Positions 1 to 64,000 of a stretch of 64,000 bases of DNA are shown here, one piece after another (position 1 is the stretch's first letter; every line of letters begins with the position of its first letter). Made by a program: the position numbers and the translations under genes. The notes beneath the pieces were generated by a model. The model was not told the DNA's origin. It saw only the letters and a program-made list of their open reading frames with translations, and searched no databases. This stretch comes from Candidatus Hodarchaeota archaeon (lineage in GTDB: Archaea; Asgardarchaeota; Lokiarchaeia; Sigyniarchaeales; SOKP01): contig JBHLJY010000002.1 of NCBI GenBank assembly GCA_048887225.1, positions 32,001 through 96,000 of the forward strand. The letters run 5' to 3'.

Positions 1-2
1 AA

Positions 3-461
3 AAAGTCTCCATTGTTGAACGATTTATTAATAGATTACTTTCTCCAGGATTTATTGCTGGAAAAATAAAAGGTCATAAGAGCTCTTACAATTCAGGAAA
101 AAAAAGTAAAATCATTAAAAGCGTTAAGACCGCATTTATATTAATAGAACATATTACTGGACAAAATCCAATCCAGGTGTTAGTAGACGCTTTAATCAAT
201 ACATCTCCAAGAGAAGAAACTACTAGAATTGCGATGGGCGGAATTTCCTATGCATCAGCTGTAGATATTGCTCCTCAACGAAGAGTCGATTTAGCCATTA
301 AATATTTAACTCAAGCAATTGCTGCTAGAAGTAGTGGAAGTTTAAAAAATTTTAAGGAAAATATATCACAAGAACTTATTATGGCGGCAAGAAACTCTCA
401 AGAATCAAGAGCGGTAAAAAGAAAAGATGAAATTGAAAGAATTGCCGTATCTGCACGATAA
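3..461 (+). CDS. rps7: 30S ribosomal protein uS7 (5'-truncated by window edge)
   Basis: Frame is open from base 3 (KVSIVERFINRL...GQNPIQVLVDALINTSPREETTRI...AVDIAPQRRVDLA...KRKDEIERIAVSAR), the archaeal/eukaryotic uS7 signature; the ORF-track start at 177 is internal. Confidence 0.95.
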   Translation, partial: KVSIVERFINRLLSPGFIAGKIKGHKSSYNSGKKSKIIKSVKTAFILIEHITGQNPIQVLVDALINTSPREETTRIAMGGISYASAVDIAPQRRVDLAIKYLTQAIAARSSGSLKNFKENISQELIMAARNSQESRAVKRKDEIERIAVSAR

Positions 462-598
462 ATTTTTTTAAAGTTTTTATCATCCCCCTCTTTCTGAATT
501 TTAATATCACCCATATATTATCAGAATTTGTTTATATTTATATACTTGTTAACCTTATTATTTATCATAAAGATTTAAGTAATTCTAATAACAGAGAG

Positions 599-2581
599 AT
601 GAGTGCCGACAAAAATAACAAAAATAACAAAAATTTTGAAAAAATATTAAAAACATTAGGTCAACGGATTAGAATAGATATTTTAAAGAAGTTAAAAAAA
701 AATGAATCTTTATTAACTTTTTCTACGCTTCAAAAAGAAATTTTAGAAACGAATCAAAATTCTGTCAATTTTTCTTACCATTTGAAAGCATTGGAAAAAG
801 TTGGTTTAATTTCATCTTCTGATAAAGGATATTTTATTACTTTACTTGGTAAGAAGATCTTAAAAATAATTTTATCAATGAAACAGTTTATAGATGATCA
901 AAACAAGGTTAAAATGATTAGGACCTCAAAATATTCTAAAGAAGTTTTTGATTTTAAAACGATTATAAATTATTTGATTAAAGAAGGCGAATTAGATCAA
1001 AATTTAGCTAAAGACATTGCCAATGAAGTTAAAGAACGCCTTTCTAAGACAAAAATCGAATATATGACAGCGCCTTTAATGCGTGAATATATAAACGCAA
1101 TACTTTTAGAAAAAGGCTTAGAACATGTGAGGCATAGATTAACGCGATTAGGGACTCCTCCATATGAAGCATTAAAATTATTTAAAAATAAAGAAATCTC
1201 TCCAGAAAGATTCATCCAAATATCAGGTTCAGATGTTTCGGAGCAATTTTTATTATTAAATCTGTTGCCTAATCACTTGGCTGATCTCTATTTATCAGGA
1301 GAAATAGCTTTATGTAATCTTAACTATTGGAGTTTAAGACCATTAAGCATATACCTCAATACAAAGAGTCTCATATCTCGTTTATTTAATAAATTTTCAA
1401 TAAAATTAAAAAATTCAAGAGATTATATTAAATTAATTTTAAACTTCGGTGAATTGGTATCTGCCTTTAAACCATATATTTCTGAAGATCTACTCTTGGG
1501 CAGTTTTAATAAACATTTTCTCTCTCTATTTCGTAATAAAAAGCATGCAAATTTCTTGATTAATATTTTGACCTCAAAATTTTTAAAATATAGTAATAGT
1601 TATGGAGATGGACGATCACACATATCATTGGAATTTTGTTATAAAAACAAAAAAGGTTTAAAAGATAAAAATTTACCTAATTTTCAAACTGATAAAATTT
1701 TCATTAAAAATATTGAGAACGAAACAAATTTAGATAGTTTTCAGATAATTCCATTGATTTTATTTGATTATACACAATCAGGGATAGAAGATTTCATTTT
1801 AAGTGAAATTAATCCAACTGTAACAAAAAATAATATTACATTTTATAACGCTAACAAATCACATTTACTTAATTCAACTGTTATTAGAATTAAAAATTCT
1901 GACGAAAATGAATTTTTAAAGGTAAGAATTATTTTAGACAAGGTTTTGATTAATTTACATTTAATTTCATTAGAGGCAAATCAAAATGACGATTCTTTTT
2001 GTGATATATTACAAGATAGATTAAATTCCGTATTTGAATTTTTTAAATATAAAGAATACTTGATTAAAAAGAAATTGAATTCGTTAAAAAAATGGGAAAT
2101 GTTAATATCTCATTTTTTAGGGGCAGATTTTAGAAATTGGAGTAAAAATTCGTTAAAGTCAGTTAGTTTCCTTGGATTAAATGAAGCTATTACAAATCAT
2201 TGTGGTATTGAGCTCGATAGAATAGAAACAAGTCAATCTTTTGCCTTAAAAATTTTATCTCTTTTGAACGAACAAATTAAAGAAAAAAACGAAAATGAAA
2301 ATGAATGCTATATTTTAAGCCAGCCTCATAGTGATAAATATTTCGAAAGAAATAATAGAATAAAGGAATTAAATAAGAGAAGAAATTTTTATTCACCCAG
2401 AATAATAAGAAAACATTCAAAATTATCTTTAGAGAAAAAAATTTCAATTTTCAAAAAATTTGAGAAAATAATTGAAGGGGGAATTATATTCAATAATTCA
2501 GTTAATTCTGATAATGCATTATTTAAAAAGAATTTAAAAATTTTAACACAATCTAAGATAAATGCATTTTTAATTGATTAA
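599..2581 (+). CDS. ArsR-type winged helix + ATP-cone + degenerate class III ribonucleotide reductase (NrdD)-like domain; probable regulator/pseudoenzyme
   Basis: N-terminal RIDILKKL..FSTLQ..NFSYHLKALEKVGLI..YFITLLG (wHTH); MIRTS..EVFD..AKDIANEV..TAPLMREYINAILLEKG..RLTRLG (ATP-cone/NrdD N-terminus); ADLYLSGEI resembles NrdD ADAHLSGDIH; no C-terminal Zn ribbon or RxxGY glycyl-radical motif. Confidence 0.7.
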   Translation: MSADKNNKNNKNFEKILKTLGQRIRIDILKKLKKNESLLTFSTLQKEILETNQNSVNFSYHLKALEKVGLISSSDKGYFITLLGKKILKIILSMKQFIDDQNKVKMIRTSKYSKEVFDFKTIINYLIKEGELDQNLAKDIANEVKERLSKTKIEYMTAPLMREYINAILLEKGLEHVRHRLTRLGTPPYEALKLFKNKEISPERFIQISGSDVSEQFLLLNLLPNHLADLYLSGEIALCNLNYWSLRPLSIYLNTKSLISRLFNKFSIKLKNSRDYIKLILNFGELVSAFKPYISEDLLLGSFNKHFLSLFRNKKHANFLINILTSKFLKYSNSYGDGRSHISLEFCYKNKKGLKDKNLPNFQTDKIFIKNIENETNLDSFQIIPLILFDYTQSGIEDFILSEINPTVTKNNITFYNANKSHLLNSTVIRIKNSDENEFLKVRIILDKVLINLHLISLEANQNDDSFCDILQDRLNSVFEFFKYKEYLIKKKLNSLKKWEMLISHFLGADFRNWSKNSLKSVSFLGLNEAITNHCGIELDRIETSQSFALKILSLLNEQIKEKNENENECYILSQPHSDKYFERNNRIKELNKRRNFYSPRIIRKHSKLSLEKKISIFKKFEKIIEGGIIFNNSVNSDNALFKKNLKILTQSKINAFLID

Positions 2582-3495
2582 TCAGCAAGTAATTCTGTTA
2601 AAATTGCCTTTCTCATTTTCAAACCGTAAAAAGTCTGTTTGAAGTATATTGCCTTTCTTGAATTATCTACATCCGCAGAAATTTCTGTAATTCTCGGGAG
2701 AGGATGCATAAGAATAAATGTATTCTTGGTATTTTTAAGATCTTCTTGTTTAAAAATATAGACATTTTTAACTTTTTCGTATTCTTCCACATCAACAAAT
2801 CTTTCTCTTTGAATTCGCGTCATATAAAGCACATCAAATATATCTAACAAACTCTTATATTGAACTACTTCTTTAAATTTGAGTTGCCGCTGAATTAAAA
2901 ATTCTTTTTCTTGGGCCCTTATTGTTAATTCCTTCGGACTTATAAAATAAATGTTTACATCGAAATTTGACAATAAAATCGATAGAGAATGTACTGTTCT
3001 CCCGTATTTTAAATCTCCCATTATACCAATATTTAATCCATCCAAGGTTCCACATTCTTCTTTAATAGTCAATAAATCCAATAACGCTTGAGAGGGGTGT
3101 TCACCGCTACCTGAACCTGCGTTAATAATAGGAATTTTAGCAAATCTAGAGGCTAATTTAGCTGCCCCTTCCATTGAATGTCTTATAACTATACAATCGC
3201 AATAATTTTCCACGGTCCTTATAGTGTCAGCAAGGCTTTCACCTTTTTTAATTGAAGATACTTCTCCTGATTGAAAACCAATTACATTTCCTCCTAATCT
3301 ATACATAGCAGATTCAAAACTAAGCCGAGTACGAGTAGATGGCTCGAAAAACAATGTGGCAAGTATTTTTCCTTTGAGAATATTCGAATTTGTAGCATTA
3401 ATCATTTCTTTACCTTTTTTCAAGATATATTCAATATCTTCTCTATTAAATTGTTTAGCACTTATTATACCTTCGCTAAATTTCTCTTTAAACAT
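2578..3495 (-). CDS. pyrB: Aspartate carbamoyltransferase catalytic subunit
   Basis: FFEPSTRTRLSFE, HPSQALLD, GDLKYGRTVHSL, YMTRIQRER, MHPLPR motifs. Confidence 0.97.
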   Translation of the reverse strand: MFKEKFSEGIISAKQFNREDIEYILKKGKEMINATNSNILKGKILATLFFEPSTRTRLSFESAMYRLGGNVIGFQSGEVSSIKKGESLADTIRTVENYCDCIVIRHSMEGAAKLASRFAKIPIINAGSGSGEHPSQALLDLLTIKEECGTLDGLNIGIMGDLKYGRTVHSLSILLSNFDVNIYFISPKELTIRAQEKEFLIQRQLKFKEVVQYKSLLDIFDVLYMTRIQRERFVDVEEYEKVKNVYIFKQEDLKNTKNTFILMHPLPRITEISADVDNSRKAIYFKQTFYGLKMRKAILTELLAD

Positions 3496-3794
3496 ATATA
3501 CTCTTTTCCAAAGGTTTTTATTTAAATTATGTAAAAATTGCTTAAATTATTTGTTATTAATCTTTTTATTTTTCATAGTTGACCATGTTTTAATATATAT
3601 TGGATAGCCTCTTTTTACGATTTTCTATTTTCTCGCATGAGTGTTGCGATTATTCTAATGATCGGTGCTTTTTTGGGATATTTAACACTCAAAAGTAGAG
3701 AAGCGCAAAATACGTTTACAGAATGCGAAATAAATAAAATTTAAAATTTATGATTTATTAACTAATTCATTATTTTAATTTCGGTATGTAAAAA

Positions 3795-4076
3795 TTGAAG
3801 TACCCAAGATCTGTGAATAGATATTGTCCTTACTGTCGAAAACATGTAAAGCACAATGTGAGTATCTATAAAAAAGGGAAAGAAAGTATGTTAGCCCATG
3901 GAAAGAGGAGATTTGAAAAAAAGAAGAAAGGTTATGGTTCTTTTCCTAAAGAAATTTTTCATCGAAATGCAAAGATAAACAAAAAGACAACACCAATACT
4001 TGAATGCAGTGAATGTGGTAAGAAGCAATATGCTAAGTCCTACCGTGTTAAAAGACTTGAATTACAAGAAGTTTAA
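3795..4076 (+). CDS. rpl44e: 50S ribosomal protein eL42 (L44e)
   Basis: YCPYCRKH...GKRRFEKKKKGYG...LECSECGK zinc-binding pattern; TTG start. Confidence 0.93.
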   Translation: MKYPRSVNRYCPYCRKHVKHNVSIYKKGKESMLAHGKRRFEKKKKGYGSFPKEIFHRNAKINKKTTPILECSECGKKQYAKSYRVKRLELQEV

Positions 4077-4101
4077 TTAAAAGTTTGGGAGCAAAGTCGT
4101 T

Positions 4102-4308
4102 ATGGGAAGGAAAAAAAAACCAAAAGAACTAATTCCACAACCTAAGAGCCGATTTTTAAGAGTTAAGTGCTTGAATTGTGGAAATATCCAAATAATTTTC
4201 GGCTGTTCAGCTACAGACGTTGAATGCTTAGTCTGTGGAAAAACACTGCTCCAATCTACTGGTGGCAAGGCTCGAATTCTTACAAAGATATTAGAGGTCC
4301 TTTCCTAA
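4102..4308 (+). CDS. rps27e: 30S ribosomal protein eS27
   Basis: [20 protein letters not shown]...[16 protein letters not shown]. Confidence 0.95.
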
Positions 4309-4335
4309 AAACTAGCCCTTTTTTTTCGTTTTTAT

Positions 4336-4653
4336 TCATTCAAGATCTTTTTTCAGTTCATACAATTTTTGATAATAATCAAAGTTCAATTTATTCATAT
4401 CTTGGATAATATCAGCTTTTAGTACTTTTTCACCACTTGTAATTATAATTAAATTCCCAATTACATTGATTAAATCATTTTCTTTAAAATTATATTCTAC
4501 ATCTTCAATATTCGCTTTGATTTGACCAGTTTTATCGTCTAAAACTATATATTGGTCATCAATAATATTTTTAATGTAACCAGTAATTTGGATTCGAACA
4601 TCATCGTTTTTTACATCTCTTATTATTCTCTGTTTCGCATATTGACTTTCCAT
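4336..4653 (-). CDS. Single OB-fold protein, RPA small-subunit-like
   Basis: RIQITGYI..IVLDDKTGQI...DLINVIG...KADIIQDM..LNFDYY OB-fold pattern; next to PCNA. Confidence 0.65.
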   Translation of the reverse strand: MESQYAKQRIIRDVKNDDVRIQITGYIKNIIDDQYIVLDDKTGQIKANIEDVEYNFKENDLINVIGNLIIITSGEKVLKADIIQDMNKLNFDYYQKLYELKKDLE

Positions 4654-4821
4654 TTAATATAACGTCCTTAAAATGTTATAAAAGATATGTTTTTTAGAAT
4701 TTTAGACGAATATAAATAATTAATTCAATAAGTAAAAATTTGCTATTTGTTCGAGAAATAAAATTAGGTATTATTAAATCAATAATATTAAATTTAATAA
4801 AGAAAGGCAATAAAACATTAT

Positions 4822-4882
4822 TAATATATTGTATTAATATAAAGCAATCAGTAATATATTGTATTAATATAAAGCAATCAGT
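4822..4882. repeat. Perfect 30-bp tandem duplication upstream of PCNA
   Basis: taatatattgtattaatataaagcaatcag at 4822-4851 and 4852-4881. Confidence 0.95.
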
Positions 4883-4907
4883 TTTTAAATAAAAGAGCTA
4901 ATGATAT

Positions 4908-5711
4908 ATGAGTTTTACTTTAAAATTAGAAAATAGTCGCATTTTGAAAGGCATAGTAGAGACTCTTGCCAGTATTATTGATGAAACTGAGTTTAGAGTA
5001 ACGCCTAAAGAATTCACAATTTCGGCAATGGATCCAAGTCGAATTTGTTTGTTAAAACTATCTATCAAAAAAGGAGATTTTGATGAGTATAAATGTAGTA
5101 AAGATTCTAAAGTAGGATTAAATTTAGATGATTTGGATAAGATTTTGAAAAGAAGCGCTGCTAATGATTCAGTGGAAATTGATTTTAACGACAAAGACCA
5201 AAAGATCAGAATTAAAATGCAAAGAGAGGGGACTACACGCATTCGAACGTTTAGCTTGGCACAATTAGATATCGATATGGAAGAGATTCCAATGGATAAT
5301 TTATTAAATATTGAATATCCCTCAAAATGGGTAATAGATCCAGATTTTTTAGTTGAGGCGATAAAAGACGCTGAAATATATTCTGAAATTTTAAATATGA
5401 AATCAATTGAAGATCAAGGATTAATTTTTAGTTCATCTGGACAAATAGGAGAGATGAATTATGAGCTTGAACTTGATGAACTGATTGAATCGGATATTAA
5501 TGGCACTAGTAATGGTGCTTATTCTCTAACTTTCTTAAAAGCTATATTAAAAATAGCTTCAATCACGGAAAAATTAGAGATTTCGTTAAAGACAGATCAT
5601 CCATTAAAAATGATATTTAATTTACTTGAGGGTGGCGAATTATTTTATTTTCTTGCGCCACGTGTCGAAGAAGCTGAATTCGACGAAGATGAGGATATGG
5701 ATGAATTTTAA
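4908..5711 (+). CDS. pcn: DNA polymerase sliding clamp (PCNA)
   Basis: AMDPSRICL, GLNLDDLDKILKR, YSLTFL, DHPLKM, FLAPRVE; acidic tail. Confidence 0.97.
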   Translation: MSFTLKLENSRILKGIVETLASIIDETEFRVTPKEFTISAMDPSRICLLKLSIKKGDFDEYKCSKDSKVGLNLDDLDKILKRSAANDSVEIDFNDKDQKIRIKMQREGTTRIRTFSLAQLDIDMEEIPMDNLLNIEYPSKWVIDPDFLVEAIKDAEIYSEILNMKSIEDQGLIFSSSGQIGEMNYELELDELIESDINGTSNGAYSLTFLKAILKIASITEKLEISLKTDHPLKMIFNLLEGGELFYFLAPRVEEAEFDEDEDMDEF

Positions 5712-5785
5712 TTAATTTTAGCTCAACTTTTTTTAGTTGTCAATTTGAAAAATAGATGTAAAAAATTAGTTTTTTTTAATAATGA

Positions 5786-6589
5786 CTAAAGTCCTGCTTC
5801 TTTAATAGCTTCATTTACTTCATAGTCCTTATTTACAATTAAATATAAGGCTCTTACTGCTTTGGTTGGATCTTCAGCCTGGAAAACATTTCTCCCATAA
5901 GCTACACCTGCTCCTCCTACTTCTATTGATTGCTTGGTTATTTCCAAAATCCCTTTAATCCCTGTTTTTTCTCCCCCTGCTATTATTACTGGAGCCATAC
6001 ATCCCTCAATTACTTCTTTAAAAGAATCAGGATCACCGGTCCAGTTTGTTTTTACAATGTCGGCTCCTAATTCAGCGGCAACTCTGGCAGCAATCTTAAC
6101 CGCCTCAACATCATACTCATCTTCTATATTTTCTCCTCTCGGATACATCATAGCTAATAGTGGCATACCATACTCTCTACATTCTCTAGAAACTTTTCCT
6201 AATGTTTCAAGCATTTCTGGATCTGATTTTGTCCCAATATTTATATGAATTGATACCCCATCAGCACCTAATTTAACCGCTTCTAAAACAGTATTTACTA
6301 AAACTTTATAATTTGATTCAGGGCTTAATGAAGTTGAGCCTGACAGATGTAAAATCAATCCTATATCCGGTCCATAACCTCTGTGGGCATATAAAGGGAT
6401 TCCAATATGTCCTAAAACGGCATTTGCTCCCCCTAAAGCGATTTTATTTACCATTTCTCCTAAATTTTTCTCAATGCCTTTTATAGGTCCTGCAGTTAAT
6501 CCATGATCCATAGGAACGATTATAGTTTTATGATTTTCTCTGTTCACGATTCTTTCCATTCTAATCTTTTTACCAATATATCCTGACAT
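5786..6589 (-). CDS. DhnA-family class I aldolase, probably 2-amino-3,7-dideoxy-D-threo-hept-6-ulosonate synthase (AroA'-like)
   Basis: GKKIRMERI..KTIIVPMDHG, LAMMYPRG, AAELGADIVKT, PVIIAGG, GVAYGRNVFQ; likely start is the ATG at 6589. Confidence 0.85.
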   Translation of the reverse strand: MSGYIGKKIRMERIVNRENHKTIIVPMDHGLTAGPIKGIEKNLGEMVNKIALGGANAVLGHIGIPLYAHRGYGPDIGLILHLSGSTSLSPESNYKVLVNTVLEAVKLGADGVSIHINIGTKSDPEMLETLGKVSRECREYGMPLLAMMYPRGENIEDEYDVEAVKIAARVAAELGADIVKTNWTGDPDSFKEVIEGCMAPVIIAGGEKTGIKGILEITKQSIEVGGAGVAYGRNVFQAEDPTKAVRALYLIVNKDYEVNEAIKEAGL

Positions 6590-6731
6590 TTTTCCATCCA
6601 ACCTTAATTTTTGACAATTATTCAAATATAACTTTAATTTAAAAGATGGTTCACGGTTTTTTTAATTCTCTTCTACATTAAATCTTGAACTATATGATAT
6701 TGATGTGTAAATAATAATTATTAATAAATCA

Positions 6732-7994
6732 ATGTGCTCTATGTTTATTAAAATATTAGTTTATCAAATATATTATATCAATAATAATAGAGAATTTAAC
6801 ACCTTGAGTAATACAATTGAATTAATTTATCATTATCCTTGGCTTCCGTCCTTAAATGAATTTTTTTCCGATATTGCTAATAAACCACCTTCAGAGTTTA
6901 TTTCGATGATTTTCTCTGAAACTCTTAGTGAAGACATTCAAGAAAGAATAATACATATTTTTAAAGCTGCTTTTGATAATTTGGAAAATATATCCTATTA
7001 TAAGCCCGATAAAGTTAATATATACGTGTATTTAATCCTGAAAATCTTGTTATTTATTTTAGATAACAAAATTATCACAAATAAAATCGCTAACTTATAT
7101 TCAAAAATGAACTATAACAATCTAATTCAAGAGAATGATTACAACATTTTTTCTATCTGTGAAGATTTAAAATTTGACCTCCGTTTTAATATGGAACCAA
7201 TGGAGTATGGTGTAAATATATATAAGGACCAAAAAGAGATACTTAAAACTAATTTTCGAATTCATTATACAGATTATTTAAAGCTAGCTTCTAGATTGCG
7301 CGACGAATATCGTAAATTAGTAAATAATGCTCTATCCAAAGGATATGTTTTTATTCAAAAGGGAAGGTTGATTCGTCTTATCCAAGAATACATTCGCGAT
7401 AAAATTGAAGTGGAAGAAAATAAAGCTTCATTAAAATTCTTTAAAAAGGATTTTTTGAATATACCAGAATTTAAAGAATTATATGAAAATATTTTAAACC
7501 AATGGGAACTTAAGAGAGAAGAATTTGAGTATTATTTTGAAATTGGTTTTAAAGATGGATCTGATTTTTCAAATTCTTTTCCCCCATGTATAAATGAAAT
7601 CCTTTCAAAGGCCAAAGAAGGTCAAAATTTGATTCATATAGAAAGGTTATTTTTAGTATTTTTTTTACATGCTCTTAACTACCCTGTTGATAAAATTATT
7701 GATATATTTATATCTATGCCGGATTTTAATAGAGAAAAGACAACTTATCAAGTTAATTTTGCTAAAAAAAAAGGGTATACTCCACATAAATGTACCACTC
7801 TAAAATCATTAAATTTATGTATGGCCGCTAAATACAAAGATGATATCTGTTTAAATGGATATTATTCAACAAAAGCGGATGCTCAAAAAAAGATTAGACA
7901 CCCACTATTTTATATACAATTAAAGCAATTTCGAGCTTCTAAAATAGAGAATTTTGCGAAAAATCAATTAAAAAAAGAAAATGAGCTCAAATAA
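6732..7994 (+). CDS. priL: DNA primase large subunit
   Basis: YPWL, LVNNALSKGYV, FPPCI..HIERLFL..PDFNREKTTYQV..YTPHKCTTLKSLNLC...HPL Fe-S domain; start uncertain. Confidence 0.92.
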   Translation: MCSMFIKILVYQIYYINNNREFNTLSNTIELIYHYPWLPSLNEFFSDIANKPPSEFISMIFSETLSEDIQERIIHIFKAAFDNLENISYYKPDKVNIYVYLILKILLFILDNKIITNKIANLYSKMNYNNLIQENDYNIFSICEDLKFDLRFNMEPMEYGVNIYKDQKEILKTNFRIHYTDYLKLASRLRDEYRKLVNNALSKGYVFIQKGRLIRLIQEYIRDKIEVEENKASLKFFKKDFLNIPEFKELYENILNQWELKREEFEYYFEIGFKDGSDFSNSFPPCINEILSKAKEGQNLIHIERLFLVFFLHALNYPVDKIIDIFISMPDFNREKTTYQVNFAKKKGYTPHKCTTLKSLNLCMAAKYKDDICLNGYYSTKADAQKKIRHPLFYIQLKQFRASKIENFAKNQLKKENELK

Positions 7995-9231
7995 GTTCTT
8001 AAAAAAGCTGTTTCAAGCATATTATAGTGAAAAAAAGGCTGATATTCCTATTGTTGATTTGTTAGAACATCGGGAATTCGGATTCCTGTATTGGGACAAA
8101 CTAGGAATGATGAGACATATAGGTTTTAATAATGGTGAAAATTTAAAGAATTATTTAATTAATAATGGTCCTAAACATGTATATTCGAGTGGTTCTTTAT
8201 ATATAGAACCAGATCATCCAAATATGGATAAAAAACAGTATCAAGGTTGCGATTTGATAATTGATATTGATGTTGATCATTTTGAAACACCTTGTAAAAA
8301 TGATCACGACTATTGGTACTGTAAAGAGTGTGGGAAAAGTGGAAGAGGGATGGTACATAAATGTCCTGAGTGTGGCAAACTTAAGATAAAAAATTTAAAT
8401 TGGATTTGTGATATTTGTTTAGATATCGCTAAAAAAGAAATAATTAAATTAATTTACGATTTTCTATTTCCGGATTTTGGGATTAGCGAAAAAGATTTAA
8501 AAATAGCATTTTCAGGACATCGTGGTTATCACTTAAAGATCGAAAATAAAAAAATGAGGGTATTGTCAAGTGAGGAAAGAAGAGAAATTGCGGATTATCT
8601 TACTGGAGATAATATTTCTTTTGAAATTTTAGGTCTTAAAAATTTAAGCTTAAATATAAGTCTGTTAAAAAATAATATAGGCTGGTCTAAAAAAATTGTG
8701 TCAAAAATTGAAGAAATTTTAAAAAATTATTCTAACAATACTATAATTCAACTCTTTAGCAGTAAACAATTTGGATTGAATGATAAGACCATTGAATACA
8801 TATTAAATAATAAACAAAATTTTTTACAGACTTTATGGAATATAGATGGTTTCGGTCTAAAATCATGGGAAAAATTTCTAAATGGGATAATCAAAGAGGT
8901 TGGTATTGAAATTGATGAACCGGTTATAATCGATATTCACAGACTTATTAGATATCCTGGGACTTTACACGGTAAAACCGGATTTAAAGTTCAAGAATTG
9001 AAACTGCTAGAGCTTGAAACCTTTAAGCCCCTTAATGAAAATAACAAAAGTCTAGATCCAATAGTATTCTATAGTGATATCACACAAAAAATAGAGATTG
9101 TAGAGTCTAATATACCTGCCACTAAAATAAAGGGGCAAACTTTTGGTCCTTATGATAAAGGAGATCTAGTTGAGGTACCTAATCATATAGCTGTATTTTT
9201 GCTTTGTAAAGAAGTTGCTAAATTTGTATAA
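7981..9231 (+). CDS. priS: DNA primase small (catalytic) subunit
   Basis: REFGF, DIDVD, FSGHRGYH, IDEPVIIDIHRLIRYPGTLHGKTG; Cys-rich zinc insertion. Confidence 0.95.
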   Translation: MSSNKFLKKLFQAYYSEKKADIPIVDLLEHREFGFLYWDKLGMMRHIGFNNGENLKNYLINNGPKHVYSSGSLYIEPDHPNMDKKQYQGCDLIIDIDVDHFETPCKNDHDYWYCKECGKSGRGMVHKCPECGKLKIKNLNWICDICLDIAKKEIIKLIYDFLFPDFGISEKDLKIAFSGHRGYHLKIENKKMRVLSSEERREIADYLTGDNISFEILGLKNLSLNISLLKNNIGWSKKIVSKIEEILKNYSNNTIIQLFSSKQFGLNDKTIEYILNNKQNFLQTLWNIDGFGLKSWEKFLNGIIKEVGIEIDEPVIIDIHRLIRYPGTLHGKTGFKVQELKLLELETFKPLNENNKSLDPIVFYSDITQKIEIVESNIPATKIKGQTFGPYDKGDLVEVPNHIAVFLLCKEVAKFV

Positions 9232-9260
9232 GTTAATAATAAATTTATTCTATACCTCTT

Positions 9261-9977
9261 ATGCATAATAAAAATAAATTTTCTCTATTTATGGATATTA
9301 AAAACGAATACGAGAAGCTATATCAATATTGGCTTAAGGAATTTAAGAATAAAGATTTAACTCTTGTAACTAAAGAATTATTTACCGAATTTAAAAGAAA
9401 TTTTCAAATTCTTAATGATCCATTATTAAATGAAGAAAATTACAGAGAAAATAAAAAAATAAAATCTCAGATAGTAGACTCTTATCGAGAAAATTTTAAA
9501 TTTCTATTTAACGACTTTTTAAAGATTCGCGAAATAAAAATTATAAATTCTGCGTTAGCTTTACAAGAAATTAATCTTGATCATCTTTTACAAGCTGAGA
9601 AATTATTTTATCGAAATTTAGTAAGCGATATTAAAGGATATAAAAAAGTTAAAGCTATGTCGATTTACGAAGAAGTTAAAGAAGAAGAGATTGAAAGTTT
9701 GTTTGAATTGAAGGAAAAAGGAAAAATTGAAACTAGTAAAGATGTTGAATCTTATAAAATAAGTGATGTTGAAGATATTAAAAAAAATTTGAAAACCAAA
9801 AGTGGTGATTTCGATTATGTTTTAATCAGATTTTTAAAAAAAACTCCTCCTTTAGTTGGTATTGACCTCATTAATTATGGGCCATTCCAAAAAGAAGATA
9901 TTGCTTATATGCCTTCAAAAAACGCAAAAATACTTCTCAATGAAAAATTTGCTGAAAAAATCGAACCTACTAGTTGA
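9261..9977 (+). CDS. GINS complex subunit (Gins15-type)
   Basis: Helical A-domain (LKIREIKII) followed by B-domain IRFLKKTPPLVGIDLINYGPFQKEDIAYMPSKNAKIL; follows priS. Confidence 0.85.
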   Translation: MHNKNKFSLFMDIKNEYEKLYQYWLKEFKNKDLTLVTKELFTEFKRNFQILNDPLLNEENYRENKKIKSQIVDSYRENFKFLFNDFLKIREIKIINSALALQEINLDHLLQAEKLFYRNLVSDIKGYKKVKAMSIYEEVKEEEIESLFELKEKGKIETSKDVESYKISDVEDIKKNLKTKSGDFDYVLIRFLKKTPPLVGIDLINYGPFQKEDIAYMPSKNAKILLNEKFAEKIEPTS

Positions 9978-10155
9978 ATTTTTTCTTAAATTCTTCTTTA
10001 AAATATTTCAATCGATATTTTCCATATTTATCTATTAATGAAAATTTTGGTGGTTTTGGATTTATCAATTCACCTCCACAGTATCTACATTTTAAATTTG
10101 GATTAATCAATCCATATTTACTACAATTCTTACATTTTTGAAGGTATTTTGTCAT
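9970..10155 (-). CDS. nop10: H/ACA RNP protein Nop10
   Basis: KCKNCSKYGL...CRYCGG..PKPPKFSLIDKYGKYR. Confidence 0.92.
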   Translation of the reverse strand: MTKYLQKCKNCSKYGLINPNLKCRYCGGELINPKPPKFSLIDKYGKYRLKYFKEEFKKKFN

Positions 10156-10189
10156 TTTATAAAATTAAAGTGAAATTATACTAATTAAT

Positions 10190-11008
10190 TTAGTCTCGAA
10201 TAAAATTGAATGTTCCATTAAATTTATTCACCTTGGCTTCAATAACCTCTAAAACCTCAGAAAGTATGTTTTCAGCATCCAAATAATCCTTTGAGACGAT
10301 TTCAAGACGATAATATGGGGCTGCGATATAACTAATGCTTAAGTTTCTAGTTTCTTTTGGATTTTTTATAATATTTTTAGCTTCAATTAAAGATTCTTTA
10401 ATTAGATCAATTCCATTTTCGTCATTATAAGAAAGTTGAATTTTTCCAACAATGTTAATAGTTGATATTTTTATATTCTCATTAATTATCTGCAAGAAAG
10501 CTTTTTTCACATCTTCAGGAACATTTTTTATATCCTTTAAGATATTTTTTCCATTTTCTTTAAGTTCTTCAATAGTTTCTTGATAAGTATTATATCTATC
10601 TAATATGGGAAATCCAATTAGCTCGTAAGCATCATCAAAAGTTAAATCTTTAGCATCAACTAAAAATTGTAATAAATTTTCGAATTTTAAGGCATATTTC
10701 CATTCCTTCATTCGAACTTCTCTTTGAGCCGAATTAACCCTTCTTAAAGATAAATCAATGTGTCCCTTTGTTGGTTCTACACGCAGGACTCTTAACACAA
10801 CTCTTTGACCAACTCTTACATGATGTCGTATATTTTTTACCCATCGGCTTGATATTTCGCTAATATGAATCATGCCTCTCGCAACGTCATCCGTATTTAA
10901 ACCTTCATAGTCTATTAAGTCTACATAAACATATTGATCATGAACATCGGTCACTTTTCCGACTACGAATTCTCCTTCCTTTGGAAATTTTGTTCTTGAA
11001 CGAACCAT
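10190..11008 (-). CDS. eif2a: Translation initiation factor 2 alpha subunit
   Basis: FPKEGEFVVGKV, GMIHISEISSRWVKNIR, KGHIDLSLRRV, IAAPYYR. Confidence 0.96.
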   Translation of the reverse strand: MVRSRTKFPKEGEFVVGKVTDVHDQYVYVDLIDYEGLNTDDVARGMIHISEISSRWVKNIRHHVRVGQRVVLRVLRVEPTKGHIDLSLRRVNSAQREVRMKEWKYALKFENLLQFLVDAKDLTFDDAYELIGFPILDRYNTYQETIEELKENGKNILKDIKNVPEDVKKAFLQIINENIKISTINIVGKIQLSYNDENGIDLIKESLIEAKNIIKNPKETRNLSISYIAAPYYRLEIVSKDYLDAENILSEVLEVIEAKVNKFNGTFNFIRD

Positions 11009-11172
11009 TACTTTTTATGTTTTATAGATTTATTACAATAGATTTTGTACATTCCTTAATTTTTTATAGAGTAATATAATTTTTTATCTTTATTATTTTG
11101 ATTAACTTAAAATTTATTTTTAGTCTTTTTTTAAGATTTTATAGATTTCAAATATTTATCAAGTGATAAAAA

Positions 11173-11628
11173 ATACCTAATTGGATCGTACATATAAAAT
11201 GGTGTAAAAAAGCTGGAATTGATGAATTAGTTGCGATTATCGTAAATAGATTCATAGATTATGGCTCTCATTACAGTATGTATGATAAAGAAATTTTATC
11301 TATTTACAATGAAAATGAGAGAATAATTGATCGCCAGCTAAAATATTTTTACCTAATGGATAAAGAAAAAAAATATAGCAATGAGAATCTCTATATTAAA
11401 GCATATTATCTTCATCACTTATTAGATTATTTTACGGAAACTCGTGTCGAGATAAATAATATAGAGCTTATTTTTGATAAATTTTTAGAAGATAAAGTAA
11501 TAGTAGAATTATCCGATAATGGTAAAATAATCAACTTTAGAAAAGAAATTAAAGAAATATTTCAATTGCTAAGAGAAAATAAACAAGAATTATATGATGA
11601 TTTTAAGGGATTGCATTTAATTAGCTAA
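11173..11628 (+). CDS. Hypothetical protein, possible metal-binding helical protein; frame extends upstream of the ATG at 11278 to an ATA
   Basis: Open frame from 11170: (I/M)PNWIVHIKWCKKAGIDE...FIDYG...YYLHHLLDY; spaced His/Asp residues. Confidence 0.55.
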   Translation: MPNWIVHIKWCKKAGIDELVAIIVNRFIDYGSHYSMYDKEILSIYNENERIIDRQLKYFYLMDKEKKYSNENLYIKAYYLHHLLDYFTETRVEINNIELIFDKFLEDKVIVELSDNGKIINFRKEIKEIFQLLRENKQELYDDFKGLHLIS

Positions 11629-11835
11629 AACGAAATAAAAAAAAAAGAAAAAATCATTAAATACAAAATCTTTCATTTATTTCCCTAGACAATCCTTTAT
11701 CTTTCCAATATAGTAAAGAATTTAAATTCCAGATCATTTAAGTTCATTATCAAATTATAATTGATATTATTATTAGGAATTAAAAATTAAGTATATTAAT
11801 TCTATTTTAAAATAAATATGGAAATTGATTGAAAA

Positions 11836-13134
11836 ATGGTTGACAAGCAACATTTAAATCTAGTAATTATAGGTCATATCGACCACGGCAAATCAACAAT
11901 GATGGGCGCATTACTTATAGAAACAGGAGCAGTAACAGATAGAGAAGCAAGAGAGCTTGAAAAACTCGCTAAAGAATATGATCGAGAATCATGGTCCTAC
12001 GCTTTCGTTTTCGATAGATTAAAAGAGGAGCGTCAACGCGGAATTACAATTGATCTTGCGTTTAGAAAATTCGAGACTCCAAATCGATACTTTACAATTA
12101 TCGATGCTCCAGGTCACGCTGATTTTGTTAAGAACATGATTACAGGGGCATCACAAGCGGATGCAGCAATTTTAGTCGTTTCTGGTAAAAAAGGGGAAAT
12201 GGAAGTAGGTATTGCTGCAAATGGACAAACAAGGGAACATGCCTATCTCGCGCAGACTTTAGGGGTTAAACAACTCGTAGTTGCAGTTAATAAAGCGGAT
12301 GTCTGGGATTATAATGAAGAGAGATTTAATGAAGTCGTTGATAATGTATCCGATCTCCTTAGAAACATTGGCTTTCCAGTAAAAAAGATCCCATTTATTC
12401 CATGTAGTGGTCTTGATATGGAGAACTTATCGAAATCTAGTGATAAAATGCCATGGTATAAAGGACCAACATTAATTGATGCTATTGATCTTTTTGAAAT
12501 TCCTCCAAAGCCAACCGATAAACCTTTAAGACTTCCAATCCAAGACTCTTATTCAATTAAAGGAACGGGCGTAGTTCCCGTTGGTAGGGTTGAGACTGGA
12601 ATTTTAAAGAAGGGAGATAAAATTATTATTATGCCAACTGGTTTTAAAGGCGAAATTAGATCAATTGAAATGCATCACGAAGAAATACCTCAGGCCGAGC
12701 CTGGAGATAATGTTGGTTTCAGTATCAGAGGAATTAGCATGAAAGACGCAGGCAGAGGCGATTGTTTAGGACATCCTGACAACCCTCCTACAGTAGTTAC
12801 TCCAAATGGAAAATGGACGGGACAAATCATTGTAATTTGGCATCCAACTGCTATTGCACAAGGTTATACTCCTGTTATTCATGCTCATACAGCACAGGTC
12901 GCTGCAAAATTTACCAGCCTTGTTAAAAAATTAGATCAAAAAACTGGGGCCGTTATAGAGGATAATCCTAAGTTCCTCAAGAGAAATGAAGCCGCAATTG
13001 TAGATTTAAGTCCAATAAAAAAAATGTGTATTGAAAAATATACTGAGATTCCTGAAATGGGCCGATTTGCAGTGCGTGACATGGGGAGAACTGTTGCAGT
13101 AGGAATTGTCAAAGATTTGGAGACAGGAGCGTAG
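11836..13134 (+). CDS. tuf: Elongation factor 1-alpha
   Basis: GHIDHGKST, RGITID, DAPGHADFVKNMITGASQAD, NKAD, GRFAVRDMG. Confidence 0.98.
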   Translation: MVDKQHLNLVIIGHIDHGKSTMMGALLIETGAVTDREARELEKLAKEYDRESWSYAFVFDRLKEERQRGITIDLAFRKFETPNRYFTIIDAPGHADFVKNMITGASQADAAILVVSGKKGEMEVGIAANGQTREHAYLAQTLGVKQLVVAVNKADVWDYNEERFNEVVDNVSDLLRNIGFPVKKIPFIPCSGLDMENLSKSSDKMPWYKGPTLIDAIDLFEIPPKPTDKPLRLPIQDSYSIKGTGVVPVGRVETGILKKGDKIIIMPTGFKGEIRSIEMHHEEIPQAEPGDNVGFSIRGISMKDAGRGDCLGHPDNPPTVVTPNGKWTGQIIVIWHPTAIAQGYTPVIHAHTAQVAAKFTSLVKKLDQKTGAVIEDNPKFLKRNEAAIVDLSPIKKMCIEKYTEIPEMGRFAVRDMGRTVAVGIVKDLETGA

Positions 13135-13140
13135 GAAATT

Positions 13141-13200
13141 AATTTTTTTTTTAGATTATTTTTATTTTTCGTTATTTTTTTTGGTTTCTGTCTTTTTACA
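13141..13200 (+). terminator. T-rich archaeal terminator region after EF-1a
   Basis: Several oligo-T runs immediately after the stop codon. Confidence 0.5.
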
Positions 13201-13356
13201 TTCTTCTTTATTAGTAGCTTTAACTTTACTTTCCACCTTGAACAAATTTATTATTTAAATTTAGGTATAACACCTTCATGATATCTAAATATTATTCTGT
13301 TTTTTGAGGTATTATTTGGGTTTTCTAATTAACAAATCTTCAAATAGAAGACTCGA

Positions 13357-13845
13357 TTGGAAATGATTCATATTAAAAACAAGATATGCATTATTGGAGA
13401 ATCTGGAGTGGGAAAAACTTCACTATTGACTCTATTACAAGGTGAGGAGGTAAAAAAAGGAAGGGATCCAACTATTGGATTGGAGATTAAAATAGAAAAA
13501 TTAGCTCATTATGGTAAAGTGTCTTTATGGGATTTTGGCGGGCAAAAAAGATTCAAATTTATGTGGAAGGACTTTTTGAGAGGGGCAGGTTTAACTGTAT
13601 TAGTTACCGATTCATCGGAAGACAATGTTTCTAAAAGTAAAGAGCTCTATGAAAGATTCGCGCGTCATGCTGTAAATTCCAAAATCATTGCCATAGCAAA
13701 TAAGCAAGATCTTCCAAATGTTCTGAGTGAAATAGAAGTACAGAAGAAATTAGGTGGCATAAAGACATATGGAATGAGCGCTATTCGTCCTGATTTGCGT
13801 CAAAGGATGCATGATATATTAGAATATGAGATGAGTTCAGAATGA
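13357..13845 (+). CDS. Small Ras-superfamily GTPase (Arf/Rab-like)
   Basis: G1 GESGVGKTS, G2 PTIG, G3 WDFGGQ, G4 NKQD, G5 SAI. Confidence 0.9.
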   Translation: MEMIHIKNKICIIGESGVGKTSLLTLLQGEEVKKGRDPTIGLEIKIEKLAHYGKVSLWDFGGQKRFKFMWKDFLRGAGLTVLVTDSSEDNVSKSKELYERFARHAVNSKIIAIANKQDLPNVLSEIEVQKKLGGIKTYGMSAIRPDLRQRMHDILEYEMSSE

Positions 13846-13886
13846 CTTTTTATTTTTTTCTAATGTAATTTTACTCTTTTAAATTC

Positions 13887-14450
13887 TTAAAATAATTTTC
13901 CTATTATATGAGCAAGGCGAATAGGCTCGGGAATTTTCGAATCAATGCACACTTTTTGTAATAACAATTCTACTTCATCTAATTTAATCCCTTTAGAATG
14001 AAAAAAAATCCTTGATAAACCCCCGGCAGTTTCAATCTCAGTCTCATATAAATTTCCTGCATTAATTATTTTTTGAATTTTTAAATCGTAATTATGAGGA
14101 AATTTTTTTATTAAGGCCTTATTAACTGAGTTTAGATCAACTTCTTTTTCGGTAATGGCTATTATAGGTTTTTTTGTTTCATTGTAAATTTCTTTTAAAT
14201 CAATTATATTAAACCCCCCAAATGTTATTGTGTCAGTTAAAATATATTGAACATGATTTTCGTTTTGTTTTGTGAGTTCAATTAAAGCTCCAGTCGCATC
14301 TTGACCATCGATTTTAATTTCTTTTCTAACCACATTAACCATTCGTTTCCCTTGACAAATTACGCCTATTAATTGAGTTGTATTTTGTGAAGTCGATTTA
14401 AGCGCAAAAGGCGCATCATCGAATCCGATAGTTATAGGATATTCTTTCAT
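13887..14450 (-). CDS. DUF99 family endonuclease V-like protein
   Basis: IGFDDAPF, IDGQDAT, TITFGGFNIID, KIPEPIRLAHII. Confidence 0.85.
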   Translation of the reverse strand: MKEYPITIGFDDAPFALKSTSQNTTQLIGVICQGKRMVNVVRKEIKIDGQDATGALIELTKQNENHVQYILTDTITFGGFNIIDLKEIYNETKKPIIAITEKEVDLNSVNKALIKKFPHNYDLKIQKIINAGNLYETEIETAGGLSRIFFHSKGIKLDEVELLLQKVCIDSKIPEPIRLAHIIGKLF

Positions 14451-14453
14451 ATT

Positions 14454-14909
14454 TTAATTTTGAGGTAAATATTTTCTTATATAAATTAGAAAATTTGAAA
14501 AGGCCGTCGTCGCACAACGTATCTCATCAATCCTACTTTCTAAAGGTCCTGAAAAATTATCGGTTAAAAAATCAATAATTTCATTTATGGACATTTTATT
14601 ACTTAGCCAGATAAAAGCTATTATCGCTTCTACAGTATTAGCAAGATCGTGAGCATCAGCCCTATTCTTAGCAAAACCTTTCATATCGGCGTTTTTTAAA
14701 GCATCGGCTAAAATTATTTTACTTACTTTTAATCCAGTACGTAAAATTTTATTTTTATTTAAACTATTTCTTGTTAAATATATTGACTTTGCCACGGAAT
14801 ACGTTAAATTAACGATAGCATCTCCTATTTTAGCTAAGCCTTTATCAGTTCCAATACTCTTTTGAGAATTAATTCGATTCAGATCCTTAATTAAAAACTC
14901 ATAAGCCAT
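14454..14909 (-). CDS. Archaeal RNase III-like domain protein
   Basis: DKGLAKIGDAIVNLTYS...KVSKIILADALK...HDLANTVEAIIA; rpoL neighbourhood. Confidence 0.75.
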   Translation of the reverse strand: MAYEFLIKDLNRINSQKSIGTDKGLAKIGDAIVNLTYSVAKSIYLTRNSLNKNKILRTGLKVSKIILADALKNADMKGFAKNRADAHDLANTVEAIIAFIWLSNKMSINEIIDFLTDNFSGPLESRIDEIRCATTAFSNFLIYIRKYLPQN

Positions 14910-14964
14910 TATGATAAGTAGAATTATAACTTCTTAAAAACTTTTTACAAAAAAGTAATTAAGT

Positions 14965-15471
14965 TTACATAAGTTTTTGGAAGAGTTTTTCGACCTCTAC
15001 AACTTCTTCTTTTAATGATTCAATTCCTTTATACAAAATATCTTTAATTTTATGTTTATCTTCAAGCCTTATATAAATCTTTGGTGGTTCTAATCCTGTT
15101 ATTTTATACGCTGCGATGTTTACACCTTCGATATTTAAGAGATGTTTAATAAAAATATTGCAAAATCCGTGGGATTGCCCAATTACTTCAATTTCGTAAT
15201 CATTTTCTGCTACAACTTTATTAATTTTAAGATTGAGATATTTATAATCAGGAATTTCTGGTTTTTCTTCAAGTTCAAATTCTATCTCATCTTCATATTC
15301 ATCTTCACTTATATCCGAAGCTGTTGAAATAGTTTCTTCTGTATCAGACTTGTCTTTAGGTGTTTTTTTCGCTACCTTAGGGAGTAGGATCTCAAGTTCC
15401 TTATCTTCTAAATCTAAAAAATCATCTTCTAAATTTTCTTCTGGTTCTTTTTTATCCTTTTTCTTAGCCAT
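14965..15471 (-). CDS. rpoL: RNA polymerase subunit L (Rpo11) with long acidic N-terminal extension
   Basis: EIEVIGQSHGFCNIFIKHLLNIEGVNIAAYKI..PKIYIR; csl4 neighbourhood; likely start MAKKKD at 15471. Confidence 0.8.
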   Translation of the reverse strand: MAKKKDKKEPEENLEDDFLDLEDKELEILLPKVAKKTPKDKSDTEETISTASDISEDEYEDEIEFELEEKPEIPDYKYLNLKINKVVAENDYEIEVIGQSHGFCNIFIKHLLNIEGVNIAAYKITGLEPPKIYIRLEDKHKIKDILYKGIESLKEEVVEVEKLFQKLM

Positions 15472-15557
15472 TATAATAACTCTAAATAATTTGAACTTGT
15501 CAAACTTAATGTATAATAAAATAAATGTTTTTTGGTATGTTAAAAAATTAGAAGCAA

Positions 15558-15779
15558 TTAACACAGATATATCTCTGCTAAATCCCGTAATCTTTCACAC
15601 GCCAAGTGTTGAAGATCTTTTGAGCCGTATAATGTGATTTTAATACTTCTGCCATTGACAGTTGCGTTTAGATTAATATAATTTACTTTTTTTTGAATGT
15701 TCTCAAGAAATTTAACTGTTTTATCCAAATTTCCATTATAGTTGTAGAAATGAATAACTTTTTTTCCGGTTCTAGGCAA
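15558..15779 (-). CDS. Small protein resembling the N-terminal domain of DUF2067
   Basis: KKVIHF...KFLENIQK...IKITLYGSKD...ERLRDL; position between csl4 and rpoL. Confidence 0.5.
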   Translation of the reverse strand: MPRTGKKVIHFYNYNGNLDKTVKFLENIQKKVNYINLNATVNGRSIKITLYGSKDLQHLACERLRDLAEIYLC

Positions 15780-15847
15780 AAAACGTTAACACCTACTTGA
15801 ATATTTAAACACAATAAAGTTGATTATTAGATAATAAATTAAAAAAA

Positions 15848-16453
15848 TTATAACCTCAATTGATGAGCTACATCCCCATAATCATTTGCGAGTTTTCTTT
15901 TTTCAAAATTCCCACACAGACCGCATTTTAACTTATTAGTTCCGATTTTTTTGAGGGTTTGGCCACAGATCGAGCAGTCAGAGTGTATTACACCTAAATT
16001 TTTACCTACAGTACTTAATGTATATTCATTAGCGTTTTTATTAATCACAGTAGCCCTAATAATATCTGTAAGTTGAAAAGCATCATTAATTTTTTCTATA
16101 TATCTATTAGATATTTGCGAAACATGAATATTTCCTATATAAGAAGAATTAAAATGAATTTTTCGATTAATAGTATTAAAAGTAATTCCTATAGAAAATT
16201 TACGCAAAAAAACGACGGTTCCGATTATAATATCTCCTACATTAACAGTTTTTCTATCTTTTTCTTGATGTGTTTTTATCTCAATTTCTCGTTTTTTTTC
16301 GTCTATTGAAATCAAACCTGTTTTAGTGGCAAAAATTTGCCCCTCTTTAATGTATGTTGATTGCTCATCTGGCAGAAATTCTTCAACGACTCCTAAATAT
16401 TGTCCAGCAATAACAATCTCTTTATTTTTCGCCGTTTTTTTCACATTTCTCAT
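15848..16453 (-). CDS. csl4: Exosome RNA-binding cap protein Csl4
   Basis: GQYLGVVEEFLP, S1 domain (IHVSQIS..DIIRATVI), LGVIHSDCSICG..LKCGLCGNFEKRKLA. Confidence 0.93.
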   Translation of the reverse strand: MRNVKKTAKNKEIVIAGQYLGVVEEFLPDEQSTYIKEGQIFATKTGLISIDEKKREIEIKTHQEKDRKTVNVGDIIIGTVVFLRKFSIGITFNTINRKIHFNSSYIGNIHVSQISNRYIEKINDAFQLTDIIRATVINKNANEYTLSTVGKNLGVIHSDCSICGQTLKKIGTNKLKCGLCGNFEKRKLANDYGDVAHQLRL

Positions 16454-16548
16454 CGTAAATCTTTTATGGATAACATCTTTCTATTTTAAGTAATTATTAT
16501 TAAATAACATAAATAAATTTATGCATAATTAATCGTTATAGAGCGGAT

Positions 16549-17193
16549 ATAAAAATTAACAAAAAGGATTTAATATCTATACTTCAAAATACCCAAACAT
16601 TTATTGAGCCAAAATTAAAATTAGAACAGTATAGTATAGATGCTATGTGTGCGGTAGATCTTGTATTTTTCGCTGGTTTCGAATTCGACGACATAAAAAA
16701 CAAGTTAATTTTTGATCTCGGCGCTGGAACGGGTAGATTATCTATAGCGTGTGCTTTATTGAAAGCTGGTTGCGTCTTAAGTATAGATAGGGATTGGAGA
16801 GCTTTACATATATTAAAAAAAAATATAAAAGATCTTAACCTTGAACATATTATCTTTCCTATATGTGCCGAAGTTAAATATTTTGAAATCTCTAAATTAT
16901 TAATTCCTAAGAATCTGAAGATAACAACAATTATGAACCCTCCTTTTGGAGTTCAACATAAAACCGCTGATAGGATCTTTTTAGAAAAAGCCTTTTCAAT
17001 ATCAGATGTTGTTTACTCTATCCACTTAGCAAGTGAGAATGTCCATAATTTTCTTCTTAAATATATAAAAAAGTTTAATTGGAAAGTAGACAATGTTCTT
17101 CCGTTTATTATGGTTCTTGAAAAATCGTTTAGGTTTCACACCCAGAAGAAAAAAAAAGTTCATGTAAATGTTTATAGATACTTGAAAAAATAG
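16549..17193 (+). CDS. METTL5-like N6-adenine RNA methyltransferase; true start is upstream of the ATG at 16645
   Basis: Upstream in-frame KKDLISILQ..FIEPKLKLEQY, then DLGAGTGRL, NPPFG, DRIFLEKA, VVYSIH, FHTQKK. Confidence 0.88.
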   Translation: MKINKKDLISILQNTQTFIEPKLKLEQYSIDAMCAVDLVFFAGFEFDDIKNKLIFDLGAGTGRLSIACALLKAGCVLSIDRDWRALHILKKNIKDLNLEHIIFPICAEVKYFEISKLLIPKNLKITTIMNPPFGVQHKTADRIFLEKAFSISDVVYSIHLASENVHNFLLKYIKKFNWKVDNVLPFIMVLEKSFRFHTQKKKKVHVNVYRYLKK

Positions 17194-17219
17194 AAAAAAT
17201 TAGATAATATAATGATTAT

Positions 17220-18527
17220 TTATTGAAAACCTTTCCAAGAATCGAAATTTTTTGGATATTTTGCGTTATTTCCTAATATTTCTTCAATTCTAAGAATTTG
17301 ATTGTATTTTGCGCATCTATCGCTTCTACAAGGTGCTCCTGTCTTTATTTGACCTGTGCAGAGTCCAACAGCCAAATCAGCAATAAAAGGATCTTCGGTT
17401 TCACCAGAACGATGTGAGACCATTACGTTAAATCCATTCTTAAAAGACATTTTAGCAGCTTTAATCGCTTCCGTTAGACTTCCTATTTGATTTACCTTAA
17501 GTAACAGGGCATTCCCTGCCTTTTCTTTAATTGCCTTTTCGAGAATTTTAATATTTGTAACAGTAATATCATCATCTACAATTTGAATTGATTCCCCAAC
17601 TTTTGCAGTTAAGTGTGTAAAGCCACTAAACGCTTTTTCTTCAAAGGGGTCTTCAATTGAGTTTAAAGGATAATCGTGAATTAAATCTAAATAGTATTGC
17701 AATAGCTCTCCCTCCGTTAATTTTTTTCCATCGATATGATAATCATCATCATCTCCGTAAAATTCGCTAGCGGCAGCATCTATTCCTAATACAAAATCAG
17801 TTCCCATCATAAACCCGGCTTCCTCAATTGCGTCAATGATAACATCAATAGCGTCTCTAGTCAAAGATAAGTTTGGGGCAAATCCACCCTCATCACCAAC
17901 ATTAACGGACGGCTTCCCATATTTTTTAGATAAAAGACTTTTAAGCGTCTGATACACTTCAGATACATTTTGTATAGCCTGAGAAAAAGATTTTGCTCCG
18001 ATCGGTAATATCATGAATTCTTGGATTGCCAAATTATTTCCTGCGTGCTCACCTCCATTTAATACGTTAGAACATGGTAGAGGCAAAAGGTAATCTTCTC
18101 TAGATCTCCCGTGGCTTAATTCGTATAAATGAGCGAATAATGGTTTATCGGCCAATTTTGCTGCTAATTTTGCAACAGCAAGCGAAATAGATAATATCGC
18201 ATTGGCACCTAATTTGCTTTTATTTTCGGTGCCGTCAATGGCGATCATTTCATCGTCAATTTCTTTTTGATTCTTAACATCGAATCCTACTAATTTTTTT
18301 GCGATTATCTCATTTACATTAGATACAGCTTTAGATACATGTTTACCTAGAAACGATTTTCCTCCATCCCTTAATTCAAGTGCTTCCAAAACGCCTGTTG
18401 AAGCTCCTGAAGGTACTGCCGCTCTTCCAAAACCATCTTCAGTATACACATCAGTCTCTACCGTAGGATTTCCGCGAGAATCTAAAATCCACCTTGATTT
18501 AATTTTCTTTATTTTAAAATCAGCCAT
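17220..18527 (-). CDS. eno: Enolase
   Basis: DSRGNPTVE, VPSGASTG, GDEGGFAP, LLKVNQIG, SHRSGETED, IKTGAP. Confidence 0.98.
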   Translation of the reverse strand: MADFKIKKIKSRWILDSRGNPTVETDVYTEDGFGRAAVPSGASTGVLEALELRDGGKSFLGKHVSKAVSNVNEIIAKKLVGFDVKNQKEIDDEMIAIDGTENKSKLGANAILSISLAVAKLAAKLADKPLFAHLYELSHGRSREDYLLPLPCSNVLNGGEHAGNNLAIQEFMILPIGAKSFSQAIQNVSEVYQTLKSLLSKKYGKPSVNVGDEGGFAPNLSLTRDAIDVIIDAIEEAGFMMGTDFVLGIDAAASEFYGDDDDYHIDGKKLTEGELLQYYLDLIHDYPLNSIEDPFEEKAFSGFTHLTAKVGESIQIVDDDITVTNIKILEKAIKEKAGNALLLKVNQIGSLTEAIKAAKMSFKNGFNVMVSHRSGETEDPFIADLAVGLCTGQIKTGAPCRSDRCAKYNQILRIEEILGNNAKYPKNFDSWKGFQ

Positions 18528-18642
18528 AAATCTATACTCTGTTTTTTTAATATAATATTTAAATAAGAATTAAGAAAATTTAATCTTAATATTTTCTTCT
18601 ATTAATTATTATTATATATTTTCATCGTAAAGTTGAATTACT

Positions 18643-19608
18643 ATGTCTGTGGAAAACCGTCCTTGGGTTGAAAAATATCGCCCGCGTTCATTAAATGAAG
18701 TAATTAACCAGAATGCTATTATAAAACGTTTAAAACAATTTGTAATGGATAAATCTATGCCGCATTTGATCTTTGCAGGTCCAGCAGGGACTGGAAAAAC
18801 ATCTTCAGCTTTAGCAATGGTAAGAGATTTATACAGGAGGAAAATGGAGCTTAATCTTACTTATTTAGAATTGAATGCTAGTGATGCTCGAGGTATTGAT
18901 GTAATTAGAACTTTTATTAAAGATTTTGCTAAAGCAAGACCACCAATTGATATCCCCTTTAAAATATTAATTCTAGATGAAGCTGATAATATGACTGCCC
19001 CAGCTCAACAAGCATTAAGAAGAACAATGGAAAAATATACGAAAAATTGTCGAATGATTTTAATATGTAATTACTCAAATAAATTAATACCTCCTATTCA
19101 ATCAAGATGCGTAGTATTTAGATTTAAAGCGTTAGGTAATGAGGATATAAAAGGGAGAATTAAATTTATAGCCTCGCAAGAAAAATTAACTCTCGCTGCA
19201 AACGGATTAAACGCATTAATAGATGTTTCTAACGGAGATTGTCGAAGAGCAATAAATTATCTCCAATCATGTGGGTCTATTTCTAAAAAAATAAACCAAG
19301 AGATTGTTTTTAGTGTTGCTGGTGAAGTGCCACATGATAAAATAAAAGATATTCTTCAAACTGCCATAAAAGGGCAATTACAATTATCACTTAAACTTTT
19401 AAATGAACTTATTAAAGACTATGGTGTTTCAGGGATAAATATCATTAAAAATCTACACAGAGAAATTTATGATTTAAACGTATCGGAATCTTTAAAAATC
19501 GAACTTTCAAAACTTTTAGCAGATTTTGAGTATCGTTTAAGCCAAGGAGGAACAGAAGAGATTCAATTACAAGCTTTGCTAGCTAAGATTGTTTTACTAC
19601 ATGATTAG
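18643..19608 (+). CDS. rfcS: Replication factor C small subunit
   Basis: PWVEKYRP, GPAGTGKTS, ELNASDARG, LDEAD, AQQALRRTME, SRC. Confidence 0.97.
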   Translation: MSVENRPWVEKYRPRSLNEVINQNAIIKRLKQFVMDKSMPHLIFAGPAGTGKTSSALAMVRDLYRRKMELNLTYLELNASDARGIDVIRTFIKDFAKARPPIDIPFKILILDEADNMTAPAQQALRRTMEKYTKNCRMILICNYSNKLIPPIQSRCVVFRFKALGNEDIKGRIKFIASQEKLTLAANGLNALIDVSNGDCRRAINYLQSCGSISKKINQEIVFSVAGEVPHDKIKDILQTAIKGQLQLSLKLLNELIKDYGVSGINIIKNLHREIYDLNVSESLKIELSKLLADFEYRLSQGGTEEIQLQALLAKIVLLHD

Positions 19609-20492
19609 ATATCGCTCTCATGCAAAATTTCAAATAATTTCGTTTTACAATCAAATTTTAATTTTTGATTTAAAAAATAAGTTTCCATTCTTTTTTTCGA
19701 TTTTATATCTATTTTAAATTTAATATTGTCATTAAATTTAATATCCCATAAAATTAAACCTGAAGGATCGGCTGGCTGATATGAAATGCGTCTCGTTTCG
19801 TCAAACAATTTTAGAAAATCCTCATAGTCAATTTCGCCTTTCCCTAATTCTATGATTTTTTTTACCATTCTTCGAATTTGTTGTCTCAAGAAAGCCTTAC
19901 TTTTAAAATTAAAAATCAAGAATTCGTTATCAACAGACATTTTCAAAGAATCTAAAGTCCTTATAGTTTTCACTTTTCTTTTTTCCCATTTAGAGAAATT
20001 AATAAAATCGTGTTGACCTTCTAATTCTTTACAAGCTTTTTGCATTAATTTTAAATCGATATTATAATTTTTCTGAAGAAAGCTAAAAGGGTCAGGAAAA
20101 ATATATTTATAATGCCGGAGTAAGGCGTTATATCGTGATGAAAAATCTTTCGGAACATCAGCATAAGCCCATAACCCAATTTCTTGTGGTAAAATTGAAT
20201 TAATCTCCATTAAAATAGGTTTCTTTTTAGATAAAAAAGAAAACGCAGCTCCAACAGCAGAAACAAGCTTATCAGTTCTGCTCGCAAATTCAATACCAGA
20301 ATTTTTAACATTTTCGATATATTTTTTTTCCTTTAAAGCATTTATTAAACACCTTTCTATAGTTAAAAGATTATTTTGCCGTTGCGAGCCAAAAAACCTT
20401 TGCTTTCCAATATAATAGAATTTAAAGAGATATCTTTGATTTTCCATTAGATTTTTCATCTCAAGTTTAATAATTAAACATTGATTCACCAT
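19605..20492 (-). CDS. truA: tRNA pseudouridine(38-40) synthase
   Basis: GSQRQ, ASRTDKLVSA, RHYKY, GQHDFINF, AFLRQQIRRMV; start probably an internal Met. Confidence 0.9.
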   Translation of the reverse strand: MVNQCLIIKLEMKNLMENQRYLFKFYYIGKQRFFGSQRQNNLLTIERCLINALKEKKYIENVKNSGIEFASRTDKLVSAVGAAFSFLSKKKPILMEINSILPQEIGLWAYADVPKDFSSRYNALLRHYKYIFPDPFSFLQKNYNIDLKLMQKACKELEGQHDFINFSKWEKRKVKTIRTLDSLKMSVDNEFLIFNFKSKAFLRQQIRRMVKKIIELGKGEIDYEDFLKLFDETRRISYQPADPSGLILWDIKFNDNIKFKIDIKSKKRMETYFLNQKLKFDCKTKLFEILHESDI

Positions 20493-20741
20493 ACTTTATA
20501 CAAGTAAAAATCGAAGGATGGAGCATATTCTAAAAAATTTATAACAGATTTTTAAATTATTATTTTTTTATAGTAAGTTTAAAATAATTTGAATAAGTAC
20601 AGAGCAATTATTTTATATTTCCTCTTTATTCTCTTATTTCAAAAAATTTTAAATGATTTAGATTTTTTTATATTCTAAATTTAATAAGATATTAAAGATT
20701 ATCTTTATCATTAGAGTTTTAAAAAATTACGACTAAGTTCG

Positions 20742-23700
20742 GTGTCTTCAATCGGTAAAAGAATCGATAGGATAAGTGCCTCCTTTAGAAACTTTAAAGA
20801 TAGGATTCGTGCGTCTGTGAGCGTTAAAAAGCGAAATATCGTATTTTTTTTAGCACTCATCTTAGTTGTAATTGTAGCAGTAATGATTCGCCTTACACCT
20901 GTTTTACGTGGTCCAACCCTAATTAAAGCATTTGATCCATGGATGCAGTATTACAATGCTAAATACATTTCAGAACATTCTCTCTATGAATACTTTCATT
21001 GGGTTGATAAAAAGAGTTGGTATCCCGAAGGATATCAACGAGCAGAAACGCGTCCAGGTTTACCTTTTACCGCAGTTGTTATTTGGTGGATTTTAAATTT
21101 TATTGGATTTCCAGTAACAATTTACGAAGTTTGTTATTATTTCCCTGCATTTATGGGTGGATTAACAGTTTTAGCCGCTTATTTTTTAGGAAAAGAGGTT
21201 TATGATCGAAATTGCGGACTCCTTGCTGCATTTTTTCTAGCATTCAATACAGGACATATGCAGAGAACAATGGCAGGTTTTTTTGATAACGAGACAATTG
21301 GAGTATTTGCTACTATTATGACACTTCTCTTTTTCTTAAAAACAATTAAAACGGGTAAGTTTTTGCATTCAATAATGGGGGGTCTCTTTCTAGGTTATTT
21401 GTCTTTAAGTTGGGGTGGATATCAATATGTTTTTTTTATCATTCCTCTTGTTTGTGTCATTTTAATCCTATTAAATAAATATAATGAAAATGTATTAATT
21501 GCTTATGCGGGAATTATAGGAACGGGTTTTCTAATATATTCATTATTTTTTAATTTCGATTATAAAAATTTTTTTAGCAATATATCTCTAGGAGGTATTT
21601 TTCTTTTTACTATAATTTTAATACTATTTCACATGATTCATTCAAAAAAGAACACTTATCCAAGATTTTATAATCTTTTGCTAAATTCAATTAAATGGTT
21701 TTCGATTCCCTTAATTATTGTTATTGCTATAATAATATGGGTTGATCCCAATATAATACCTCTCGGTATTGGTCCTAGATTAAATAGTATTCTTAGTCCT
21801 TTGTTACGAGATAAGTTGCATCTTGTAGCTTCGGTTGCGGAACATATGCCTAGTGCTTGGTCAATTTTTTATTATAATACTTTGATTCCATTGCTTCTTT
21901 TACCTCTTGGAATTTTCTTTTGTTTTAAGAGATTAAATGCTGCAGATATATTGTTAATGGCATTTTTATTGACGATATTTTATGCTACAGGAAGTATGAT
22001 TCGTGTAATTTTATTATTTGCACCTGCTGCATCCTTAATGGGTGCTTATGGATTAGTGAATATTTTAAAAATCTATGGTAGCTTTATAGGGGAAAGAAGG
22101 ATTAGCGTAAGTAGAAAACGAAGAAGACAATTAAGAAAACCAGTTGGTAGGTCTGAGGTCTTTGCGGTTTATTCTTTGATTGCATTTTTATGTATAGCTC
22201 AAGTTTTTCACGCAACTGATGTATCAATTAATCAATTGTCTTACAGCCAAATGGTGGCTGGAGGTCAATTTCATGATTGGGAAGATGCATTAACATGGAT
22301 GAAAAATAATTTAGCCGGAACCGATGTTGTTGTAAGTTGGTGGGATTATGGTTATTGGTTAACTCCTGTAGGAAACGTTACTACGGTAAATGATAACAAT
22401 ACCCATAAAAGTAAGAGAATAGGAATGACAGGAATGGCATTCATGCAAACTAATGAGATATATAGCGCAAAAATACTTCGTGAACTAAAAGCTGATTATG
22501 TTTTAGTTTATTTTGGATTTTTAATTACTGGAATGGGAGGCGATGAGGGCAAATGGCCATGGATGTTGAGAATTTGCAACGATCATTATGAATCTTACAA
22601 AGAAGAGGGTCTTGAAGAAGACAACTGGGCTGAAGGCAGCGTTTTTTTAGAAGATGATTATATAAATGAAACATCTGGAAAATATGAAGAAGCTTGGTTT
22701 CAATCTCAATTAGTCAGGTTGATGTTTTATGGCGAGCCAACAAGTCCCTCAGGAATTAATCCTAATACGAAATATTTACAGTGGTTTTACGCTTCGCAGA
22801 TTGGTGGGAATCCTTCACAAGGCATTAAACCAAGAGAAGACGATAATGGCAATGAATGGTCAGATCACATACCTACTAATGGGTTATATGATTTTAAAGT
22901 ATTTAAACCAGCCTATTTTTCTCGAAATGGGATGGTCAAAATATTTCAAGTTGACTACACTGCATTAGATTCTAGTTTTTCAATAACCAATCCTAAAGTA
23001 TTTGATATTGGTAGCTCTACGTTTAGTTTGGAAAATACTGGAACGAGAGATTTAACAATTAAAAATATAAAAATTAACAATAAAGAATACAATTTTACTA
23101 TGGGGAGATCGAATAATGATAGAAAATTGAGCATAAATGAAGAAGATATAGTTTGGATTGATCTTAGCGTTCCTTATAAAAAGGATGATGTTGTAAATAT
23201 AACAGTTACAGCTGAAGCAGACGCCTTGGGGGGTACTAAATATATTTTTGAGGAGAGTACAAAAAATTTCTTTGCTACTGAAGCTGAACCTGGCTTGATA
23301 AAAATAAATCGAGAAAATAGTAAAGTGGAACAGAATGGTAATTTAGCCAATATAATTCTAGAAGTAAAAAATGTTGGAAGTTACACTACCAATTTAGATT
23401 ACTTTTATGTCAATGATGAACAAAATAGGTACAACGCTACAAGTTATATTAGTGGTTCTTCAGTATTAAGACCAGGAGAAAAATCGGTTGCATATATTGC
23501 AGATGTCAATGGAGAATTTAATCCTCAAGAACCCGGAATAAAAGGAAATTTAGTTGGAGTAATTACATCACAAGGTGTAAAGGACGAAACCTTGCTTTCA
23601 TATAATACTGAAAATTACAAACTTGTGATACTTAATGAGGATAGAACGCTTTCGCCAGAACTTTTAGCAGCAAGCAGTAAAAATACTTACAAATATCACA

Positions 23701-24725
23701 TTCCAATTGATTTTAATAATATAGATACATATGCTTACACTAATGGTAACATTAGAATTCGTGTGAAAAATAGAGGAAGTAAAGTTCTCGGATTAGATTC
23801 AGTTTATATAGCTAAAGCGAATTCTGTGAAGTATGGAAATATATTTAATTTAACTAACGCAAATGATGCTATCGAATCTGATAAAATTGATACAATAAAT
23901 CACGATTTAATATTAAACCCTAACGATGAAAATACAATTGTAATAGAGCCTTCAGATCTACCTCCGGGATTATCACAAATTAATTTAAATGAGGAATTAA
24001 TTATTGCCGTTTCGGCAAAGGGATATATGGTCCCCGAACCGGTTGCTTCAGATATTGGTGTAATTCAAGCAATTAAAGCTGAACCGAATATTACAATAAT
24101 AGAAACAATAGATGGTCTAACTCCCTCTTATATCGCAGCTAATGAAACAGGAAAATTATTAATTAAAAATACGGGTAATGAGGTCGTAAACTTAACAAAT
24201 ATCATTCTTAACGATACAACAACAATATCAATTGCTAATAATGTAAGTCTTCTATATGGAGATGCTATTTTAAATGTCTCTAAATGTACATTGCTTACTT
24301 TTGATATTCCCGGTTTGAAAATTAATCAATCAAATGAACTTAAAGTAAATGTTACTACAAATACAACGGCACAAGATATCCATAGATTTAATGCAATTGT
24401 AAATAGCAATTATTATAATATTTTAGTTATCAATAATGGAACGGGCTCAGCAAATTTAATATTTAGAGTCAATAACAATGGTACATCCAGTGTAGAAATA
24501 GATTCCATTTATATTAATGGAACAAATATCGATCTAGGTGATTTTACGAGAAATCCGCCGACATCATTGGTGATCAGTTCGGGAGGGACAATACAATTTT
24601 CTATCGCAATTACCACTTTAGAAACTAATTATTTTGGTGGAGCAGAACTGAACGATAAGAAATTAAGAATACTTGGGAGGACAAAGGAAGGCGCTGAAAA
24701 TACTAAAGATATAGCTATACCCTAA
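20742..24725 (+). CDS. aglB: Oligosaccharyltransferase AglB/STT3 with long C-terminal beta-sandwich extension
   Basis: AFDPW, GFFDNE, SVAEH, WWDYG, DEGK; multiple TM helices; about 570-aa extracellular tail. Confidence 0.93.
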   Translation: MSSIGKRIDRISASFRNFKDRIRASVSVKKRNIVFFLALILVVIVAVMIRLTPVLRGPTLIKAFDPWMQYYNAKYISEHSLYEYFHWVDKKSWYPEGYQRAETRPGLPFTAVVIWWILNFIGFPVTIYEVCYYFPAFMGGLTVLAAYFLGKEVYDRNCGLLAAFFLAFNTGHMQRTMAGFFDNETIGVFATIMTLLFFLKTIKTGKFLHSIMGGLFLGYLSLSWGGYQYVFFIIPLVCVILILLNKYNENVLIAYAGIIGTGFLIYSLFFNFDYKNFFSNISLGGIFLFTIILILFHMIHSKKNTYPRFYNLLLNSIKWFSIPLIIVIAIIIWVDPNIIPLGIGPRLNSILSPLLRDKLHLVASVAEHMPSAWSIFYYNTLIPLLLLPLGIFFCFKRLNAADILLMAFLLTIFYATGSMIRVILLFAPAASLMGAYGLVNILKIYGSFIGERRISVSRKRRRQLRKPVGRSEVFAVYSLIAFLCIAQVFHATDVSINQLSYSQMVAGGQFHDWEDALTWMKNNLAGTDVVVSWWDYGYWLTPVGNVTTVNDNNTHKSKRIGMTGMAFMQTNEIYSAKILRELKADYVLVYFGFLITGMGGDEGKWPWMLRICNDHYESYKEEGLEEDNWAEGSVFLEDDYINETSGKYEEAWFQSQLVRLMFYGEPTSPSGINPNTKYLQWFYASQIGGNPSQGIKPREDDNGNEWSDHIPTNGLYDFKVFKPAYFSRNGMVKIFQVDYTALDSSFSITNPKVFDIGSSTFSLENTGTRDLTIKNIKINNKEYNFTMGRSNNDRKLSINEEDIVWIDLSVPYKKDDVVNITVTAEADALGGTKYIFEESTKNFFATEAEPGLIKINRENSKVEQNGNLANIILEVKNVGSYTTNLDYFYVNDEQNRYNATSYISGSSVLRPGEKSVAYIADVNGEFNPQEPGIKGNLVGVITSQGVKDETLLSYNTENYKLVILNEDRTLSPELLAASSKNTYKYHIPIDFNNIDTYAYTNGNIRIRVKNRGSKVLGLDSVYIAKANSVKYGNIFNLTNANDAIESDKIDTINHDLILNPNDENTIVIEPSDLPPGLSQINLNEELIIAVSAKGYMVPEPVASDIGVIQAIKAEPNITIIETIDGLTPSYIAANETGKLLIKNTGNEVVNLTNIILNDTTTISIANNVSLLYGDAILNVSKCTLLTFDIPGLKINQSNELKVNVTTNTTAQDIHRFNAIVNSNYYNILVINNGTGSANLIFRVNNNGTSSVEIDSIYINGTNIDLGDFTRNPPTSLVISSGGTIQFSIAITTLETNYFGGAELNDKKLRILGRTKEGAENTKDIAIP

Positions 24726-24904
24726 TCTTCTTTTTATTATGTAGTATTAATCAACAATAAGTAGCTCCTTTTTATAATAAATATTTTTATTTTTAAATCA
24801 AAAAAATCATAAGTTAGAATTCATTAAAATTTCAAAGACTAATTGCTTTAATAAATTCATCAGTTATATACAAGCACTGATTAAAAAATTATTTTTAAAA
24901 TTTT

Positions 24905-26896
24905 ATGAGTGTTAAATTTACAATAGACTCTGATTTTGAGCCGAAGGGAGACCAGCCACAGGCAATTATTACGCTTGCAAATAATATAAAAGATGGTAAA
25001 AGGTTTCAAACTTTATTGGGAGCTACTGGAACAGGAAAAAGTTTTGTTATTGCTAATATCATTAAAGAAATCCAAAAACCAACTTTGATTATCGCTCCAA
25101 ACAAGACCTTAGCAGCACAATTATATCAAGAATTCAAAAATTTATTTCCAAATAATGCAGTCCATTATTTCGTTTCATACTACGATTATTACCAACCTGA
25201 AGCTTACATGCCAATCACTGGCTTGTATATCGAAAAAGATTTTAGCGTAAACGAGGAAATTGAAAAATTAAGATTGGCATCTACTCATGCAATAAAGACT
25301 CGAGAGGACGTAATAATAATTGCCACAGTTTCATGCATTTATGGAATTGGAAATCCTGATGAATGGGTTGCTGTTTCTTTGAATTTAGAGGTAGGACAAA
25401 CAATTAAAAGATCTGATATATTGAAACACGTAATCAAAATGAACTACGAACGAAAAAACATTGAATTTAAAAGAGGCGTAGTTAGAGTGAAGGGAGATAT
25501 TGTTGATATTTTTCCAGCATATTTAGACACGGCTATAAGAATATCGTTATTTGGAGACGAGATTGAATCAATTCAAGAGATACATCCGCTTTCAAATCAA
25601 TTTCTCAAAGAATTACCCAATTGTCGAATCTTTCCAGCAACTCACTTTATTATTCCAGATGAAAATAAAATAAAAGCATTAGAATCAATAAAAGTGGAAT
25701 TAAAGAAACAGATTGCATTCTTTAAAAATGAAAAAAAGTACGCAGAAGCTCAACGAATTGAAAGGAGAGTAAAATTTGATTTAGAAATGATGAGAGAGAT
25801 GGGGTATTGTAAGGGAATTGAAAATTATTCAAGACATTTGGATGGCCGACCTCCAGGAAAGCCCCCAATGAATTTGATTGACTATTTCCCGCAAGACTTT
25901 TTAATTGTAGTAGATGAATCCCACATTACAATACCTCAGATTCATGGGATGATTGGTGGTGATAAATCGCGCAAAAAAAATCTCGTAGAATTTGGGTGGC
26001 GGCTTCCAAGCGCTTACGATAATAGACCATTAACCTTTGAAGAATGGGAAAGTAAAATTAAATATATTATTTTTATGAGCGCTACTCCAGGAGATTATGA
26101 ATTAGAGAAAAGCGGAGGAATTTCGGCAGATCAAATTATCCGACCGACTGGATTAGTTGATCCTCAAGTTGAAGTTAGGCCAGCTAAAAATCAAATTGAT
26201 GATTTATTAGGCGAAATCAAGAAAGTTTTAAAAAATCAAGGTAGAGTATTAATTACAACACTTACAAAAAGAATGTCGGAGGATATTGCTGAATATTATT
26301 CTGAATTAGGAATTAAAATTGCATACTTACATTCCGAAGTTGATACTGTAGAAAGATTTGAGATTTTAAGGAAATTAAGAGATGGCACTTTTGATGTGGT
26401 GGTTGGAATAAATCTTCTTCGGGAGGGATTAGATCTTCCAGAAGTTCAGTTGGTTGGAATTTTAGATGCAGATAAATTAGGTTTTTTAAGAGATACAAGA
26501 TCATTAATTCAAACAATTGGGAGAGCTTCGAGAAATGTAAATGGAAGAGCTATATTGTATGGGGATAAAATCTCTCAATCAATGAAAGCAGCTATAAATG
26601 AAACAAACCGCAGAAGAAAAAAACAAATAGATCATAATAAAGAACATAATATTACACCTCAGACAATCAAAAAGAATATATTAGAATCACTTTCTGAAGA
26701 AAAAGAATTCAAAGAGAAAGAAAGCAAGAGGTTGAAACAAACAATCGAGCAGAAAATAGAAGAATTAGGTGATACTGAGATTATTTTGCAATATCTTGAG
26801 AATAAAATGTTTTTAGCAGCAAAAGAATTAAGATTTGAAGACGCTGCCTACTTGAGGGATAGAATCAAAGAAGTTAAGTTAAAATTAAAGATTTAA
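24905..26896 (+). CDS. uvrB: Excinuclease ABC subunit B
   Basis: GATGTGKS, YYDYYQPEAY, DESH, GLDLPEV, C-terminal UVR domain FEDAAYLRD. Confidence 0.98.
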   Translation: MSVKFTIDSDFEPKGDQPQAIITLANNIKDGKRFQTLLGATGTGKSFVIANIIKEIQKPTLIIAPNKTLAAQLYQEFKNLFPNNAVHYFVSYYDYYQPEAYMPITGLYIEKDFSVNEEIEKLRLASTHAIKTREDVIIIATVSCIYGIGNPDEWVAVSLNLEVGQTIKRSDILKHVIKMNYERKNIEFKRGVVRVKGDIVDIFPAYLDTAIRISLFGDEIESIQEIHPLSNQFLKELPNCRIFPATHFIIPDENKIKALESIKVELKKQIAFFKNEKKYAEAQRIERRVKFDLEMMREMGYCKGIENYSRHLDGRPPGKPPMNLIDYFPQDFLIVVDESHITIPQIHGMIGGDKSRKKNLVEFGWRLPSAYDNRPLTFEEWESKIKYIIFMSATPGDYELEKSGGISADQIIRPTGLVDPQVEVRPAKNQIDDLLGEIKKVLKNQGRVLITTLTKRMSEDIAEYYSELGIKIAYLHSEVDTVERFEILRKLRDGTFDVVVGINLLREGLDLPEVQLVGILDADKLGFLRDTRSLIQTIGRASRNVNGRAILYGDKISQSMKAAINETNRRRKKQIDHNKEHNITPQTIKKNILESLSEEKEFKEKESKRLKQTIEQKIEELGDTEIILQYLENKMFLAAKELRFEDAAYLRDRIKEVKLKLKI

Positions 26897-26934
26897 AGAA
26901 TTCTTATAAAATAAAATCATAGAATTTTTCATTT

Positions 26935-29829
26935 TTGATTAATTCAATATTCATTGATAAGAATATGAATGATAATCCCATTATAATTAAAGGGGCTAGG
27001 CAGAACAACTTAAAGAATATCGACGTAATTATTCCCAGAAACAAATTAGTTGTGATCACTGGAGTAAGTGGAAGTGGCAAAAGTTCTTTAGCAATGGATA
27101 CTTTATACGCTGAGGGACAAAGAAGATTTCTAGAATCACTATCTAGCTACGCACGACAATTTTTAGGAGAGATGGACAAACCCGATGTAGATTCGATTGA
27201 AGGATTATCCCCTGCAATTGCCATAGAACAAAAGCCTCTATCAAAAAATCCACGAAGCACAGTGGGCACAGTAACCGAAATTTACGATTATTACAGATTA
27301 TTATTCGCGAATGCAGGAATTCCTCATTGTCCAAATTGCGGAAAAGAAATTAAACCTCAAACTCCTCAACAGATTATAGAGCAGGTGTTAAGCTCCATAA
27401 AGGAAAATCAGAAATTTATAATAAAAGCTCCTCTTATCAGAGATAGAAAAGGTGAATACAAAGATCTACTACAGGATCTAAAAAAACAAGGTTACGTAAG
27501 GGTAGAAATTGATGGGATTCAATATACTCTTGACGAAGAAATAACACTGGATAAAAATGTAAAACATAATGTAAGCGTTATAATAGATAGGTTAGTTATG
27601 AAAAAAGATGTAAGAACTCGACTAGCAGACTCAATAGAAAATGCACTAGAATTAACAGAAGGGATTGTAATAATCGATGTGGTTGAGGAAGAAGAACAAA
27701 TGTATTCGGAACACTATGCATGTTTGGATTGTCAAATTTCATTACCTCCAATAGATCATAAAATGTTCTCATTTAATATTCCTCATGGGAGTTGTAAGTA
27801 TTGTAACGGATTAGGCTCAGTTATGGAATTTGATTATAGCCTAATATTAGGAGATAATGTTTATGTACCACTTGCGGAAAGTGGAATTAGAAATATTCCT
27901 GGATTTGGGTCCTCAACAGGTTATTCGTGGCAAATGATAAAACAAGTAGCAAATCACTACGGATTTAACATTAATAAAACTCATATTAATGAGATCGATC
28001 CTAAAAAATTACATAAATTATTATTTGGCTCTGGAGATGAGAGTATAAATTTTCATTTTATAAGTGAAAAAAATGATTATAGGAATAGTACATTTTCAAC
28101 CTGGGAGACAAATCGCACTTTCGAGGGAATTATCCCAATGCTGCATCGAAGATATATGGAAACAACATCAGAAGCAGCTCGCGAAGTGTATGAAAGCTTT
28201 ATGAATAGGATTAATTGCCCTCAATGTAATGGGCAACGATTAAAAGCAGAAAGTTTAGCCGTGACTATCAGCAACTTAAATATAGCAGAATTATCTAATC
28301 ACACAGTAAAAGACGCCATTACATTTTTTAAGGAATTAGAACTAGATGAGGTTCGAAAAATAATTGTAAAAGAAGTTTTAAAAGAAATTAAAGATCGATT
28401 ATCATTCTTGAATAATGTTGGATTAGATTATATTCAATTAAGCCGAAGATCAGATACATTATCCGTAGGAGAAGCTGAAAGAATTAGATTAGCAACCCAA
28501 TTAGGATCAACTCTAGTTGGTGTATTGTATGTTTTAGATGAACCTACAATTGGTTTACATCAGAGAGATATTTTACGTTTAGTCAAAATGTTAAAAAAAT
28601 TAAGAGATTTAGGAAATACTGTGCTAGTTGTCGAACATGATGAAGCTGTCATTGAAAATGCAGATCATATCATTGATTTAGGGCCTTTAGCGGGAGAAAA
28701 TGGAGGAGAGATAGTTGCTCAGGGGTCAATAGAAGAAATTATTAAATCCAATTCTTTAACTGGCAAGTATTTATCTGGAAAGGAAGAAATAGAAATACCT
28801 AAAAAGAGGAGAGATGTTCCTGAAAAATTTATTGAAATAAAGGGGGCTAGAGAACATAATCTAAAAAATATTAATTTACGAATTCCGTTAGGTGTATTCA
28901 CATGCATTACTGGAGTTTCAGGGGCGGGAAAAACCAGTTTAATAATAGATTGCTTATATAGGGGATTGCATAATCTCATTAATATTCGTAGTTCTAAAAT
29001 TAAAACTGGAGATTTTGATGAAATAATCGGATATGAGAAACTCGATAAAATCATTAATATTGATCAATCACCAATAGGAAAGACACCAAGGTCAGTTCCA
29101 GCAACATATTCTAAAGCTATGGATTATATTAGAGATATATTTGCGGCATTACCGGAATCTAGAGAAAGAGGGTATAAAAAAGGGAGATTCAGTTTTAATA
29201 CAAAGGCTGGCCATTGTAGAAAATGTAGAGGTACGGGCTACATCCTTAAGGAAATGTATTTTCTTCCAGATGTTTATATTAGATGTGATTTATGTAAAGG
29301 AAAGCGTTATAATGCAGAAACTCTTGAAATTAAATATAGGGGAATAACTATTTCAGATGTTCTAGATATGACTTTTGATCACGCTTTACAATTTTTTGAT
29401 AGTTATCCAAACCTAAAAAGAACACTTCAAACTGTAGTTGATGTTGGCTTAGGCTATCTAGAATTAGGGCAATCATCAACCACTTTAAGCGGCGGTGAAT
29501 CTCAGAGGTTAAAAATTGCCAGAGAATTAAGAAAAACAAGCACAGGTAATACATTATACATTCTTGATGAGCCTACGACTGGATTAAGTGCTTACGATAT
29601 TAAGATTTTATTAAAAGTACTTCAAAGATTAGTTGATAAAGGTAATACAGTAATAATTATTGAACATAATATGGAAATTATAAAATCTGTAGATTATATT
29701 ATAGATTTAGGTTTAGAAGGTGGTGATGAAGGTGGTGAAATTGTTGTTATGGGAAGTCCAGAAGAAATTATTAGAAATGGCAGATCCTACACAGCTGGAT
29801 ACTTAAAAAAATATCTAAATCAAAAATAA
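26935..29829 (+). CDS. uvrA: Excinuclease ABC subunit A
   Basis: GARQNNLKN, GVSGSGKSS, zinc fingers, second NBD GVSGAGKT and LSGGESQR; start may be the ATG at 26965. Confidence 0.97.
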   Translation: MINSIFIDKNMNDNPIIIKGARQNNLKNIDVIIPRNKLVVITGVSGSGKSSLAMDTLYAEGQRRFLESLSSYARQFLGEMDKPDVDSIEGLSPAIAIEQKPLSKNPRSTVGTVTEIYDYYRLLFANAGIPHCPNCGKEIKPQTPQQIIEQVLSSIKENQKFIIKAPLIRDRKGEYKDLLQDLKKQGYVRVEIDGIQYTLDEEITLDKNVKHNVSVIIDRLVMKKDVRTRLADSIENALELTEGIVIIDVVEEEEQMYSEHYACLDCQISLPPIDHKMFSFNIPHGSCKYCNGLGSVMEFDYSLILGDNVYVPLAESGIRNIPGFGSSTGYSWQMIKQVANHYGFNINKTHINEIDPKKLHKLLFGSGDESINFHFISEKNDYRNSTFSTWETNRTFEGIIPMLHRRYMETTSEAAREVYESFMNRINCPQCNGQRLKAESLAVTISNLNIAELSNHTVKDAITFFKELELDEVRKIIVKEVLKEIKDRLSFLNNVGLDYIQLSRRSDTLSVGEAERIRLATQLGSTLVGVLYVLDEPTIGLHQRDILRLVKMLKKLRDLGNTVLVVEHDEAVIENADHIIDLGPLAGENGGEIVAQGSIEEIIKSNSLTGKYLSGKEEIEIPKKRRDVPEKFIEIKGAREHNLKNINLRIPLGVFTCITGVSGAGKTSLIIDCLYRGLHNLINIRSSKIKTGDFDEIIGYEKLDKIINIDQSPIGKTPRSVPATYSKAMDYIRDIFAALPESRERGYKKGRFSFNTKAGHCRKCRGTGYILKEMYFLPDVYIRCDLCKGKRYNAETLEIKYRGITISDVLDMTFDHALQFFDSYPNLKRTLQTVVDVGLGYLELGQSSTTLSGGESQRLKIARELRKTSTGNTLYILDEPTTGLSAYDIKILLKVLQRLVDKGNTVIIIEHNMEIIKSVDYIIDLGLEGGDEGGEIVVMGSPEEIIRNGRSYTAGYLKKYLNQK

Positions 29830-29857
29830 ATTCTTTAAATTGTAGAAAAATATTTTC

Positions 29858-30583
29858 TTATTTTTCCTTTAAAAGAAGTTTTTTCATCCAATTAGGTAGT
29901 ATGAAACCACCATAAAATTCGAAAGCACTTGAAATTAATATTAATCTACCCACAATTAAAATTATAATTGAAATATGACTAAAAATCTCCAATATGGCCC
30001 CTATAATAAAGAAATAAATTGCGAACAGTAAAAGTTTTCCTTTTAATTTAATTTCTGGATTGTCAGATTTTAGAGAACTCCTTCCAAATAAAGTACCTGT
30101 AATTAATACTAAGATTATCATAGAAATTTGATAAGCAGTCACTATTAAACCGTATGTAGCATCAACAGGACTTAACACTTCTCCAAGCATATTCGGATTT
30201 GTAAAAAGAAAATATAAATAGTAAACTTCAAACGCAGCGCTATAAATTCCAAATATTAATAGAATTAATTTTTGTTTTTCTTTATATAAAAGGTCGGTAA
30301 ACGCAACCATCCAAATAAATGAGGTGATTGGAAGGAGGGCATTTCCCAGAAACATATATAAATTGTCATCAATTCCAGCTCCTGTTGTGAGAATCAATAA
30401 TACTGAAAGCGAACTAGAATACCAAATTGATGTTAATCCAATCCAAGTAAATCCAACTAATAGCAATGCTTTTTGTTTATATTTAAAATATTTCGAAGCA
30501 ATTGTTAATCCAAGAATTATTGAAATAGAAACAAAAACAATACTAAATATTCCGTTAATCAATTCGAGTGGTGTTAATTCCAT
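29858..30583 (-). CDS. Polytopic (about 7 TM) membrane protein of unknown function
   Basis: About seven hydrophobic segments; ends in LPNWMKK. Confidence 0.7.
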   Translation of the reverse strand: MELTPLELINGIFSIVFVSISIILGLTIASKYFKYKQKALLLVGFTWIGLTSIWYSSSLSVLLILTTGAGIDDNLYMFLGNALLPITSFIWMVAFTDLLYKEKQKLILLIFGIYSAAFEVYYLYFLFTNPNMLGEVLSPVDATYGLIVTAYQISMIILVLITGTLFGRSSLKSDNPEIKLKGKLLLFAIYFFIIGAILEIFSHISIIILIVGRLILISSAFEFYGGFILPNWMKKLLLKEK

Positions 30584-30824
30584 AAAGAAATTTCAATGTT
30601 TTTATTTTTAAATATTATAATAAGAAACATTTATTAAAATATTTATTAATAGAGTCTCGTTTGGATTGGATTAAATTATATCTTCCTTATTATAATAAAA
30701 TTTATCTCAAACTCAATTATTTTATAAAATAAAGAAAAAAATACTAAACAATTGTTATCTTTTTTTAAAACAACGATTAATATTTAATTCATTAAGAAGC
30801 CCTAATAGAATATCGTGAGAAAAA

Positions 30825-32630
30825 ATGACAATAAGCGGAGAAAAGATAATTAGAGCACCGATTGCTTGTATTCTGGGTCATATTGACCATGGGAAAACTT
30901 CTCTATTGGATTACATTCGTGGTACTGTAGTTCAAAAAAGAGAGGCGGCAGGGATTACACAACACATTGGGGCTTCCTATTTTCCAACTGAAGATATTAA
31001 AGACTTCTTAATGAAGTCAAAAAAAGAATTTGCTGAAAAAGAAATTAAACTTCCGGGGATTTTAGTTGTCGATACACCTGGTCATGCAGCCTTCATGAAT
31101 TTGAGAAAAAGAGGTGGAGCTGTTGCAGATATTGCTATTTTAGTCATTGATGTTACAACAGGTACTATGCCTATAACTTGGGAATCCGTTCGAATATTAA
31201 GAGAACGTAAAACTCCTTTTGTAATTTCTGCCAATAAGATCGATAGAATTTCAGGTTGGAAATCTATAAAGGATGCTGATTTTTTGGATTCATACAATAA
31301 TCAAAAGCCTCATGTGAAAGAATTTTTAGATGAGAAGCTACTTGAAATTATGGGTAATTTCTTGGAAGAAGGATTCAAAGGAATTGATAGATACGATAAG
31401 ATAAAAGATTTTACAAAAAAAATCGCAATAGTTCCAACCAGTGCTAAGACTGGAGAAGGAATTTCTACTCTTTTAATGATATTAATGGGATTAGTCCAAC
31501 AATACCTTACACAGAATTTAAAATTCTCTGAAGGACCAGCTAAGGGCGTTGTACTAGAAGTCAAAAAAGAGAAAGGCTATGGAAAAACTATTGATATTTT
31601 AATATATGATGGAATTATCAAAAAAGGTGACAACTTTATCGTTGGAGGATTAGAAAAACCGATTAAATCAAAAGTTAGAGCCTTGTTAATGCCAAAACCT
31701 TTAGATGAAATTAGAGATCCGAGACAAAAATTTGATTCTAAAGAACTAATAAGTGCTGCTGCAGGTCTTAAAATACTCGCTCCAAATATTGAAGATGTAG
31801 TGGCAGGATCTCCTTTTAAAATAATAGCAGATCCTTCCGAAGAGGAAAATGTATACAACGAAATTGAAGCAGAAGTTGAAAGCATAAAAATAAAAACCGA
31901 TAAAGCTGGTGTTGTTTTAAAAACTGATACATTAGGATCTCTTGAAGCTTTAGAAAATCATTTTACAAAAAATGGAGTAAAGATTTCCATAGCAGATGTA
32001 GGTCCTATTAAAAAAGAAGATATTTTAAATGCCAATATTGTCAACGATTTTGATCCATATTCCGCCGTTGTTTTGGGCTTTAGCGTGCCTATTTTACCAG
32101 AAGCGAAGGAACAAGCCTATAAAGATAACATTAGAATTTTTACAAATAATGTAATCTATCGTTTATTAGAAGATTACATTGAATACGCTGAAACTAGGAG
32201 AGCTGAAGATACTGCTAAAGAATTGAGCGAATTAATCTTGCCAGCTAAAATAAAAATGTTCCCAGAATACATTTTCAGAAATTCAAATCCAGCTGTTTTT
32301 GGAGTGAGTGTCGAAGGAGGCACTTTAAAACCAAAAGTTCCTTTAATAACTGATGATGGTAAAAGGATAGGTAGAGTCCATCAAATACAAGATAAAGGAC
32401 AATCTTTAGAGAAGGCAGATAAAGATAGCGAAGTGGCAATATCAGTTCGGGGAATTGAAATCGGACGTGATATTGGAAAAGATGAAACGCTCTTTGTAAA
32501 CGTTCCAGAATCCCATGTAAGACAATTAATGTCGAAATTCCTAAATGAACTTACCTCAGATCAAAAAGAAGTTTTAAGGGATTTTATAAAATTAATGAGA
32601 AAAATTAATCATCCTTGGTGGGGAATGTGA
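30825..32630 (+). CDS. infB: Translation initiation factor aIF5B (IF-2)
   Basis: GHIDHGKTSLLD, EAAGITQHIGA, DTPGHAAF, NKID, DTLGSLEAL. Confidence 0.97.
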   Translation: MTISGEKIIRAPIACILGHIDHGKTSLLDYIRGTVVQKREAAGITQHIGASYFPTEDIKDFLMKSKKEFAEKEIKLPGILVVDTPGHAAFMNLRKRGGAVADIAILVIDVTTGTMPITWESVRILRERKTPFVISANKIDRISGWKSIKDADFLDSYNNQKPHVKEFLDEKLLEIMGNFLEEGFKGIDRYDKIKDFTKKIAIVPTSAKTGEGISTLLMILMGLVQQYLTQNLKFSEGPAKGVVLEVKKEKGYGKTIDILIYDGIIKKGDNFIVGGLEKPIKSKVRALLMPKPLDEIRDPRQKFDSKELISAAAGLKILAPNIEDVVAGSPFKIIADPSEEENVYNEIEAEVESIKIKTDKAGVVLKTDTLGSLEALENHFTKNGVKISIADVGPIKKEDILNANIVNDFDPYSAVVLGFSVPILPEAKEQAYKDNIRIFTNNVIYRLLEDYIEYAETRRAEDTAKELSELILPAKIKMFPEYIFRNSNPAVFGVSVEGGTLKPKVPLITDDGKRIGRVHQIQDKGQSLEKADKDSEVAISVRGIEIGRDIGKDETLFVNVPESHVRQLMSKFLNELTSDQKEVLRDFIKLMRKINHPWWGM

Positions 32631-32733
32631 TTTCTAAAGATTTGTGCGATATTTTATTAGTTTTTTTAAATTGTATATTATTTTGTGATTTTTGAATCAA
32701 TTTTTCTTTAGTTGATTCGTTAATTGAATAATG

Positions 32734-33357
32734 CTAATGTCTTGTTTCTAATGGTCTCTTTCGGTACTTAAAATATGCAATTGCTATTGTAGCGCCAGCA
32801 AATATCAATGCTAGATAAAATAATAAATAAAGCAGATCTATAAATCTTTCTAAAGACGTATTTTCAGAATCGTCATCATTATCATCGAGATCAGGAATAG
32901 GATTAACATATTTATGAAAAACTATAACATAGTAGGTTAATTCAGTTGATGATGGATTTGACGAGTCATTGTGATAGAATACAATGTACCATATATCATT
33001 TTTAGGAGGATCAAAATAGCCATAATCATTATCTAAACTTCCATTCGATAATACATCGTAGGCTTTATCTGGAAATTCTTCGTATTGTGTTTCATTCATC
33101 ACCATAACTGTAATATTGACAGGAGTTGAGTTGGTAGAATATCCCCAATACACTCTGTCAGTTATTACAGCACTAAAAGAAATAGATCTATTTTCTCCGT
33201 AATTGACATAACTGAAATCTGAAGCGCGAGGTTGTAAATAGCTTCTTTTATTATTTGAAATCTTTATAGACGGGAGTGGTAAATTAGAAATAAAAATAAT
33301 CGTGAAAAGCACTAATAAATAAGGCAATTTATTTTTCATTATCTTACCTAAATACAT
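32734..33357 (-). CDS. Predicted surface protein: signal peptide, beta domain, Asp-rich linker, C-terminal TM anchor
   Basis: Hydrophobic N-terminus; WYIVFYH beta motif; DDNDDD; TM helix followed by KYRKR. Confidence 0.6.
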   Translation of the reverse strand: MYLGKIMKNKLPYLLVLFTIIFISNLPLPSIKISNNKRSYLQPRASDFSYVNYGENRSISFSAVITDRVYWGYSTNSTPVNITVMVMNETQYEEFPDKAYDVLSNGSLDNDYGYFDPPKNDIWYIVFYHNDSSNPSSTELTYYVIVFHKYVNPIPDLDDNDDDSENTSLERFIDLLYLLFYLALIFAGATIAIAYFKYRKRPLETRH

Positions 33358-33535
33358 TACTTTTTCTCGTATTTAATAATAATTTTGAATTAGATAAATT
33401 TTAATCGGAAATTTTTTGGATGATCTTTTTCTATGTTTAATTAAAGAGAATCTAAATATTTCTTTTTCTTATTATAAAATAATTAATATTTTCTAAATTG
33501 CTGACATTATAATTATCAATATCAAGATTTGATCT

Positions 33536-34996
33536 ATGAGTTCTGTAAGCGAAATTTTAGAATCTGTATTAAAAGAGATTACCCCTACAAATCGAGAATT
33601 AACAGTAATTAATGAAATAGTAGAGAGATTAAAATTTTTATTAGAAAAAAAAGCAAAAGAATTAAAAATAGAATATACTAAAATTGAACCACAAGGTTCC
33701 ACGGGTATTAAACAAACTCAATTAAAAAACGATTTTGATATCGATTTATTTATTGGACTAAATTACGATTTATACAAACCAAAGTACGAGGGATTAAGTA
33801 AAAGTAAATTAAGGAAAGCATCGAAAAAAGACTTTTTAAATTTGTGTAATGAGTGGATCTTAAAAGCTTTAGATTTAAAAGAATTTAAAAATCCCCGCCT
33901 ATTGTATGCTGAACATCCTTACGTAACTGTAAATTACTTTATTCAAAATATTAAAATAGAAATTAATATTGTTCTTTATTTTGATTTGGACCTAGATTTT
34001 ATAAAAAAAAATGGTCCCATAACTGCTGTTGATAGATCACCATGGCACGGTAATTTTGTGAAAGATAACTTAACAAATGATCAAAAAAATGATGTTAGAC
34101 TATTAAAACAATTTTTTAAATCCTGTTATAGTTATGGTGATAAAAGTCCAGTAGGAAAAGTTGGATTCATTGGATACAGTGCAGAATTGTTAATTTATTA
34201 TTTTGGAACTATTCAAAAACTTTTTGAAAATTTTAATAAATTAAAAGAAAATCCTTTGGACTATTTCAATAGAAGCAAAAAAGAATTGGATAAGATAATT
34301 CATTTTCAAAACGATTATCTTATTATCATAGACCCTATTGATAAGAATAGGAATGTAGCATCGGCAATATCAGAAAAAGCATATAAGTATTGTAATCAAA
34401 GAGTAAAAACCTTCTTAAACAATCCCAATACTTACTTTTTTAAGATAAATCCAATACCGGAAGCGGATTTATCGAATTCTGAAGATCCTATCCTTTCAAA
34501 AACATATATTTTAGAATTTAACAGCGAAAACAATGGTGTTCATTATACTATTTATAGAGATAAATTATATTCTTTAGGGGATAGTATTAAAGTTAATGGA
34601 GAAAAAGAGTTTTCTCACGCTTCGCGGTTTGAAAACATTGCTTTTGAAGTATATTTTGAAGATGTTAAGAAAGAATATAATCTCGCATTATTTTGCAGTA
34701 AGCCAATAATTTCTAAAAGTTTTATTCGCAGGGGTCCACCAGTTAAAGAAAAATTTCACGCCGTTCAATTTAAAGAGAAAAATCCTAATTTTTTCGAAAA
34801 AAAAGGATATTTATGGGTGGAAACCGAAAGGAAATTTAACAATTTTTTTGAGTTTATAAAAGATTTTGTTCGTAAAAAAATTCCCGAATATCTAAATATT
34901 GTCAACATATCCATCTCGTTCGATGTCAAAACGACTTCTGGAAAAAGAGCGATTTATATCTTAAAAGAAATGGTTTTACCATTTTACAATATATAA
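33536..34996 (+). CDS. cca: Class I CCA-adding tRNA nucleotidyltransferase
   Basis: QGSTG..TQLKNDFDIDLF, YAEHPY, TAVDRSPWH, VRLLKQF, GYSAELLI, DPIDKNRNVASA, RRGPP. Confidence 0.9.
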   Translation: MSSVSEILESVLKEITPTNRELTVINEIVERLKFLLEKKAKELKIEYTKIEPQGSTGIKQTQLKNDFDIDLFIGLNYDLYKPKYEGLSKSKLRKASKKDFLNLCNEWILKALDLKEFKNPRLLYAEHPYVTVNYFIQNIKIEINIVLYFDLDLDFIKKNGPITAVDRSPWHGNFVKDNLTNDQKNDVRLLKQFFKSCYSYGDKSPVGKVGFIGYSAELLIYYFGTIQKLFENFNKLKENPLDYFNRSKKELDKIIHFQNDYLIIIDPIDKNRNVASAISEKAYKYCNQRVKTFLNNPNTYFFKINPIPEADLSNSEDPILSKTYILEFNSENNGVHYTIYRDKLYSLGDSIKVNGEKEFSHASRFENIAFEVYFEDVKKEYNLALFCSKPIISKSFIRRGPPVKEKFHAVQFKEKNPNFFEKKGYLWVETERKFNNFFEFIKDFVRKKIPEYLNIVNISISFDVKTTSGKRAIYILKEMVLPFYNI

Positions 34997-35134
34997 ATTT
35001 AACATAAATTCTCAATATTTTAGTCTCAAATTTAAATAAATTCACGCTTTATAGCTGTAATACATAAAATTTTTATGGTTTCTTATATTTTGATTTGTAA
35101 TTATTACAAAGGAATTTCTATTAAGTGTATATAG

Positions 35135-37387
35135 ATGGTAAAAGTAAAGAATCCAGAAGAAATCGCTAGATTGGTTACATCTGGCTCTTATGAGAAAAAA
35201 AGAATTTTCAGCATTACAGCTCACATTGATCACGGAAAAACTACAGCAACAGATTATCTATTGAGACGAGCTGGACTTATGAGACCAGAAGACGCGGGTC
35301 AATTACAAATGACTGATAGCGACGATGAAGAACAAGAACGCGGAATCACAATTTTTACGAGTGTAGTGCTGCTTTCTTTCCAAGATCCAAGAAAACCTGA
35401 CGATGACGAGCCATACATTTTTCAGCTGAATGATACGCCTGGACACATATCGTTCACGGGAGAAGTTTCTCGTGCACTCAGAGGAAGCGATGGTGCCATT
35501 ATATTGGTTGACGCACTCGAAGGAGTAATGACACAAACGGAGACCAACATTAGGTTAGCAGTAGGAGAAGAATTTTGCAAGCCCGTACTATTTATTAATA
35601 AAGTTGACAGATTGATAAGCGAACTAAAATTAAGTCCAAAAGAAACTTTTGAAAAAATAGATAAAATTACAAGAGAAGTTAACGAGTTAATTAAGAAGGT
35701 TAGACCTGAAGGATCAAATTGGTCAATTGATTTTGCTAAAAATTCTGTTGCTGTCGGTTCAGCAAAACACGGATGGGGTTTTACATATGAAATTTTGCTG
35801 GATAAGAAATTAAAACCTCAAGATGTTTTCGCAAAATATAACGAAGGAGATATTATGTGGTTAAGAGAAAACTTACCTCTTGATGAGTCAATGCTACGGA
35901 TGGTTGTTGATCATTTGCCTGATCCTATATCTGCAGCAAAATATAGAATACCCCACATCTGGGGGGGAGATCTCAGTACTGAACTTGGTCAGGCTCTTCA
36001 AAAGAGTGATCCAAAAGGACCTCTATATGGGATGATTACAAAAATATTCCTTGATCCTAAAAAAAATTATCAGGCAACTTTAATTGGACGAGTATTCTCT
36101 GGTATTTTTGACCAAACTGATTCATTGTATTTAGTTAATAGCAAAACTACGAATCGAGTAAAAAGATTAGGAGTAATGGAGATTACAGATATTTTAGATA
36201 TCTCAAGAATTCCCGCGGGGAACCTATTTGCTCTCTATGGATTTATTTGTCCTTCAGGTGAAACTTTTTTAGCTGCAGATAAGGTGCCAAAGGATAAAGA
36301 AGAAGCCGCAAGAATCCCTTCATTTGAAAAAATAAATTATGCATGTAAAGCTGTTGTATCGAGAAGCATTAAAGCACGAGATCCTCATGATCTCGCAAAA
36401 CTAGGAGAAATCGTTGGTAAATGGCTCCAAGCGGATCCTACGGCAGAATTTCGGCTAGATAAAGAGTCAATGGAGTATATTTTAAGTGGCATTGATCCTT
36501 TACAAATTGAAATTTTAACCAAAAGGATAAATAATCAAGTTAAAATTGAAATGGGAGAACCAATTATAGTGTATCGAGAAAAGATTAATAAGAAAAGCAA
36601 AGAATATCACACGAAATCATCAAATACACACAATCGTATATTATTATATGTAGAGCCTTTAGATGAAAAAACTGAGGAATTAATTGATTTGGGTAAGATT
36701 ACAGATTTACAAAATGAAAAAGAACGAGCTCAAATTCTAAGGGAAGAAGCAGGATGGGATACGAAAGAAGCGAGACGTATTGTTGATGTGTACAAAGGAA
36801 ATATTCTCGTTAACGGAACATCGGGATTACAACGTTTTGACAGAGTTAAAAATGATCTCGTAAGCTCGTTTAGAAATTGGCTTGAAGAGTGTATTTTAGC
36901 TAAAGAGCCTGCTATGGGAATAAGAGCAACTTTTACAGATATGGTTATCCATGAGGACCCAAGGCACACTCAATTTGCGCAAACCGCAAGCATGGTTTAT
37001 TCCGCTCTATCATTGGCAATGCTAGAAGCTGAACCTCATTTATTTGAACCAGTTCAAAGGATTGATGTCAAAACTCCTTCTGGAACCGAAGGTGGTGTTA
37101 ATTCAATAATAAACAAGCATCGCGGCAGAATTCATAATGTTGTTCCTGAAGGCGAGTATGTAAGAGTTCAAGGTCAAATTCCGGCAGCAGAAGTAATTGG
37201 GATTGCTGATGAAATTAGAAGTTCCACACAAGGAAGGGCATTTTTTGGCTATGAATTCAAAGGATTTGAAAGAGTCCCTCCTTCGCTAGAAGAGGAAGTA
37301 ATTTTAGATATAAGAAAACGCAAAGGAATGCCAGAAAGTTTGCCAAATTCCAAAAGCTGGGAGAGATTCATTTATAAAAGAACTTAA
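35135..37387 (+). CDS. Elongation factor 2 family GTPase (possibly the aEF-2p paralog) with altered diphthamide loop
   Basis: AHIDHGKTT, ERGITI, DTPGH, NKVD, EIRSSTQGRA; HEDPRHTQFAQ where HEDxxHRGPAQ is canonical. Confidence 0.9.
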   Translation: MVKVKNPEEIARLVTSGSYEKKRIFSITAHIDHGKTTATDYLLRRAGLMRPEDAGQLQMTDSDDEEQERGITIFTSVVLLSFQDPRKPDDDEPYIFQLNDTPGHISFTGEVSRALRGSDGAIILVDALEGVMTQTETNIRLAVGEEFCKPVLFINKVDRLISELKLSPKETFEKIDKITREVNELIKKVRPEGSNWSIDFAKNSVAVGSAKHGWGFTYEILLDKKLKPQDVFAKYNEGDIMWLRENLPLDESMLRMVVDHLPDPISAAKYRIPHIWGGDLSTELGQALQKSDPKGPLYGMITKIFLDPKKNYQATLIGRVFSGIFDQTDSLYLVNSKTTNRVKRLGVMEITDILDISRIPAGNLFALYGFICPSGETFLAADKVPKDKEEAARIPSFEKINYACKAVVSRSIKARDPHDLAKLGEIVGKWLQADPTAEFRLDKESMEYILSGIDPLQIEILTKRINNQVKIEMGEPIIVYREKINKKSKEYHTKSSNTHNRILLYVEPLDEKTEELIDLGKITDLQNEKERAQILREEAGWDTKEARRIVDVYKGNILVNGTSGLQRFDRVKNDLVSSFRNWLEECILAKEPAMGIRATFTDMVIHEDPRHTQFAQTASMVYSALSLAMLEAEPHLFEPVQRIDVKTPSGTEGGVNSIINKHRGRIHNVVPEGEYVRVQGQIPAAEVIGIADEIRSSTQGRAFFGYEFKGFERVPPSLEEEVILDIRKRKGMPESLPNSKSWERFIYKRT

Positions 37388-37527
37388 AAAATTTTATAAT
37401 ATTATTCTTATTCATAAATTAAAGAGTTCTTTCAATTCAAGAGTGTTATCAAATTAAAATTAGTTTTTACAGATTATCAATATTTAAAGAATTAAAACAC
37501 TATAATTATATTTAAAGAATAAATAAA

Positions 37528-38409
37528 TTGCGAAAGTACTTACTTAGCGATCAAGAAATGAACGAAGATCAAGGAACAAATGATGATTTAAACGATGATG
37601 ACCTACAAACTTATTTAAAAGATATAGAACATCTCAAATCCGATTTTTCAGATTTAGATGATTTAGACTTAGAAGAGATTCAGGAAATGAAAGAAGCGAT
37701 TGCTAAAGTTAGAGAAGAAGAATTAACGAGTGAAGTGGAGAAAATAACCGAAAGTAAAACTGAAATGAATAATTATACGGAACAAAAAAAAGAACTTATT
37801 TCAGATTTTTCAGATATGGATGAAATTGATTTCGATGAATTAAGAGAAATGAAGCAAGCAATTGAAACAGTGAAACAAGAAGAATTTCAAGATAGTTCTA
37901 AAAGTGAAATTGAATTTAAATCATCTCAAGAGATTTCTGAAGAGTTAGAAGAAAGAATTAAGCAAGAATTGATTAAAAAAAAAGCTAAAGAAGAAAAAGA
38001 AATAATCACACCTGAAAAGTTCTTAGACTATATTAAAACCAAACGCGATAAGATTTGGTATCACGCACTATATTATTTGGTATTTGAAGTAGAAGATCAT
38101 ACAGCAAGTAAAGCTTTATTATATGATATTTTAAAGGAAGTCACAAGTAAAAATGCTATTGATCCAATCCCAGAACATAAATTTTATTTCGGATTAGGGT
38201 ATATTCTAAGATTATCGTTAGATTCCAATAAAATAATTAGGTATATGAGCGGCGGAAAATTTAGAGTTAATACCAAAGTTAGTATTAAGAAATTGAAAGA
38301 ATTATTAGAAAAATCGGGAGAACCTATTAGCACACGACCAATTATCGAAGAAAATGAAAAGAAAAAAATGTTTAAAGATTTTCTAGAAGATGATTTTCTA
38401 GATATTTAA
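37528..38409 (+). CDS. Acidic hypothetical protein with two internal ~30-aa repeats
   Basis: SDFSDLDDLDLEEIQEMKEAI / SDFSDMDEIDFDELREMKQAI; globular C-terminal domain. Confidence 0.7.
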   Translation: MRKYLLSDQEMNEDQGTNDDLNDDDLQTYLKDIEHLKSDFSDLDDLDLEEIQEMKEAIAKVREEELTSEVEKITESKTEMNNYTEQKKELISDFSDMDEIDFDELREMKQAIETVKQEEFQDSSKSEIEFKSSQEISEELEERIKQELIKKKAKEEKEIITPEKFLDYIKTKRDKIWYHALYYLVFEVEDHTASKALLYDILKEVTSKNAIDPIPEHKFYFGLGYILRLSLDSNKIIRYMSGGKFRVNTKVSIKKLKELLEKSGEPISTRPIIEENEKKKMFKDFLEDDFLDI

Positions 38410-38480
38410 ATTTAGACTTATTAGGTTCAGGTGTAATTCTTAAAATTCATAATTTAGAATGAATTTGTTAAATCTTTAAA

Positions 38481-39116
38481 ATGAAGGAAAAACCATCACT
38501 ATTAATAATTGGAAATTCTAATGTTGGAAAAAGTTCTATTACACGATTGCTATTACCAAATCCAAGTAAATTTAAGGGAAAAACGGGCAAAAAACCTGGA
38601 AGTACTTTATTAATAAAACCTATTTCGCAACCAACTTTACCCTATAAAATAGTTGACTTACCTGGCTTCGGTTACTTGCGACAATCAAGTCGCAGAAGAG
38701 AGGAACATATTAAAAATCAAATAGTAATTCACATTGAAAGACAGTATAAGGATTATTTTTTTGGTTTAGTTGTGATTAATATCCTAAGAATTGAGGATGA
38801 AATTACAAAATACTATATTCAGAATAAGGAAACTATTCCATTAAGTTTTGAATTAATTAAATTTTTGAAAGAATTTAAAATCCCTTTATTAGTTTTAATA
38901 AATAAAATAGATAAGATTTCAAATAATGATAAGAAAAAAGCAATTAATTTTTTCGTTGATTCTGCAAATGAGTATGGTTTAAGTTTAACTCATTTAGATG
39001 AATATAATAATGAGACAGAAATTCCATATCTAGAATTTTCTGCTTTGAAAAAAACAAATTTGGGTAAATTAAAACAAATAATACATAATTTTCTAAAAAA
39101 TATCAAAAAAGTTTAA
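38481..39116 (+). CDS. engB: EngB/YihA-family GTPase
   Basis: GNSNVGKSS, GKKPGST, DLPGFGY, NKID, SA. Confidence 0.85.
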   Translation: MKEKPSLLIIGNSNVGKSSITRLLLPNPSKFKGKTGKKPGSTLLIKPISQPTLPYKIVDLPGFGYLRQSSRRREEHIKNQIVIHIERQYKDYFFGLVVINILRIEDEITKYYIQNKETIPLSFELIKFLKEFKIPLLVLINKIDKISNNDKKKAINFFVDSANEYGLSLTHLDEYNNETEIPYLEFSALKKTNLGKLKQIIHNFLKNIKKV

Positions 39117-39161
39117 GGTAATAGTGCCTTAAAACAATAAATCTCTCAAAATTATAAGTAT

Positions 39162-40388
39162 ATGAAATATATTATTTTAATTTGTGATGGAGCTGCGGAT
39201 TGGCCGATTAAAGATTTAGGTAATAAAACAATATTTGAAGCAGCTTACACCCCCTCAATGGATTGGATCGCTAATCACGGTCAGATGGGAATGTTAAAAA
39301 CCATTCCCGAAGGGTTAGACCCTGGTAGTGGATATGCTAATATGACTATTATGGGATATCGACCTGAAAAGGATTTCACTGGCCGTGGACCATTAGAAGC
39401 ATTAAGTGCGGGAGTAACGTTAAGCAAAACGGATATAGCGTTCAGATGTAATCTTATAACTATTTCTGAAGGATTAATTGAAGATTATTCATCAGGGCAT
39501 ATTCCTACAGAAGAATCCAAAATTTTAATAGAACATATTCAGTCTCAATTAAAGGAAAATGGAGTTGATTTCTTTCCCGGTGTACAATACCGCCACATCT
39601 TAAGGCTCAATGGTAATAAATTCTCCGAAAACATTATCTCAACACCTCCCCATGATCAACTCAGTAAACCATATAAAGAATTTTTACCAAAATCTAATGA
39701 TCTTGATGATGAAAAAGCTAATTTGACTGCGGATTATATTATTAAACTAATCGAAAGGAGTCATAAACCATTAATTGAACATAAAATCAATAAAAACAGA
39801 GCAAAAAATGGTAAAAGGATGGCAACTCATATATGGCCTTGGGGTGGAGGTAAAAAACCAAATATGGAGCCTTTTAATAAAAAATATGGTCTAAATGGAT
39901 CTGTCATTTCAGCTGTTGATTTAATATTCGGTATTGGAATTGCCGTAGGGCTAAAACCAGTTCGTGTTGAAGGGGCAACTGGCTTACCCGACACAAATTA
40001 CAAGGGAAAAGTAGAAGCAGCTCTAAATGAGTTAAAAGAAAAAGATTTAGTATATCTACATGTAGAAGCAATAGATGAAATGGGGCATACCGGCGATCCC
40101 AAAAAGAAAATAGCTGCTTTAAAAGACTTCGATCAATATATTATAAAACCGTTCATTGACACACAAGATGAATTTAATAATGAATTGGTAATTGTTGTCT
40201 TAGCAGACCATGCAACACCATGCAAAATTAGAACACATTCAAATGAACCGGTACCATTTGCAATTTATAATCCTAAGAAAGAATCTAAAATAAAGCGTTC
40301 ACGAAAATATTCAGAAAAGTCTGGAGAAGAAGGCGAGTTTGGTTTAATTGAAAATGGAGAAGATTTTATAAAACTCATTTTGAGGTAA
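39162..40388 (+). CDS. apgM: 2,3-bisphosphoglycerate-independent phosphoglycerate mutase
   Basis: DGAAD, PGSGYAN, GRGPLEA, FRCNL, HVEAIDEMGH, ADHATP..HSNEPVP. Confidence 0.93.
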   Translation: MKYIILICDGAADWPIKDLGNKTIFEAAYTPSMDWIANHGQMGMLKTIPEGLDPGSGYANMTIMGYRPEKDFTGRGPLEALSAGVTLSKTDIAFRCNLITISEGLIEDYSSGHIPTEESKILIEHIQSQLKENGVDFFPGVQYRHILRLNGNKFSENIISTPPHDQLSKPYKEFLPKSNDLDDEKANLTADYIIKLIERSHKPLIEHKINKNRAKNGKRMATHIWPWGGGKKPNMEPFNKKYGLNGSVISAVDLIFGIGIAVGLKPVRVEGATGLPDTNYKGKVEAALNELKEKDLVYLHVEAIDEMGHTGDPKKKIAALKDFDQYIIKPFIDTQDEFNNELVIVVLADHATPCKIRTHSNEPVPFAIYNPKKESKIKRSRKYSEKSGEEGEFGLIENGEDFIKLILR

Positions 40389-40391
40389 AGA

Positions 40392-41687
40392 TCAAGACAG
40401 TATAATTTTAGGATCTTTTACAGTGTCCCAATTAACAGCAAATAAAAAGTCTCTGCTAGGTTCATTTTTATATATTAGTGGAAAATTTCCAAGTTCTTCA
40501 AATTTGAAAGCAATTTTCTCTAGAAACTCATAATCAGGGAAGAAATAATTAACAGGCTTTTTGCTTTTCAAACGGTCTTTTATTAATAATGCTTTAGCTT
40601 GTAAGGTGAATCCTTTGATTTCAAAGAAGTTGGGGTTTGCTTTTTCAATAATTTTAATATAATCATTTATTAGATTTTCATCAAAATTAACATTAAGGTC
40701 TTTTACAGCAGTTAATCTCACGAGAGTCCTACAAGAAAGTGATTCAATTATATCCAAGGATTCTTGAATTTTAGACCATCCATTTTTAATCATTGGACGG
40801 CAAATTTGTTTGTAATTTTTTTCGTTCGAAGCTGGTAGTGTAATATATAATTGAGAGGGTAATGGATTTAAGGATTTTATTTTTTCTGGTAGAGTTCCAT
40901 TTGTCACGATAAATATAGTCATTTTTCGACTTTTAAACTCTTCAACGAGATCGGATATTCTAGGATACAACATTGGTTCACCATCAAGAGAAATAGCTGC
41001 GTGATTTGGATTCATTGCTTCACCATGCGCTTGCATAATCTCATCTGGAGTTGTTAATTCACGATGGACTAAGTTTTGAATTTCGTCTTTTGAATGAATA
41101 CAACGTTCAATATCTTTATCAAGTTTAAATTTTTTAAAAGTACTGCCGATAGGATGAATAAATTTTTGATTTTTTAATAAAGTTAATGCTCGTTCAATTT
41201 TATTTTTACTAATATTAATCTTTTTAGATAAATGATTGATATTATGGTGATCTCCATTTTTAAGCATAAAATAAAGAATGTCATTCATAATTTCGTAATT
41301 ATCTAAATATTTTCTTAAAGATAAATGATTTTGGATGATATCTTGTTGATGTCGGATCATTTCATTAACCAAATCTTTAGGTTCATCGGGCTCAACGATA
41401 AATTCGCTTCCAAGACCTCCAATTTCAATATCTCGCCAACAAAAAACACATTGATGATTGCAAAAAGGTAAAGAGGGAGTATTTTGAAGGCACCTATGAC
41501 TTTGAATTCCAAAAACACCTTTGTAGCAGTTTCGATTGTCTCTCCCTGTCATCAATTTTTGTTCGAGCCAATGACAAGGTTTTACAGCTGAATGCTTATT
41601 ATTTCCGATAATTCTATAAGTTGTTTTCGTATAAATTTCAATAAATTCATTTGTAATGTTATTATCAACAATAAATTCCTTATTCAT
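40392..41687 (-). CDS. taw1: 4-demethylwyosine synthase (Taw1/TYW1) radical SAM enzyme with internal insertion
   Basis: HSAVKPCHW, CYK, SHRCLQ, CNHQCVFCWR, HAAISLDGEP, VTNG. Confidence 0.9.
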   Translation of the reverse strand: MNKEFIVDNNITNEFIEIYTKTTYRIIGNNKHSAVKPCHWLEQKLMTGRDNRNCYKGVFGIQSHRCLQNTPSLPFCNHQCVFCWRDIEIGGLGSEFIVEPDEPKDLVNEMIRHQQDIIQNHLSLRKYLDNYEIMNDILYFMLKNGDHHNINHLSKKINISKNKIERALTLLKNQKFIHPIGSTFKKFKLDKDIERCIHSKDEIQNLVHRELTTPDEIMQAHGEAMNPNHAAISLDGEPMLYPRISDLVEEFKSRKMTIFIVTNGTLPEKIKSLNPLPSQLYITLPASNEKNYKQICRPMIKNGWSKIQESLDIIESLSCRTLVRLTAVKDLNVNFDENLINDYIKIIEKANPNFFEIKGFTLQAKALLIKDRLKSKKPVNYFFPDYEFLEKIAFKFEELGNFPLIYKNEPSRDFLFAVNWDTVKDPKIILS

Positions 41688-41829
41688 TAAAGGTAACCAA
41701 TCTTTGCTCTAATTTTCTCACTATTTAACATCTAATAATAAATGTATTTCATGTTAGTAAATAAAAAATACGATTAAAAATTATAAGTTTTGAAATAATT
41801 AAGGTGTATGTTATAAATTATAAATAAAA

Positions 41830-42717
41830 TTGTTTAAAATGTTAAATAGGATAAAGTCGGATTTGTTAAACCTCAGATTAAAATTTATGAGTGTAGACGA
41901 GAAAATAGTAAGATTATTTTTAGAGACAAAGCCGTCTAACGTTAACGAAATTGTAATTTTACCGGCAGTTAAGATAGTAATGATAAAATTGATAAATAAA
42001 CTTCGAAACAAAAGAGTTCGTGGCAGAGTGTATAATGGACTATTAAATGGAGTTAATGTAAGTATAATCAGATCTTTAGTAGGTTGTCCTAACTGTGCTA
42101 TTACTGTAGAAAGTTTAAAAAGATGTAAAATAAAAGCAATCTTAAGAGTTGATTTTTGTGGGGGCATTAACAACTTGGGCAATCAAATTGAAATAGGAGA
42201 TATTTTAATCCCAAGATTAGCATATTGCGGTGATGGGACGAGTTTACATTATATTCTTAAACATCCTGAGTTAAATAATAAAATAAAGTCAATTTCAAAT
42301 CCCATTTCGAAAGTTCAAGAGTTTGAATCGGTTAATCAAAAAGTATTCATTACTAAGCCCAATACTCAATTAAAAGAACTTATATTTAATGAAGCTAAAT
42401 CTAAAATTAGTAAAAAAGTTAAAGAGGTTGATTTTTGGACAACCGATGCCTTATTTTGTGAAACCCCGAATTTTTTAGCTGCTTTAAAATCTATAAATGT
42501 GAGAGGGATCGATATGGAATCTTCAATATTGTTTCTTTTAGGTGTTCTTTTTAATATAAGCACAGCTGCAATTCTTTCAGTTTCAGATTTACCAGGGCAT
42601 CATAAATATGATATCTTTAAATCAAAAGAAATTCACCCTAATGTGGAAAATGGGATTAATAAAGCAATTGAAATAGTTATTAGTTCATTGCCTAAAATTA
42701 AATCAGCATTAAAATGA
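41830..42717 (+). CDS. Purine/uridine nucleoside phosphorylase family protein
   Basis: VGCPNCAITVE, RVDFCGGI, IGDILIP, WTTDALFCET, GIDMES, SVSD. Confidence 0.82.
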   Translation: MFKMLNRIKSDLLNLRLKFMSVDEKIVRLFLETKPSNVNEIVILPAVKIVMIKLINKLRNKRVRGRVYNGLLNGVNVSIIRSLVGCPNCAITVESLKRCKIKAILRVDFCGGINNLGNQIEIGDILIPRLAYCGDGTSLHYILKHPELNNKIKSISNPISKVQEFESVNQKVFITKPNTQLKELIFNEAKSKISKKVKEVDFWTTDALFCETPNFLAALKSINVRGIDMESSILFLLGVLFNISTAAILSVSDLPGHHKYDIFKSKEIHPNVENGINKAIEIVISSLPKIKSALK

Positions 42718-42772
42718 AGTAATATTATGAAGGATAACTTAATCAACAAAAAACCAAGAGAATAATAAAAAT

Positions 42773-44167
42773 ATGATAAGTGAAGAATACGACGTAATAT
42801 CTAAACAAGGAGAAGTCTTAAAAAAGATAAATAAAATAATTGGGAAACCCCTACCTAGTCTTGATGAGCGTGGAATCCCTGCATTTGGAGTTAAAATTGA
42901 TGATGAAAATGTTGTTAGTTTATGGTTAGAAAGATGTGATTTAATAAAATTTCCCGAGCCAATTTTAAAACTCGAAACACTCAAAGAATTGTATTTGAAT
43001 TATAATAAATTAACCACACTCCCAGATTCCTTTGATAACTTACAATCACTCGTGAAATTAAATTTAAGATGGAATCTTTTAAATCAACTTCCAAAAACTT
43101 TTGGAAACCTAGCTTTACTTGAAGAATTAGAATTAGACACAAACAAATTAACAACTCTACCAGAATCCTTTGGAAATTTAAGCTCTCTTCAGGAACTGAT
43201 ATTAAGAAATAATCAATTTGAGACTCTTCCAGAAACTTTTGGCAACCTTAAATCCATTAAAGTTTTATATTTAAGTAAAAATAAAATTAAAGTTTTCCCT
43301 GATTCTGTTTGTAATTTAAAATCCCTTGAAGGACTATATTTGGATCATAATAATTTATCAAGCCTTCCTAGCATAATTGGTAATTTGAGCTCACTTCAAA
43401 TTCTATCAATAGCCGGTAATAACCTTGAAACCCTTCCCGAGGAGATTCTCAAACCTTTATTCAATCTAAAATCATTACAAGTATTAGATTTTAGTCATAA
43501 TCAATTAAAAACACTTCCAAAGGCCATTGGAGACTTACCTAATCTTACTGTACTAAGATTAAGAGATAATCAGTTAAAAGCCCTCCCGGAATCATTTGGA
43601 AAATTAAAATCGTTACAATCATTAGATATAAGCAAAAATAAATTTAAGGAGCTTCCTGAACCAATTCTAGAATTATCAAATCTAGAACGACTATATGCTG
43701 AAAACAATGAAATATCAAGGCTTCCAGAATCATTTGGCAATCTCAGTTCGCTTCAGCAGTTATATTTTGAAAGTAATCAGATAAGAGAACTACCAAAATC
43801 ATTTGGCGATCTTAATAGGCTCCAACAAATTTTTTTAGTAGATAATCAGTTATTAACCCTCCCAGCGTCTATTGGAAATCTTAAGTCGCTTAGAATATTA
43901 GATTTAAGGAATAATCAGTTAACTTCGCTTCCGAATTCAATTGGAAATTTACAATCCCTTGAAGAATTGGATCTAAGACATAATGAATTCATTACAATCC
44001 CACCTATCATTCGGAAATTGAAAAATGTAAGGCAATACTTCTTGAAATTAGAAGGAAATCCATTTAATATACAATCAGCGAGAATGATAAGCAAGGACGT
44101 TAAATCGATTCGCGAATTTCTAAAAATGAAAGATAAATTAAACGGCATAGTGAAAAAATCGAAATAA
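42773..44167 (+). CDS. Leucine-rich repeat protein (about 15 repeats of ~23 aa)
   Basis: Repeated LxxLxLxxNxLxxLPxSFGNL. Confidence 0.95.
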   Translation: MISEEYDVISKQGEVLKKINKIIGKPLPSLDERGIPAFGVKIDDENVVSLWLERCDLIKFPEPILKLETLKELYLNYNKLTTLPDSFDNLQSLVKLNLRWNLLNQLPKTFGNLALLEELELDTNKLTTLPESFGNLSSLQELILRNNQFETLPETFGNLKSIKVLYLSKNKIKVFPDSVCNLKSLEGLYLDHNNLSSLPSIIGNLSSLQILSIAGNNLETLPEEILKPLFNLKSLQVLDFSHNQLKTLPKAIGDLPNLTVLRLRDNQLKALPESFGKLKSLQSLDISKNKFKELPEPILELSNLERLYAENNEISRLPESFGNLSSLQQLYFESNQIRELPKSFGDLNRLQQIFLVDNQLLTLPASIGNLKSLRILDLRNNQLTSLPNSIGNLQSLEELDLRHNEFITIPPIIRKLKNVRQYFLKLEGNPFNIQSARMISKDVKSIREFLKMKDKLNGIVKKSK

Positions 44168-44175
44168 CATGGATA

Positions 44176-45093
44176 TTAAAGTCCTTGTAAAAGTTTAGAA
44201 AAATCGGGTTCTTTAAAAATCTCATTGTATTTTTTTAACAGTTCTATATTTACCAAGTGTATTTTTTTACCAGATTGGTTTTTCATCGTTTTTAATAAAT
44301 TTAAATCTTTTAACTTTTTGACATGATATTGAATTGTACCTGAATAAATATCAAGTTCTTCTCCAATTTTTGATATTGGGATAGTTTCGTCTTTAAAGAT
44401 TTTTTGAATAACTTTTGGCATTAGAGGATTTAAAAAAATAACCTTATACCTATCTAAAGCATTGATTTCAGGAACATCTGAAGCAAAATAATGAAGCGCT
44501 TTTCCAATTTTTTTAGATCTTATTAATCTAAACCTCTCTAAAGTCATTATATGTTTTAAAAATGGTGTACGAGTTAAATTTAACTCGTTTTCAATTTTTT
44601 CATCTCTTGCGTGGATGCCTGGGTATTCTTTAATAAAATTGAGTATATTCATTAACTTTTCGTTTTCAAGAATCTCTAATTTCGTCCTTCTTTCATTTGT
44701 AACAATCCAATTCTTTTCTTCTAAGCTACGAATACCAAGAAAAATATCTTCTTTACTATAACCTTTTTGATAAGAGAGTTTCGCTATACATTTGGAATAT
44801 AATTTTTCGATAATTGGAAATTTCTGTATTTGGGACTTTGATTCAATTTCAAATCCTGCATTAAACCGCTTCAATTTTAATATGTCTCGAGCAATTTGTA
44901 GAACATCGTTTTCAATTTGAGTTAATTCTTCATCTATTCTCGCTCTTTTATAACTTATTTCAGACGGTTTTGTAACCTTTTCTATCTTATCAATTTTTTG
45001 TAAAGGAGTAAAATCAGTACGCCTAAATGAACTTTCCTCTAATTTTTTTTCATTTTCCTTATTCTTGGTATCTCTTTTTTTTTCACGAGACAT
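44176..45093 (-). CDS. Tandem winged-helix DNA-binding protein
   Basis: ILNFIKEYPGIH..KHIMTLERFRLI and ISKIGEELDIYSGTIQYHVKKL. Confidence 0.75.
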   Translation of the reverse strand: MSREKKRDTKNKENEKKLEESSFRRTDFTPLQKIDKIEKVTKPSEISYKRARIDEELTQIENDVLQIARDILKLKRFNAGFEIESKSQIQKFPIIEKLYSKCIAKLSYQKGYSKEDIFLGIRSLEEKNWIVTNERRTKLEILENEKLMNILNFIKEYPGIHARDEKIENELNLTRTPFLKHIMTLERFRLIRSKKIGKALHYFASDVPEINALDRYKVIFLNPLMPKVIQKIFKDETIPISKIGEELDIYSGTIQYHVKKLKDLNLLKTMKNQSGKKIHLVNIELLKKYNEIFKEPDFSKLLQGL

Positions 45094-45148
45094 ATTTTAT
45101 ATAGAATTTAATTTCATTTAGGCTAAATAATTAATAGAGTAAGTATTA

Positions 45149-45652
45149 TTATTTCTTTACTATTGTGTGCCAATCTATCCTTTTTACAGTGGAATGAAGC
45201 AGATGATCATCATCAACTATATTATATGTTAGATTAGTAAAAAGTTGCTTTGCAAGTGCGCGAGTTTGTTTAATTGGAATAATTTTATCGAATTTTCCAT
45301 GAAAAACTATAACAGGGACATTCACAGGAGAAAATCTAGTAAGATTTAATATTGGAAATGCTAATGCAGGAGCAAGAAGTATTAAACGCATAACTTTTTC
45401 TGGAAATTGGCAAGTATACAAAGCACCCATGAGACCTCCAAAAGAAGAAGAAATAATTACCCAAGATTTTTTTTCTCTCAAAATGGATATTAATTGAGCC
45501 ATTCTTTCTTCCAACAATTTCTTATGTGAAGTTGTATCAGAATATTTTTTGAAATCTGGTGTAAGACATCCTGGTAATACTTTTCTCAATAATTGAGCTT
45601 TAAATCCTTGGCCAGAACTCCCAAGACCATGAATATAAATAATGTTTGGCAT
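45149..45652 (-). CDS. Alpha/beta hydrolase (YqiA-like esterase)
   Basis: YIHGLGSS, SSFGG nucleophile elbow, LLAPA, HGKFDKIIP, DDDHLL. Confidence 0.85.
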   Translation of the reverse strand: MPNIIYIHGLGSSGQGFKAQLLRKVLPGCLTPDFKKYSDTTSHKKLLEERMAQLISILREKKSWVIISSSFGGLMGALYTCQFPEKVMRLILLAPALAFPILNLTRFSPVNVPVIVFHGKFDKIIPIKQTRALAKQLFTNLTYNIVDDDHLLHSTVKRIDWHTIVKK

Positions 45653-45685
45653 ATTTACTTTAATATTTTATATCTAAATAATTTA

Positions 45686-46726
45686 TTATTCTAAATATTC
45701 TTGACCATAACCACGTCGTTGTCCAAAATAAATTAGTATTCCTACAATGCTAAAATAGAATATAACCAACAAAATCATTAGAAAATAATATTCTCTTGTA
45801 AAAGACATTAAATGTAGAGCACTACCAATAACAAATCCAGTAAGTAATCTAGATTGCGTCGTACTTTTTCTTAATGTTAATCTCTGGGTGCCCCAATCAA
45901 TTAATCCTGGTATTGGCAAAAGCACACATAATAAAACAGCGAGCTCAGGGATTATTACGGTATTATATATTTTTTCCATTAAATGTGTAAAAAAAAATGC
46001 CATGATTCCTCCAAGTATTACACCTGAACATCTCGAACAAAAATAAATATAGGTTCTGCCAAATTTTAAAAAAAATGTGTGATCACTCTGAGAGACAGTA
46101 TGATGAGTTAATAGCATATAATAGAGGTGTTTTTCATTCGTAGCAAGAGTTTTATCATAGAGAAAAAGAAGGATTGGATTCATTAAAATCACTATAAATG
46201 CGTTAATAAGAAAATTTAATCCATAATTTATTATAATTGATTGAAAATGACTAGAAAATAGGATTATTTGAAGAAATATTATAAGAAAAATTGTAAAAAG
46301 AGAAGAAAGAAATATAATTATAGTTGTATAACCTAAATTCCTTAAATTCTGATATTTTAAAGGTTTATATTTCCATATACCACTTAAAAATCCCCAAATT
46401 GCAACTATCAAACTCCAATGAATATAGATCATATCGTAATAGGCCAATTGGTAAAGAGATTCTCCTATAAATCCTGCAATAAAACCGTGATACTTACCTG
46501 CTAACACAGAAAAAAAAGTGAATATCAATAAAGTAACTCCGAAATTTATAAACCATTCAGAATTTTTTAAAAAAATCGTTGAAATTGAGCCAAAAAATTC
46601 TGCTACATAGAAATAACACATTACGATAAATGCGCTTATAAATAAATTCAAAAATATAGTTCTTAAAAGGTTTTTTTTTTCTTTTTCTGAGTTTTTTACT
46701 AAGTGAAAACCTGAATTTTCTTCCAT
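45686..46726 (-). CDS. Membrane protein: ECF S-component-like N-terminus fused to DUF2085-like domain
   Basis: GFIAGFIGE TM bundle; HH..SDHTF..FCSRCSG, IDWGTQ, RLLTG. Confidence 0.65.
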   Translation of the reverse strand: MEENSGFHLVKNSEKEKKNLLRTIFLNLFISAFIVMCYFYVAEFFGSISTIFLKNSEWFINFGVTLLIFTFFSVLAGKYHGFIAGFIGESLYQLAYYDMIYIHWSLIVAIWGFLSGIWKYKPLKYQNLRNLGYTTIIIFLSSLFTIFLIIFLQIILFSSHFQSIIINYGLNFLINAFIVILMNPILLFLYDKTLATNEKHLYYMLLTHHTVSQSDHTFFLKFGRTYIYFCSRCSGVILGGIMAFFFTHLMEKIYNTVIIPELAVLLCVLLPIPGLIDWGTQRLTLRKSTTQSRLLTGFVIGSALHLMSFTREYYFLMILLVIFYFSIVGILIYFGQRRGYGQEYLE

Positions 46727-46758
46727 ATATTACTATTAATTTTCCCAAAAAGAAATAG

Positions 46759-47427
46759 TTATTTAAATATATTATCAAGACGTCGAATTAATTCTGCTTT
46801 TGTGTGTTCAAATCCTTTTCTAAGTGCTTTTACAATTATATTTTTACCCGTAGGTATCTTTAAAATAAGGGGATCTTTTTCAACAACATTGATACCCTCT
46901 TCGTTAAAATCCAGTTGTCGCATTAATGATTTAAGAGCTTTTTCTTTCGTTTTAAATACCATTCTGACTAAATCGTCATATGTTGAAGCTTCTTCTTTAA
47001 CATTCAACATCATTATCGCTTCTTGAACTTGACTTACAAAAGTTTCTTTTGTTATCTCTTTTAATTTTTTAAAATTCTTATGGTTAGATTTACACTGCCT
47101 GTATGTTTGATCTCCTTCTAAATATTCTGGAAAAAATTCTTCAATAGTTTTATCAAAATTTTCATCTGCTATACCGTTATTTAATATTAATTGTGCGCAA
47201 TCCAAAGTTATTTTTATTTGTTTTAAAGTCCCTATGCGAGCATCGTGATCGGACCAATATTTGTAGAAAGTCTTGACTATTGGTTTTACAATAAAATTAA
47301 GAAAACCAGCATCCAGTTCTGAATCAATTAATTGTTTACCATAATCCAATGCTTCTTCCATTTGATTAGTCATTTTTTTTTCAACAATTCGATAATTTCT
47401 TTCCATGTAATCCAATGTTATCACCAA
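46759..47427 (-). CDS. Hypothetical helical protein
   Basis: 222-aa ORF with normal composition; no recognised motif. Confidence 0.7.
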   Translation of the reverse strand: MVITLDYMERNYRIVEKKMTNQMEEALDYGKQLIDSELDAGFLNFIVKPIVKTFYKYWSDHDARIGTLKQIKITLDCAQLILNNGIADENFDKTIEEFFPEYLEGDQTYRQCKSNHKNFKKLKEITKETFVSQVQEAIMMLNVKEEASTYDDLVRMVFKTKEKALKSLMRQLDFNEEGINVVEKDPLILKIPTGKNIIVKALRKGFEHTKAELIRRLDNIFK

Positions 47428-47575
47428 AATTTTAATGAATGCTAAATTTTACTTCTTCACTCGATTTAATTTAGTTAATTTAATAAATTAAATGAATTAA
47501 TTTATTTTATGAAGAGAAAAGAATTTAAATGATTTCATAAAACTAATAATTTTAAAGATTTTAAGTGATAACTAA

Positions 47576-50500
47576 TTGCGATATGTGTTTAAAGTTCTAG
47601 TAATGGGGGAGTCAGAATCGGCATATGAATATGTAGTAAGAGCGTTTCAAGAAGTAGGTGAAGATAAACAAGTTTATAATGAGTTTTATAAAGAAATCAA
47701 CGCTTTGGAAGATATTTGCGATTTAGAGGTGGATGTATTAACAGATATTATTTCCGCAGATTATGATGAAATTATTCCAACTGTGGATGGAATAATATAC
47801 CTTATGAATCCTCTAAACATTGATGAGTTTGAATTTTTTGAAATGAGTTTACCCATAATAAATTCAGTAAAAAGGAATATCCCGATAGTTATTATTTTTT
47901 ATGATAAACATGGAATCCTTCCTTTGATTACAAATAAAATTTTAGAAAGCGTTTGGTTAAATTATCCTGAACTTGAAGCATTTATGAATCTTAACCCCGA
48001 AAAATTTCATCAAGCGCTTGAATGTCTTTGCTTAGCGATGATTGCTGGAGATACTCCATTAAATTTTGAAAATGCATGGTTGAGATTTCCTATATTTATA
48101 GAGTTAGCGAATCAATATTTTAAAGAACAAAATTATTATTATGCTGCCCAAGCTATGAAAAATGCAGCAACGATTTCAGAGATTTATAATAACAATGAAT
48201 TTTTTATTTACTGCGAGCAAGTTGCCTTTACTTTTTCAAAGATCAACCTTTATTTAGAAGCTTCAAAAATTTTTAATAGATTTGATAAAAAGAAATCAAT
48301 TGATTTCCAAAAATTATATCATAAAGCGATGCTAATAGAAGGTAATAAGCTATTTAATAAAGGAAATTATGAACTTGCCGCCTCACAATACGAGACCGCC
48401 GCTCAATGGGCATCAATTGAACTAGAAGATAAAGAATTAGTTAATGAATCTTTTAAGTTAGCGATAAATTCTTGGATTTCTGCTTGTAAAGTTGAAAATG
48501 CATTTATAATTCTTGAAAAGTTACGTCATAAAGAAATTGGTGCAGTATTAATTGAAGTTTCAGATAAAATTGTTGACGCAGCGGAATTTTTAACGTCAAA
48601 AGGAACTATAGAAGCTGCAAGAGACCAATTATATTATAGTATAAATACTTATCAACGAGAAGGACTTTTCGACGAGTTAAAAAAATTTTCTACTAAGTTA
48701 GTAAATATATTAATAACAATACTAGACGGGAAAATCAATGAAAACGATTTATATGCCGCTAAAAAGGCATACGACGAGATTGAAAATCTATGGGAGGCTT
48801 ATGAGTTAGAAAAAGTCAATGTTGATAATAAATTAGAGAAATTAATTAAACTCCTCTTAAAAGAATTGAATTTTGGTATGGCTACAATTTTGATCAATAA
48901 ATTAAATTCTTTAAATTTAAAGAAAAAATTAACCGAATATAGTATAAAAATAGAAGAAAAGAATAAGCAATTAAAAAAGAGAGAGTTTGAAGAATATGTT
49001 CAACAAGGGGTAGAAATATTACAAGAATTTATTGAAACTGAAAAAAGTATTATTGCTGAGATTAATTCTCAAAAAATAGAAGAATCTAAAGATTATATTA
49101 AGAAAGGCGATTTTTTTAATGCTGCTAAAATCGTAAAAAATCATTCTGTTTTTCTCAAAAATATTGGTAAAGAAGAGATTGGAAATCTAATTTTAATTAA
49201 ATCTTTAGACATATTAATTGAAGGGAATTTATTTGACACTTTCTTTAAATACTACTCTGATTTAACATTAGATACTAAGAAAAGATACTTAATAAGAATT
49301 TATCCACTTTTCATTGAAAAATTGAAAGAATTGACAAAAGAAAAGAATTACAGTAAGAAGGAAAAAATATTTGAGATGTCAAATAAACTGTTTAGAAACG
49401 AAATGTTATATCAAGAATCTAAAGAAATTAATAAATTATTCATAAAAGAAATCAAAAAAGAAGCTTTAAAAATCATAGAAAATGAAAAAGATTTGCAAGG
49501 AATTGAAAAATCAACGGAATTGATAAAAAAAATTAACAGAATAGCATCAGCTTATTTAGATAAAGATAAGGTTAAATTTAAAATTACTTTAGATAAAATC
49601 TATAAAGAGATTGCTGAAACTTATATTTCTTTAGAAGATTTCTCCTCTGCACAAGCTTATACAGACAAAATTGAAAATAAAATGTTTAAAAGCGAAATAC
49701 ACAAGAAACTTGCTAAATTCGAGGCTAGCAAAGAGGCAATTAGATCTAAAGAGGCTGAAGAATCATTTAAAGCCGAAGTTTTAAAAGAGAGGTTATCATT
49801 TATAAAGAAAAAAGGAAAAGATGCAAAACACGATCAAAAAAATGAATTGAGACAAAGAAGTGGTTTAAAACGAATTTATTTCAATGACGCTTTAGAATTT
49901 GTAAAAACACAAAAATTTGATAAAGCAATTTCTTCTTATAGAGAAAGCATAATCAAATTAAACAATATTAAAAAATACAATTTAGCTGGGGTATCCTTAG
50001 CAATTGCGTCCTTATTGTTAATAAAAGAAGACAGGATAAATGAGCTGGAAAAATTAATAAAAAATATAAAAGAAAAATTATCTAGTTCTGAAAAACTGTT
50101 TTCCGAGACGTTCCCTGTCACTCTTATAGAATACATCATAGATATGAAAAAAATTAAAGATGAACCAAAATTAAAAGAAGCTCTATCTTATTTAGAGTAT
50201 TTGCCTCTGTTTGAAGAAGAAATATTAATACTTTACGATTATCTGGGTAAAGAAATTGAAAAAGAAGAGAAAATTGAGACACTATCGTTTGATTCTAGTA
50301 ATATAGCCAAATTCAGAAGCGAAATTAATAAAATAGCAAAAAAGATTGAAAAAGAAAAACAAGATATTGCGAAAAGAAAAGTTATGAAACGAGATTATTG
50401 GAACAAAGCTTTAGAAGAATTAAATAAAAATAATTTTCGCGAAGCTTCTAAGATTTATTTCACTGTCGTTCAAAAACTTATAGATAAAAAATTTCTGAAA

Positions 50501-51304
50501 TATGCAGCAGTAAATTTAATTTTAGGAACTTTAATTCAAATTTACGAGATGAATGTTCAATTAGCCAAATCTAAATTTGAGGATACTATAAATAAGACTT
50601 GGAAAATTAAAGCTGAAGTGGAATCTTTACCGGAAATTCAAATTATGAAATATATATTCATGGCTTATGAAAATGATTTGCAAGATTTAATTCAATTAAT
50701 TCTCAATCATCTTATTGAAAAACTAATTCTTTTTGAACCAGAGATTATATTTATCAGAACTCTTTTAGGAGAAGAAATAGTTAAAGAAGAGATAGAAGAA
50801 CCCCTCTCAATAAAAACGCCAGAAGAAATGAAAATAGAGTTAGATCAAACAATTAGTAATCTTCAGCAAAAATTTGGTGATATTAAAAGAGATTTCAACG
50901 ACTTTTTTACGAAAAGAAAAGCTATGAAAAGACGATATTACAATGATATTTTAGCATTACTAAAAGATCATTCTTTTAAAGAAGCAGCTAATAAATATTT
51001 GGAATTGGCCAAAATTTTATTGAAGAGGAAAGATTATGAAAATACGTCCTTTGTTCTTCTTTTATATGGTTTGTCTCTGTTAAAAAGTGGAGAATCTCCT
51101 GAACAAATTAAAAATGGAATTACAAAATTCTTACAAAATATAGGATTAAGCGAAAAAATTCTTAAAGAAACTTTCTACATTACATTTCTGTTCTTCTTTA
51201 TTGAAGTAAAAATATATGAAATAAAGGAATATAATCCAAATATTAAGAAAATCTTAGATTTGTTGCCATTATTCGATGATGAAAAAGAGTTAATTAATAC
51301 ATAA
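47576..51304 (+). CDS. Large alpha-solenoid (TPR/SNAP-like) protein with degenerate GTPase-like N-terminal domain
   Basis: YVFKVLVMG..DGIIYLMN..IPIVII without GKT; helical repeats (AASQYETAAQW); three C-terminal repeats. Confidence 0.7.
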   Translation: MRYVFKVLVMGESESAYEYVVRAFQEVGEDKQVYNEFYKEINALEDICDLEVDVLTDIISADYDEIIPTVDGIIYLMNPLNIDEFEFFEMSLPIINSVKRNIPIVIIFYDKHGILPLITNKILESVWLNYPELEAFMNLNPEKFHQALECLCLAMIAGDTPLNFENAWLRFPIFIELANQYFKEQNYYYAAQAMKNAATISEIYNNNEFFIYCEQVAFTFSKINLYLEASKIFNRFDKKKSIDFQKLYHKAMLIEGNKLFNKGNYELAASQYETAAQWASIELEDKELVNESFKLAINSWISACKVENAFIILEKLRHKEIGAVLIEVSDKIVDAAEFLTSKGTIEAARDQLYYSINTYQREGLFDELKKFSTKLVNILITILDGKINENDLYAAKKAYDEIENLWEAYELEKVNVDNKLEKLIKLLLKELNFGMATILINKLNSLNLKKKLTEYSIKIEEKNKQLKKREFEEYVQQGVEILQEFIETEKSIIAEINSQKIEESKDYIKKGDFFNAAKIVKNHSVFLKNIGKEEIGNLILIKSLDILIEGNLFDTFFKYYSDLTLDTKKRYLIRIYPLFIEKLKELTKEKNYSKKEKIFEMSNKLFRNEMLYQESKEINKLFIKEIKKEALKIIENEKDLQGIEKSTELIKKINRIASAYLDKDKVKFKITLDKIYKEIAETYISLEDFSSAQAYTDKIENKMFKSEIHKKLAKFEASKEAIRSKEAEESFKAEVLKERLSFIKKKGKDAKHDQKNELRQRSGLKRIYFNDALEFVKTQKFDKAISSYRESIIKLNNIKKYNLAGVSLAIASLLLIKEDRINELEKLIKNIKEKLSSSEKLFSETFPVTLIEYIIDMKKIKDEPKLKEALSYLEYLPLFEEEILILYDYLGKEIEKEEKIETLSFDSSNIAKFRSEINKIAKKIEKEKQDIAKRKVMKRDYWNKALEELNKNNFREASKIYFTVVQKLIDKKFLKYAAVNLILGTLIQIYEMNVQLAKSKFEDTINKTWKIKAEVESLPEIQIMKYIFMAYENDLQDLIQLILNHLIEKLILFEPEIIFIRTLLGEEIVKEEIEEPLSIKTPEEMKIELDQTISNLQQKFGDIKRDFNDFFTKRKAMKRRYYNDILALLKDHSFKEAANKYLELAKILLKRKDYENTSFVLLLYGLSLLKSGESPEQIKNGITKFLQNIGLSEKILKETFYITFLFFFIEVKIYEIKEYNPNIKKILDLLPLFDDEKELINT

Positions 51305-52199
51305 TATTAGCATATCTCTGAAGGTCTTTCACACGCATTCTAAGTGTAACTTCCGTGACCTTCGCAAGTTTCGAAATCTCTTTTTGAGTACGATTTTCAT
51401 TTGAAATTTTAGATCCTAAATAAATTGCTGCTGCGGCTATCCCTTTAGGATCTTTTCCTGCTGTATTAAATCCATTTTCTTTCGCACTTTCAATTAACTT
51501 AACAGCTACATTCCTAACTTTCATTGATAATCCTAATTCATCGTTAAATTTATCCACATAGCGATCAGCTGAGAAATGATGGACTTTTAAATTAAGTTGA
51601 GGTAAAATTTCCATTAAAATTAATCTATAACTTTTTATTACTTTTTTCTTGGGTATTTGAGCAACTTTTGTTATTTCTTCAACTGTTCGAGGGATTCCAT
51701 GAACTCTTAAAGCACAAAAAATTGAAGCTGATAACAATGTATCAATACTTCTGCCCATAGTCAGCTTCTTTTTTACAGTTTGAGTATAAATTCGAAGTGC
51801 ATCTTCAGCAACAGTATCAGGAATTCCTAATCTTTTTTGTAAACGCTGTAAATTTGGTAAAGCGATCCACAAATTTCTTTCATAGCTGGTTGTTAGCGAT
51901 CTATGGATTTTAGCCAATCTATTAAATTTTGATTTGAATTTAGGGCTTAATAAAGTACCTCGAGCATCACGACTACCACGAATAATCGTACGAGGGCCGA
52001 TAGGACTATATACTCTTTCGTTGCTCTTTCGTTTTTGGATTTCCTCTGCCGTGAAAGCTCTTCTGGGTGAGGTATCAAGAATTCTGGAAAAAACAGACGC
52101 ACAGTTTAAGCAAACATAAAAACCGTCCTCTTCGCTAATTTTAGGAGCATCACAGCATTGTTCCACTTCCTCAAAAAAATTATTTGGATCAGACGACAT
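51294..52199 (-). CDS. tfb: Transcription initiation factor IIB (TFB)
   Basis: Zn ribbon CC..VCLNC, ERNL..AL, GRS..SA, PRTVEEI, GKDPKGIAAAAIY, TQKEISKLAKVTEVTLRMR. Confidence 0.95.
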   Translation of the reverse strand: MSSDPNNFFEEVEQCCDAPKISEEDGFYVCLNCASVFSRILDTSPRRAFTAEEIQKRKSNERVYSPIGPRTIIRGSRDARGTLLSPKFKSKFNRLAKIHRSLTTSYERNLWIALPNLQRLQKRLGIPDTVAEDALRIYTQTVKKKLTMGRSIDTLLSASIFCALRVHGIPRTVEEITKVAQIPKKKVIKSYRLILMEILPQLNLKVHHFSADRYVDKFNDELGLSMKVRNVAVKLIESAKENGFNTAGKDPKGIAAAAIYLGSKISNENRTQKEISKLAKVTEVTLRMRVKDLQRYANIMY

Positions 52200-52457
52200 T
52201 AATTAGTATGATAACGATAATTCGTATTATATTTAAGATAATCCAACTATATAAATATTAATTAAATCCATATTGTGAAATGAATATCTATATTTTAATA
52301 ACAAAAATTCATAAGAATTAATAACGAGATCTTTTTTTCTTTATTGAAAAAAAGGGTAAGAAAGAGCGCTTTACACGGTTAATCTATAAATAAATAAAAA
52401 TAAAAGTTAGTTTCACCTAAATATTATATATTTAAAACAAAAAGAATATAAATTTCA

Positions 52458-53660
52458 ATGACAGCTGAATTCACAGATGTAATCAATGCACTTTCAAAAT
52501 TTTTAGAACCTAAATTGGTTAAAAAATTAGAATTTTCAGGTAGAGGCGAAACCATAAAATTAGAATCTATTGATGATATTAAGAATTTACCCCTTGAAAC
52601 ATATAACTTTATAGGCGAAGATGAGGCGAAGTATTTAGAAGAATTTTTAGAAATTTCCAACATAGAACAAGCAGCTAAATTTAGAAATATAAAGATACGA
52701 GAAAAATTCGATGAAAAAATTAAAGCCCTTTTTAAAAAATATCCTAAATTTGAAAATAAATTGGAAAAGGCCATTACTATTAGTGCTATTATATCAAGCA
52801 TTAAAAGTGACGCGATTAGCATAGATAAAGAAAAACAAAAGGTAATCGTAGTAGGTTTAGATAATGCTGGTAAAACTGCAATACTAACTACGTTTGGTGG
52901 TAAGTTAGGAATATCGGATCTCGCTAATTTAAAACCGACAAAAGGAGTCAAACGAAAAGTAATAGAAAGCTCAAATTTAGATCTTTTTATTTGGGATATG
53001 GGAGGTCAAAAACAATACAGAAGTAAATACTTAAAAAATCCAGACCAGTATTTTCTTCAAATTGACTTATTAATATACGTGATTGATGTTCAAGACTCTG
53101 AGAGATTTGAATCGTCTTTTGATTACTTTGAAACTATACTCGATACTATGGTCAAATTAGATGAAAATCCTTATATCTTGATTTTTATCCATAAATACGA
53201 TCCTGATCTTAAAAGCGATCCTACTATTTTACTTAATGTTGAATTTTTAAAAGATAATTTGAAAGAATTGTTTAATCATAGGAAAATTAAATTTGATTAT
53301 GAAGTCTATTTAACAAGTATATTTTCTCTAATTTCTAACGAACCACAATTTTCCAAATATTTAAAAGATATCATGAAATCGCCTTATGGAATTACCGATC
53401 CAACCGTTAAAAGGGTCGAAGGTTTAGGGGAGATATTAGAAGAAACCCTAAATGCAGTTATAAGGCTTTCAGAATCAATCTCACTTCAATTATCTGCGAT
53501 AGAACACCGGCTAGAGGCAATTGAAGGTGGGTCGGGACAATCTAGGGAATATATCGAAGCTCAAGGTTCTGAACAGATTCCTCCAAAAGCCGATGTCAGA
53601 TCTCGCGTTCTTGACGAGTTAAAAGATTTATTTGATAAAAAAAAGAAATTAAGTATTTAA
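52458..53660 (+). CDS. Arf/Rag-like small GTPase with N-terminal extension and C-terminal coiled coil
   Basis: GLDNAGKT, PTKG, WDMGGQ, HKYD, TSIF. Confidence 0.88.
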   Translation: MTAEFTDVINALSKFLEPKLVKKLEFSGRGETIKLESIDDIKNLPLETYNFIGEDEAKYLEEFLEISNIEQAAKFRNIKIREKFDEKIKALFKKYPKFENKLEKAITISAIISSIKSDAISIDKEKQKVIVVGLDNAGKTAILTTFGGKLGISDLANLKPTKGVKRKVIESSNLDLFIWDMGGQKQYRSKYLKNPDQYFLQIDLLIYVIDVQDSERFESSFDYFETILDTMVKLDENPYILIFIHKYDPDLKSDPTILLNVEFLKDNLKELFNHRKIKFDYEVYLTSIFSLISNEPQFSKYLKDIMKSPYGITDPTVKRVEGLGEILEETLNAVIRLSESISLQLSAIEHRLEAIEGGSGQSREYIEAQGSEQIPPKADVRSRVLDELKDLFDKKKKLSI

Positions 53661-53680
53661 AATCCTTTTTTTTGAAATAT

Positions 53681-54478
53681 TCATTTATTTTTGTTTAATA
53701 ATTTATATGCTTTTTTAACCTTATGAATTTTGGTCCTAAAATAATTAACAGAATGACTATCAGAACCTACAAAAATTTTTGCACCTTCATGATTTAATTG
53801 TTTTACAACTTTCTTTGAGGGAAAACTGCGCGCTATAGGATATGTTATCCCTGAAAGATTGTATTCAATCTGAATTCCATTTTCAACACAGAGTCTACCA
53901 AGATTTATTACTCTCTCATCCGATATATCACAATCAAAAGTCGGTTTTAAATCTTTTGGATTTAAATATCTAAAAATCGTATCAAGATGGCAAATATTTT
54001 TAAAAATTTTTGAATTTATTAGGCGTTCCATTAATTCAAAATACTCATCAACAATGTTTTTTATTTTTTTCTTTTTCAATAATTTTAACAATTTTTCTCT
54101 CGTTGTAACGGGATACCCAAAATCCATCTCGTGCAGTGTTCCTGCAATGAAATCTATCTGTTTTTCGTATTCATCCATGAATTCCCAAAGCTCCATTTCT
54201 CTATCAATATAATAATCTACTTCAAGGCCGCTTAAAACGGATTTGTAATTTTCTTTAATTTTATCTATGTCCTCAAGATATTGATCAATTTTACCATCTC
54301 CATAAAATGGATAATTCTTATCGTTTTCAATATAGTAAAGTTCGTAGTGATCCAAAAAACAAATATTGATTTTATTTTTTTCGGCCACTTTTATGTAATC
54401 TTCAAATAAAGGACCGAACTCTTTAATATCGTGGCTCCAACGCGTATGAACGTGGTAATCCGTATACTTGTACTTCAT
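53681..54478 (-). CDS. PHP-family phosphatase (histidinol-phosphatase-like)
   Basis: DYHVHT, LDH, GLEVDY, CHLD, GSDSH. Confidence 0.85.
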   Translation of the reverse strand: MKYKYTDYHVHTRWSHDIKEFGPLFEDYIKVAEKNKINICFLDHYELYYIENDKNYPFYGDGKIDQYLEDIDKIKENYKSVLSGLEVDYYIDREMELWEFMDEYEKQIDFIAGTLHEMDFGYPVTTREKLLKLLKKKKIKNIVDEYFELMERLINSKIFKNICHLDTIFRYLNPKDLKPTFDCDISDERVINLGRLCVENGIQIEYNLSGITYPIARSFPSKKVVKQLNHEGAKIFVGSDSHSVNYFRTKIHKVKKAYKLLNKNK

Positions 54479-54518
54479 GGATTAACAAAAATCGTAATTA
54501 AATAGATAAATATTTTTT

Positions 54519-56429
54519 CTATTCACCCTCTTTTTCAAAAAAGACCTCGTAAAATAGCTCTTTTTCCCCTGCTTCAGGAGGGGTAATTATTGTTCGACCA
54601 CCTTTTTTTATTATATGAACAGTTTCTTTATTTTGAATATGGATATTTCCGTAAAAACCCTTAATTCCCTTTTCTTTTGCAATTTTTATAAGGTGGTTAT
54701 AGATAAAGGAAGCAATACCTTTTCCTCTCCATTCCTCCTTCACAACAAAACTAAATTCTGCCATGTTATTTTGGGGATTTAAATAATAAGTAGCATTTCC
54801 TACCATTTCTTGATTACCAATATCTCCTACAAATGTACCAATCGAAAATATGTTATGATAATCAATATTAACTTCATATTGAGCTTTTGAATGTGTAAAT
54901 TCTTTTTTCACTTCAAAGAATCTTAAATAACGATCTCTCTCATCTAAGGAATAATATAAATCTTTTAATAGCGGTTCATCAGTAGTATTTACTGGTCTAA
55001 TAATAACTTTTTTATTATTTATCATAAAAGAGGTTTCATATTGTTTAGGATATAAACAAATATTTCCATGCTCATCACATGGTAAAATTTGGTCTGAATA
55101 AACATATTTTAATGCCTTTGCATCCTCTAATAATTGCTGTCTAAAATTTGGATGTGCTATACAAATTAATTCAATAACTCTGTCGCGAATTGTTTTACCA
55201 TGTAAATAGGCAACACCCCACTCGGTAACAACATAACGTACATCCCCACGAGATAACATCACTCCGGCGCCTTCATCTAAATGGGATACAATTCTAGATT
55301 TTTTACCATCTCTAGTTGTTGATGGCATTATAATAATAGGTTTGCCGCCCTTAGAAAATGCAGAACCTCTCATAAAATCAATTGTTTCTCCTAACCCCGA
55401 ATAAAAAGAATAACCTTCTGTTGAAGCATTTACTTGTCCAGTAAGATCTATTTGTCGTGCTGAATTAATTGAAACCAAATTTTTATTTTTTCCAATAACC
55501 CTTGGATTACACACGAAATCTGATGTTCGGAATTCAATGTAGGGATTATTATGTATAAAATTGTATAATTTTTTAGTTCCTAAGGCAAAGCTAGTAACTA
55601 TTTTACCCGGAAAATAGTTCTTTTTTCTACAAGTTAGAACACCATTTTCGATAAGTGGTATAACATTATCCGTAATATAATGGGAATGCATACCTAGATC
55701 TTTTTTATCCTTAAGATGTTTTAAAACTGCGTTTGGTAAATCTCCAAAACCCACATGGATGGTTGACTTATTTTGGACTAGTGTTGCTACATTTTGACCA
55801 ATTCTCTCAGCAATTTCATCTGGTTCATCAAAATGAAATTCTAATAAAGGAGCGTCATTAAAGACAAAATAATCAATTTCCTTCATATGAATAAAACTAT
55901 CTCCCAGAGTCCTCGGCATTTGAGGGTTAATTTCTGCGATAATTAAAGAAGCTGATTGTGTTATTGGTTTCGCTATGTCTATGTTTATTCCAAATGAACA
56001 GAATCCATAGGGATCTGGTGGAGTTATTTGAATAAGAGCAACATCAATATATTTTCGCCCAGAGAGAAATAATAAAGGAATTTCACTTGCATAAATGGGC
56101 GTATAATCTGCTTGTCCGCTATTTATTTCCTCTCGAAGAATTCTTCCAATAAAAAAAGCGTTATGTCGAAACAAATCTTCCTTTTTATCTTTCCCGAAGT
56201 ATTTCTCGGGACCAGCATCTAGAAAATGAAGAATTTCGGTATCAATTAAACTTTCTGATTGCTTTATTAATTCTGATGTTAATGCTTGCGGTTTACTACA
56301 GCCAGAATCAATGAATACACGGTTACCAGGAAATATTTTTTTAATTGCATCTTCAGCGGTAATTTCCTTATCTTTCCATTTTTCTCGCCATTCTTGATCG
56401 ATAATATTCACTTTCTCCATTCTAAACAC
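54519..56429 (-). CDS. Acetyl-CoA hydrolase/CoA-transferase-like domain fused to a Pat-type GNAT acetyltransferase
   Basis: ADYTPIY, EINPQMPRTLGDS, INSARQIDLTGQ, VVTEWGVA; GNAT RYLRFF, AEFSFVV, WRGKGIA. Confidence 0.88.
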   Translation of the reverse strand: MFRMEKVNIIDQEWREKWKDKEITAEDAIKKIFPGNRVFIDSGCSKPQALTSELIKQSESLIDTEILHFLDAGPEKYFGKDKKEDLFRHNAFFIGRILREEINSGQADYTPIYASEIPLLFLSGRKYIDVALIQITPPDPYGFCSFGINIDIAKPITQSASLIIAEINPQMPRTLGDSFIHMKEIDYFVFNDAPLLEFHFDEPDEIAERIGQNVATLVQNKSTIHVGFGDLPNAVLKHLKDKKDLGMHSHYITDNVIPLIENGVLTCRKKNYFPGKIVTSFALGTKKLYNFIHNNPYIEFRTSDFVCNPRVIGKNKNLVSINSARQIDLTGQVNASTEGYSFYSGLGETIDFMRGSAFSKGGKPIIIMPSTTRDGKKSRIVSHLDEGAGVMLSRGDVRYVVTEWGVAYLHGKTIRDRVIELICIAHPNFRQQLLEDAKALKYVYSDQILPCDEHGNICLYPKQYETSFMINNKKVIIRPVNTTDEPLLKDLYYSLDERDRYLRFFEVKKEFTHSKAQYEVNIDYHNIFSIGTFVGDIGNQEMVGNATYYLNPQNNMAEFSFVVKEEWRGKGIASFIYNHLIKIAKEKGIKGFYGNIHIQNKETVHIIKKGGRTIITPPEAGEKELFYEVFFEKEGE

Positions 56430-56602
56430 TTGATAGTTATAACGCTTTCTATCTTATAAATAAGTTTCTAGAATTTTTAATTTATGTACTTTTAATCATA
56501 TAATTTATGAATCCTAAAATAAATCTTTAAAAATGATTATGTTATTACTCATCTTAAAAATTTTATTTCATAAAGTATGGAAAAATAAAACCGTGAGAAT
56601 TT

Positions 56603-58642
56603 ATGTCAAAGGAAGAAAAAATAGCAACTGTTCTTACTGAAGATCGGAAATTTGATCCTTTAGAATTGAATCCGGATTTTTCCAAGACAGGAATAACCTT
56701 TGAAGAATATAAAAAACTCTGGAAACGGAGTGTTGAAGATTTGGAGGGTTTTTGGGGAGAACAGGCACAATCATTAGATTGGTTTGAGCCTTATGAAAAA
56801 GTCTGGGAGAGAACAGAGAATGACTTATTCCCAGGCAGGTGGTTTATCGGAGGTAAATTGAATGCAAGTTATAACTGCATTGATAGACATATTAAAGCAG
56901 GAAAAGGGGATAAACTTGCTATAATATGGGAAGCAGATGAGCCTTGGCAGGGAAGGACGTTTACATTTAAAGAGCTTAAAAGTGAAGTGTGTAAAGTTGC
57001 TAATGGAATGAAAAAGCTTGGGTTGAAGAAAGGAGATCGAGTTACTATATGGCTTCCAATGGTGCCCGAATTAGCGATTATAATGCTCGCCTGCGCTCGA
57101 CTTGGCGTTATTCATTCTATTGTGTTCGGAGGGTTTTCGAAAGAAGCTGTAAAAGATAGAATAGGCGATTCTAACTCTAAACTTTTATTTACCAGCGATG
57201 AAACGGCCAGAGCTGGAAAAACCTATCCAAAAATGGCTGATGTTGCTCAGATTATTGATGATGTTCCAACCATAGAACACGTAATTGTAGTTAAGCGAAC
57301 TGGAAATGAGGTACCGCATACTGACAAGGACATTTGGTACCACGAGCTTATTGAAGGGATGAGCGAAGAGTGTGAGCCTGAGGTAATGGACTCTGAGGAT
57401 ACCTTGTTCATTCTCTATACAAGCGGCACGACGGGAAAGCCGAAAGGCGTTAAGCATACCACTGCGGGGTATCTTCTTTATACGTCTTTTTCACATAGAG
57501 TCGTGTTTAATTATCAAGAGAAAGATATCTGGTTTTGCACCGCTGATGTAGGCTGGATTACGGGGCATAGCTATATTGTTTATGGACCATTGGCTAATGG
57601 TGCCACGACAGTAATGTTTGAGGGTGTGCCCACTTATCCCGATGTTGATAGGTTCTGGGATATGGTTGAAACCTATAAGATTACTCACTTTTATACTGCT
57701 CCAACCGCAATACGATCATTAATGCGATATGGCGATAGACCTGTTCTTAGGCATGATCTGAGCTCATTAAAGGCATTAGGGACTGTGGGAGAACCGATTA
57801 GCTATGGGAGAACCTCATAGTTCGGGAATAATCCCGAAGCCTGGACTTGGTATCATAGAGTGGTTGGAAAAGAAAGATGCCCGATTATAGACACCTACTG
57901 GCAAAAAATACGAGCATTTAGCTAGTATTTGCTAACAGAAACGGGCGGATTTCTTTTAACCCCTATAGCAACCGCAACGCCTACAAAACCCGGATCCTGC
58001 TGCCTCCCATTCTTTGGGATTAATCCAGTAATTTTTGATATAGAAGGAGATGAAGTAACTGATCCGGAGGAGGGGGGATATCTCTCAATCGGACCTAATC
58101 CATGGCCTGGAATTCTCAGAGATGTATGGGGCGATACAGAGCGATTCAAAAGAACTTATTTGGAGAAATATAAAGGTTACTATTATACAGATGATGGTGC
58201 ACGACGAGATGAGGACGGCTATTACTGGATTCTTGGTAGATTAGATGATGTAATTAAAGTTTCGGGTCATAGAATCGGCACCATGGAAGTGGAATCCGCA
58301 ATAGTGAGCCATCCAAAAGTAGCTGAAGCTGCTGTTGCTCCATTTCCACATGATATTAAAGGACAGGCAATTTGGGCTTTTATTACATTAATGGAAGGGG
58401 TAAAAAAAACCGTTGAGCTAAAACGTGACATCAAAATGCATGTAAGAAAAGAAATCGGTCCCGTTTTCCAACCAGACGTGGTTCAATTTGCGGATTCCTT
58501 GCCTAAAACGAGGAGCGGTAAAATTATGCGTAGAATATTAAAAGCGATTGCTTCAGGTACAGATATTGGAGACGTTACTACGCTCGCTGACCCTTCTGTT
58601 GTAGACGCTTTATTAGAAGAAAGAAAGAAAATAGAGACATAA
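56603..58642 (+). CDS. acs: AMP-forming acetyl-CoA synthetase, predicted spliced from three exons (56603-57798, 57829-57905, 57936-58642; 659 aa)
   Basis: [59 protein letters not shown]; all three segments are in one frame, separated by two 30-nt inserts each containing an in-frame TAG. Confidence 0.93.
57799..57828 (+). other. Putative 30-nt relaxed bulge-helix-bulge/loop intron 1 in acs
   Basis: tagctatgggagaacctcatagttcgggaa; 9-bp intron stem 57800-57808/57814-57822, central helix ccg/cgg plus an A.G mismatch, bulges at^t and aa^t; removal gives CCG ATT AAT CCC (PINP). Confidence 0.7.
57906..57935 (+). other. Putative 30-nt canonical bulge-helix-bulge intron 2 in acs
   Basis: aaatacgagcatttagctagtatttgctaa; central helix ggca(57900-03)/tgct(57930-33), bulges aa^a and aa^c, intron stem aatac/gtatt, exon pairs ct/ag; removal gives TGG CAA ACA GAA (WQTE). 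Confidence 0.82.
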
Positions 58643-58725
58643 AAATTAGGGAAATTTATTTTATTTATAAAAATTCAAATTTTTTTTTCATTACCAAATT
58701 GAATTTCAATATAGTATTATAAAAT

Positions 58726-58836
58726 ATTGACAATTAAGTATTTAACATTTTTGTTAAAAGGTGATTTAGAAAGAAACTCAAGAAATTCTCTATTTAGTTC
58801 AAGATATAAGAGAGAAATGAAAAAAAAGAAGAATTT
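58726..58836. repeat. Intergenic module copy A (lacks left end)
   Basis: attgacaattaagtatttaacatttttgttaaaagg...atttagttcaagatataaga(58792-58811)gagaaatgaaaaaaaagaagaattt. Confidence 0.9.
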
Positions 58837-58860
58837 GAATTATAATTTTTTAGCGTTCTT

Positions 58861-59250
58861 CTATTCTAATTGCTTATAATAAACATAAACATTGAGTATT
58901 ATTAGTACGATAATTACAATCAGACCAACCCACGCTCTTACTAAATCTGCTGGGGTCCAAGGCATATAAATAAAGGAACCAATGAGCAAAATAAGAACCA
59001 GAATGAACCATAATATACCTACCTCCCAAGCCGGTTTTAGAGTCTCCAATTCCCCTCTTTTTAAACCAATTAGAAGACCAATTATTAATACTACCATAGT
59101 ACCACCATAAACCCGTATGAGATATGGGTTATAATAGGGTGTACCTGCGGCTATAATGTCTGGTAGTACCAAGTATTGAATCGCATATATAATACCAGCA
59201 ATCATGTTGATAATTGCGACAATTTTCACTTCTTTTGAGATTTCTGTCAT
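58861..59250 (-). CDS. Four-TM membrane protein, family A paralog 1
   Basis: MTEISK..IINMIAGIIY..RVYGGT..WEVGILW; similar to 63313-63720. Confidence 0.8.
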   Translation of the reverse strand: MTEISKEVKIVAIINMIAGIIYAIQYLVLPDIIAAGTPYYNPYLIRVYGGTMVVLIIGLLIGLKRGELETLKPAWEVGILWFILVLILLIGSFIYMPWTPADLVRAWVGLIVIIVLIILNVYVYYKQLE

Positions 59251-59305
59251 TTAATTTCTCATCTCTTAATTTTTTATTTTTTTTTTAATCAAATTCAAAT
59301 TTTTT

Positions 59306-59448
59306 TTATTAGATATCTCACCCATAAATTTGGATTAAGTAATAAATTGATAAATAAGTATTTAAAGATTTAACATTTTTGTAATAGGCGATTCAGAAAG
59401 AAAATCAAGAAATTATTTATTTAGTTCAAGATATAAGATTCTCTAAGG
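59306..59448. repeat. Intergenic module copy B
   Basis: ttattagatatctcacccataaatttggattaag...atttagttcaagatataaga(59419-59438)ttctctaag. Confidence 0.9.
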
Positions 59449-59532
59449 TTACCTATTCAAAAAAGCCAAATTTCAAACGATATTAAAAAAAAATGATTTA
59501 ATATTATAGAATTAAATCTTTTAAATAATGTA

Positions 59533-59826
59533 TTACATTCCTAATATGCTCATGGAATCTTTAACTCCCATTAAAACTTCGATTTTAATTTCGAATCCTT
59601 CAATCTCGATAAATGGAGCAAAATTTTTATATATATAAAGTAATGCATCATCCCCTTTTCCTTTTTCACAGAATATAAGTTGATAATTCTTAATACCTTG
59701 TGTTCCACTCGAAGTGGTGAATATTTGCCATTTTTTAATGAAATCTGGTAAATCCATTCTTTTAAACTTTTTTGCTGCTTCCATTGCTTTATGAGAGGGA
59801 TATGTTACAGTCACCATAAAAATCAT
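59533..59826 (-). CDS. Small alpha/beta protein, family B paralog 1
   Basis: MVTVTYP..EAAKKF...GKGDDA...IEGFEIKIEV; GGTGA RBS-like site upstream; similar to 62768-63094. Confidence 0.8.
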   Translation of the reverse strand: MIFMVTVTYPSHKAMEAAKKFKRMDLPDFIKKWQIFTTSSGTQGIKNYQLIFCEKGKGDDALLYIYKNFAPFIEIEGFEIKIEVLMGVKDSMSILGM

Positions 59827-59872
59827 TCATAGATCACCCTTTTTTAATTTTTTAATATTAGATTTTTATTTT

Positions 59873-60007
59873 TTATTAGATATTTCACCCATAAATTTGG
59901 ATTAAGTAAAAAATTGACAATTAAGTATTTAACATTTTTGTTAAAAAGCGATTTAGAAAGAAACTTAAGAAATTATCTATTTAGTTCAAGATATAAGATT
60001 CTCTAAG
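59873..60007. repeat. Intergenic module copy C
   Basis: ttattagatatttcacccataaatttggattaag...atttagttcaagatataaga(59979-59998)ttctctaag. Confidence 0.9.
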
Positions 60008-60092
60008 TCCTAACTATTTTCAAAAAAACGAGATAGTTATTTATATTTGACTATCACAATTAGAATTAAAAATAAATTTAATTAACAAGGTT

Positions 60093-61502
60093 TTGAAGAT
60101 GTTAAAAAAAAATATAATATTTAGTCTGATACTATTTTCTACCCTCATAACAACAAGCTTGCTATGTGCTCTTGCTCCAGAAACCGCTCCAAATCTTAGC
60201 AATCAGAGCGATAATACCTTAAATGCGATATCTCGTCCAAAGTCAAGCGCAGCGAAAGTTACGGAAAAGTGGTATAATGATGACGCTCCAATTGATATAA
60301 AACAAGTTGTAATCTCTGCCGATGGGAAGTATATTGCGGCATCGTATGTATCTTCCAGGAATGTGACGCTATTTCACAGGGATAGTAATTCATCTATATG
60401 GGAATTTGAAGCGGCCGCTAATATTGATGAAATTGCAATATCATGGAATGGATCTTATATCGTCGCATGCGATGATACTAATGTCTATTTATTGAATAGT
60501 ACTGCAGAAAATCCAAAAACAACGATGTGGAATTTTACTTATATCAGTAACAGAGATTATTCTGTAGATATTTCTTTGGATGGAAGGTATATTGCAGTCG
60601 GAATTGCAGAAGATGGGATGGGTGTATATTTATTGAATAATTCCTATTCTTCTCAAAACAAAAAAGAAGTATGGCACCAAGTTTATTCTGGTCCAACGCC
60701 TCATCCAAATCATGTAACAATCTCGGGGGATGGTAACTATACTGTAATTGGGGGCAATGGTAATCCGTGGGTTGATGTATATAACGAAACAAAAATCAAT
60801 CCAAAACCAAGAGAATGGAGATATGATACGACAGCAGCGATCCAGGATGTTGAGATATCACATTCGGGAGATTATTTCATTGCAGCTAATAATGACTGGG
60901 AGGTATATTTATTTAATACGACAGATTATCTAGGAATTCCGGTGTGGAACTTCACTGAAACGGCGGGTTTCAAGGGTATGGCGATATCTGCCGATGGAAA
61001 CTATAGCGTTGTAGCGTTTGGAAAATCCGTTTATTATTTCAATAATACATTCTCTGGTGTAAATTCGCAAAAGCAGCCGCATTGGGTGTTTAACACAGAT
61101 ACTACGGTCAGAGATCTGGATATTTCGGGAGATGGCAAATATGTTGTGGTCGCAACACAGAGCATGGGTACTCTTTATCTCCTGAATGATATAAAGATAA
61201 CACCAAAAACAGAAATATGGAAGGGATATGAAGACGATAAGGTTAACGATGTTTCAATTAGTGGATTTGGAGATTATTTCGCAGCAGGAATGAACTTACC
61301 AGGTCACGATCGAATTAGCTTATTTCATCATGATATATCAATACCAAGTATACCTCCTGGACTTCTCCCGGGGGACGATGATGACGATGACGATGAAGAA
61401 GCTATAATTCCATTCGGAAATTATTATCTTCTATTTGCGCTTCTTGCTATGCTCTCTTTAATTGTAATTATGAAGCGAAAAGCAATTTTTAAAGAGTTAT
61501 AA
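60093..61502 (+). CDS. Secreted beta-propeller (WD40-like) surface protein with poly-Asp linker and C-terminal IPFG-TM-basic anchor
   Basis: Signal peptide; seven (V/M)xISxDGxY repeats preceded by W; DDDDDDDEE; IPFGNYYLLFALLAMLSLIVIMKRK. Confidence 0.85.
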   Translation: MKMLKKNIIFSLILFSTLITTSLLCALAPETAPNLSNQSDNTLNAISRPKSSAAKVTEKWYNDDAPIDIKQVVISADGKYIAASYVSSRNVTLFHRDSNSSIWEFEAAANIDEIAISWNGSYIVACDDTNVYLLNSTAENPKTTMWNFTYISNRDYSVDISLDGRYIAVGIAEDGMGVYLLNNSYSSQNKKEVWHQVYSGPTPHPNHVTISGDGNYTVIGGNGNPWVDVYNETKINPKPREWRYDTTAAIQDVEISHSGDYFIAANNDWEVYLFNTTDYLGIPVWNFTETAGFKGMAISADGNYSVVAFGKSVYYFNNTFSGVNSQKQPHWVFNTDTTVRDLDISGDGKYVVVATQSMGTLYLLNDIKITPKTEIWKGYEDDKVNDVSISGFGDYFAAGMNLPGHDRISLFHHDISIPSIPPGLLPGDDDDDDDEEAIIPFGNYYLLFALLAMLSLIVIMKRKAIFKEL

Positions 61503-61684
61503 TATTACTTTTTTTCTTTTTATTTAGTTTGTGATTTATTATTAAAACTAAAAAATTAGATAGAAGGGTAAAAATAGTCTTAAAGAACAAAATGTAACAA
61601 TATCAATTACATATAATTATTATTGTATAGAGTAAAAATTATAATTATTTTTTTATCCTGAATATAATGAGAATTTTTTAGAGT

Positions 61685-62089
61685 TTACTTATTTTTTTGT
61701 TTTGAATTTGAAGGTCCTAAAGTGGTAGATGCAACTGTTGTATTATTTTGTAAATTTCTTATATAATCTGGCACTTGATAATTCTTAAATCTCTTTAAGG
61801 TATCATTGATATCATCTAACTTCCACAATAAATTCCGTTCAAATTCATTTAATTTCTCTACAAGGCTATTTTTATCATTACCAATTAGATTTTCGGCAGA
61901 TCTTTTCCAGGATTCTTTCTCTAAGATTTTTTTTAGTTTCTCAGTATTTCTTTTTTCTTTTGGTTTTTGTAAATGCTTTCTAATTCTATATTTCTTAATT
62001 CCATCAAAAAGATATTTGATACCTGCGATTGAAATTATAATTGTAAATATTAAACCAATAATTTCAAAAATTAATTGAATTTGGTCCAT
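61685..62089 (-). CDS. Single N-terminal TM hypothetical protein
   Basis: Hydrophobic residues 5-25 followed by a charged helical tail. Confidence 0.5.
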   Translation of the reverse strand: MDQIQLIFEIIGLIFTIIISIAGIKYLFDGIKKYRIRKHLQKPKEKRNTEKLKKILEKESWKRSAENLIGNDKNSLVEKLNEFERNLLWKLDDINDTLKRFKNYQVPDYIRNLQNNTTVASTTLGPSNSKQKNK

Positions 62090-62287
62090 ATTATTTATAT
62101 TCTTTTTTAATTATTTTAAAGTCAATAGGATTCAGGTTTACTAATTTTTTCTATGTAATAGTCATTTAACTCGTTGTTTGTTAAGCTCTTAGCTTCAAAT
62201 TAGAATTTAATAACATTTTTATAATTAGTATCTTAGATTTAAGAATATACTATTAAAAAGTTTTGATAAAAATTTGGAGTTGATTCT

Positions 62288-62539
62288 GTGGGAGGATTTA
62301 TGGTATTTAATTTGACTAAGAGGAAATTGATTTCTATGGTTTTTGCATTCGGTGTTGTAATTGTTATTTGGATTATCTTATATTTTATGGGTTGTAGTAT
62401 TGGTACTAATATGATTAATCCAGCGACATTCATTGATGCTCTAATAAGTTTTATTATTCTCTTAGTGATTTATATCGTTGTTTATTGTTTCTTTTATTAC
62501 GTGATTTTTAGGAAAGTAGAGAAAACCGCTGTTGTGTAA
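62288..62539 (+). CDS. Small two-TM membrane protein
   Basis: Two hydrophobic helices; GGAGG precedes the ATG at 62300, which may be the true start. Confidence 0.6.
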   Translation: MGGFMVFNLTKRKLISMVFAFGVVIVIWIILYFMGCSIGTNMINPATFIDALISFIILLVIYIVVYCFFYYVIFRKVEKTAVV

Positions 62540-62672
62540 GCGAAAGTTTTATTAATATTTTATTTAATTTTTTTTCTTTTTATTATTCTTTGGATAAAAA
62601 GTAGATTATTATATCAATAAAACCAAGAGTCAGGCATCTGTATCTTAAAGATCTTTTTTTGAAAATGATACT

Positions 62673-62732
62673 AAATTATCTATTTAGTTCAAGATATAAG
62701 AGAGAAATGAAAAAAAAGAAGAATTTAAAATT
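62673..62732. repeat. Intergenic module copy D (right part only)
   Basis: aaattatctatttagttcaagatataagagagaaatgaaaaaaaagaagaatttaaaatt. Confidence 0.88.
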
Positions 62733-62767
62733 ATTATTCAAATTAGGATTTTATATTTTAGTGTTTA

Positions 62768-63094
62768 TTAAAACTCTGGAGCCTTCATCCCCAGCATTCC
62801 CATGGCTTCTACTACACTATACCAAACTTCTATTTTATATTTAAATCCTTCGATGTCATGGTACATCACCATGGATTCCTGAAGACGTACCATAAATTCG
62901 TCCATTTTTCCTGGTTTCGGTTCTGTTATTCCCATGGTTGTAATACCATCTTCTTTTGATCTTATGGCGCCCTGAAATATTTGTTTTTCTAGAGTTTTAT
63001 CGACCGGATATTTTTTCACAACTTCAAGATATATTTTTGCAACCTCTCTAGATTTATTAGCTGGAAAGGTTGACGTTACCATTACATAAGGCAT
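62768..63094 (-). CDS. Small alpha/beta protein, family B paralog 2
   Basis: MPYVMVTSTFP..EVAKIY...PGKMDE...IEGFKYKIEVWYSVVEAMGMLGMKAP; GAGGTG RBS precedes the ATG at 63094. Confidence 0.82.
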   Translation of the reverse strand: MPYVMVTSTFPANKSREVAKIYLEVVKKYPVDKTLEKQIFQGAIRSKEDGITTMGITEPKPGKMDEFMVRLQESMVMYHDIEGFKYKIEVWYSVVEAMGMLGMKAPEF

Positions 63095-63132
63095 GTTATC
63101 CACCTCTAATTTTTATTTTATTTTTAATTGGA

Positions 63133-63288
63133 TTATTAGATATTTCAACCATAAATTTATGGATTAAGAAAAAAATTGACAATTAAGTATTTAACATTTT
63201 TGTTAAAAGGTGATTTAGAATAAAAATCAAGAAATTATCTATTTAGTTCAAGATATAAGATAGAAATGAGAAAAAAAAAATTGAATTA
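63133..63288. repeat. Intergenic module copy E
   Basis: ttattagatatttcaaccataaat...atttagttcaagatataaga(63241-63260)tagaaatga. Confidence 0.9.
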
Positions 63289-63312
63289 AGTTTTTTAGAT
63301 TTTTTTTCTACT

Positions 63313-63720
63313 CTACTTTCCCTCTTGCAAGTAGAAATAGATATCAACAATGATTAGCACTATAACTACTACATTATCAAACCATTGGCTTGCTAGATTG
63401 ACTGCTGAACGGGGTACACTGATCGTCATTATTAAATTTATTATAAGCACTATTATGAGCCATACGATCGCAAATTCCCAAAATATTTTTGAACTCTCCC
63501 ATTCTGCTCTCATTATCATAATCACGGCAAAGATTCCAAGAGCTATAGCAGTTCCCCCAAAAATCCGCCACATATGTGGATCAAAATGAGGCGAATCATT
63601 TAAAGTAGCAATAATCTCTGGAATAACCAAATACATAAATCCATATATAAAAGCTGCGATTACATTGATTATTATAACAATTTTCATATTTTTTGATATT
63701 TCTGCCATTGAATTTATCAT
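63313..63720 (-). CDS. Four-TM membrane protein, family A paralog 2
   Basis: MAEISK..IINVIAAFIY..RIFGGT..WEFAIVW; start may be the ATG at 63708. Confidence 0.8.
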   Translation of the reverse strand: MINSMAEISKNMKIVIIINVIAAFIYGFMYLVIPEIIATLNDSPHFDPHMWRIFGGTAIALGIFAVIMIMRAEWESSKIFWEFAIVWLIIVLIINLIMTISVPRSAVNLASQWFDNVVVIVLIIVDIYFYLQEGK

Positions 63721-63754
63721 CTCTTATCTTTTTATATATATCAGATCTATTTTT

Positions 63755-63922
63755 TTATTAGATATTTCACCCCATAAAGTTATGGAGTAAGTAATAAATT
63801 GACAAATTAGTATTTAAATATTCTACATTTTTGTAATAGGCAATTTAGAAAGAAAATCAAGAAATTATGGATTTAGTTCAAGATATAAGATAGAAATGAA
63901 AAAAAAGAAGAATTTAAAATTT
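63755..63922. repeat. Intergenic module copy F
   Basis: ttattagatatttcaccccataaag...atttagttcaagatataaga(63871-63890)tagaaatgaaaaaaaagaagaattt. Confidence 0.9.
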
Positions 63923-63949
63923 TAAACTTTTCATACGAAGATATTGCTA

Positions 63950-64000
63950 TTAAGGTGCTTTTAGTCCTACGAAAGGCATGGCTTCAGCTAAATCATAAGC
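63950..64000 (-). CDS. 3' end of a third family B paralog (truncated by window edge)
   Basis: Minus strand reads AYDLAEAMPFVGLKAP*, matching WYSVVEAMGMLGMKAP of 62768-63094. Confidence 0.7.
   Translation of the reverse strand, partial: AYDLAEAMPFVGLKAP

Follow-up and report, generated by a model that had tools for sequence, protein, structure and literature searches.

Known and probable EndA-type splicing inside archaeal coding sequences

Textbook prokaryotic protein genes are uninterrupted. Published evidence for splicing of the EndA type inside an archaeal coding sequence concerns essentially a single gene, cbf5 of Crenarchaeota, whose pre-mRNA carries a bulge-helix-bulge (BHB) intron (Watanabe 2002; Yoshinari 2006; Yokobori 2009, PMC2738675). 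A 2020 paper counted a single mRNA in this category (PMC7714728), the only work on mRNA introns cited in a 2025 paper is that on cbf5 (PMC12397907), and our search of the literature for EndA-type splicing within archaeal coding sequence found nothing beyond this crenarchaeal gene.

Here we describe two inserts in acs, the acetate-CoA ligase gene of an Asgard archaeon. Our reading, to which we give a probability of roughly 85%, is that they are real mRNA introns, very probably spliced by EndA and RtcB. As in cbf5, the coding sequence is interrupted by short introns with BHB boundaries, the host encodes a heteromeric EndA, and presence and absence among relatives are patchy, pointing to gain and loss. 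Unlike cbf5, acs is a metabolic gene of an Asgard host and contains two introns, and up to five in a relative. Introns of the acs type also differ from that of cbf5 in being uniformly about 30 nt long and in occurring in many genes of the same genome, that of RtcB included. Splicing of cbf5 has been shown experimentally, whereas that of acs is deduced from sequence.

The same motif delimits the BHB introns of archaeal tRNAs, of which certain Asgard classes have very many (bioRxiv 10.64898/2026.10.13.758758; PMC5829648). The Asgard EndA is reported to be an (alpha-beta)2 enzyme with an L1 loop that confers broad specificity (PMC5829648), and this form of the enzyme tolerates relaxed motifs (bioRxiv 10.64898/2026.10.13.758758; PMC5829648). 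The tRNA introns and the acs inserts have in common the predicted enzymes, the cut rule and repeated gain and loss. They differ in that the host RNA of acs is an mRNA, in which the exon-side helix strands also encode conserved protein motifs and splicing would have to compete with translation, in-frame stops truncating the unspliced products. The BHB of the HVO_1309 transcript of Haloferax volcanii is processed by EndA in an mRNA rather than in a tRNA or rRNA (PMC7714728). Unlike the acs inserts, it is located in the 5' UTR, not within codons, and there is no frame to restore.

The acs gene and its product

In the window (the whole stretch of 64,000 nucleotides that was analysed), acs occupies positions 56603-58642 of the forward strand, on which all parts of the gene described below are also located. 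A single frame runs from the ATG at 56603 to the TAA at 58640-58642 and is broken solely by TAG at 57818-57820 and TAG at 57923-57925. The first-pass annotation had proposed one frame with an in-frame TAG in each of two inserts and an otherwise intact gene, and both proposals hold, no further lesion being present across the 2 kb. Its count of exactly 30 extra nucleotides after GEPI and 30 after YWQ is confirmed by alignment to intronless orthologues. Intron 1 (57799-57828) contains the first of these stops and splits GEPI|NPEAW; intron 2 (57906-57935) contains the second and splits YWQ|TETGG.

Exon 1 (56603-57798) ends in ...GTVGEPI, its last codon, att, being identical with a cut at 57798, 57799 or 57800. 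Exon 2 (57829-57905) encodes 25 residues followed by the first base of a Thr codon. This codon is finished (a|ca) by exon 3 (57936-58642), which continues with ETGGFLL... to the TAA. When 57799-57828 and 57906-57935 are removed in silico, as the rule of a cut after the second bulge nucleotide dictates, the result is a protein of 659 amino acids with GEPINPEAW and YWQTETGG exactly restored, as the earlier annotation had stated.

The product belongs to the acetate-CoA ligase family, with a collinear full-length profile match and core motifs that are intact once the inserts are removed. Exon 1 matches positions 21-391 of the NCBIfam profile NF001208/TIGR02188 with 555 bits and exon 3 positions 418-647 with 324 bits; neither score reaches the whole-protein cut-off of 657 bits, which their sum exceeds. 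Solved Acs chains match the product with E = 1e-64 to 1e-67. Their structures (7kcp, 2p2f and others) span both sites, and both 10-codon segments appear as insertions inside core motifs. The nearest paralogue in the genome is only 28% identical, so that acs is a single-copy gene. The supposition that the host is an Asgard archaeon was correct (Promethearchaeota), as was the expectation that annotation pipelines would misread the gene. Indeed, public protein sets contain shortened Acs of 405, 430 and 404 amino acids. An insert-free Acs identical to the exons of this genome was not found in a large protein collection, in which the best matches are 92% identical.

Fold and geometry of the inserts

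Insert 2 has the canonical geometry in this genome (G000). Its BHB consists of two 3-nt bulges on opposite strands (5' aaa 57904-57906 and 3' aac 57934-57936) separated by a central helix with 4/4 pairs, between ggca at 57900-57903 and tgct at 57930-57933. On the exon side (57898-57903), an outer helix of 2 bp pairs ct at 57898-57899 with ag at 57937-57938. The intron itself starts with the third bulge nucleotide, continues with a stem of nine positions, one of them mismatched (57907-57915/57921-57929), closed by a 5-nt loop (57916-57920), and ends with tgct followed by two bulge nucleotides. The 48-nt segment has this BHB as its centroid fold (z = -3.1), and none of 200 shuffled sequences (0/200) folds equally well. 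The canonical form claimed for insert 2 thus stands for this genome, but in 9 of 10 distinct copies the fourth central pair is mismatched. Across relatives, insert 2 is usually a relaxed BHB.

The relaxed form is also that of insert 1, as had been claimed for it, with three of four central pairs formed in the frame-restoring register, the same proportion as in the nine mismatched copies of insert 2. The 5' bulge (57797-57799) contributes its third nucleotide to the intron, which continues with a 9-bp stem (57800-57808/57814-57822), a 5-nt loop (57809-57813), the 3' strand of the central helix (57823-57826) and two bulge nucleotides. The exon strand of the central helix, accg at 57793-57796, pairs with cggg at 57823-57826, with an A.G mismatch at the outer end in 5/5 copies. 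Beyond a small internal loop, an outer exon-exon helix of 4 bp joins ggga at 57787-57790 to tccc at 57832-57835. Both inserts are therefore flanked by inner and outer helices. The fold of insert 1 has z = -2.8 to -3.4. Its frame-restoring register is not the one of lowest energy; the minimum-energy register, ccga/tcgg, would remove 28 nt and shift the frame, and for this reason 'relaxed BHB' is the right term. Rfam and ARAGORN searches of the window gave no match.

Distribution, covariation and selection

In a set of 158 related acs loci, only 7 sites harbour inserts, all of 27-60 nt. The two inserts described here recur in independent assemblies at identical codon boundaries with a length of exactly 30 nt, intron 1 having the same site and length in 5 loci and intron 2 in 19. 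The motif-to-motif spacing across both sites, in 89 loci, is 78 nt (76 loci, no insert), 108 nt (8 loci, +30 nt) or 138 nt (5 loci, +60 nt), with no other value. One relative has as many as five introns in acs. The canonical cut rule gives the consensus protein at 6 of the 7 sites, frame-shifting inserts and split codons included. It is obeyed by a 33-nt, a 30-nt and a frame-shifting 32-nt insert in the relative L073 as well as by a 60-nt insert in G001 and by both inserts of the present gene. The one site off the BHB rule is that of a 27-nt insert of L073 (query position 478), which may be a true protein insertion.

The stems of both inserts covary. In the inner stem of insert 2, both sides have changed at 7 of 9 pairs, and pairing is retained in 88.7% of cells, against 29-51% in controls with partners slid. 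Five pairs of insert 1 have changed on both sides, among them one central-helix and one exon-exon pair, and pairing amounts to 91.8% of cells versus 21-45% in the slid controls. The G-C pair 57796/57823 of intron 1 is replaced by A-U in G001, while the covarying exon pair 57790/57832 falls on third-codon positions where the change is synonymous (GGA..AAT vs GGG..AAC). The 10-codon peptides that the inserts would encode are not conserved, unlike the covarying RNA pairs.

This last difference bears on the idea that the inserts are kept and translated, TAG being read as an amino acid (as pyrrolysine or by a suppressor) to give an Acs with two 10-residue loops. Both stops are indeed TAG and in frame. 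Moreover, several relatives with the same or other acs introns have no stop in them at all, and such stop-free inserts would be translated through. However, insertions of this kind would sit within the GEPINPEAW and YWQTETGG core motifs, and the insert peptides have drifted while the RNA pairs covary. PylS is absent (best TIGR02367 match 35 bits, against a cut-off of 178), no tRNA with a CUA anticodon is present among those detected, tRNA detection being incomplete, and further introns of this genome contain TAA or TGA instead or cause a frameshift. We consider translation of the inserts very improbable.

Excision at the level of the RNA is also indicated by split codons. In relatives, AT|C bulge variants of insert 2 divide the junction codon between exons. 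This fixes the register of the cut, as only cleavage after the second bulge nucleotide is allowed. A junction codon divided in this way, or like the T|AC codon of the RtcB gene (see below), can be rebuilt solely by RNA joining. A programmed bypass of the T4 gene 60 type, in which ribosomes would hop over the inserts, could not build it. Although a hairpin and an in-frame stop in a short untranslated gap resemble known bypass elements, no take-off codon is matched by a landing codon, the stop is the seventh codon and does not adjoin a take-off codon, and the BHB geometry would be left without explanation. Of such hopping we therefore think there is hardly any chance.

The two in-frame stops, and the truncated products that gene callers derive from them, could be taken to mean that acs is, or is turning into, a pseudogene, the inserts being insertion scars with chance hairpins. 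This is already contradicted by the comparative data, in which neither relaxed selection nor unstructured lesions are seen, and we regard it as highly unlikely. Among insert-bearing acs genes, dN/dS is 0.03-0.07 with synonymous sites near saturation. Only lengths of +30 and +60 nt occur across the two sites, the stem changes are compensatory, and this sole copy of acs is otherwise free of lesions over its 2 kb. The indispensable, single-copy RtcB gene has the same architecture. Alignment of acs from relatives, which the first-pass annotation had put forward as a check, thus shows clean presence or absence of structured, covarying inserts and no random decay. The strong purifying selection on all three exons implies that the joined product is required.

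The splicing machinery

The machinery for tRNA-type splicing on which the first-pass annotation relied is encoded in the genome. There are two EndA genes, at C1:186656-187258 on the forward strand and at C3:60321-60926 on the reverse strand, both above the TIGR00324 cut-off; one subunit has the Tyr/His/Lys pattern and the other is without the His. About half of the tRNA genes detected by ARAGORN bear introns, detection being incomplete. RtcB is encoded by one gene, which is itself interrupted. Its insert, a perfect canonical BHB of 29 nt, is found at Pfam position 47/47 in this genome and in G002 and G021, and splits the junction codon T|AC. This insert must be removed, since the ligase is indispensable to an organism whose tRNAs bear introns.

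The assignment of these enzymes to acs is by deduction, both inserts are relaxed BHBs in most copies, and ligation capacity could be limiting as RtcB itself needs splicing. It is thus conceivable that the inserts are removed from the RNA by a route other than EndA and RtcB, or that EndA cleavage mainly down-regulates or inactivates the acs message, with inefficient rejoining. Against this, the two-bulge ruler predicts the exact junction at 6/7 acs sites and in 7 other genes, the same genome depends on the EndA/RtcB pathway for its tRNAs, and purifying selection on all three exons needs a joined product. We judge both variants unlikely and favour productive splicing of acs by EndA and RtcB.

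Other interrupted genes of the genome

In this genome, acs is one among many interrupted genes and not a special case. Besides acs, such introns are present in the RtcB gene and in at least six others. The cut rule also restores the protein at RtcB, at C4:215764-215799, in aldolase-like and thiolase-like genes, and in those for acetoacetate-CoA ligase, iolM and an FGGY kinase. Together with these, the acs introns appear to form a genome-wide population of mini-introns, about 29-36 nt long and each of unique sequence, in the protein genes of this lineage. A mobile-element origin was considered and rejected: nine verified introns are without any other copy in the genome.

The extent of this population rests on individually verified cases rather than on a statistic. 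A search of the genome for other short BHB inserts had been advised at the outset; a scan for a strict BHB whose removal joins two long open frames gave no enrichment over shifted-cut controls. With both flanks of at least 70 codons, the canonical rule yielded 243 sites versus 217-241 with cuts shifted by 1-2 nt; with looser limits, the numbers were 2186 versus 2113-2367. Ordinary gene boundaries swamp the signal, and hence we give no total intron count. One candidate of the strict scan, C35:13626-13655, proved to be such a boundary (KGGK-stop, then M-AYDLFLGCV). A tblastn search of the genome with every ORF of 150 amino acids or more, a paralogue-based approach that suits only families with in-genome paralogues, found acs, the thiolase-like gene, iolM, the C4 gene and the aldolase-like gene. 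Gene boundaries, repeat proteins and TGA codons of HdrA-like genes accounted for many of its matches.

Proposed pathway

We propose that, once transcribed, each insert and its flanking exon bases would adopt a fold made up of an exon-exon helix on the outside, one 3-nt bulge, a central helix of 4 bp pairing the exon 5' strand with the 3' end of the intron, a second 3-nt bulge on the opposite strand and an intron hairpin with a 9-bp stem and a 5-nt loop. In each bulge, the heteromeric (alpha-beta)2 EndA would cut after the second nucleotide. RtcB would then join the exon ends, a 2',3'-cyclic phosphate and a 5'-OH, and probably circularise the excised 30-mers. Translation of the mature mRNA would yield the normal 659-amino-acid acetate-CoA ligase, while unspliced acs RNA is predicted to terminate at the in-frame TAG and to give a fragment of 405 amino acids.

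The pathway may be likened, as the first-pass annotation did, to the splicing of HAC1/XBP1 in eukaryotes, where Ire1 cleaves and RtcB (in metazoa) or Trl1 ligates. In both cases, a short mRNA intron is (or, for acs, would be) excised by proteins without a spliceosome, a tRNA ligase joins the exons, and the unspliced message does not yield active protein. HAC1/XBP1 differs in its nuclease, Ire1, in its motif of two 7-nt stem-loops and in its role in stress signalling. The resemblance is one of function, not of family membership, and nothing here shows regulation.

Implications

If the inserts are spliced, introns of the tRNA type are a routine feature of metabolic and even RNA-processing genes in an Asgard archaeon, and the ligase needed for the last step of splicing relies on its own activity. 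Gene callers would misannotate such genes as fragments, pseudogenes or proteins containing spurious loops of 10 residues. This would bias the metabolism reconstructed from Asgard MAGs, Acs being central to models of acetate metabolism. The acs gene, with its five to seven sites and a clean presence/absence polymorphism, would also be a tractable system for the origin, persistence and precise loss of introns in the lineage nearest the eukaryotes.

A broader model assumes that mini-introns of about 30 nt are dynamic throughout the genus, spliced by the tRNA machinery, quickly gained and precisely lost, in some cases stop-free and hidden inside annotated ORFs, with a self-dependent loop through RtcB that reaches acs and other metabolic genes. 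We regard this wider picture as an even bet. If it is true, interrupted protein genes of a prokaryotic kind, with protein-catalysed splicing, would exist in the closest archaeal relatives of eukaryotes.

The acs gene and its two inserts

The acetate-CoA ligase gene (acs) occupies positions 56603-58642 of the window, on the forward strand, and lies in one frame broken only by two TAG codons, at 57818-57820 and 57923-57925. The first-pass annotation had proposed that the two acs open reading frames and the gap between them share this frame and are interrupted by two 30-nt inserts, each with a TAG. Reading of the sequence bears this out, as does alignment with orthologues of 14 related genomes, in which exactly 30 extra nucleotides stand behind the GEPI codons (insert 1, 57799-57828) and exactly 30 behind the YWQ codons (insert 2, 57906-57935). 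Against solved Acs structures (7kcp, 2p2f, 1pg4 and others; E ~1e-64 to 1e-67), the alignment runs across both sites and both 10-codon segments are insertions. In the NCBIfam acetate-CoA ligase model, exon 1 matches profile positions 21-391 and exon 3 positions 418-647, the gap between them being filled by the 25-codon middle exon. In silico removal of both inserts yields, as predicted, a product of 659 aa with both motifs restored (GEPINPEAW and YWQTETGG). The gene is single copy in the genome, the next-best AMP-ligase paralogue being 28% identical.

The divergently transcribed neighbour (54519-56429, reverse strand) encodes a 636-aa protein in which Pfam recognizes the N- and C-domains of an acetyl-CoA hydrolase/transferase fused to a C-terminal GNAT acetyltransferase. 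It may regulate Acs in response to acetyl-CoA, if the analogy with Pat-type lysine acetyltransferases holds.

Shape and covariation of the inserts

Both insert regions are more stably folded than dinucleotide-shuffled sequences (z = -2.3 to -3.4) and share one layout: the third nucleotide of a bulge, a 9-position stem with a 5-nt loop and its return strand, four nucleotides whose partners in the central helix are the final bases of the exon, and last two nucleotides of a bulge (1+9+5+9+4+2 = 30). As had been noted, insert 2 in this genome is a canonical bulge-helix-bulge (BHB), the fold of tRNA-type introns, with central helix ggca/tgct, bulges aaa and aac and two exon-exon pairs, and insert 1 is a relaxed BHB. 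The frame-restoring register of insert 1, accg/cggg, has an A.G mismatch; with its lowest-energy register, ccga/tcgg, 28 nt would be excised and the frame shifted.

The lineage belongs to the Promethearchaeota, Lokiarchaeota-type Asgard archaea, and acs loci were drawn from 40 relatives, 80 metagenome contigs and 80 species-representative contigs. GEPI and ETGG are separated by 78 nt in 76 of the 89 loci that hold both flanks; eight loci have 108 nt, five have 138 nt, and no other spacing occurs. Over the whole gene (158 loci) inserts of 27-60 nt occur at seven sites only; 19 loci carry insert 2 and five carry insert 1. Over 10 distinct copies of insert 2, 88.7% of the cells are standard pairs, and sliding the 3' partners by 1-3 columns lowers this to 29-51%. 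Both sides have changed in 7 of 9 inner-stem pairs. None of 500 shuffles reached the covariation score of insert 2; since the counts come from related sequences, shuffles overstate independence, and the slid controls, which keep the relatedness, are fairer and lie far below the observed values. For the five copies of insert 1, 91.8% of the cells are paired (21-45% in slid controls) and five pairs are altered on both sides, including a central-helix pair, G-C to A-U. Another of the five is an exon-exon pair in which both partners are third-codon positions and the change is synonymous (GGA..AAT versus GGG..AAC). The peptides that the inserts would encode are unconserved among relatives.

The insert 2 of locus L055 differs from that of the present genome at one position. 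Both in the gene as a whole and in insert 1, however, L055 groups with loci L069 and L079, whose insert 2 stem is quite different. The conflict suggests that an intron-carrying segment recombined or was transferred.

Junctions and stop codons

In the source genome, repeated bases leave three equivalent cut positions under the protein constraint. In relatives whose 3' bulge is ATC instead of AAC (the L033 type, L069 and L079), the split Thr codon A|CA is rebuilt only by a cut after the second bulge nucleotide. Applied to the related genome G001, this rule gives back the consensus junction YP|DVD around a 60-nt insert. One metagenomic acs allele (L073, contig Ga0180438_10056895) carries five inserts, of 33, 30, 30, 27 and 32 nt. 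Four of them (starting at 2376, 2451, 2667 and 2972) fit the BHB rule and the 27-nt one (at ~2858) does not. Among the L073 junctions restored are YPDVD|RFW (33 nt), KVTH|FYTAP (30 nt, a perfect 4/4 BHB) and YPGYY|YTGDG (32 nt, frame-shifting). Against ribosomal hopping over the inserts, there is no matching pair of take-off and landing codons, and hopping cannot produce split junction codons.

Three of the four rule-fitting L073 inserts are stop-free and would read as open frame; insert 2 of L069 and L079 likewise lacks a stop codon. An in-frame TAG is thus frequent among the inserts but does not define them. Were TAG instead recoded and the inserts translated, they would fall inside core motifs; moreover, in other introns the stop is TAA or TGA, or the length is frame-shifting, and no PylS was found in the genome (best match 35 bits, cut-off 178).

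Selection, turnover and annotation

Insert-bearing acs genes have a dN/dS of 0.03-0.07 with a proportion of synonymous differences of 0.5-0.8, indicating that these genes stayed functional through long divergence with the inserts in place. Insert presence is patchy on the protein tree of 78 loci, where well-supported branches force at least seven changes. Very close sisters (L002/L020, L043/L042, L073/L029) show clean presence or absence, and not the random decay that would have spoken against splicing. The pattern is consistent with repeated precise loss (or gain). That acs is a pseudogene is excluded by selection, the exact insert lengths and covariation.

No insert-free Acs product of this genome was found in a large protein collection, the best matches being 92%-identical relatives. 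Public collections hold clusters of truncated Acs of 430, 405, 427, 404 and 403 aa (P0001, P0006, P0017, P0048, P0070, P0120), one with 37 members. These lengths are those expected if gene callers stop at intron stops, much as the first-pass annotation had anticipated for automated pipelines. Intron-bearing alleles are common in environmental data, annotated as fragments or 'partial'.

Other interrupted genes

Besides RtcB, the cut rule restores a protein collinear with paralogues or motifs in six further genes of the genome, verified one by one: an unnamed gene (C4:215764-215799, 36 nt), an aldolase-like gene (C1:321212-321243, 32 nt), a thiolase-like gene (C6:91561-91594, 34 nt), acetoacetate-CoA ligase (C1:83789-83818, 30 nt), iolM (C41:6078-6107, 30 nt) and an FGGY kinase (C5:191631-191663, 33 nt). 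Only verified cases are reported because a genome-wide count by structure and open frames alone did not beat shifted-cut controls. The nine introns are unrelated in sequence and no further copies of any of them occur in the genome; they share a predicted shape, not a mobile-element sequence.

In five HdrA-like genes (two sites on C1, and C8, C12 and C16:29225) an in-frame TGA takes the place of a conserved Cys, ..FPTDDC[AS]I-TGA-[IV]LGP... These TGAs probably encode selenocysteine and mark neither introns nor breaks.

The splicing machinery and the RtcB intron

Among the genes of the 3.27-Mb assembly (98% complete) are two for homologues of the splicing endonuclease EndA, each of 201 aa, one with the Tyr/His/Lys pattern and the other without the His. 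The pair fits the (alpha-beta)2 enzyme with L1 loop that is reported for Asgard archaea and linked to broad substrate specificity (Kaneta et al., PMC5829648). ARAGORN found 32 tRNA genes in the whole genome, 15 of them intron-bearing; others were probably missed owing to non-canonical or multiple introns, as in a 2026 preprint that describes Asgard tRNA genes as very intron-rich and does not treat protein genes (bioRxiv 10.64898/2026.10.13.758758).

The first-pass interpretation, tRNA-type splicing of the acs mRNA, is supported by the cut rule, covariation, selection and the presence of EndA and RtcB genes. With a probability of roughly 0.85, judged from sequence, the acs inserts would be mRNA introns spliced by EndA and the RNA ligase RtcB. 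Processing by another nuclease or ligase, or cleavage serving chiefly for down-regulation, is conceivable but less economical than the route on which the cell relies anyway.

The nearest precedent is the intron in the cbf5 pre-mRNA of Crenarchaeota (PMC2738675 and references therein). The reviews and primary papers surveyed, to 2025, name cbf5 alone as a coding-sequence case, beside a 5'-UTR substrate in Haloferax, in keeping with the rarity of mRNA substrates assumed at the outset. Unlike cbf5, acs is a metabolic gene with multiple introns of uniform size (~30 nt), rapid presence/absence turnover and stop-free 'hidden' copies, and here the ligase gene also carries an intron.

Indeed, the only RtcB gene of this genome is split by a frame-shifting 29-nt insert (C13:33458-33486, outside the window; Pfam position 47/47), picked up independently in the structure scan. 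It has a TTGG/CCAA central helix (4/4), bulges ata and aaa and an 8-9-bp stem; at the junction, GGVG|YDINCG, the Tyr codon is split T|AC. The insert recurs, with pair-preserving changes, in the sole RtcB gene of a genome of the same genus (G002:C3 ~15990-16017) and of one from another genus (G021:C222 ~4233-4260), hence in three genomes and two genera. Because an organism with tRNAs needing splicing cannot lack RtcB, this insert must leave the RNA, and it is the strongest single argument for the pathway acting on mRNAs here. Since the only RtcB gene carries a canonical, frame-shifting BHB intron, the ligase needed for splicing itself depends on splicing.

Follow-up and report, generated by a model that had tools for sequence, protein, structure and literature searches.

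The window, a 64,000-nt stretch of contig C2 from a Candidatus Hodarchaeota genome (G000), ends in two arrays of small minus-strand genes separated by a repeated intergenic module. The module is marked by an exact 20-mer core, ATTTAGTTCAAGATATAAGA, found at 58792, 59419, 59979, 62682, 63241 and 63871, which are all six of the copies listed by the sequence-only reading. Only 0.03 copies would be expected by chance in the window; none of 100 shuffles reached six, and allowing up to three mismatches adds no further copy there. A repeat search of the window returned a single 110-nt family with those six members (61-93% identity to its reference, ungapped), and a MAFFT alignment of the six makes their common blocks visible.

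Read in the direction of the genes, the upper array enters the window with the 3' end of a family B gene, B3 (63950..64000; all array features are on the minus strand). B3 extends past the window as far as G000:C2:96270, where a seventh module, its core degenerate, stands ahead of it. Then come a full module, copy F (63718..63931; T-run, core 63871-63890, control region, TATA word and leader; nhmmer E 6e-44), and gene A2 of family A (63313..63720), encoding a 4-TM protein of 131-135 aa with a weak, below cut-off Pfam match to DUF4345 and a predicted DUF4345/DoxX-like fold. Copy E, also full (63093..63302; T-run, core 63241-63260, control region and leader; E 4.1e-42), has a single TATA word and a 14-nt palindrome inside its leader. 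It is followed by gene B2 (family B, 62768..63103, 108-111 aa), whose predicted model (pLDDT 90.2) suggests a ferredoxin-like alpha+beta fold. The array is closed by copy D (62673..62729), which has a T-run terminator-like tract and core (62682-62701) only; the promoter part is absent after the core and the nhmmer match covers model positions 15-71 only. The first unit of the lower array is the full copy C (59832..60043; partial L2 left arm, core 59979-59998, control region, TATA word and leader; E 5e-45), back to back with a plus-strand beta-propeller gene (60093-61502). Behind it lie gene B1 (family B, 59533..59826; a small soluble protein of 97 aa with no Pfam match), full copy B (59273..59482; L2 left arm, core 59419-59438, control region with a doubled TATA word, and leader; E 3.9e-40) and gene A1 (family A, 58861..59250; a small 4-TM membrane protein of 129 aa, again with no Pfam match). 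Copy A (58649..58850; T-run terminator-like tract, core 58792-58811, upstream control region and TATA-like word; nhmmer match C2:90649-90850, E 1.5e-39) ends past the TATA region, with neither a leader nor a gene behind it, and is directed into the 3' end of acs. As a separate observation, this adjoining acs gene carries two candidate 30-nt tRNA-type mini-introns.

Gene order on the minus strand, B3(3' end)-A2-B2 ... B1-A1, and protein comparison agree with the alternation of two families proposed from the sequence. The proteins have indeed diverged more than the module: A1 and A2 are 43% identical and B1 and B2 33%, against 83-92% DNA identity of the window's module copies to the reference, copy B. 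Plain tandem duplication is contradicted, the module being much better kept than the coding sequence. The T-rich tract described earlier lies immediately 5' of the core in copies A, D, E and F, and copies B and C have another conserved left arm in its place. Copies B, C, E and F possess the complete upstream region, TATA-like word and leader. All five genes of the two arrays have a core on either side.

Anatomy and genome-wide distribution of the module

What might such a module do? In gene direction it can be read as a composite boundary between transcription units made of five parts: an oligo-T terminator that would serve the preceding gene; a putative control region of ~60 nt with the invariant core at its start; a BRE/TATA-like box, TTTAAATAC; a leader of ~60-90 nt with an AT-rich palindrome at its start; and a Shine-Dalgarno-like site followed by the start codon. 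The control region contains a looser second copy of the core words (TCTTGA ... CTAAAT), 21 nt beyond those of the core. Several regularities of position are consistent with this reading. In 18/18 aligned copies the TATA word keeps a fixed distance of 65-73 nt to the core start, and genome-wide TTTAAATA is enriched near gene starts, with 37-51 occurrences per 20-nt bin 30-100 nt upstream of 2316 long ORFs and 11-17 per bin further upstream of the same ORFs. T-runs fall 35-60 nt past the stop codon of the preceding gene, directly before the core. Family B orthologues in five sister genomes have the same order of parts (BRE/TATA, hairpin-like leader, GAGGTGA) in a different sequence. We infer from these signals that the module has promoter and terminator activity, with a putative terminator and promoter united in a single short motif that recurs between small ORFs. 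Structured RNA was also sought: an Rfam search of 58000-64000 at E up to 1 gave no match, and RNAalifold found no consensus pairs in the leaders of 18 copies. The main core form with its control region folds weakly (-4.1 kcal/mol, two short stems), and a 10-bp imperfect hairpin is formed only by a variant core present in ~15 copies.

The genome-wide search for the module that the sequence-only reading proposed gave 34 nhmmer matches, clustered on C2, C4, C6, C7, C28 and C1, and 37 cores with up to two mismatches, compared with none for the reversed control. Nineteen cores are exact and 13 have one mismatch. Mean pairwise identity among 18 aligned modules is 79%, at which, by our own arithmetic, a neutral 20-mer would be identical between two copies about once in 100. 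The core is under constraint and much better kept than its flanks. The leader is reached by 22 of the 34 matches and an ORF lies behind 21 of these 22, counting an ORF as linked if it starts between 39 nt before and 93 nt after the module end. The linked genes comprise families of small 4-TM and small, predicted ferredoxin-like proteins (two of family A, five of A', seven of B and one other small protein) plus six unrelated genes, for an FAD oxidoreductase, a methyltransferase, a GNAT protein, a DUF998 protein, a 132-aa membrane protein and an HTH protein. Array genes are co-oriented. Within this genome, the module is absent from three of the five genes of family A and one of the eight of family B. 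Dispersal independent of genes in the manner of a MITE is contradicted, the module being tied to gene ends.

Inheritance, copying and exchange

Could the modules simply go back to old tandem duplications of a single ancestral promoter region, with purifying selection alone keeping them alike, and without either copying to new genes or exchange? The shared order of promoter parts in family B orthologues of five sister genomes would be expected in that case, as would the module-like sequences that G002 and G006 have ahead of their family A and A' genes, and a mean identity of 79% does not speak of a very recent origin. This explanation is already contradicted by three results, and we consider it very unlikely. 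First, six non-homologous genes carry the module, which is missing upstream of all 11 same-genus orthologues inspected (FAD oxidoreductase 0/5, GNAT 0/1, HTH 0/5). Second, the relationships among modules cut across gene families and location: the closest pairs belong to unrelated genes on different contigs, such as A' (on C2) and DUF998 (on C7), with 85.7% identity over 175 nt, and similar values join the FAD oxidoreductase to the 132-aa membrane protein (85.5% over 159 nt) and A' to HTH (86.2% over 130 nt). Third, one module copy carried along 69 nt of a neighbouring gene. The module of the HTH gene is preceded by a 23-residue remnant of the C-terminus of an A' gene, and this stretch is 90% identical at the DNA level over 93 nt to the 3' end and T-run of another A' gene. 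The family A and B genes lacking a module in this genome point the same way.

The variants are also reticulate. Of 351 pairs of informative sites, 116 are incompatible by the four-gamete test, and incompatibility between neighbouring sites is 0.267 against 0.331 in permutations, a value reached by 2.9% of 5000; this is a modest signal, and recurrent mutation in AT-rich sequence could raise the number of incompatibilities. Comparison with relatives places the expansion in this lineage. Cores with at most one mismatch number 32 here and 0-3 in 40 related genomes, although loss of repeats from fragmented assemblies may account for part of the low counts; G001, a sister genome in 10 contigs, has the equivalent upstream region in only two copies. 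Among the genomes of 185,579 species the exact core occurs in six stretches, two from the same genus and four that are single, chance-like matches. Viral contigs contain no copies. Synteny with G002 (blocks 94-96% identical) breaks 100-900 nt from modules on both contigs compared, and both contigs end there; another G002 contig, C87, combines pieces of four G000 regions, and its joints lie near core sites of G000.

The explanation we consider probable is that of a composite terminator/operator/promoter/leader cassette that spread by segmental copying and ectopic recombination and marks a group of co-regulated genes particular to this lineage. The core and its looser second copy would be the site of a sequence-specific DNA-binding protein co-regulating ~20 transcription units, mainly of small 4-TM and small ferredoxin-like proteins, with a few enzymes and an HTH protein besides. 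The module itself may descend, with divergence, from the upstream region that the small-gene families had ancestrally, and would have multiplied in this lineage by tandem duplication of module-plus-gene units, by ectopic recombination or gene conversion between modules, and through capture by unrelated genes. Repeated modules would then act as portable homology by which genes can be swapped between arrays. Of the two possibilities raised by the sequence-only reading, an amplified promoter module homogenised by recombination is thus favoured, on account of the unrelated genes, the module-free orthologues, the carried gene fragment and the reticulate variants; the other, a cassette system with the core as recombination site, is judged unlikely. 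A promoter role leaves unexplained why intact cores stand behind last genes or between convergent terminators. By our own reading, 7 of 12 arrays or solo units have an intact core after their last gene, and in 12 of 47 copies the core is followed by an A-run, these cores sitting between convergent terminators.

Is the core a recombination site after all? In an integron-like system, core-promoter-ORF-terminator-core units would be moved by a recombinase encoded away from the arrays. The mosaic flanks fit such units: among 47 copies, left arms of three conserved types meet right arms of several types at the core, and many pairings occur (L1+R1a 8, L1+A-run 6, L2+R1a 7, L3+R1a 3, and others). So do the cores bounding every gene of the window's arrays and closing 7 of 12 arrays or solo units, their superior conservation, and the co-orientation of arrays located at G002 synteny breaks, with the caution that these breaks adjoin contig ends. 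Similarity between copies runs from the core, or from a point left of it, to an end 128-175 nt away; of seven module pairs compared, two show it from the core's first base onward (position 400-401 of 401), and a third from 401 in one member and 399 in its partner. This sharp break fits a defined cutting or joining point and homologous exchange within the core equally well. The right edge of the core, however, is not sharp, and one copying event began within a gene rather than at the core. Orthologues of B2 elsewhere travel without the module (0/8 on metagenome contigs), the core has no attC-like fold, and every unit has its own promoter-like part. Nor does a candidate enzyme lie beside the arrays. 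The absence of an integrase, reported earlier for the window, extends to the whole of C2, where PF00589 has no match. The three tyrosine recombinase matches in the genome are a XerA-like gene adjoining orc1 (C25), a gene inside a provirus-like stretch (C24) and a fragment at a contig end, ~5.5 kb from the C7 array. None of 64 array ORFs scanned matched a recombinase or transposase family, and the genome gave no match to Y1 transposase (PF01797; the control search rang in 6 of 14 known genomes) or TnpB (PF07282). On balance we regard a site-specific cassette system as unlikely.

Similarly doubtful is a miniature non-autonomous transposable element of Correia or REP type, with the core as its end and an outward-facing promoter on board. 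The expansion restricted to this lineage, the copies ahead of unrelated genes and the hairpin-forming variant core would suit such an element, as would an inverted variant copy nested inside another module at G000:C2:103630 and an intergenic region common to G000 and G006 in which the left arm and core, as one block, occupy offsets that differ by ~150 nt. Against it, neither terminal inverted repeats nor target-site duplications were seen at module ends or in the flanks, the right end falls anywhere from 128 to 175 nt from the core, and the two transposase searches were negative. Copies keep to gene ends with their promoter parts in fixed order, and the viral contigs are free of them.

Significance and relation to known systems

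To our knowledge, gene regulation and genome plasticity are almost unstudied in Asgard archaea, and composite regulatory cassettes of this kind have so far been described mainly for T4-type phages. The module offers these archaea a concrete, predicted architecture of promoter, leader and terminator, a candidate operator in the 20-nt site invariant in 19 copies, and a set of ~20 genes expected to respond together. It may also be a route for unrelated genes to gain ready-made expression signals, and for families of small membrane and small soluble proteins to expand in islands. If the core were a recombination site, this would be a new kind of cassette system, and Asgard archaea would collect and shuffle small genes as integrons do, own expression signals included.

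How does the module compare with integrons? Integron cassette arrays consist of co-oriented, mostly promoterless cassettes, with an IntI tyrosine recombinase encoded beside the array and, at each cassette joint, an attC site, an imperfect palindrome that folds as single-stranded DNA. The module arrays resemble them in their co-oriented, small and diverse genes with a repeat at every joint and at the array end, but have neither an adjoining integrase nor an attC-like imperfect palindrome, and the repeat does not accompany their units from one genome to another. At the sequence level they also depart from the promoterless state, because each unit has its own TATA-like box in a fixed place. Bacterial REP, BIME and Correia repeats are short, extragenic, located at gene ends and partly palindromic, and some carry promoters. 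The module shares these traits, but the orientation of its copies with respect to genes is fixed, neither a RAYT nor a Y1 transposase was found in this genome, and terminal inverted repeats and target duplications were not seen.

Such bacterial repeats are named in PMC3575422, the work of Nijveen, Matus-Garcia and van Passel on putative mobile promoters (PMPs), defined there as upstream sequences that non-paralogous genes of one genome share at 80% identity or more over 50 nt or more. Several module pairs lie above these values, the three given above among them. Most PMP families are pairs according to that paper, whereas the module family has ~20 members, a fixed multi-part anatomy and arrays; the paper, too, leaves the mechanism of spread open. 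An archaeal case is halovirus HF2, whose intergenic repeats (29-58 bp, with AT-rich promoter motifs) likewise punctuate archaeal genes and showed promoter activity in a reporter assay (PMC8707807). Those repeats are shorter and viral, and the abstract of PMC8707807 mentions neither a terminator part nor mosaic flanks; the promoter of the module is read from sequence.

A close parallel is offered by the PeSL (promoter-early stem-loop) cassettes of T4-type phages (PMC2839356, PMC4122927). Like the module, these are short composite repeats of terminator and promoter that separate small and for the most part unknown genes. They cluster in variable regions and have been proposed as places where sequences that are otherwise unrelated can undergo homologous exchange. 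Mini-circles and demonstrated promoter or terminator activity belong to the PeSL side of the comparison, the module being known from its sequence. The module differs in lying in a cellular Asgard chromosome rather than a phage, in pairing a BRE/TATA-type promoter with an oligo-T terminator instead of a sigma-70 promoter with a stem-loop, in its greater length (~190 nt, with a long leader) and in its 20-nt invariant core, also present alone at terminators. By analogy, the module would be an archaeal counterpart of the shuffling regulatory cassettes found in T4-type phages.

The repeated module and its distribution

The repeated module is real. All six exact copies of the 20-nt core lie where the sequence-only reading had put them, at window positions 58792, 59419, 59979, 62682, 63241 and 63871 (copies A to F, minus strand), against a chance expectation of 0.03, and allowing up to three mismatches adds no copy in the window. 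All six fall into a single repeat family of at least 110 nt and can be aligned across up to about 200 nt. Its architecture, too, was largely read correctly: the alignment places a T-run immediately 5' of the core in copies A, D, E and F on the minus strand, and the core, TATA-like word and leader follow on that strand in the full copies B, C, E and F. In these four the order is left arm, core, about 45 nt of well-conserved sequence, TATA-like word and a leader that opens with an AT-rich palindrome, then a purine-rich site and the start codon. Copies B and C carry a second type of conserved left arm in place of the T-run. Copy D comprises a T-run plus the core and nothing more, and copy A stops past its TATA region, pointing at the 3' end of the acetyl-CoA synthetase gene (acs).

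The acs gene (56603-58642, plus strand) has a peculiarity of its own. Its single reading frame holds two 30-nt inserts, at about 57799-57828 and 57904-57933 (both plus strand), each with a stop codon, and across six same-genus genomes the inserts are either present or cleanly absent at the identical place. The first is present in this genome (G000) and its sister G001 and cleanly absent from G003, G004, G006 and G009; the second occurs in G000, G001, G004 and G006 and is missing from G003 and G009. The first insert folds into a 4-bp helix with bulges on its flanks, with a compensatory pair change in G001. The inserts look like candidate tRNA-type (bulge-helix-bulge) mini-introns in the mRNA of a protein gene, for which the cbf5 intron offers a precedent (PMC2738675).

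How far does the module reach? The genome comprises 3.27 Mb in 49 contigs. Allowing up to two mismatches, it has 37 cores (19 exact, 13 with a single mismatch, five with two; none in the reversed control). With up to one mismatch allowed, five of 40 related genomes have one to three cores and the other 35 have none. A profile built from five window copies gave 34 matches, clustering on contigs C2, C4, C6, C7, C28 and C1; those on C2, where the window occupies 32001-96000, span 90-113 kb, so the arrays extend past the window end. Module DNA matches 42 places in this genome and two to five places in four of nine same-genus genomes. Among the genomes of 185,579 species the exact core occurs in six stretches, two of them from the same genus. 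Viral contigs contain neither the exact core nor relatives of the protein B2.

Genes behind the module and the reading of its parts

The noted alternation of two minus-strand gene families was recovered, in the order B3 (end), A2, B2, three unrelated genes, B1, A1, and each of the five genes in the window's arrays is flanked by a core at either end. The proteins are indeed more diverged than the DNA between them: A1 and A2 share 43% and B1 and B2 33% of residues, and modules are 83-92% identical to copy B. Genome-wide, 22 module matches extend to the leader, and 21 of them have an ORF starting between 39 nt before and 93 nt after the module end. These genes encode two proteins of family A, five of its distant relative A' (24-25% identical), seven of family B and one other small protein, together with an unrelated set: an FAD amine-oxidase-like enzyme, a methyltransferase, a GNAT protein, a DUF998 protein, a 132-aa membrane protein and an HTH protein. 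Partial modules precede the genes of an Fe-alcohol dehydrogenase and of a zinc-ribbon protein. No module accompanies three of the genome's five family A genes or one of its eight family B genes, which shows family and module to be separable. Families A and A' are small proteins with four transmembrane segments and a predicted fold resembling the DUF4345/DoxX type; as to function, the predicted-fold search for family A gave only DUF4345/DoxX-like neighbours. Family B, small and soluble, matches no Pfam family; its model (pLDDT 90) has a ferredoxin-like alpha+beta fold, and a PDB fold search for its function returned weak ferredoxin-like matches (ABM/Dabb-type, TM 0.48-0.57). Neither search points to a function.

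A further likeness concerns larger proteins. A near-identical C-terminal membrane anchor (ending KRKAIFKEL) closes three large proteins, secreted or at the surface: a beta-propeller of 469 aa, a CBM protein of 784 aa and a further protein of 420 aa; the anchor sites are window 61440-61502 (plus strand), C2:112300-112376 and C10:49779-49850. Two of the three genes are followed by a terminator and then a core element.

What would the parts of the module do? The best reading of its sequence gives it predicted promoter and terminator roles. The word TTTAAATA is over-represented 30-100 nt upstream of 2316 long ORFs genome-wide, and in each of the 18 aligned copies the core start and the TATA word of the module are 65-73 nt apart. 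Whichever same-strand gene comes before it, the T-run falls 35-60 nt past that gene's stop codon. In the module alignment the two words of the core, TCTTGA and CTAAAT, recur after it, the first 21 nt downstream of its counterpart, and look like a pair of putative binding sites. The leader has no Rfam match (window 58000-64000, E up to 1) and no consensus fold among 18 copies, and single folds are weak (-0.4 to -11.4 kcal/mol); for these last two reasons the 14-nt palindrome is taken as a possible DNA site and not as an established RNA hairpin. A mini-ORF (MGEISNKK...) starts inside the palindrome, the leader beginning on the minus strand at 59340-59363, 59900-59923, 63150-63173 and 63760-63785 with its ATG within the palindrome. 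It was rejected as a leader peptide because its second codon varies at bases 1 and 2 and one copy is frameshifted. Its words resemble the starts of family A proteins (MAEISKN.., MTEISKE..), and the module end may be what remains of the start of an A gene, or AT-rich DNA may have produced the likeness by chance.

Ancestry and copying of the module

Family B orthologues in five sister genomes have the same order of parts in different letters, namely BRE/TATA, hairpin-like leader and GAGGTGA, which argues that the module is a diverged ancestral upstream region, not a foreign insert. The equivalent upstream region has two copies in the 10-contig genome G001. By these comparisons, the multiplication of the module is special to the G000 lineage. 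No module stands upstream of 11 sister-genome orthologues of genes that have one here (five of the FAD enzyme, one GNAT, five of the HTH gene), and the HTH orthologues stand directly after an upstream gene. In G000, where the HTH gene lies at C1:342075-342719, its module has before it the final 23 codons and the T-run of an A' gene, matching another A' locus at 90% identity over 93 nt, so that copy event started inside a gene. On eight metagenome contigs, B2 orthologues lack both the core and the module, and conservation extends no further than about 30 nt upstream and 45 nt downstream of the gene. Their neighbours differ and are only 27-71% identical to G000 proteins, for which reason these contigs were rejected as close strains; they show gene and module to be separable and do not measure neutral divergence.

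The relationships among the modules may point to exchange. A tree built from 22 modules has good support for only one of its 19 inner branches and does not group modules by the gene behind them, and in it a copy from the close relative G002 nests among G000 copies; the closest pairs precede unrelated genes on different contigs. The four-gamete test was failed by 116 of 351 informative-site pairs, and there is modest evidence that compatibility is spatially clustered (2.9% of permutations). Common blocks of G002 and G000 are 94-96% identical, and synteny stops 100-900 nt from a module on both contigs compared, with different genes beyond. The breaks suggest plasticity; as G002 contigs end at or near repeats, this is suggested and not proven. 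At the edge of a block syntenic with C7, G002:C74:9600-10000 has an opposite-orientation module before a small ORF, and the matching place in G000 has only left arm plus core, without the ORF. The 6.3-kb contig G002:C87:1-6297 is a mosaic of four G000 regions, with pieces from C1, C6 (two places), C28 and C2 and joints near the sites of G000 core elements; it reflects either a genuine rearrangement or chimerism in the assembly.

The core as a possible recombination site, and known systems

Is the core itself a defined recombination site, as in a cassette system? A looser core pattern finds 45 copies (one in the control) and a slightly wider one 47. Classed roughly, the left flanks of these 47 are a T-run (20), the second conserved arm (13), a third conserved arm (three) or other (11), and the right flanks the promoter part (20), an A-run that is the terminator of a convergent gene (12) or other (15); left and right classes occur in ten combinations. 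Similarity starts at the first base of the core in several module pairs, and by manual reading an intact core closes seven of 12 arrays or solo units. The core is kept much better than its surroundings and so is under its own constraint. When module pairs are compared, the longest exact tract has a median length of 23 nt, and for 89 of 153 pairs its start falls in the first 60 nt of the module. These facts fit exchange in the longest identical tract and a defined recombination site equally well. A variant core with one extra A, a changed tail and a 10-bp imperfect hairpin occurs in about 15 copies (outside the window at C2:103035, C2:103630, C4:52763, C6:96653, C28:16834 and others), mostly right after T-runs and in many cases ahead of an A-run, which places those copies between convergent terminators; an inverted variant copy plus about 95 nt of other sequence splits the module before the A' gene at C2:103089-103481.

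As the sequence-only reading had noted, the window has no integrase, and the genome search for PF00589 found no tyrosine recombinase anywhere on C2, only on C25 (beside orc1), on C24 (within provirus-like sequence) and at the end of C7. The genome-wide survey, which covered PF00589, PF01797 and PF07282, found no Y1 transposase (PF01797) or TnpB (PF07282), and 64 array ORFs scanned matched no recombinase or transposase family. Contigs of the sequencing run are short pieces breaking at modules, and the raw-read run contributed 25 reads; the joints in those contigs are short-sided and probably come from other module copies. We regard a cassette system built on the core as unlikely, and keep it in view since the core persists at places where no promoter follows, a role for which the preferred reading gives no account. 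That reading, which we think probable, is that the module would be a composite terminator/operator/promoter/leader cassette, multiplied by DNA copying and exchange, that marks a lineage-specific gene set. Its nearest described relatives are the promoter-early stem-loop (PeSL) cassettes of T4-type phages (PMC2839356, PMC4122927) and putative mobile promoters (PMC3575422), and among archaeal systems the repeats with promoters that lie between genes of halovirus HF2 (PMC8707807).
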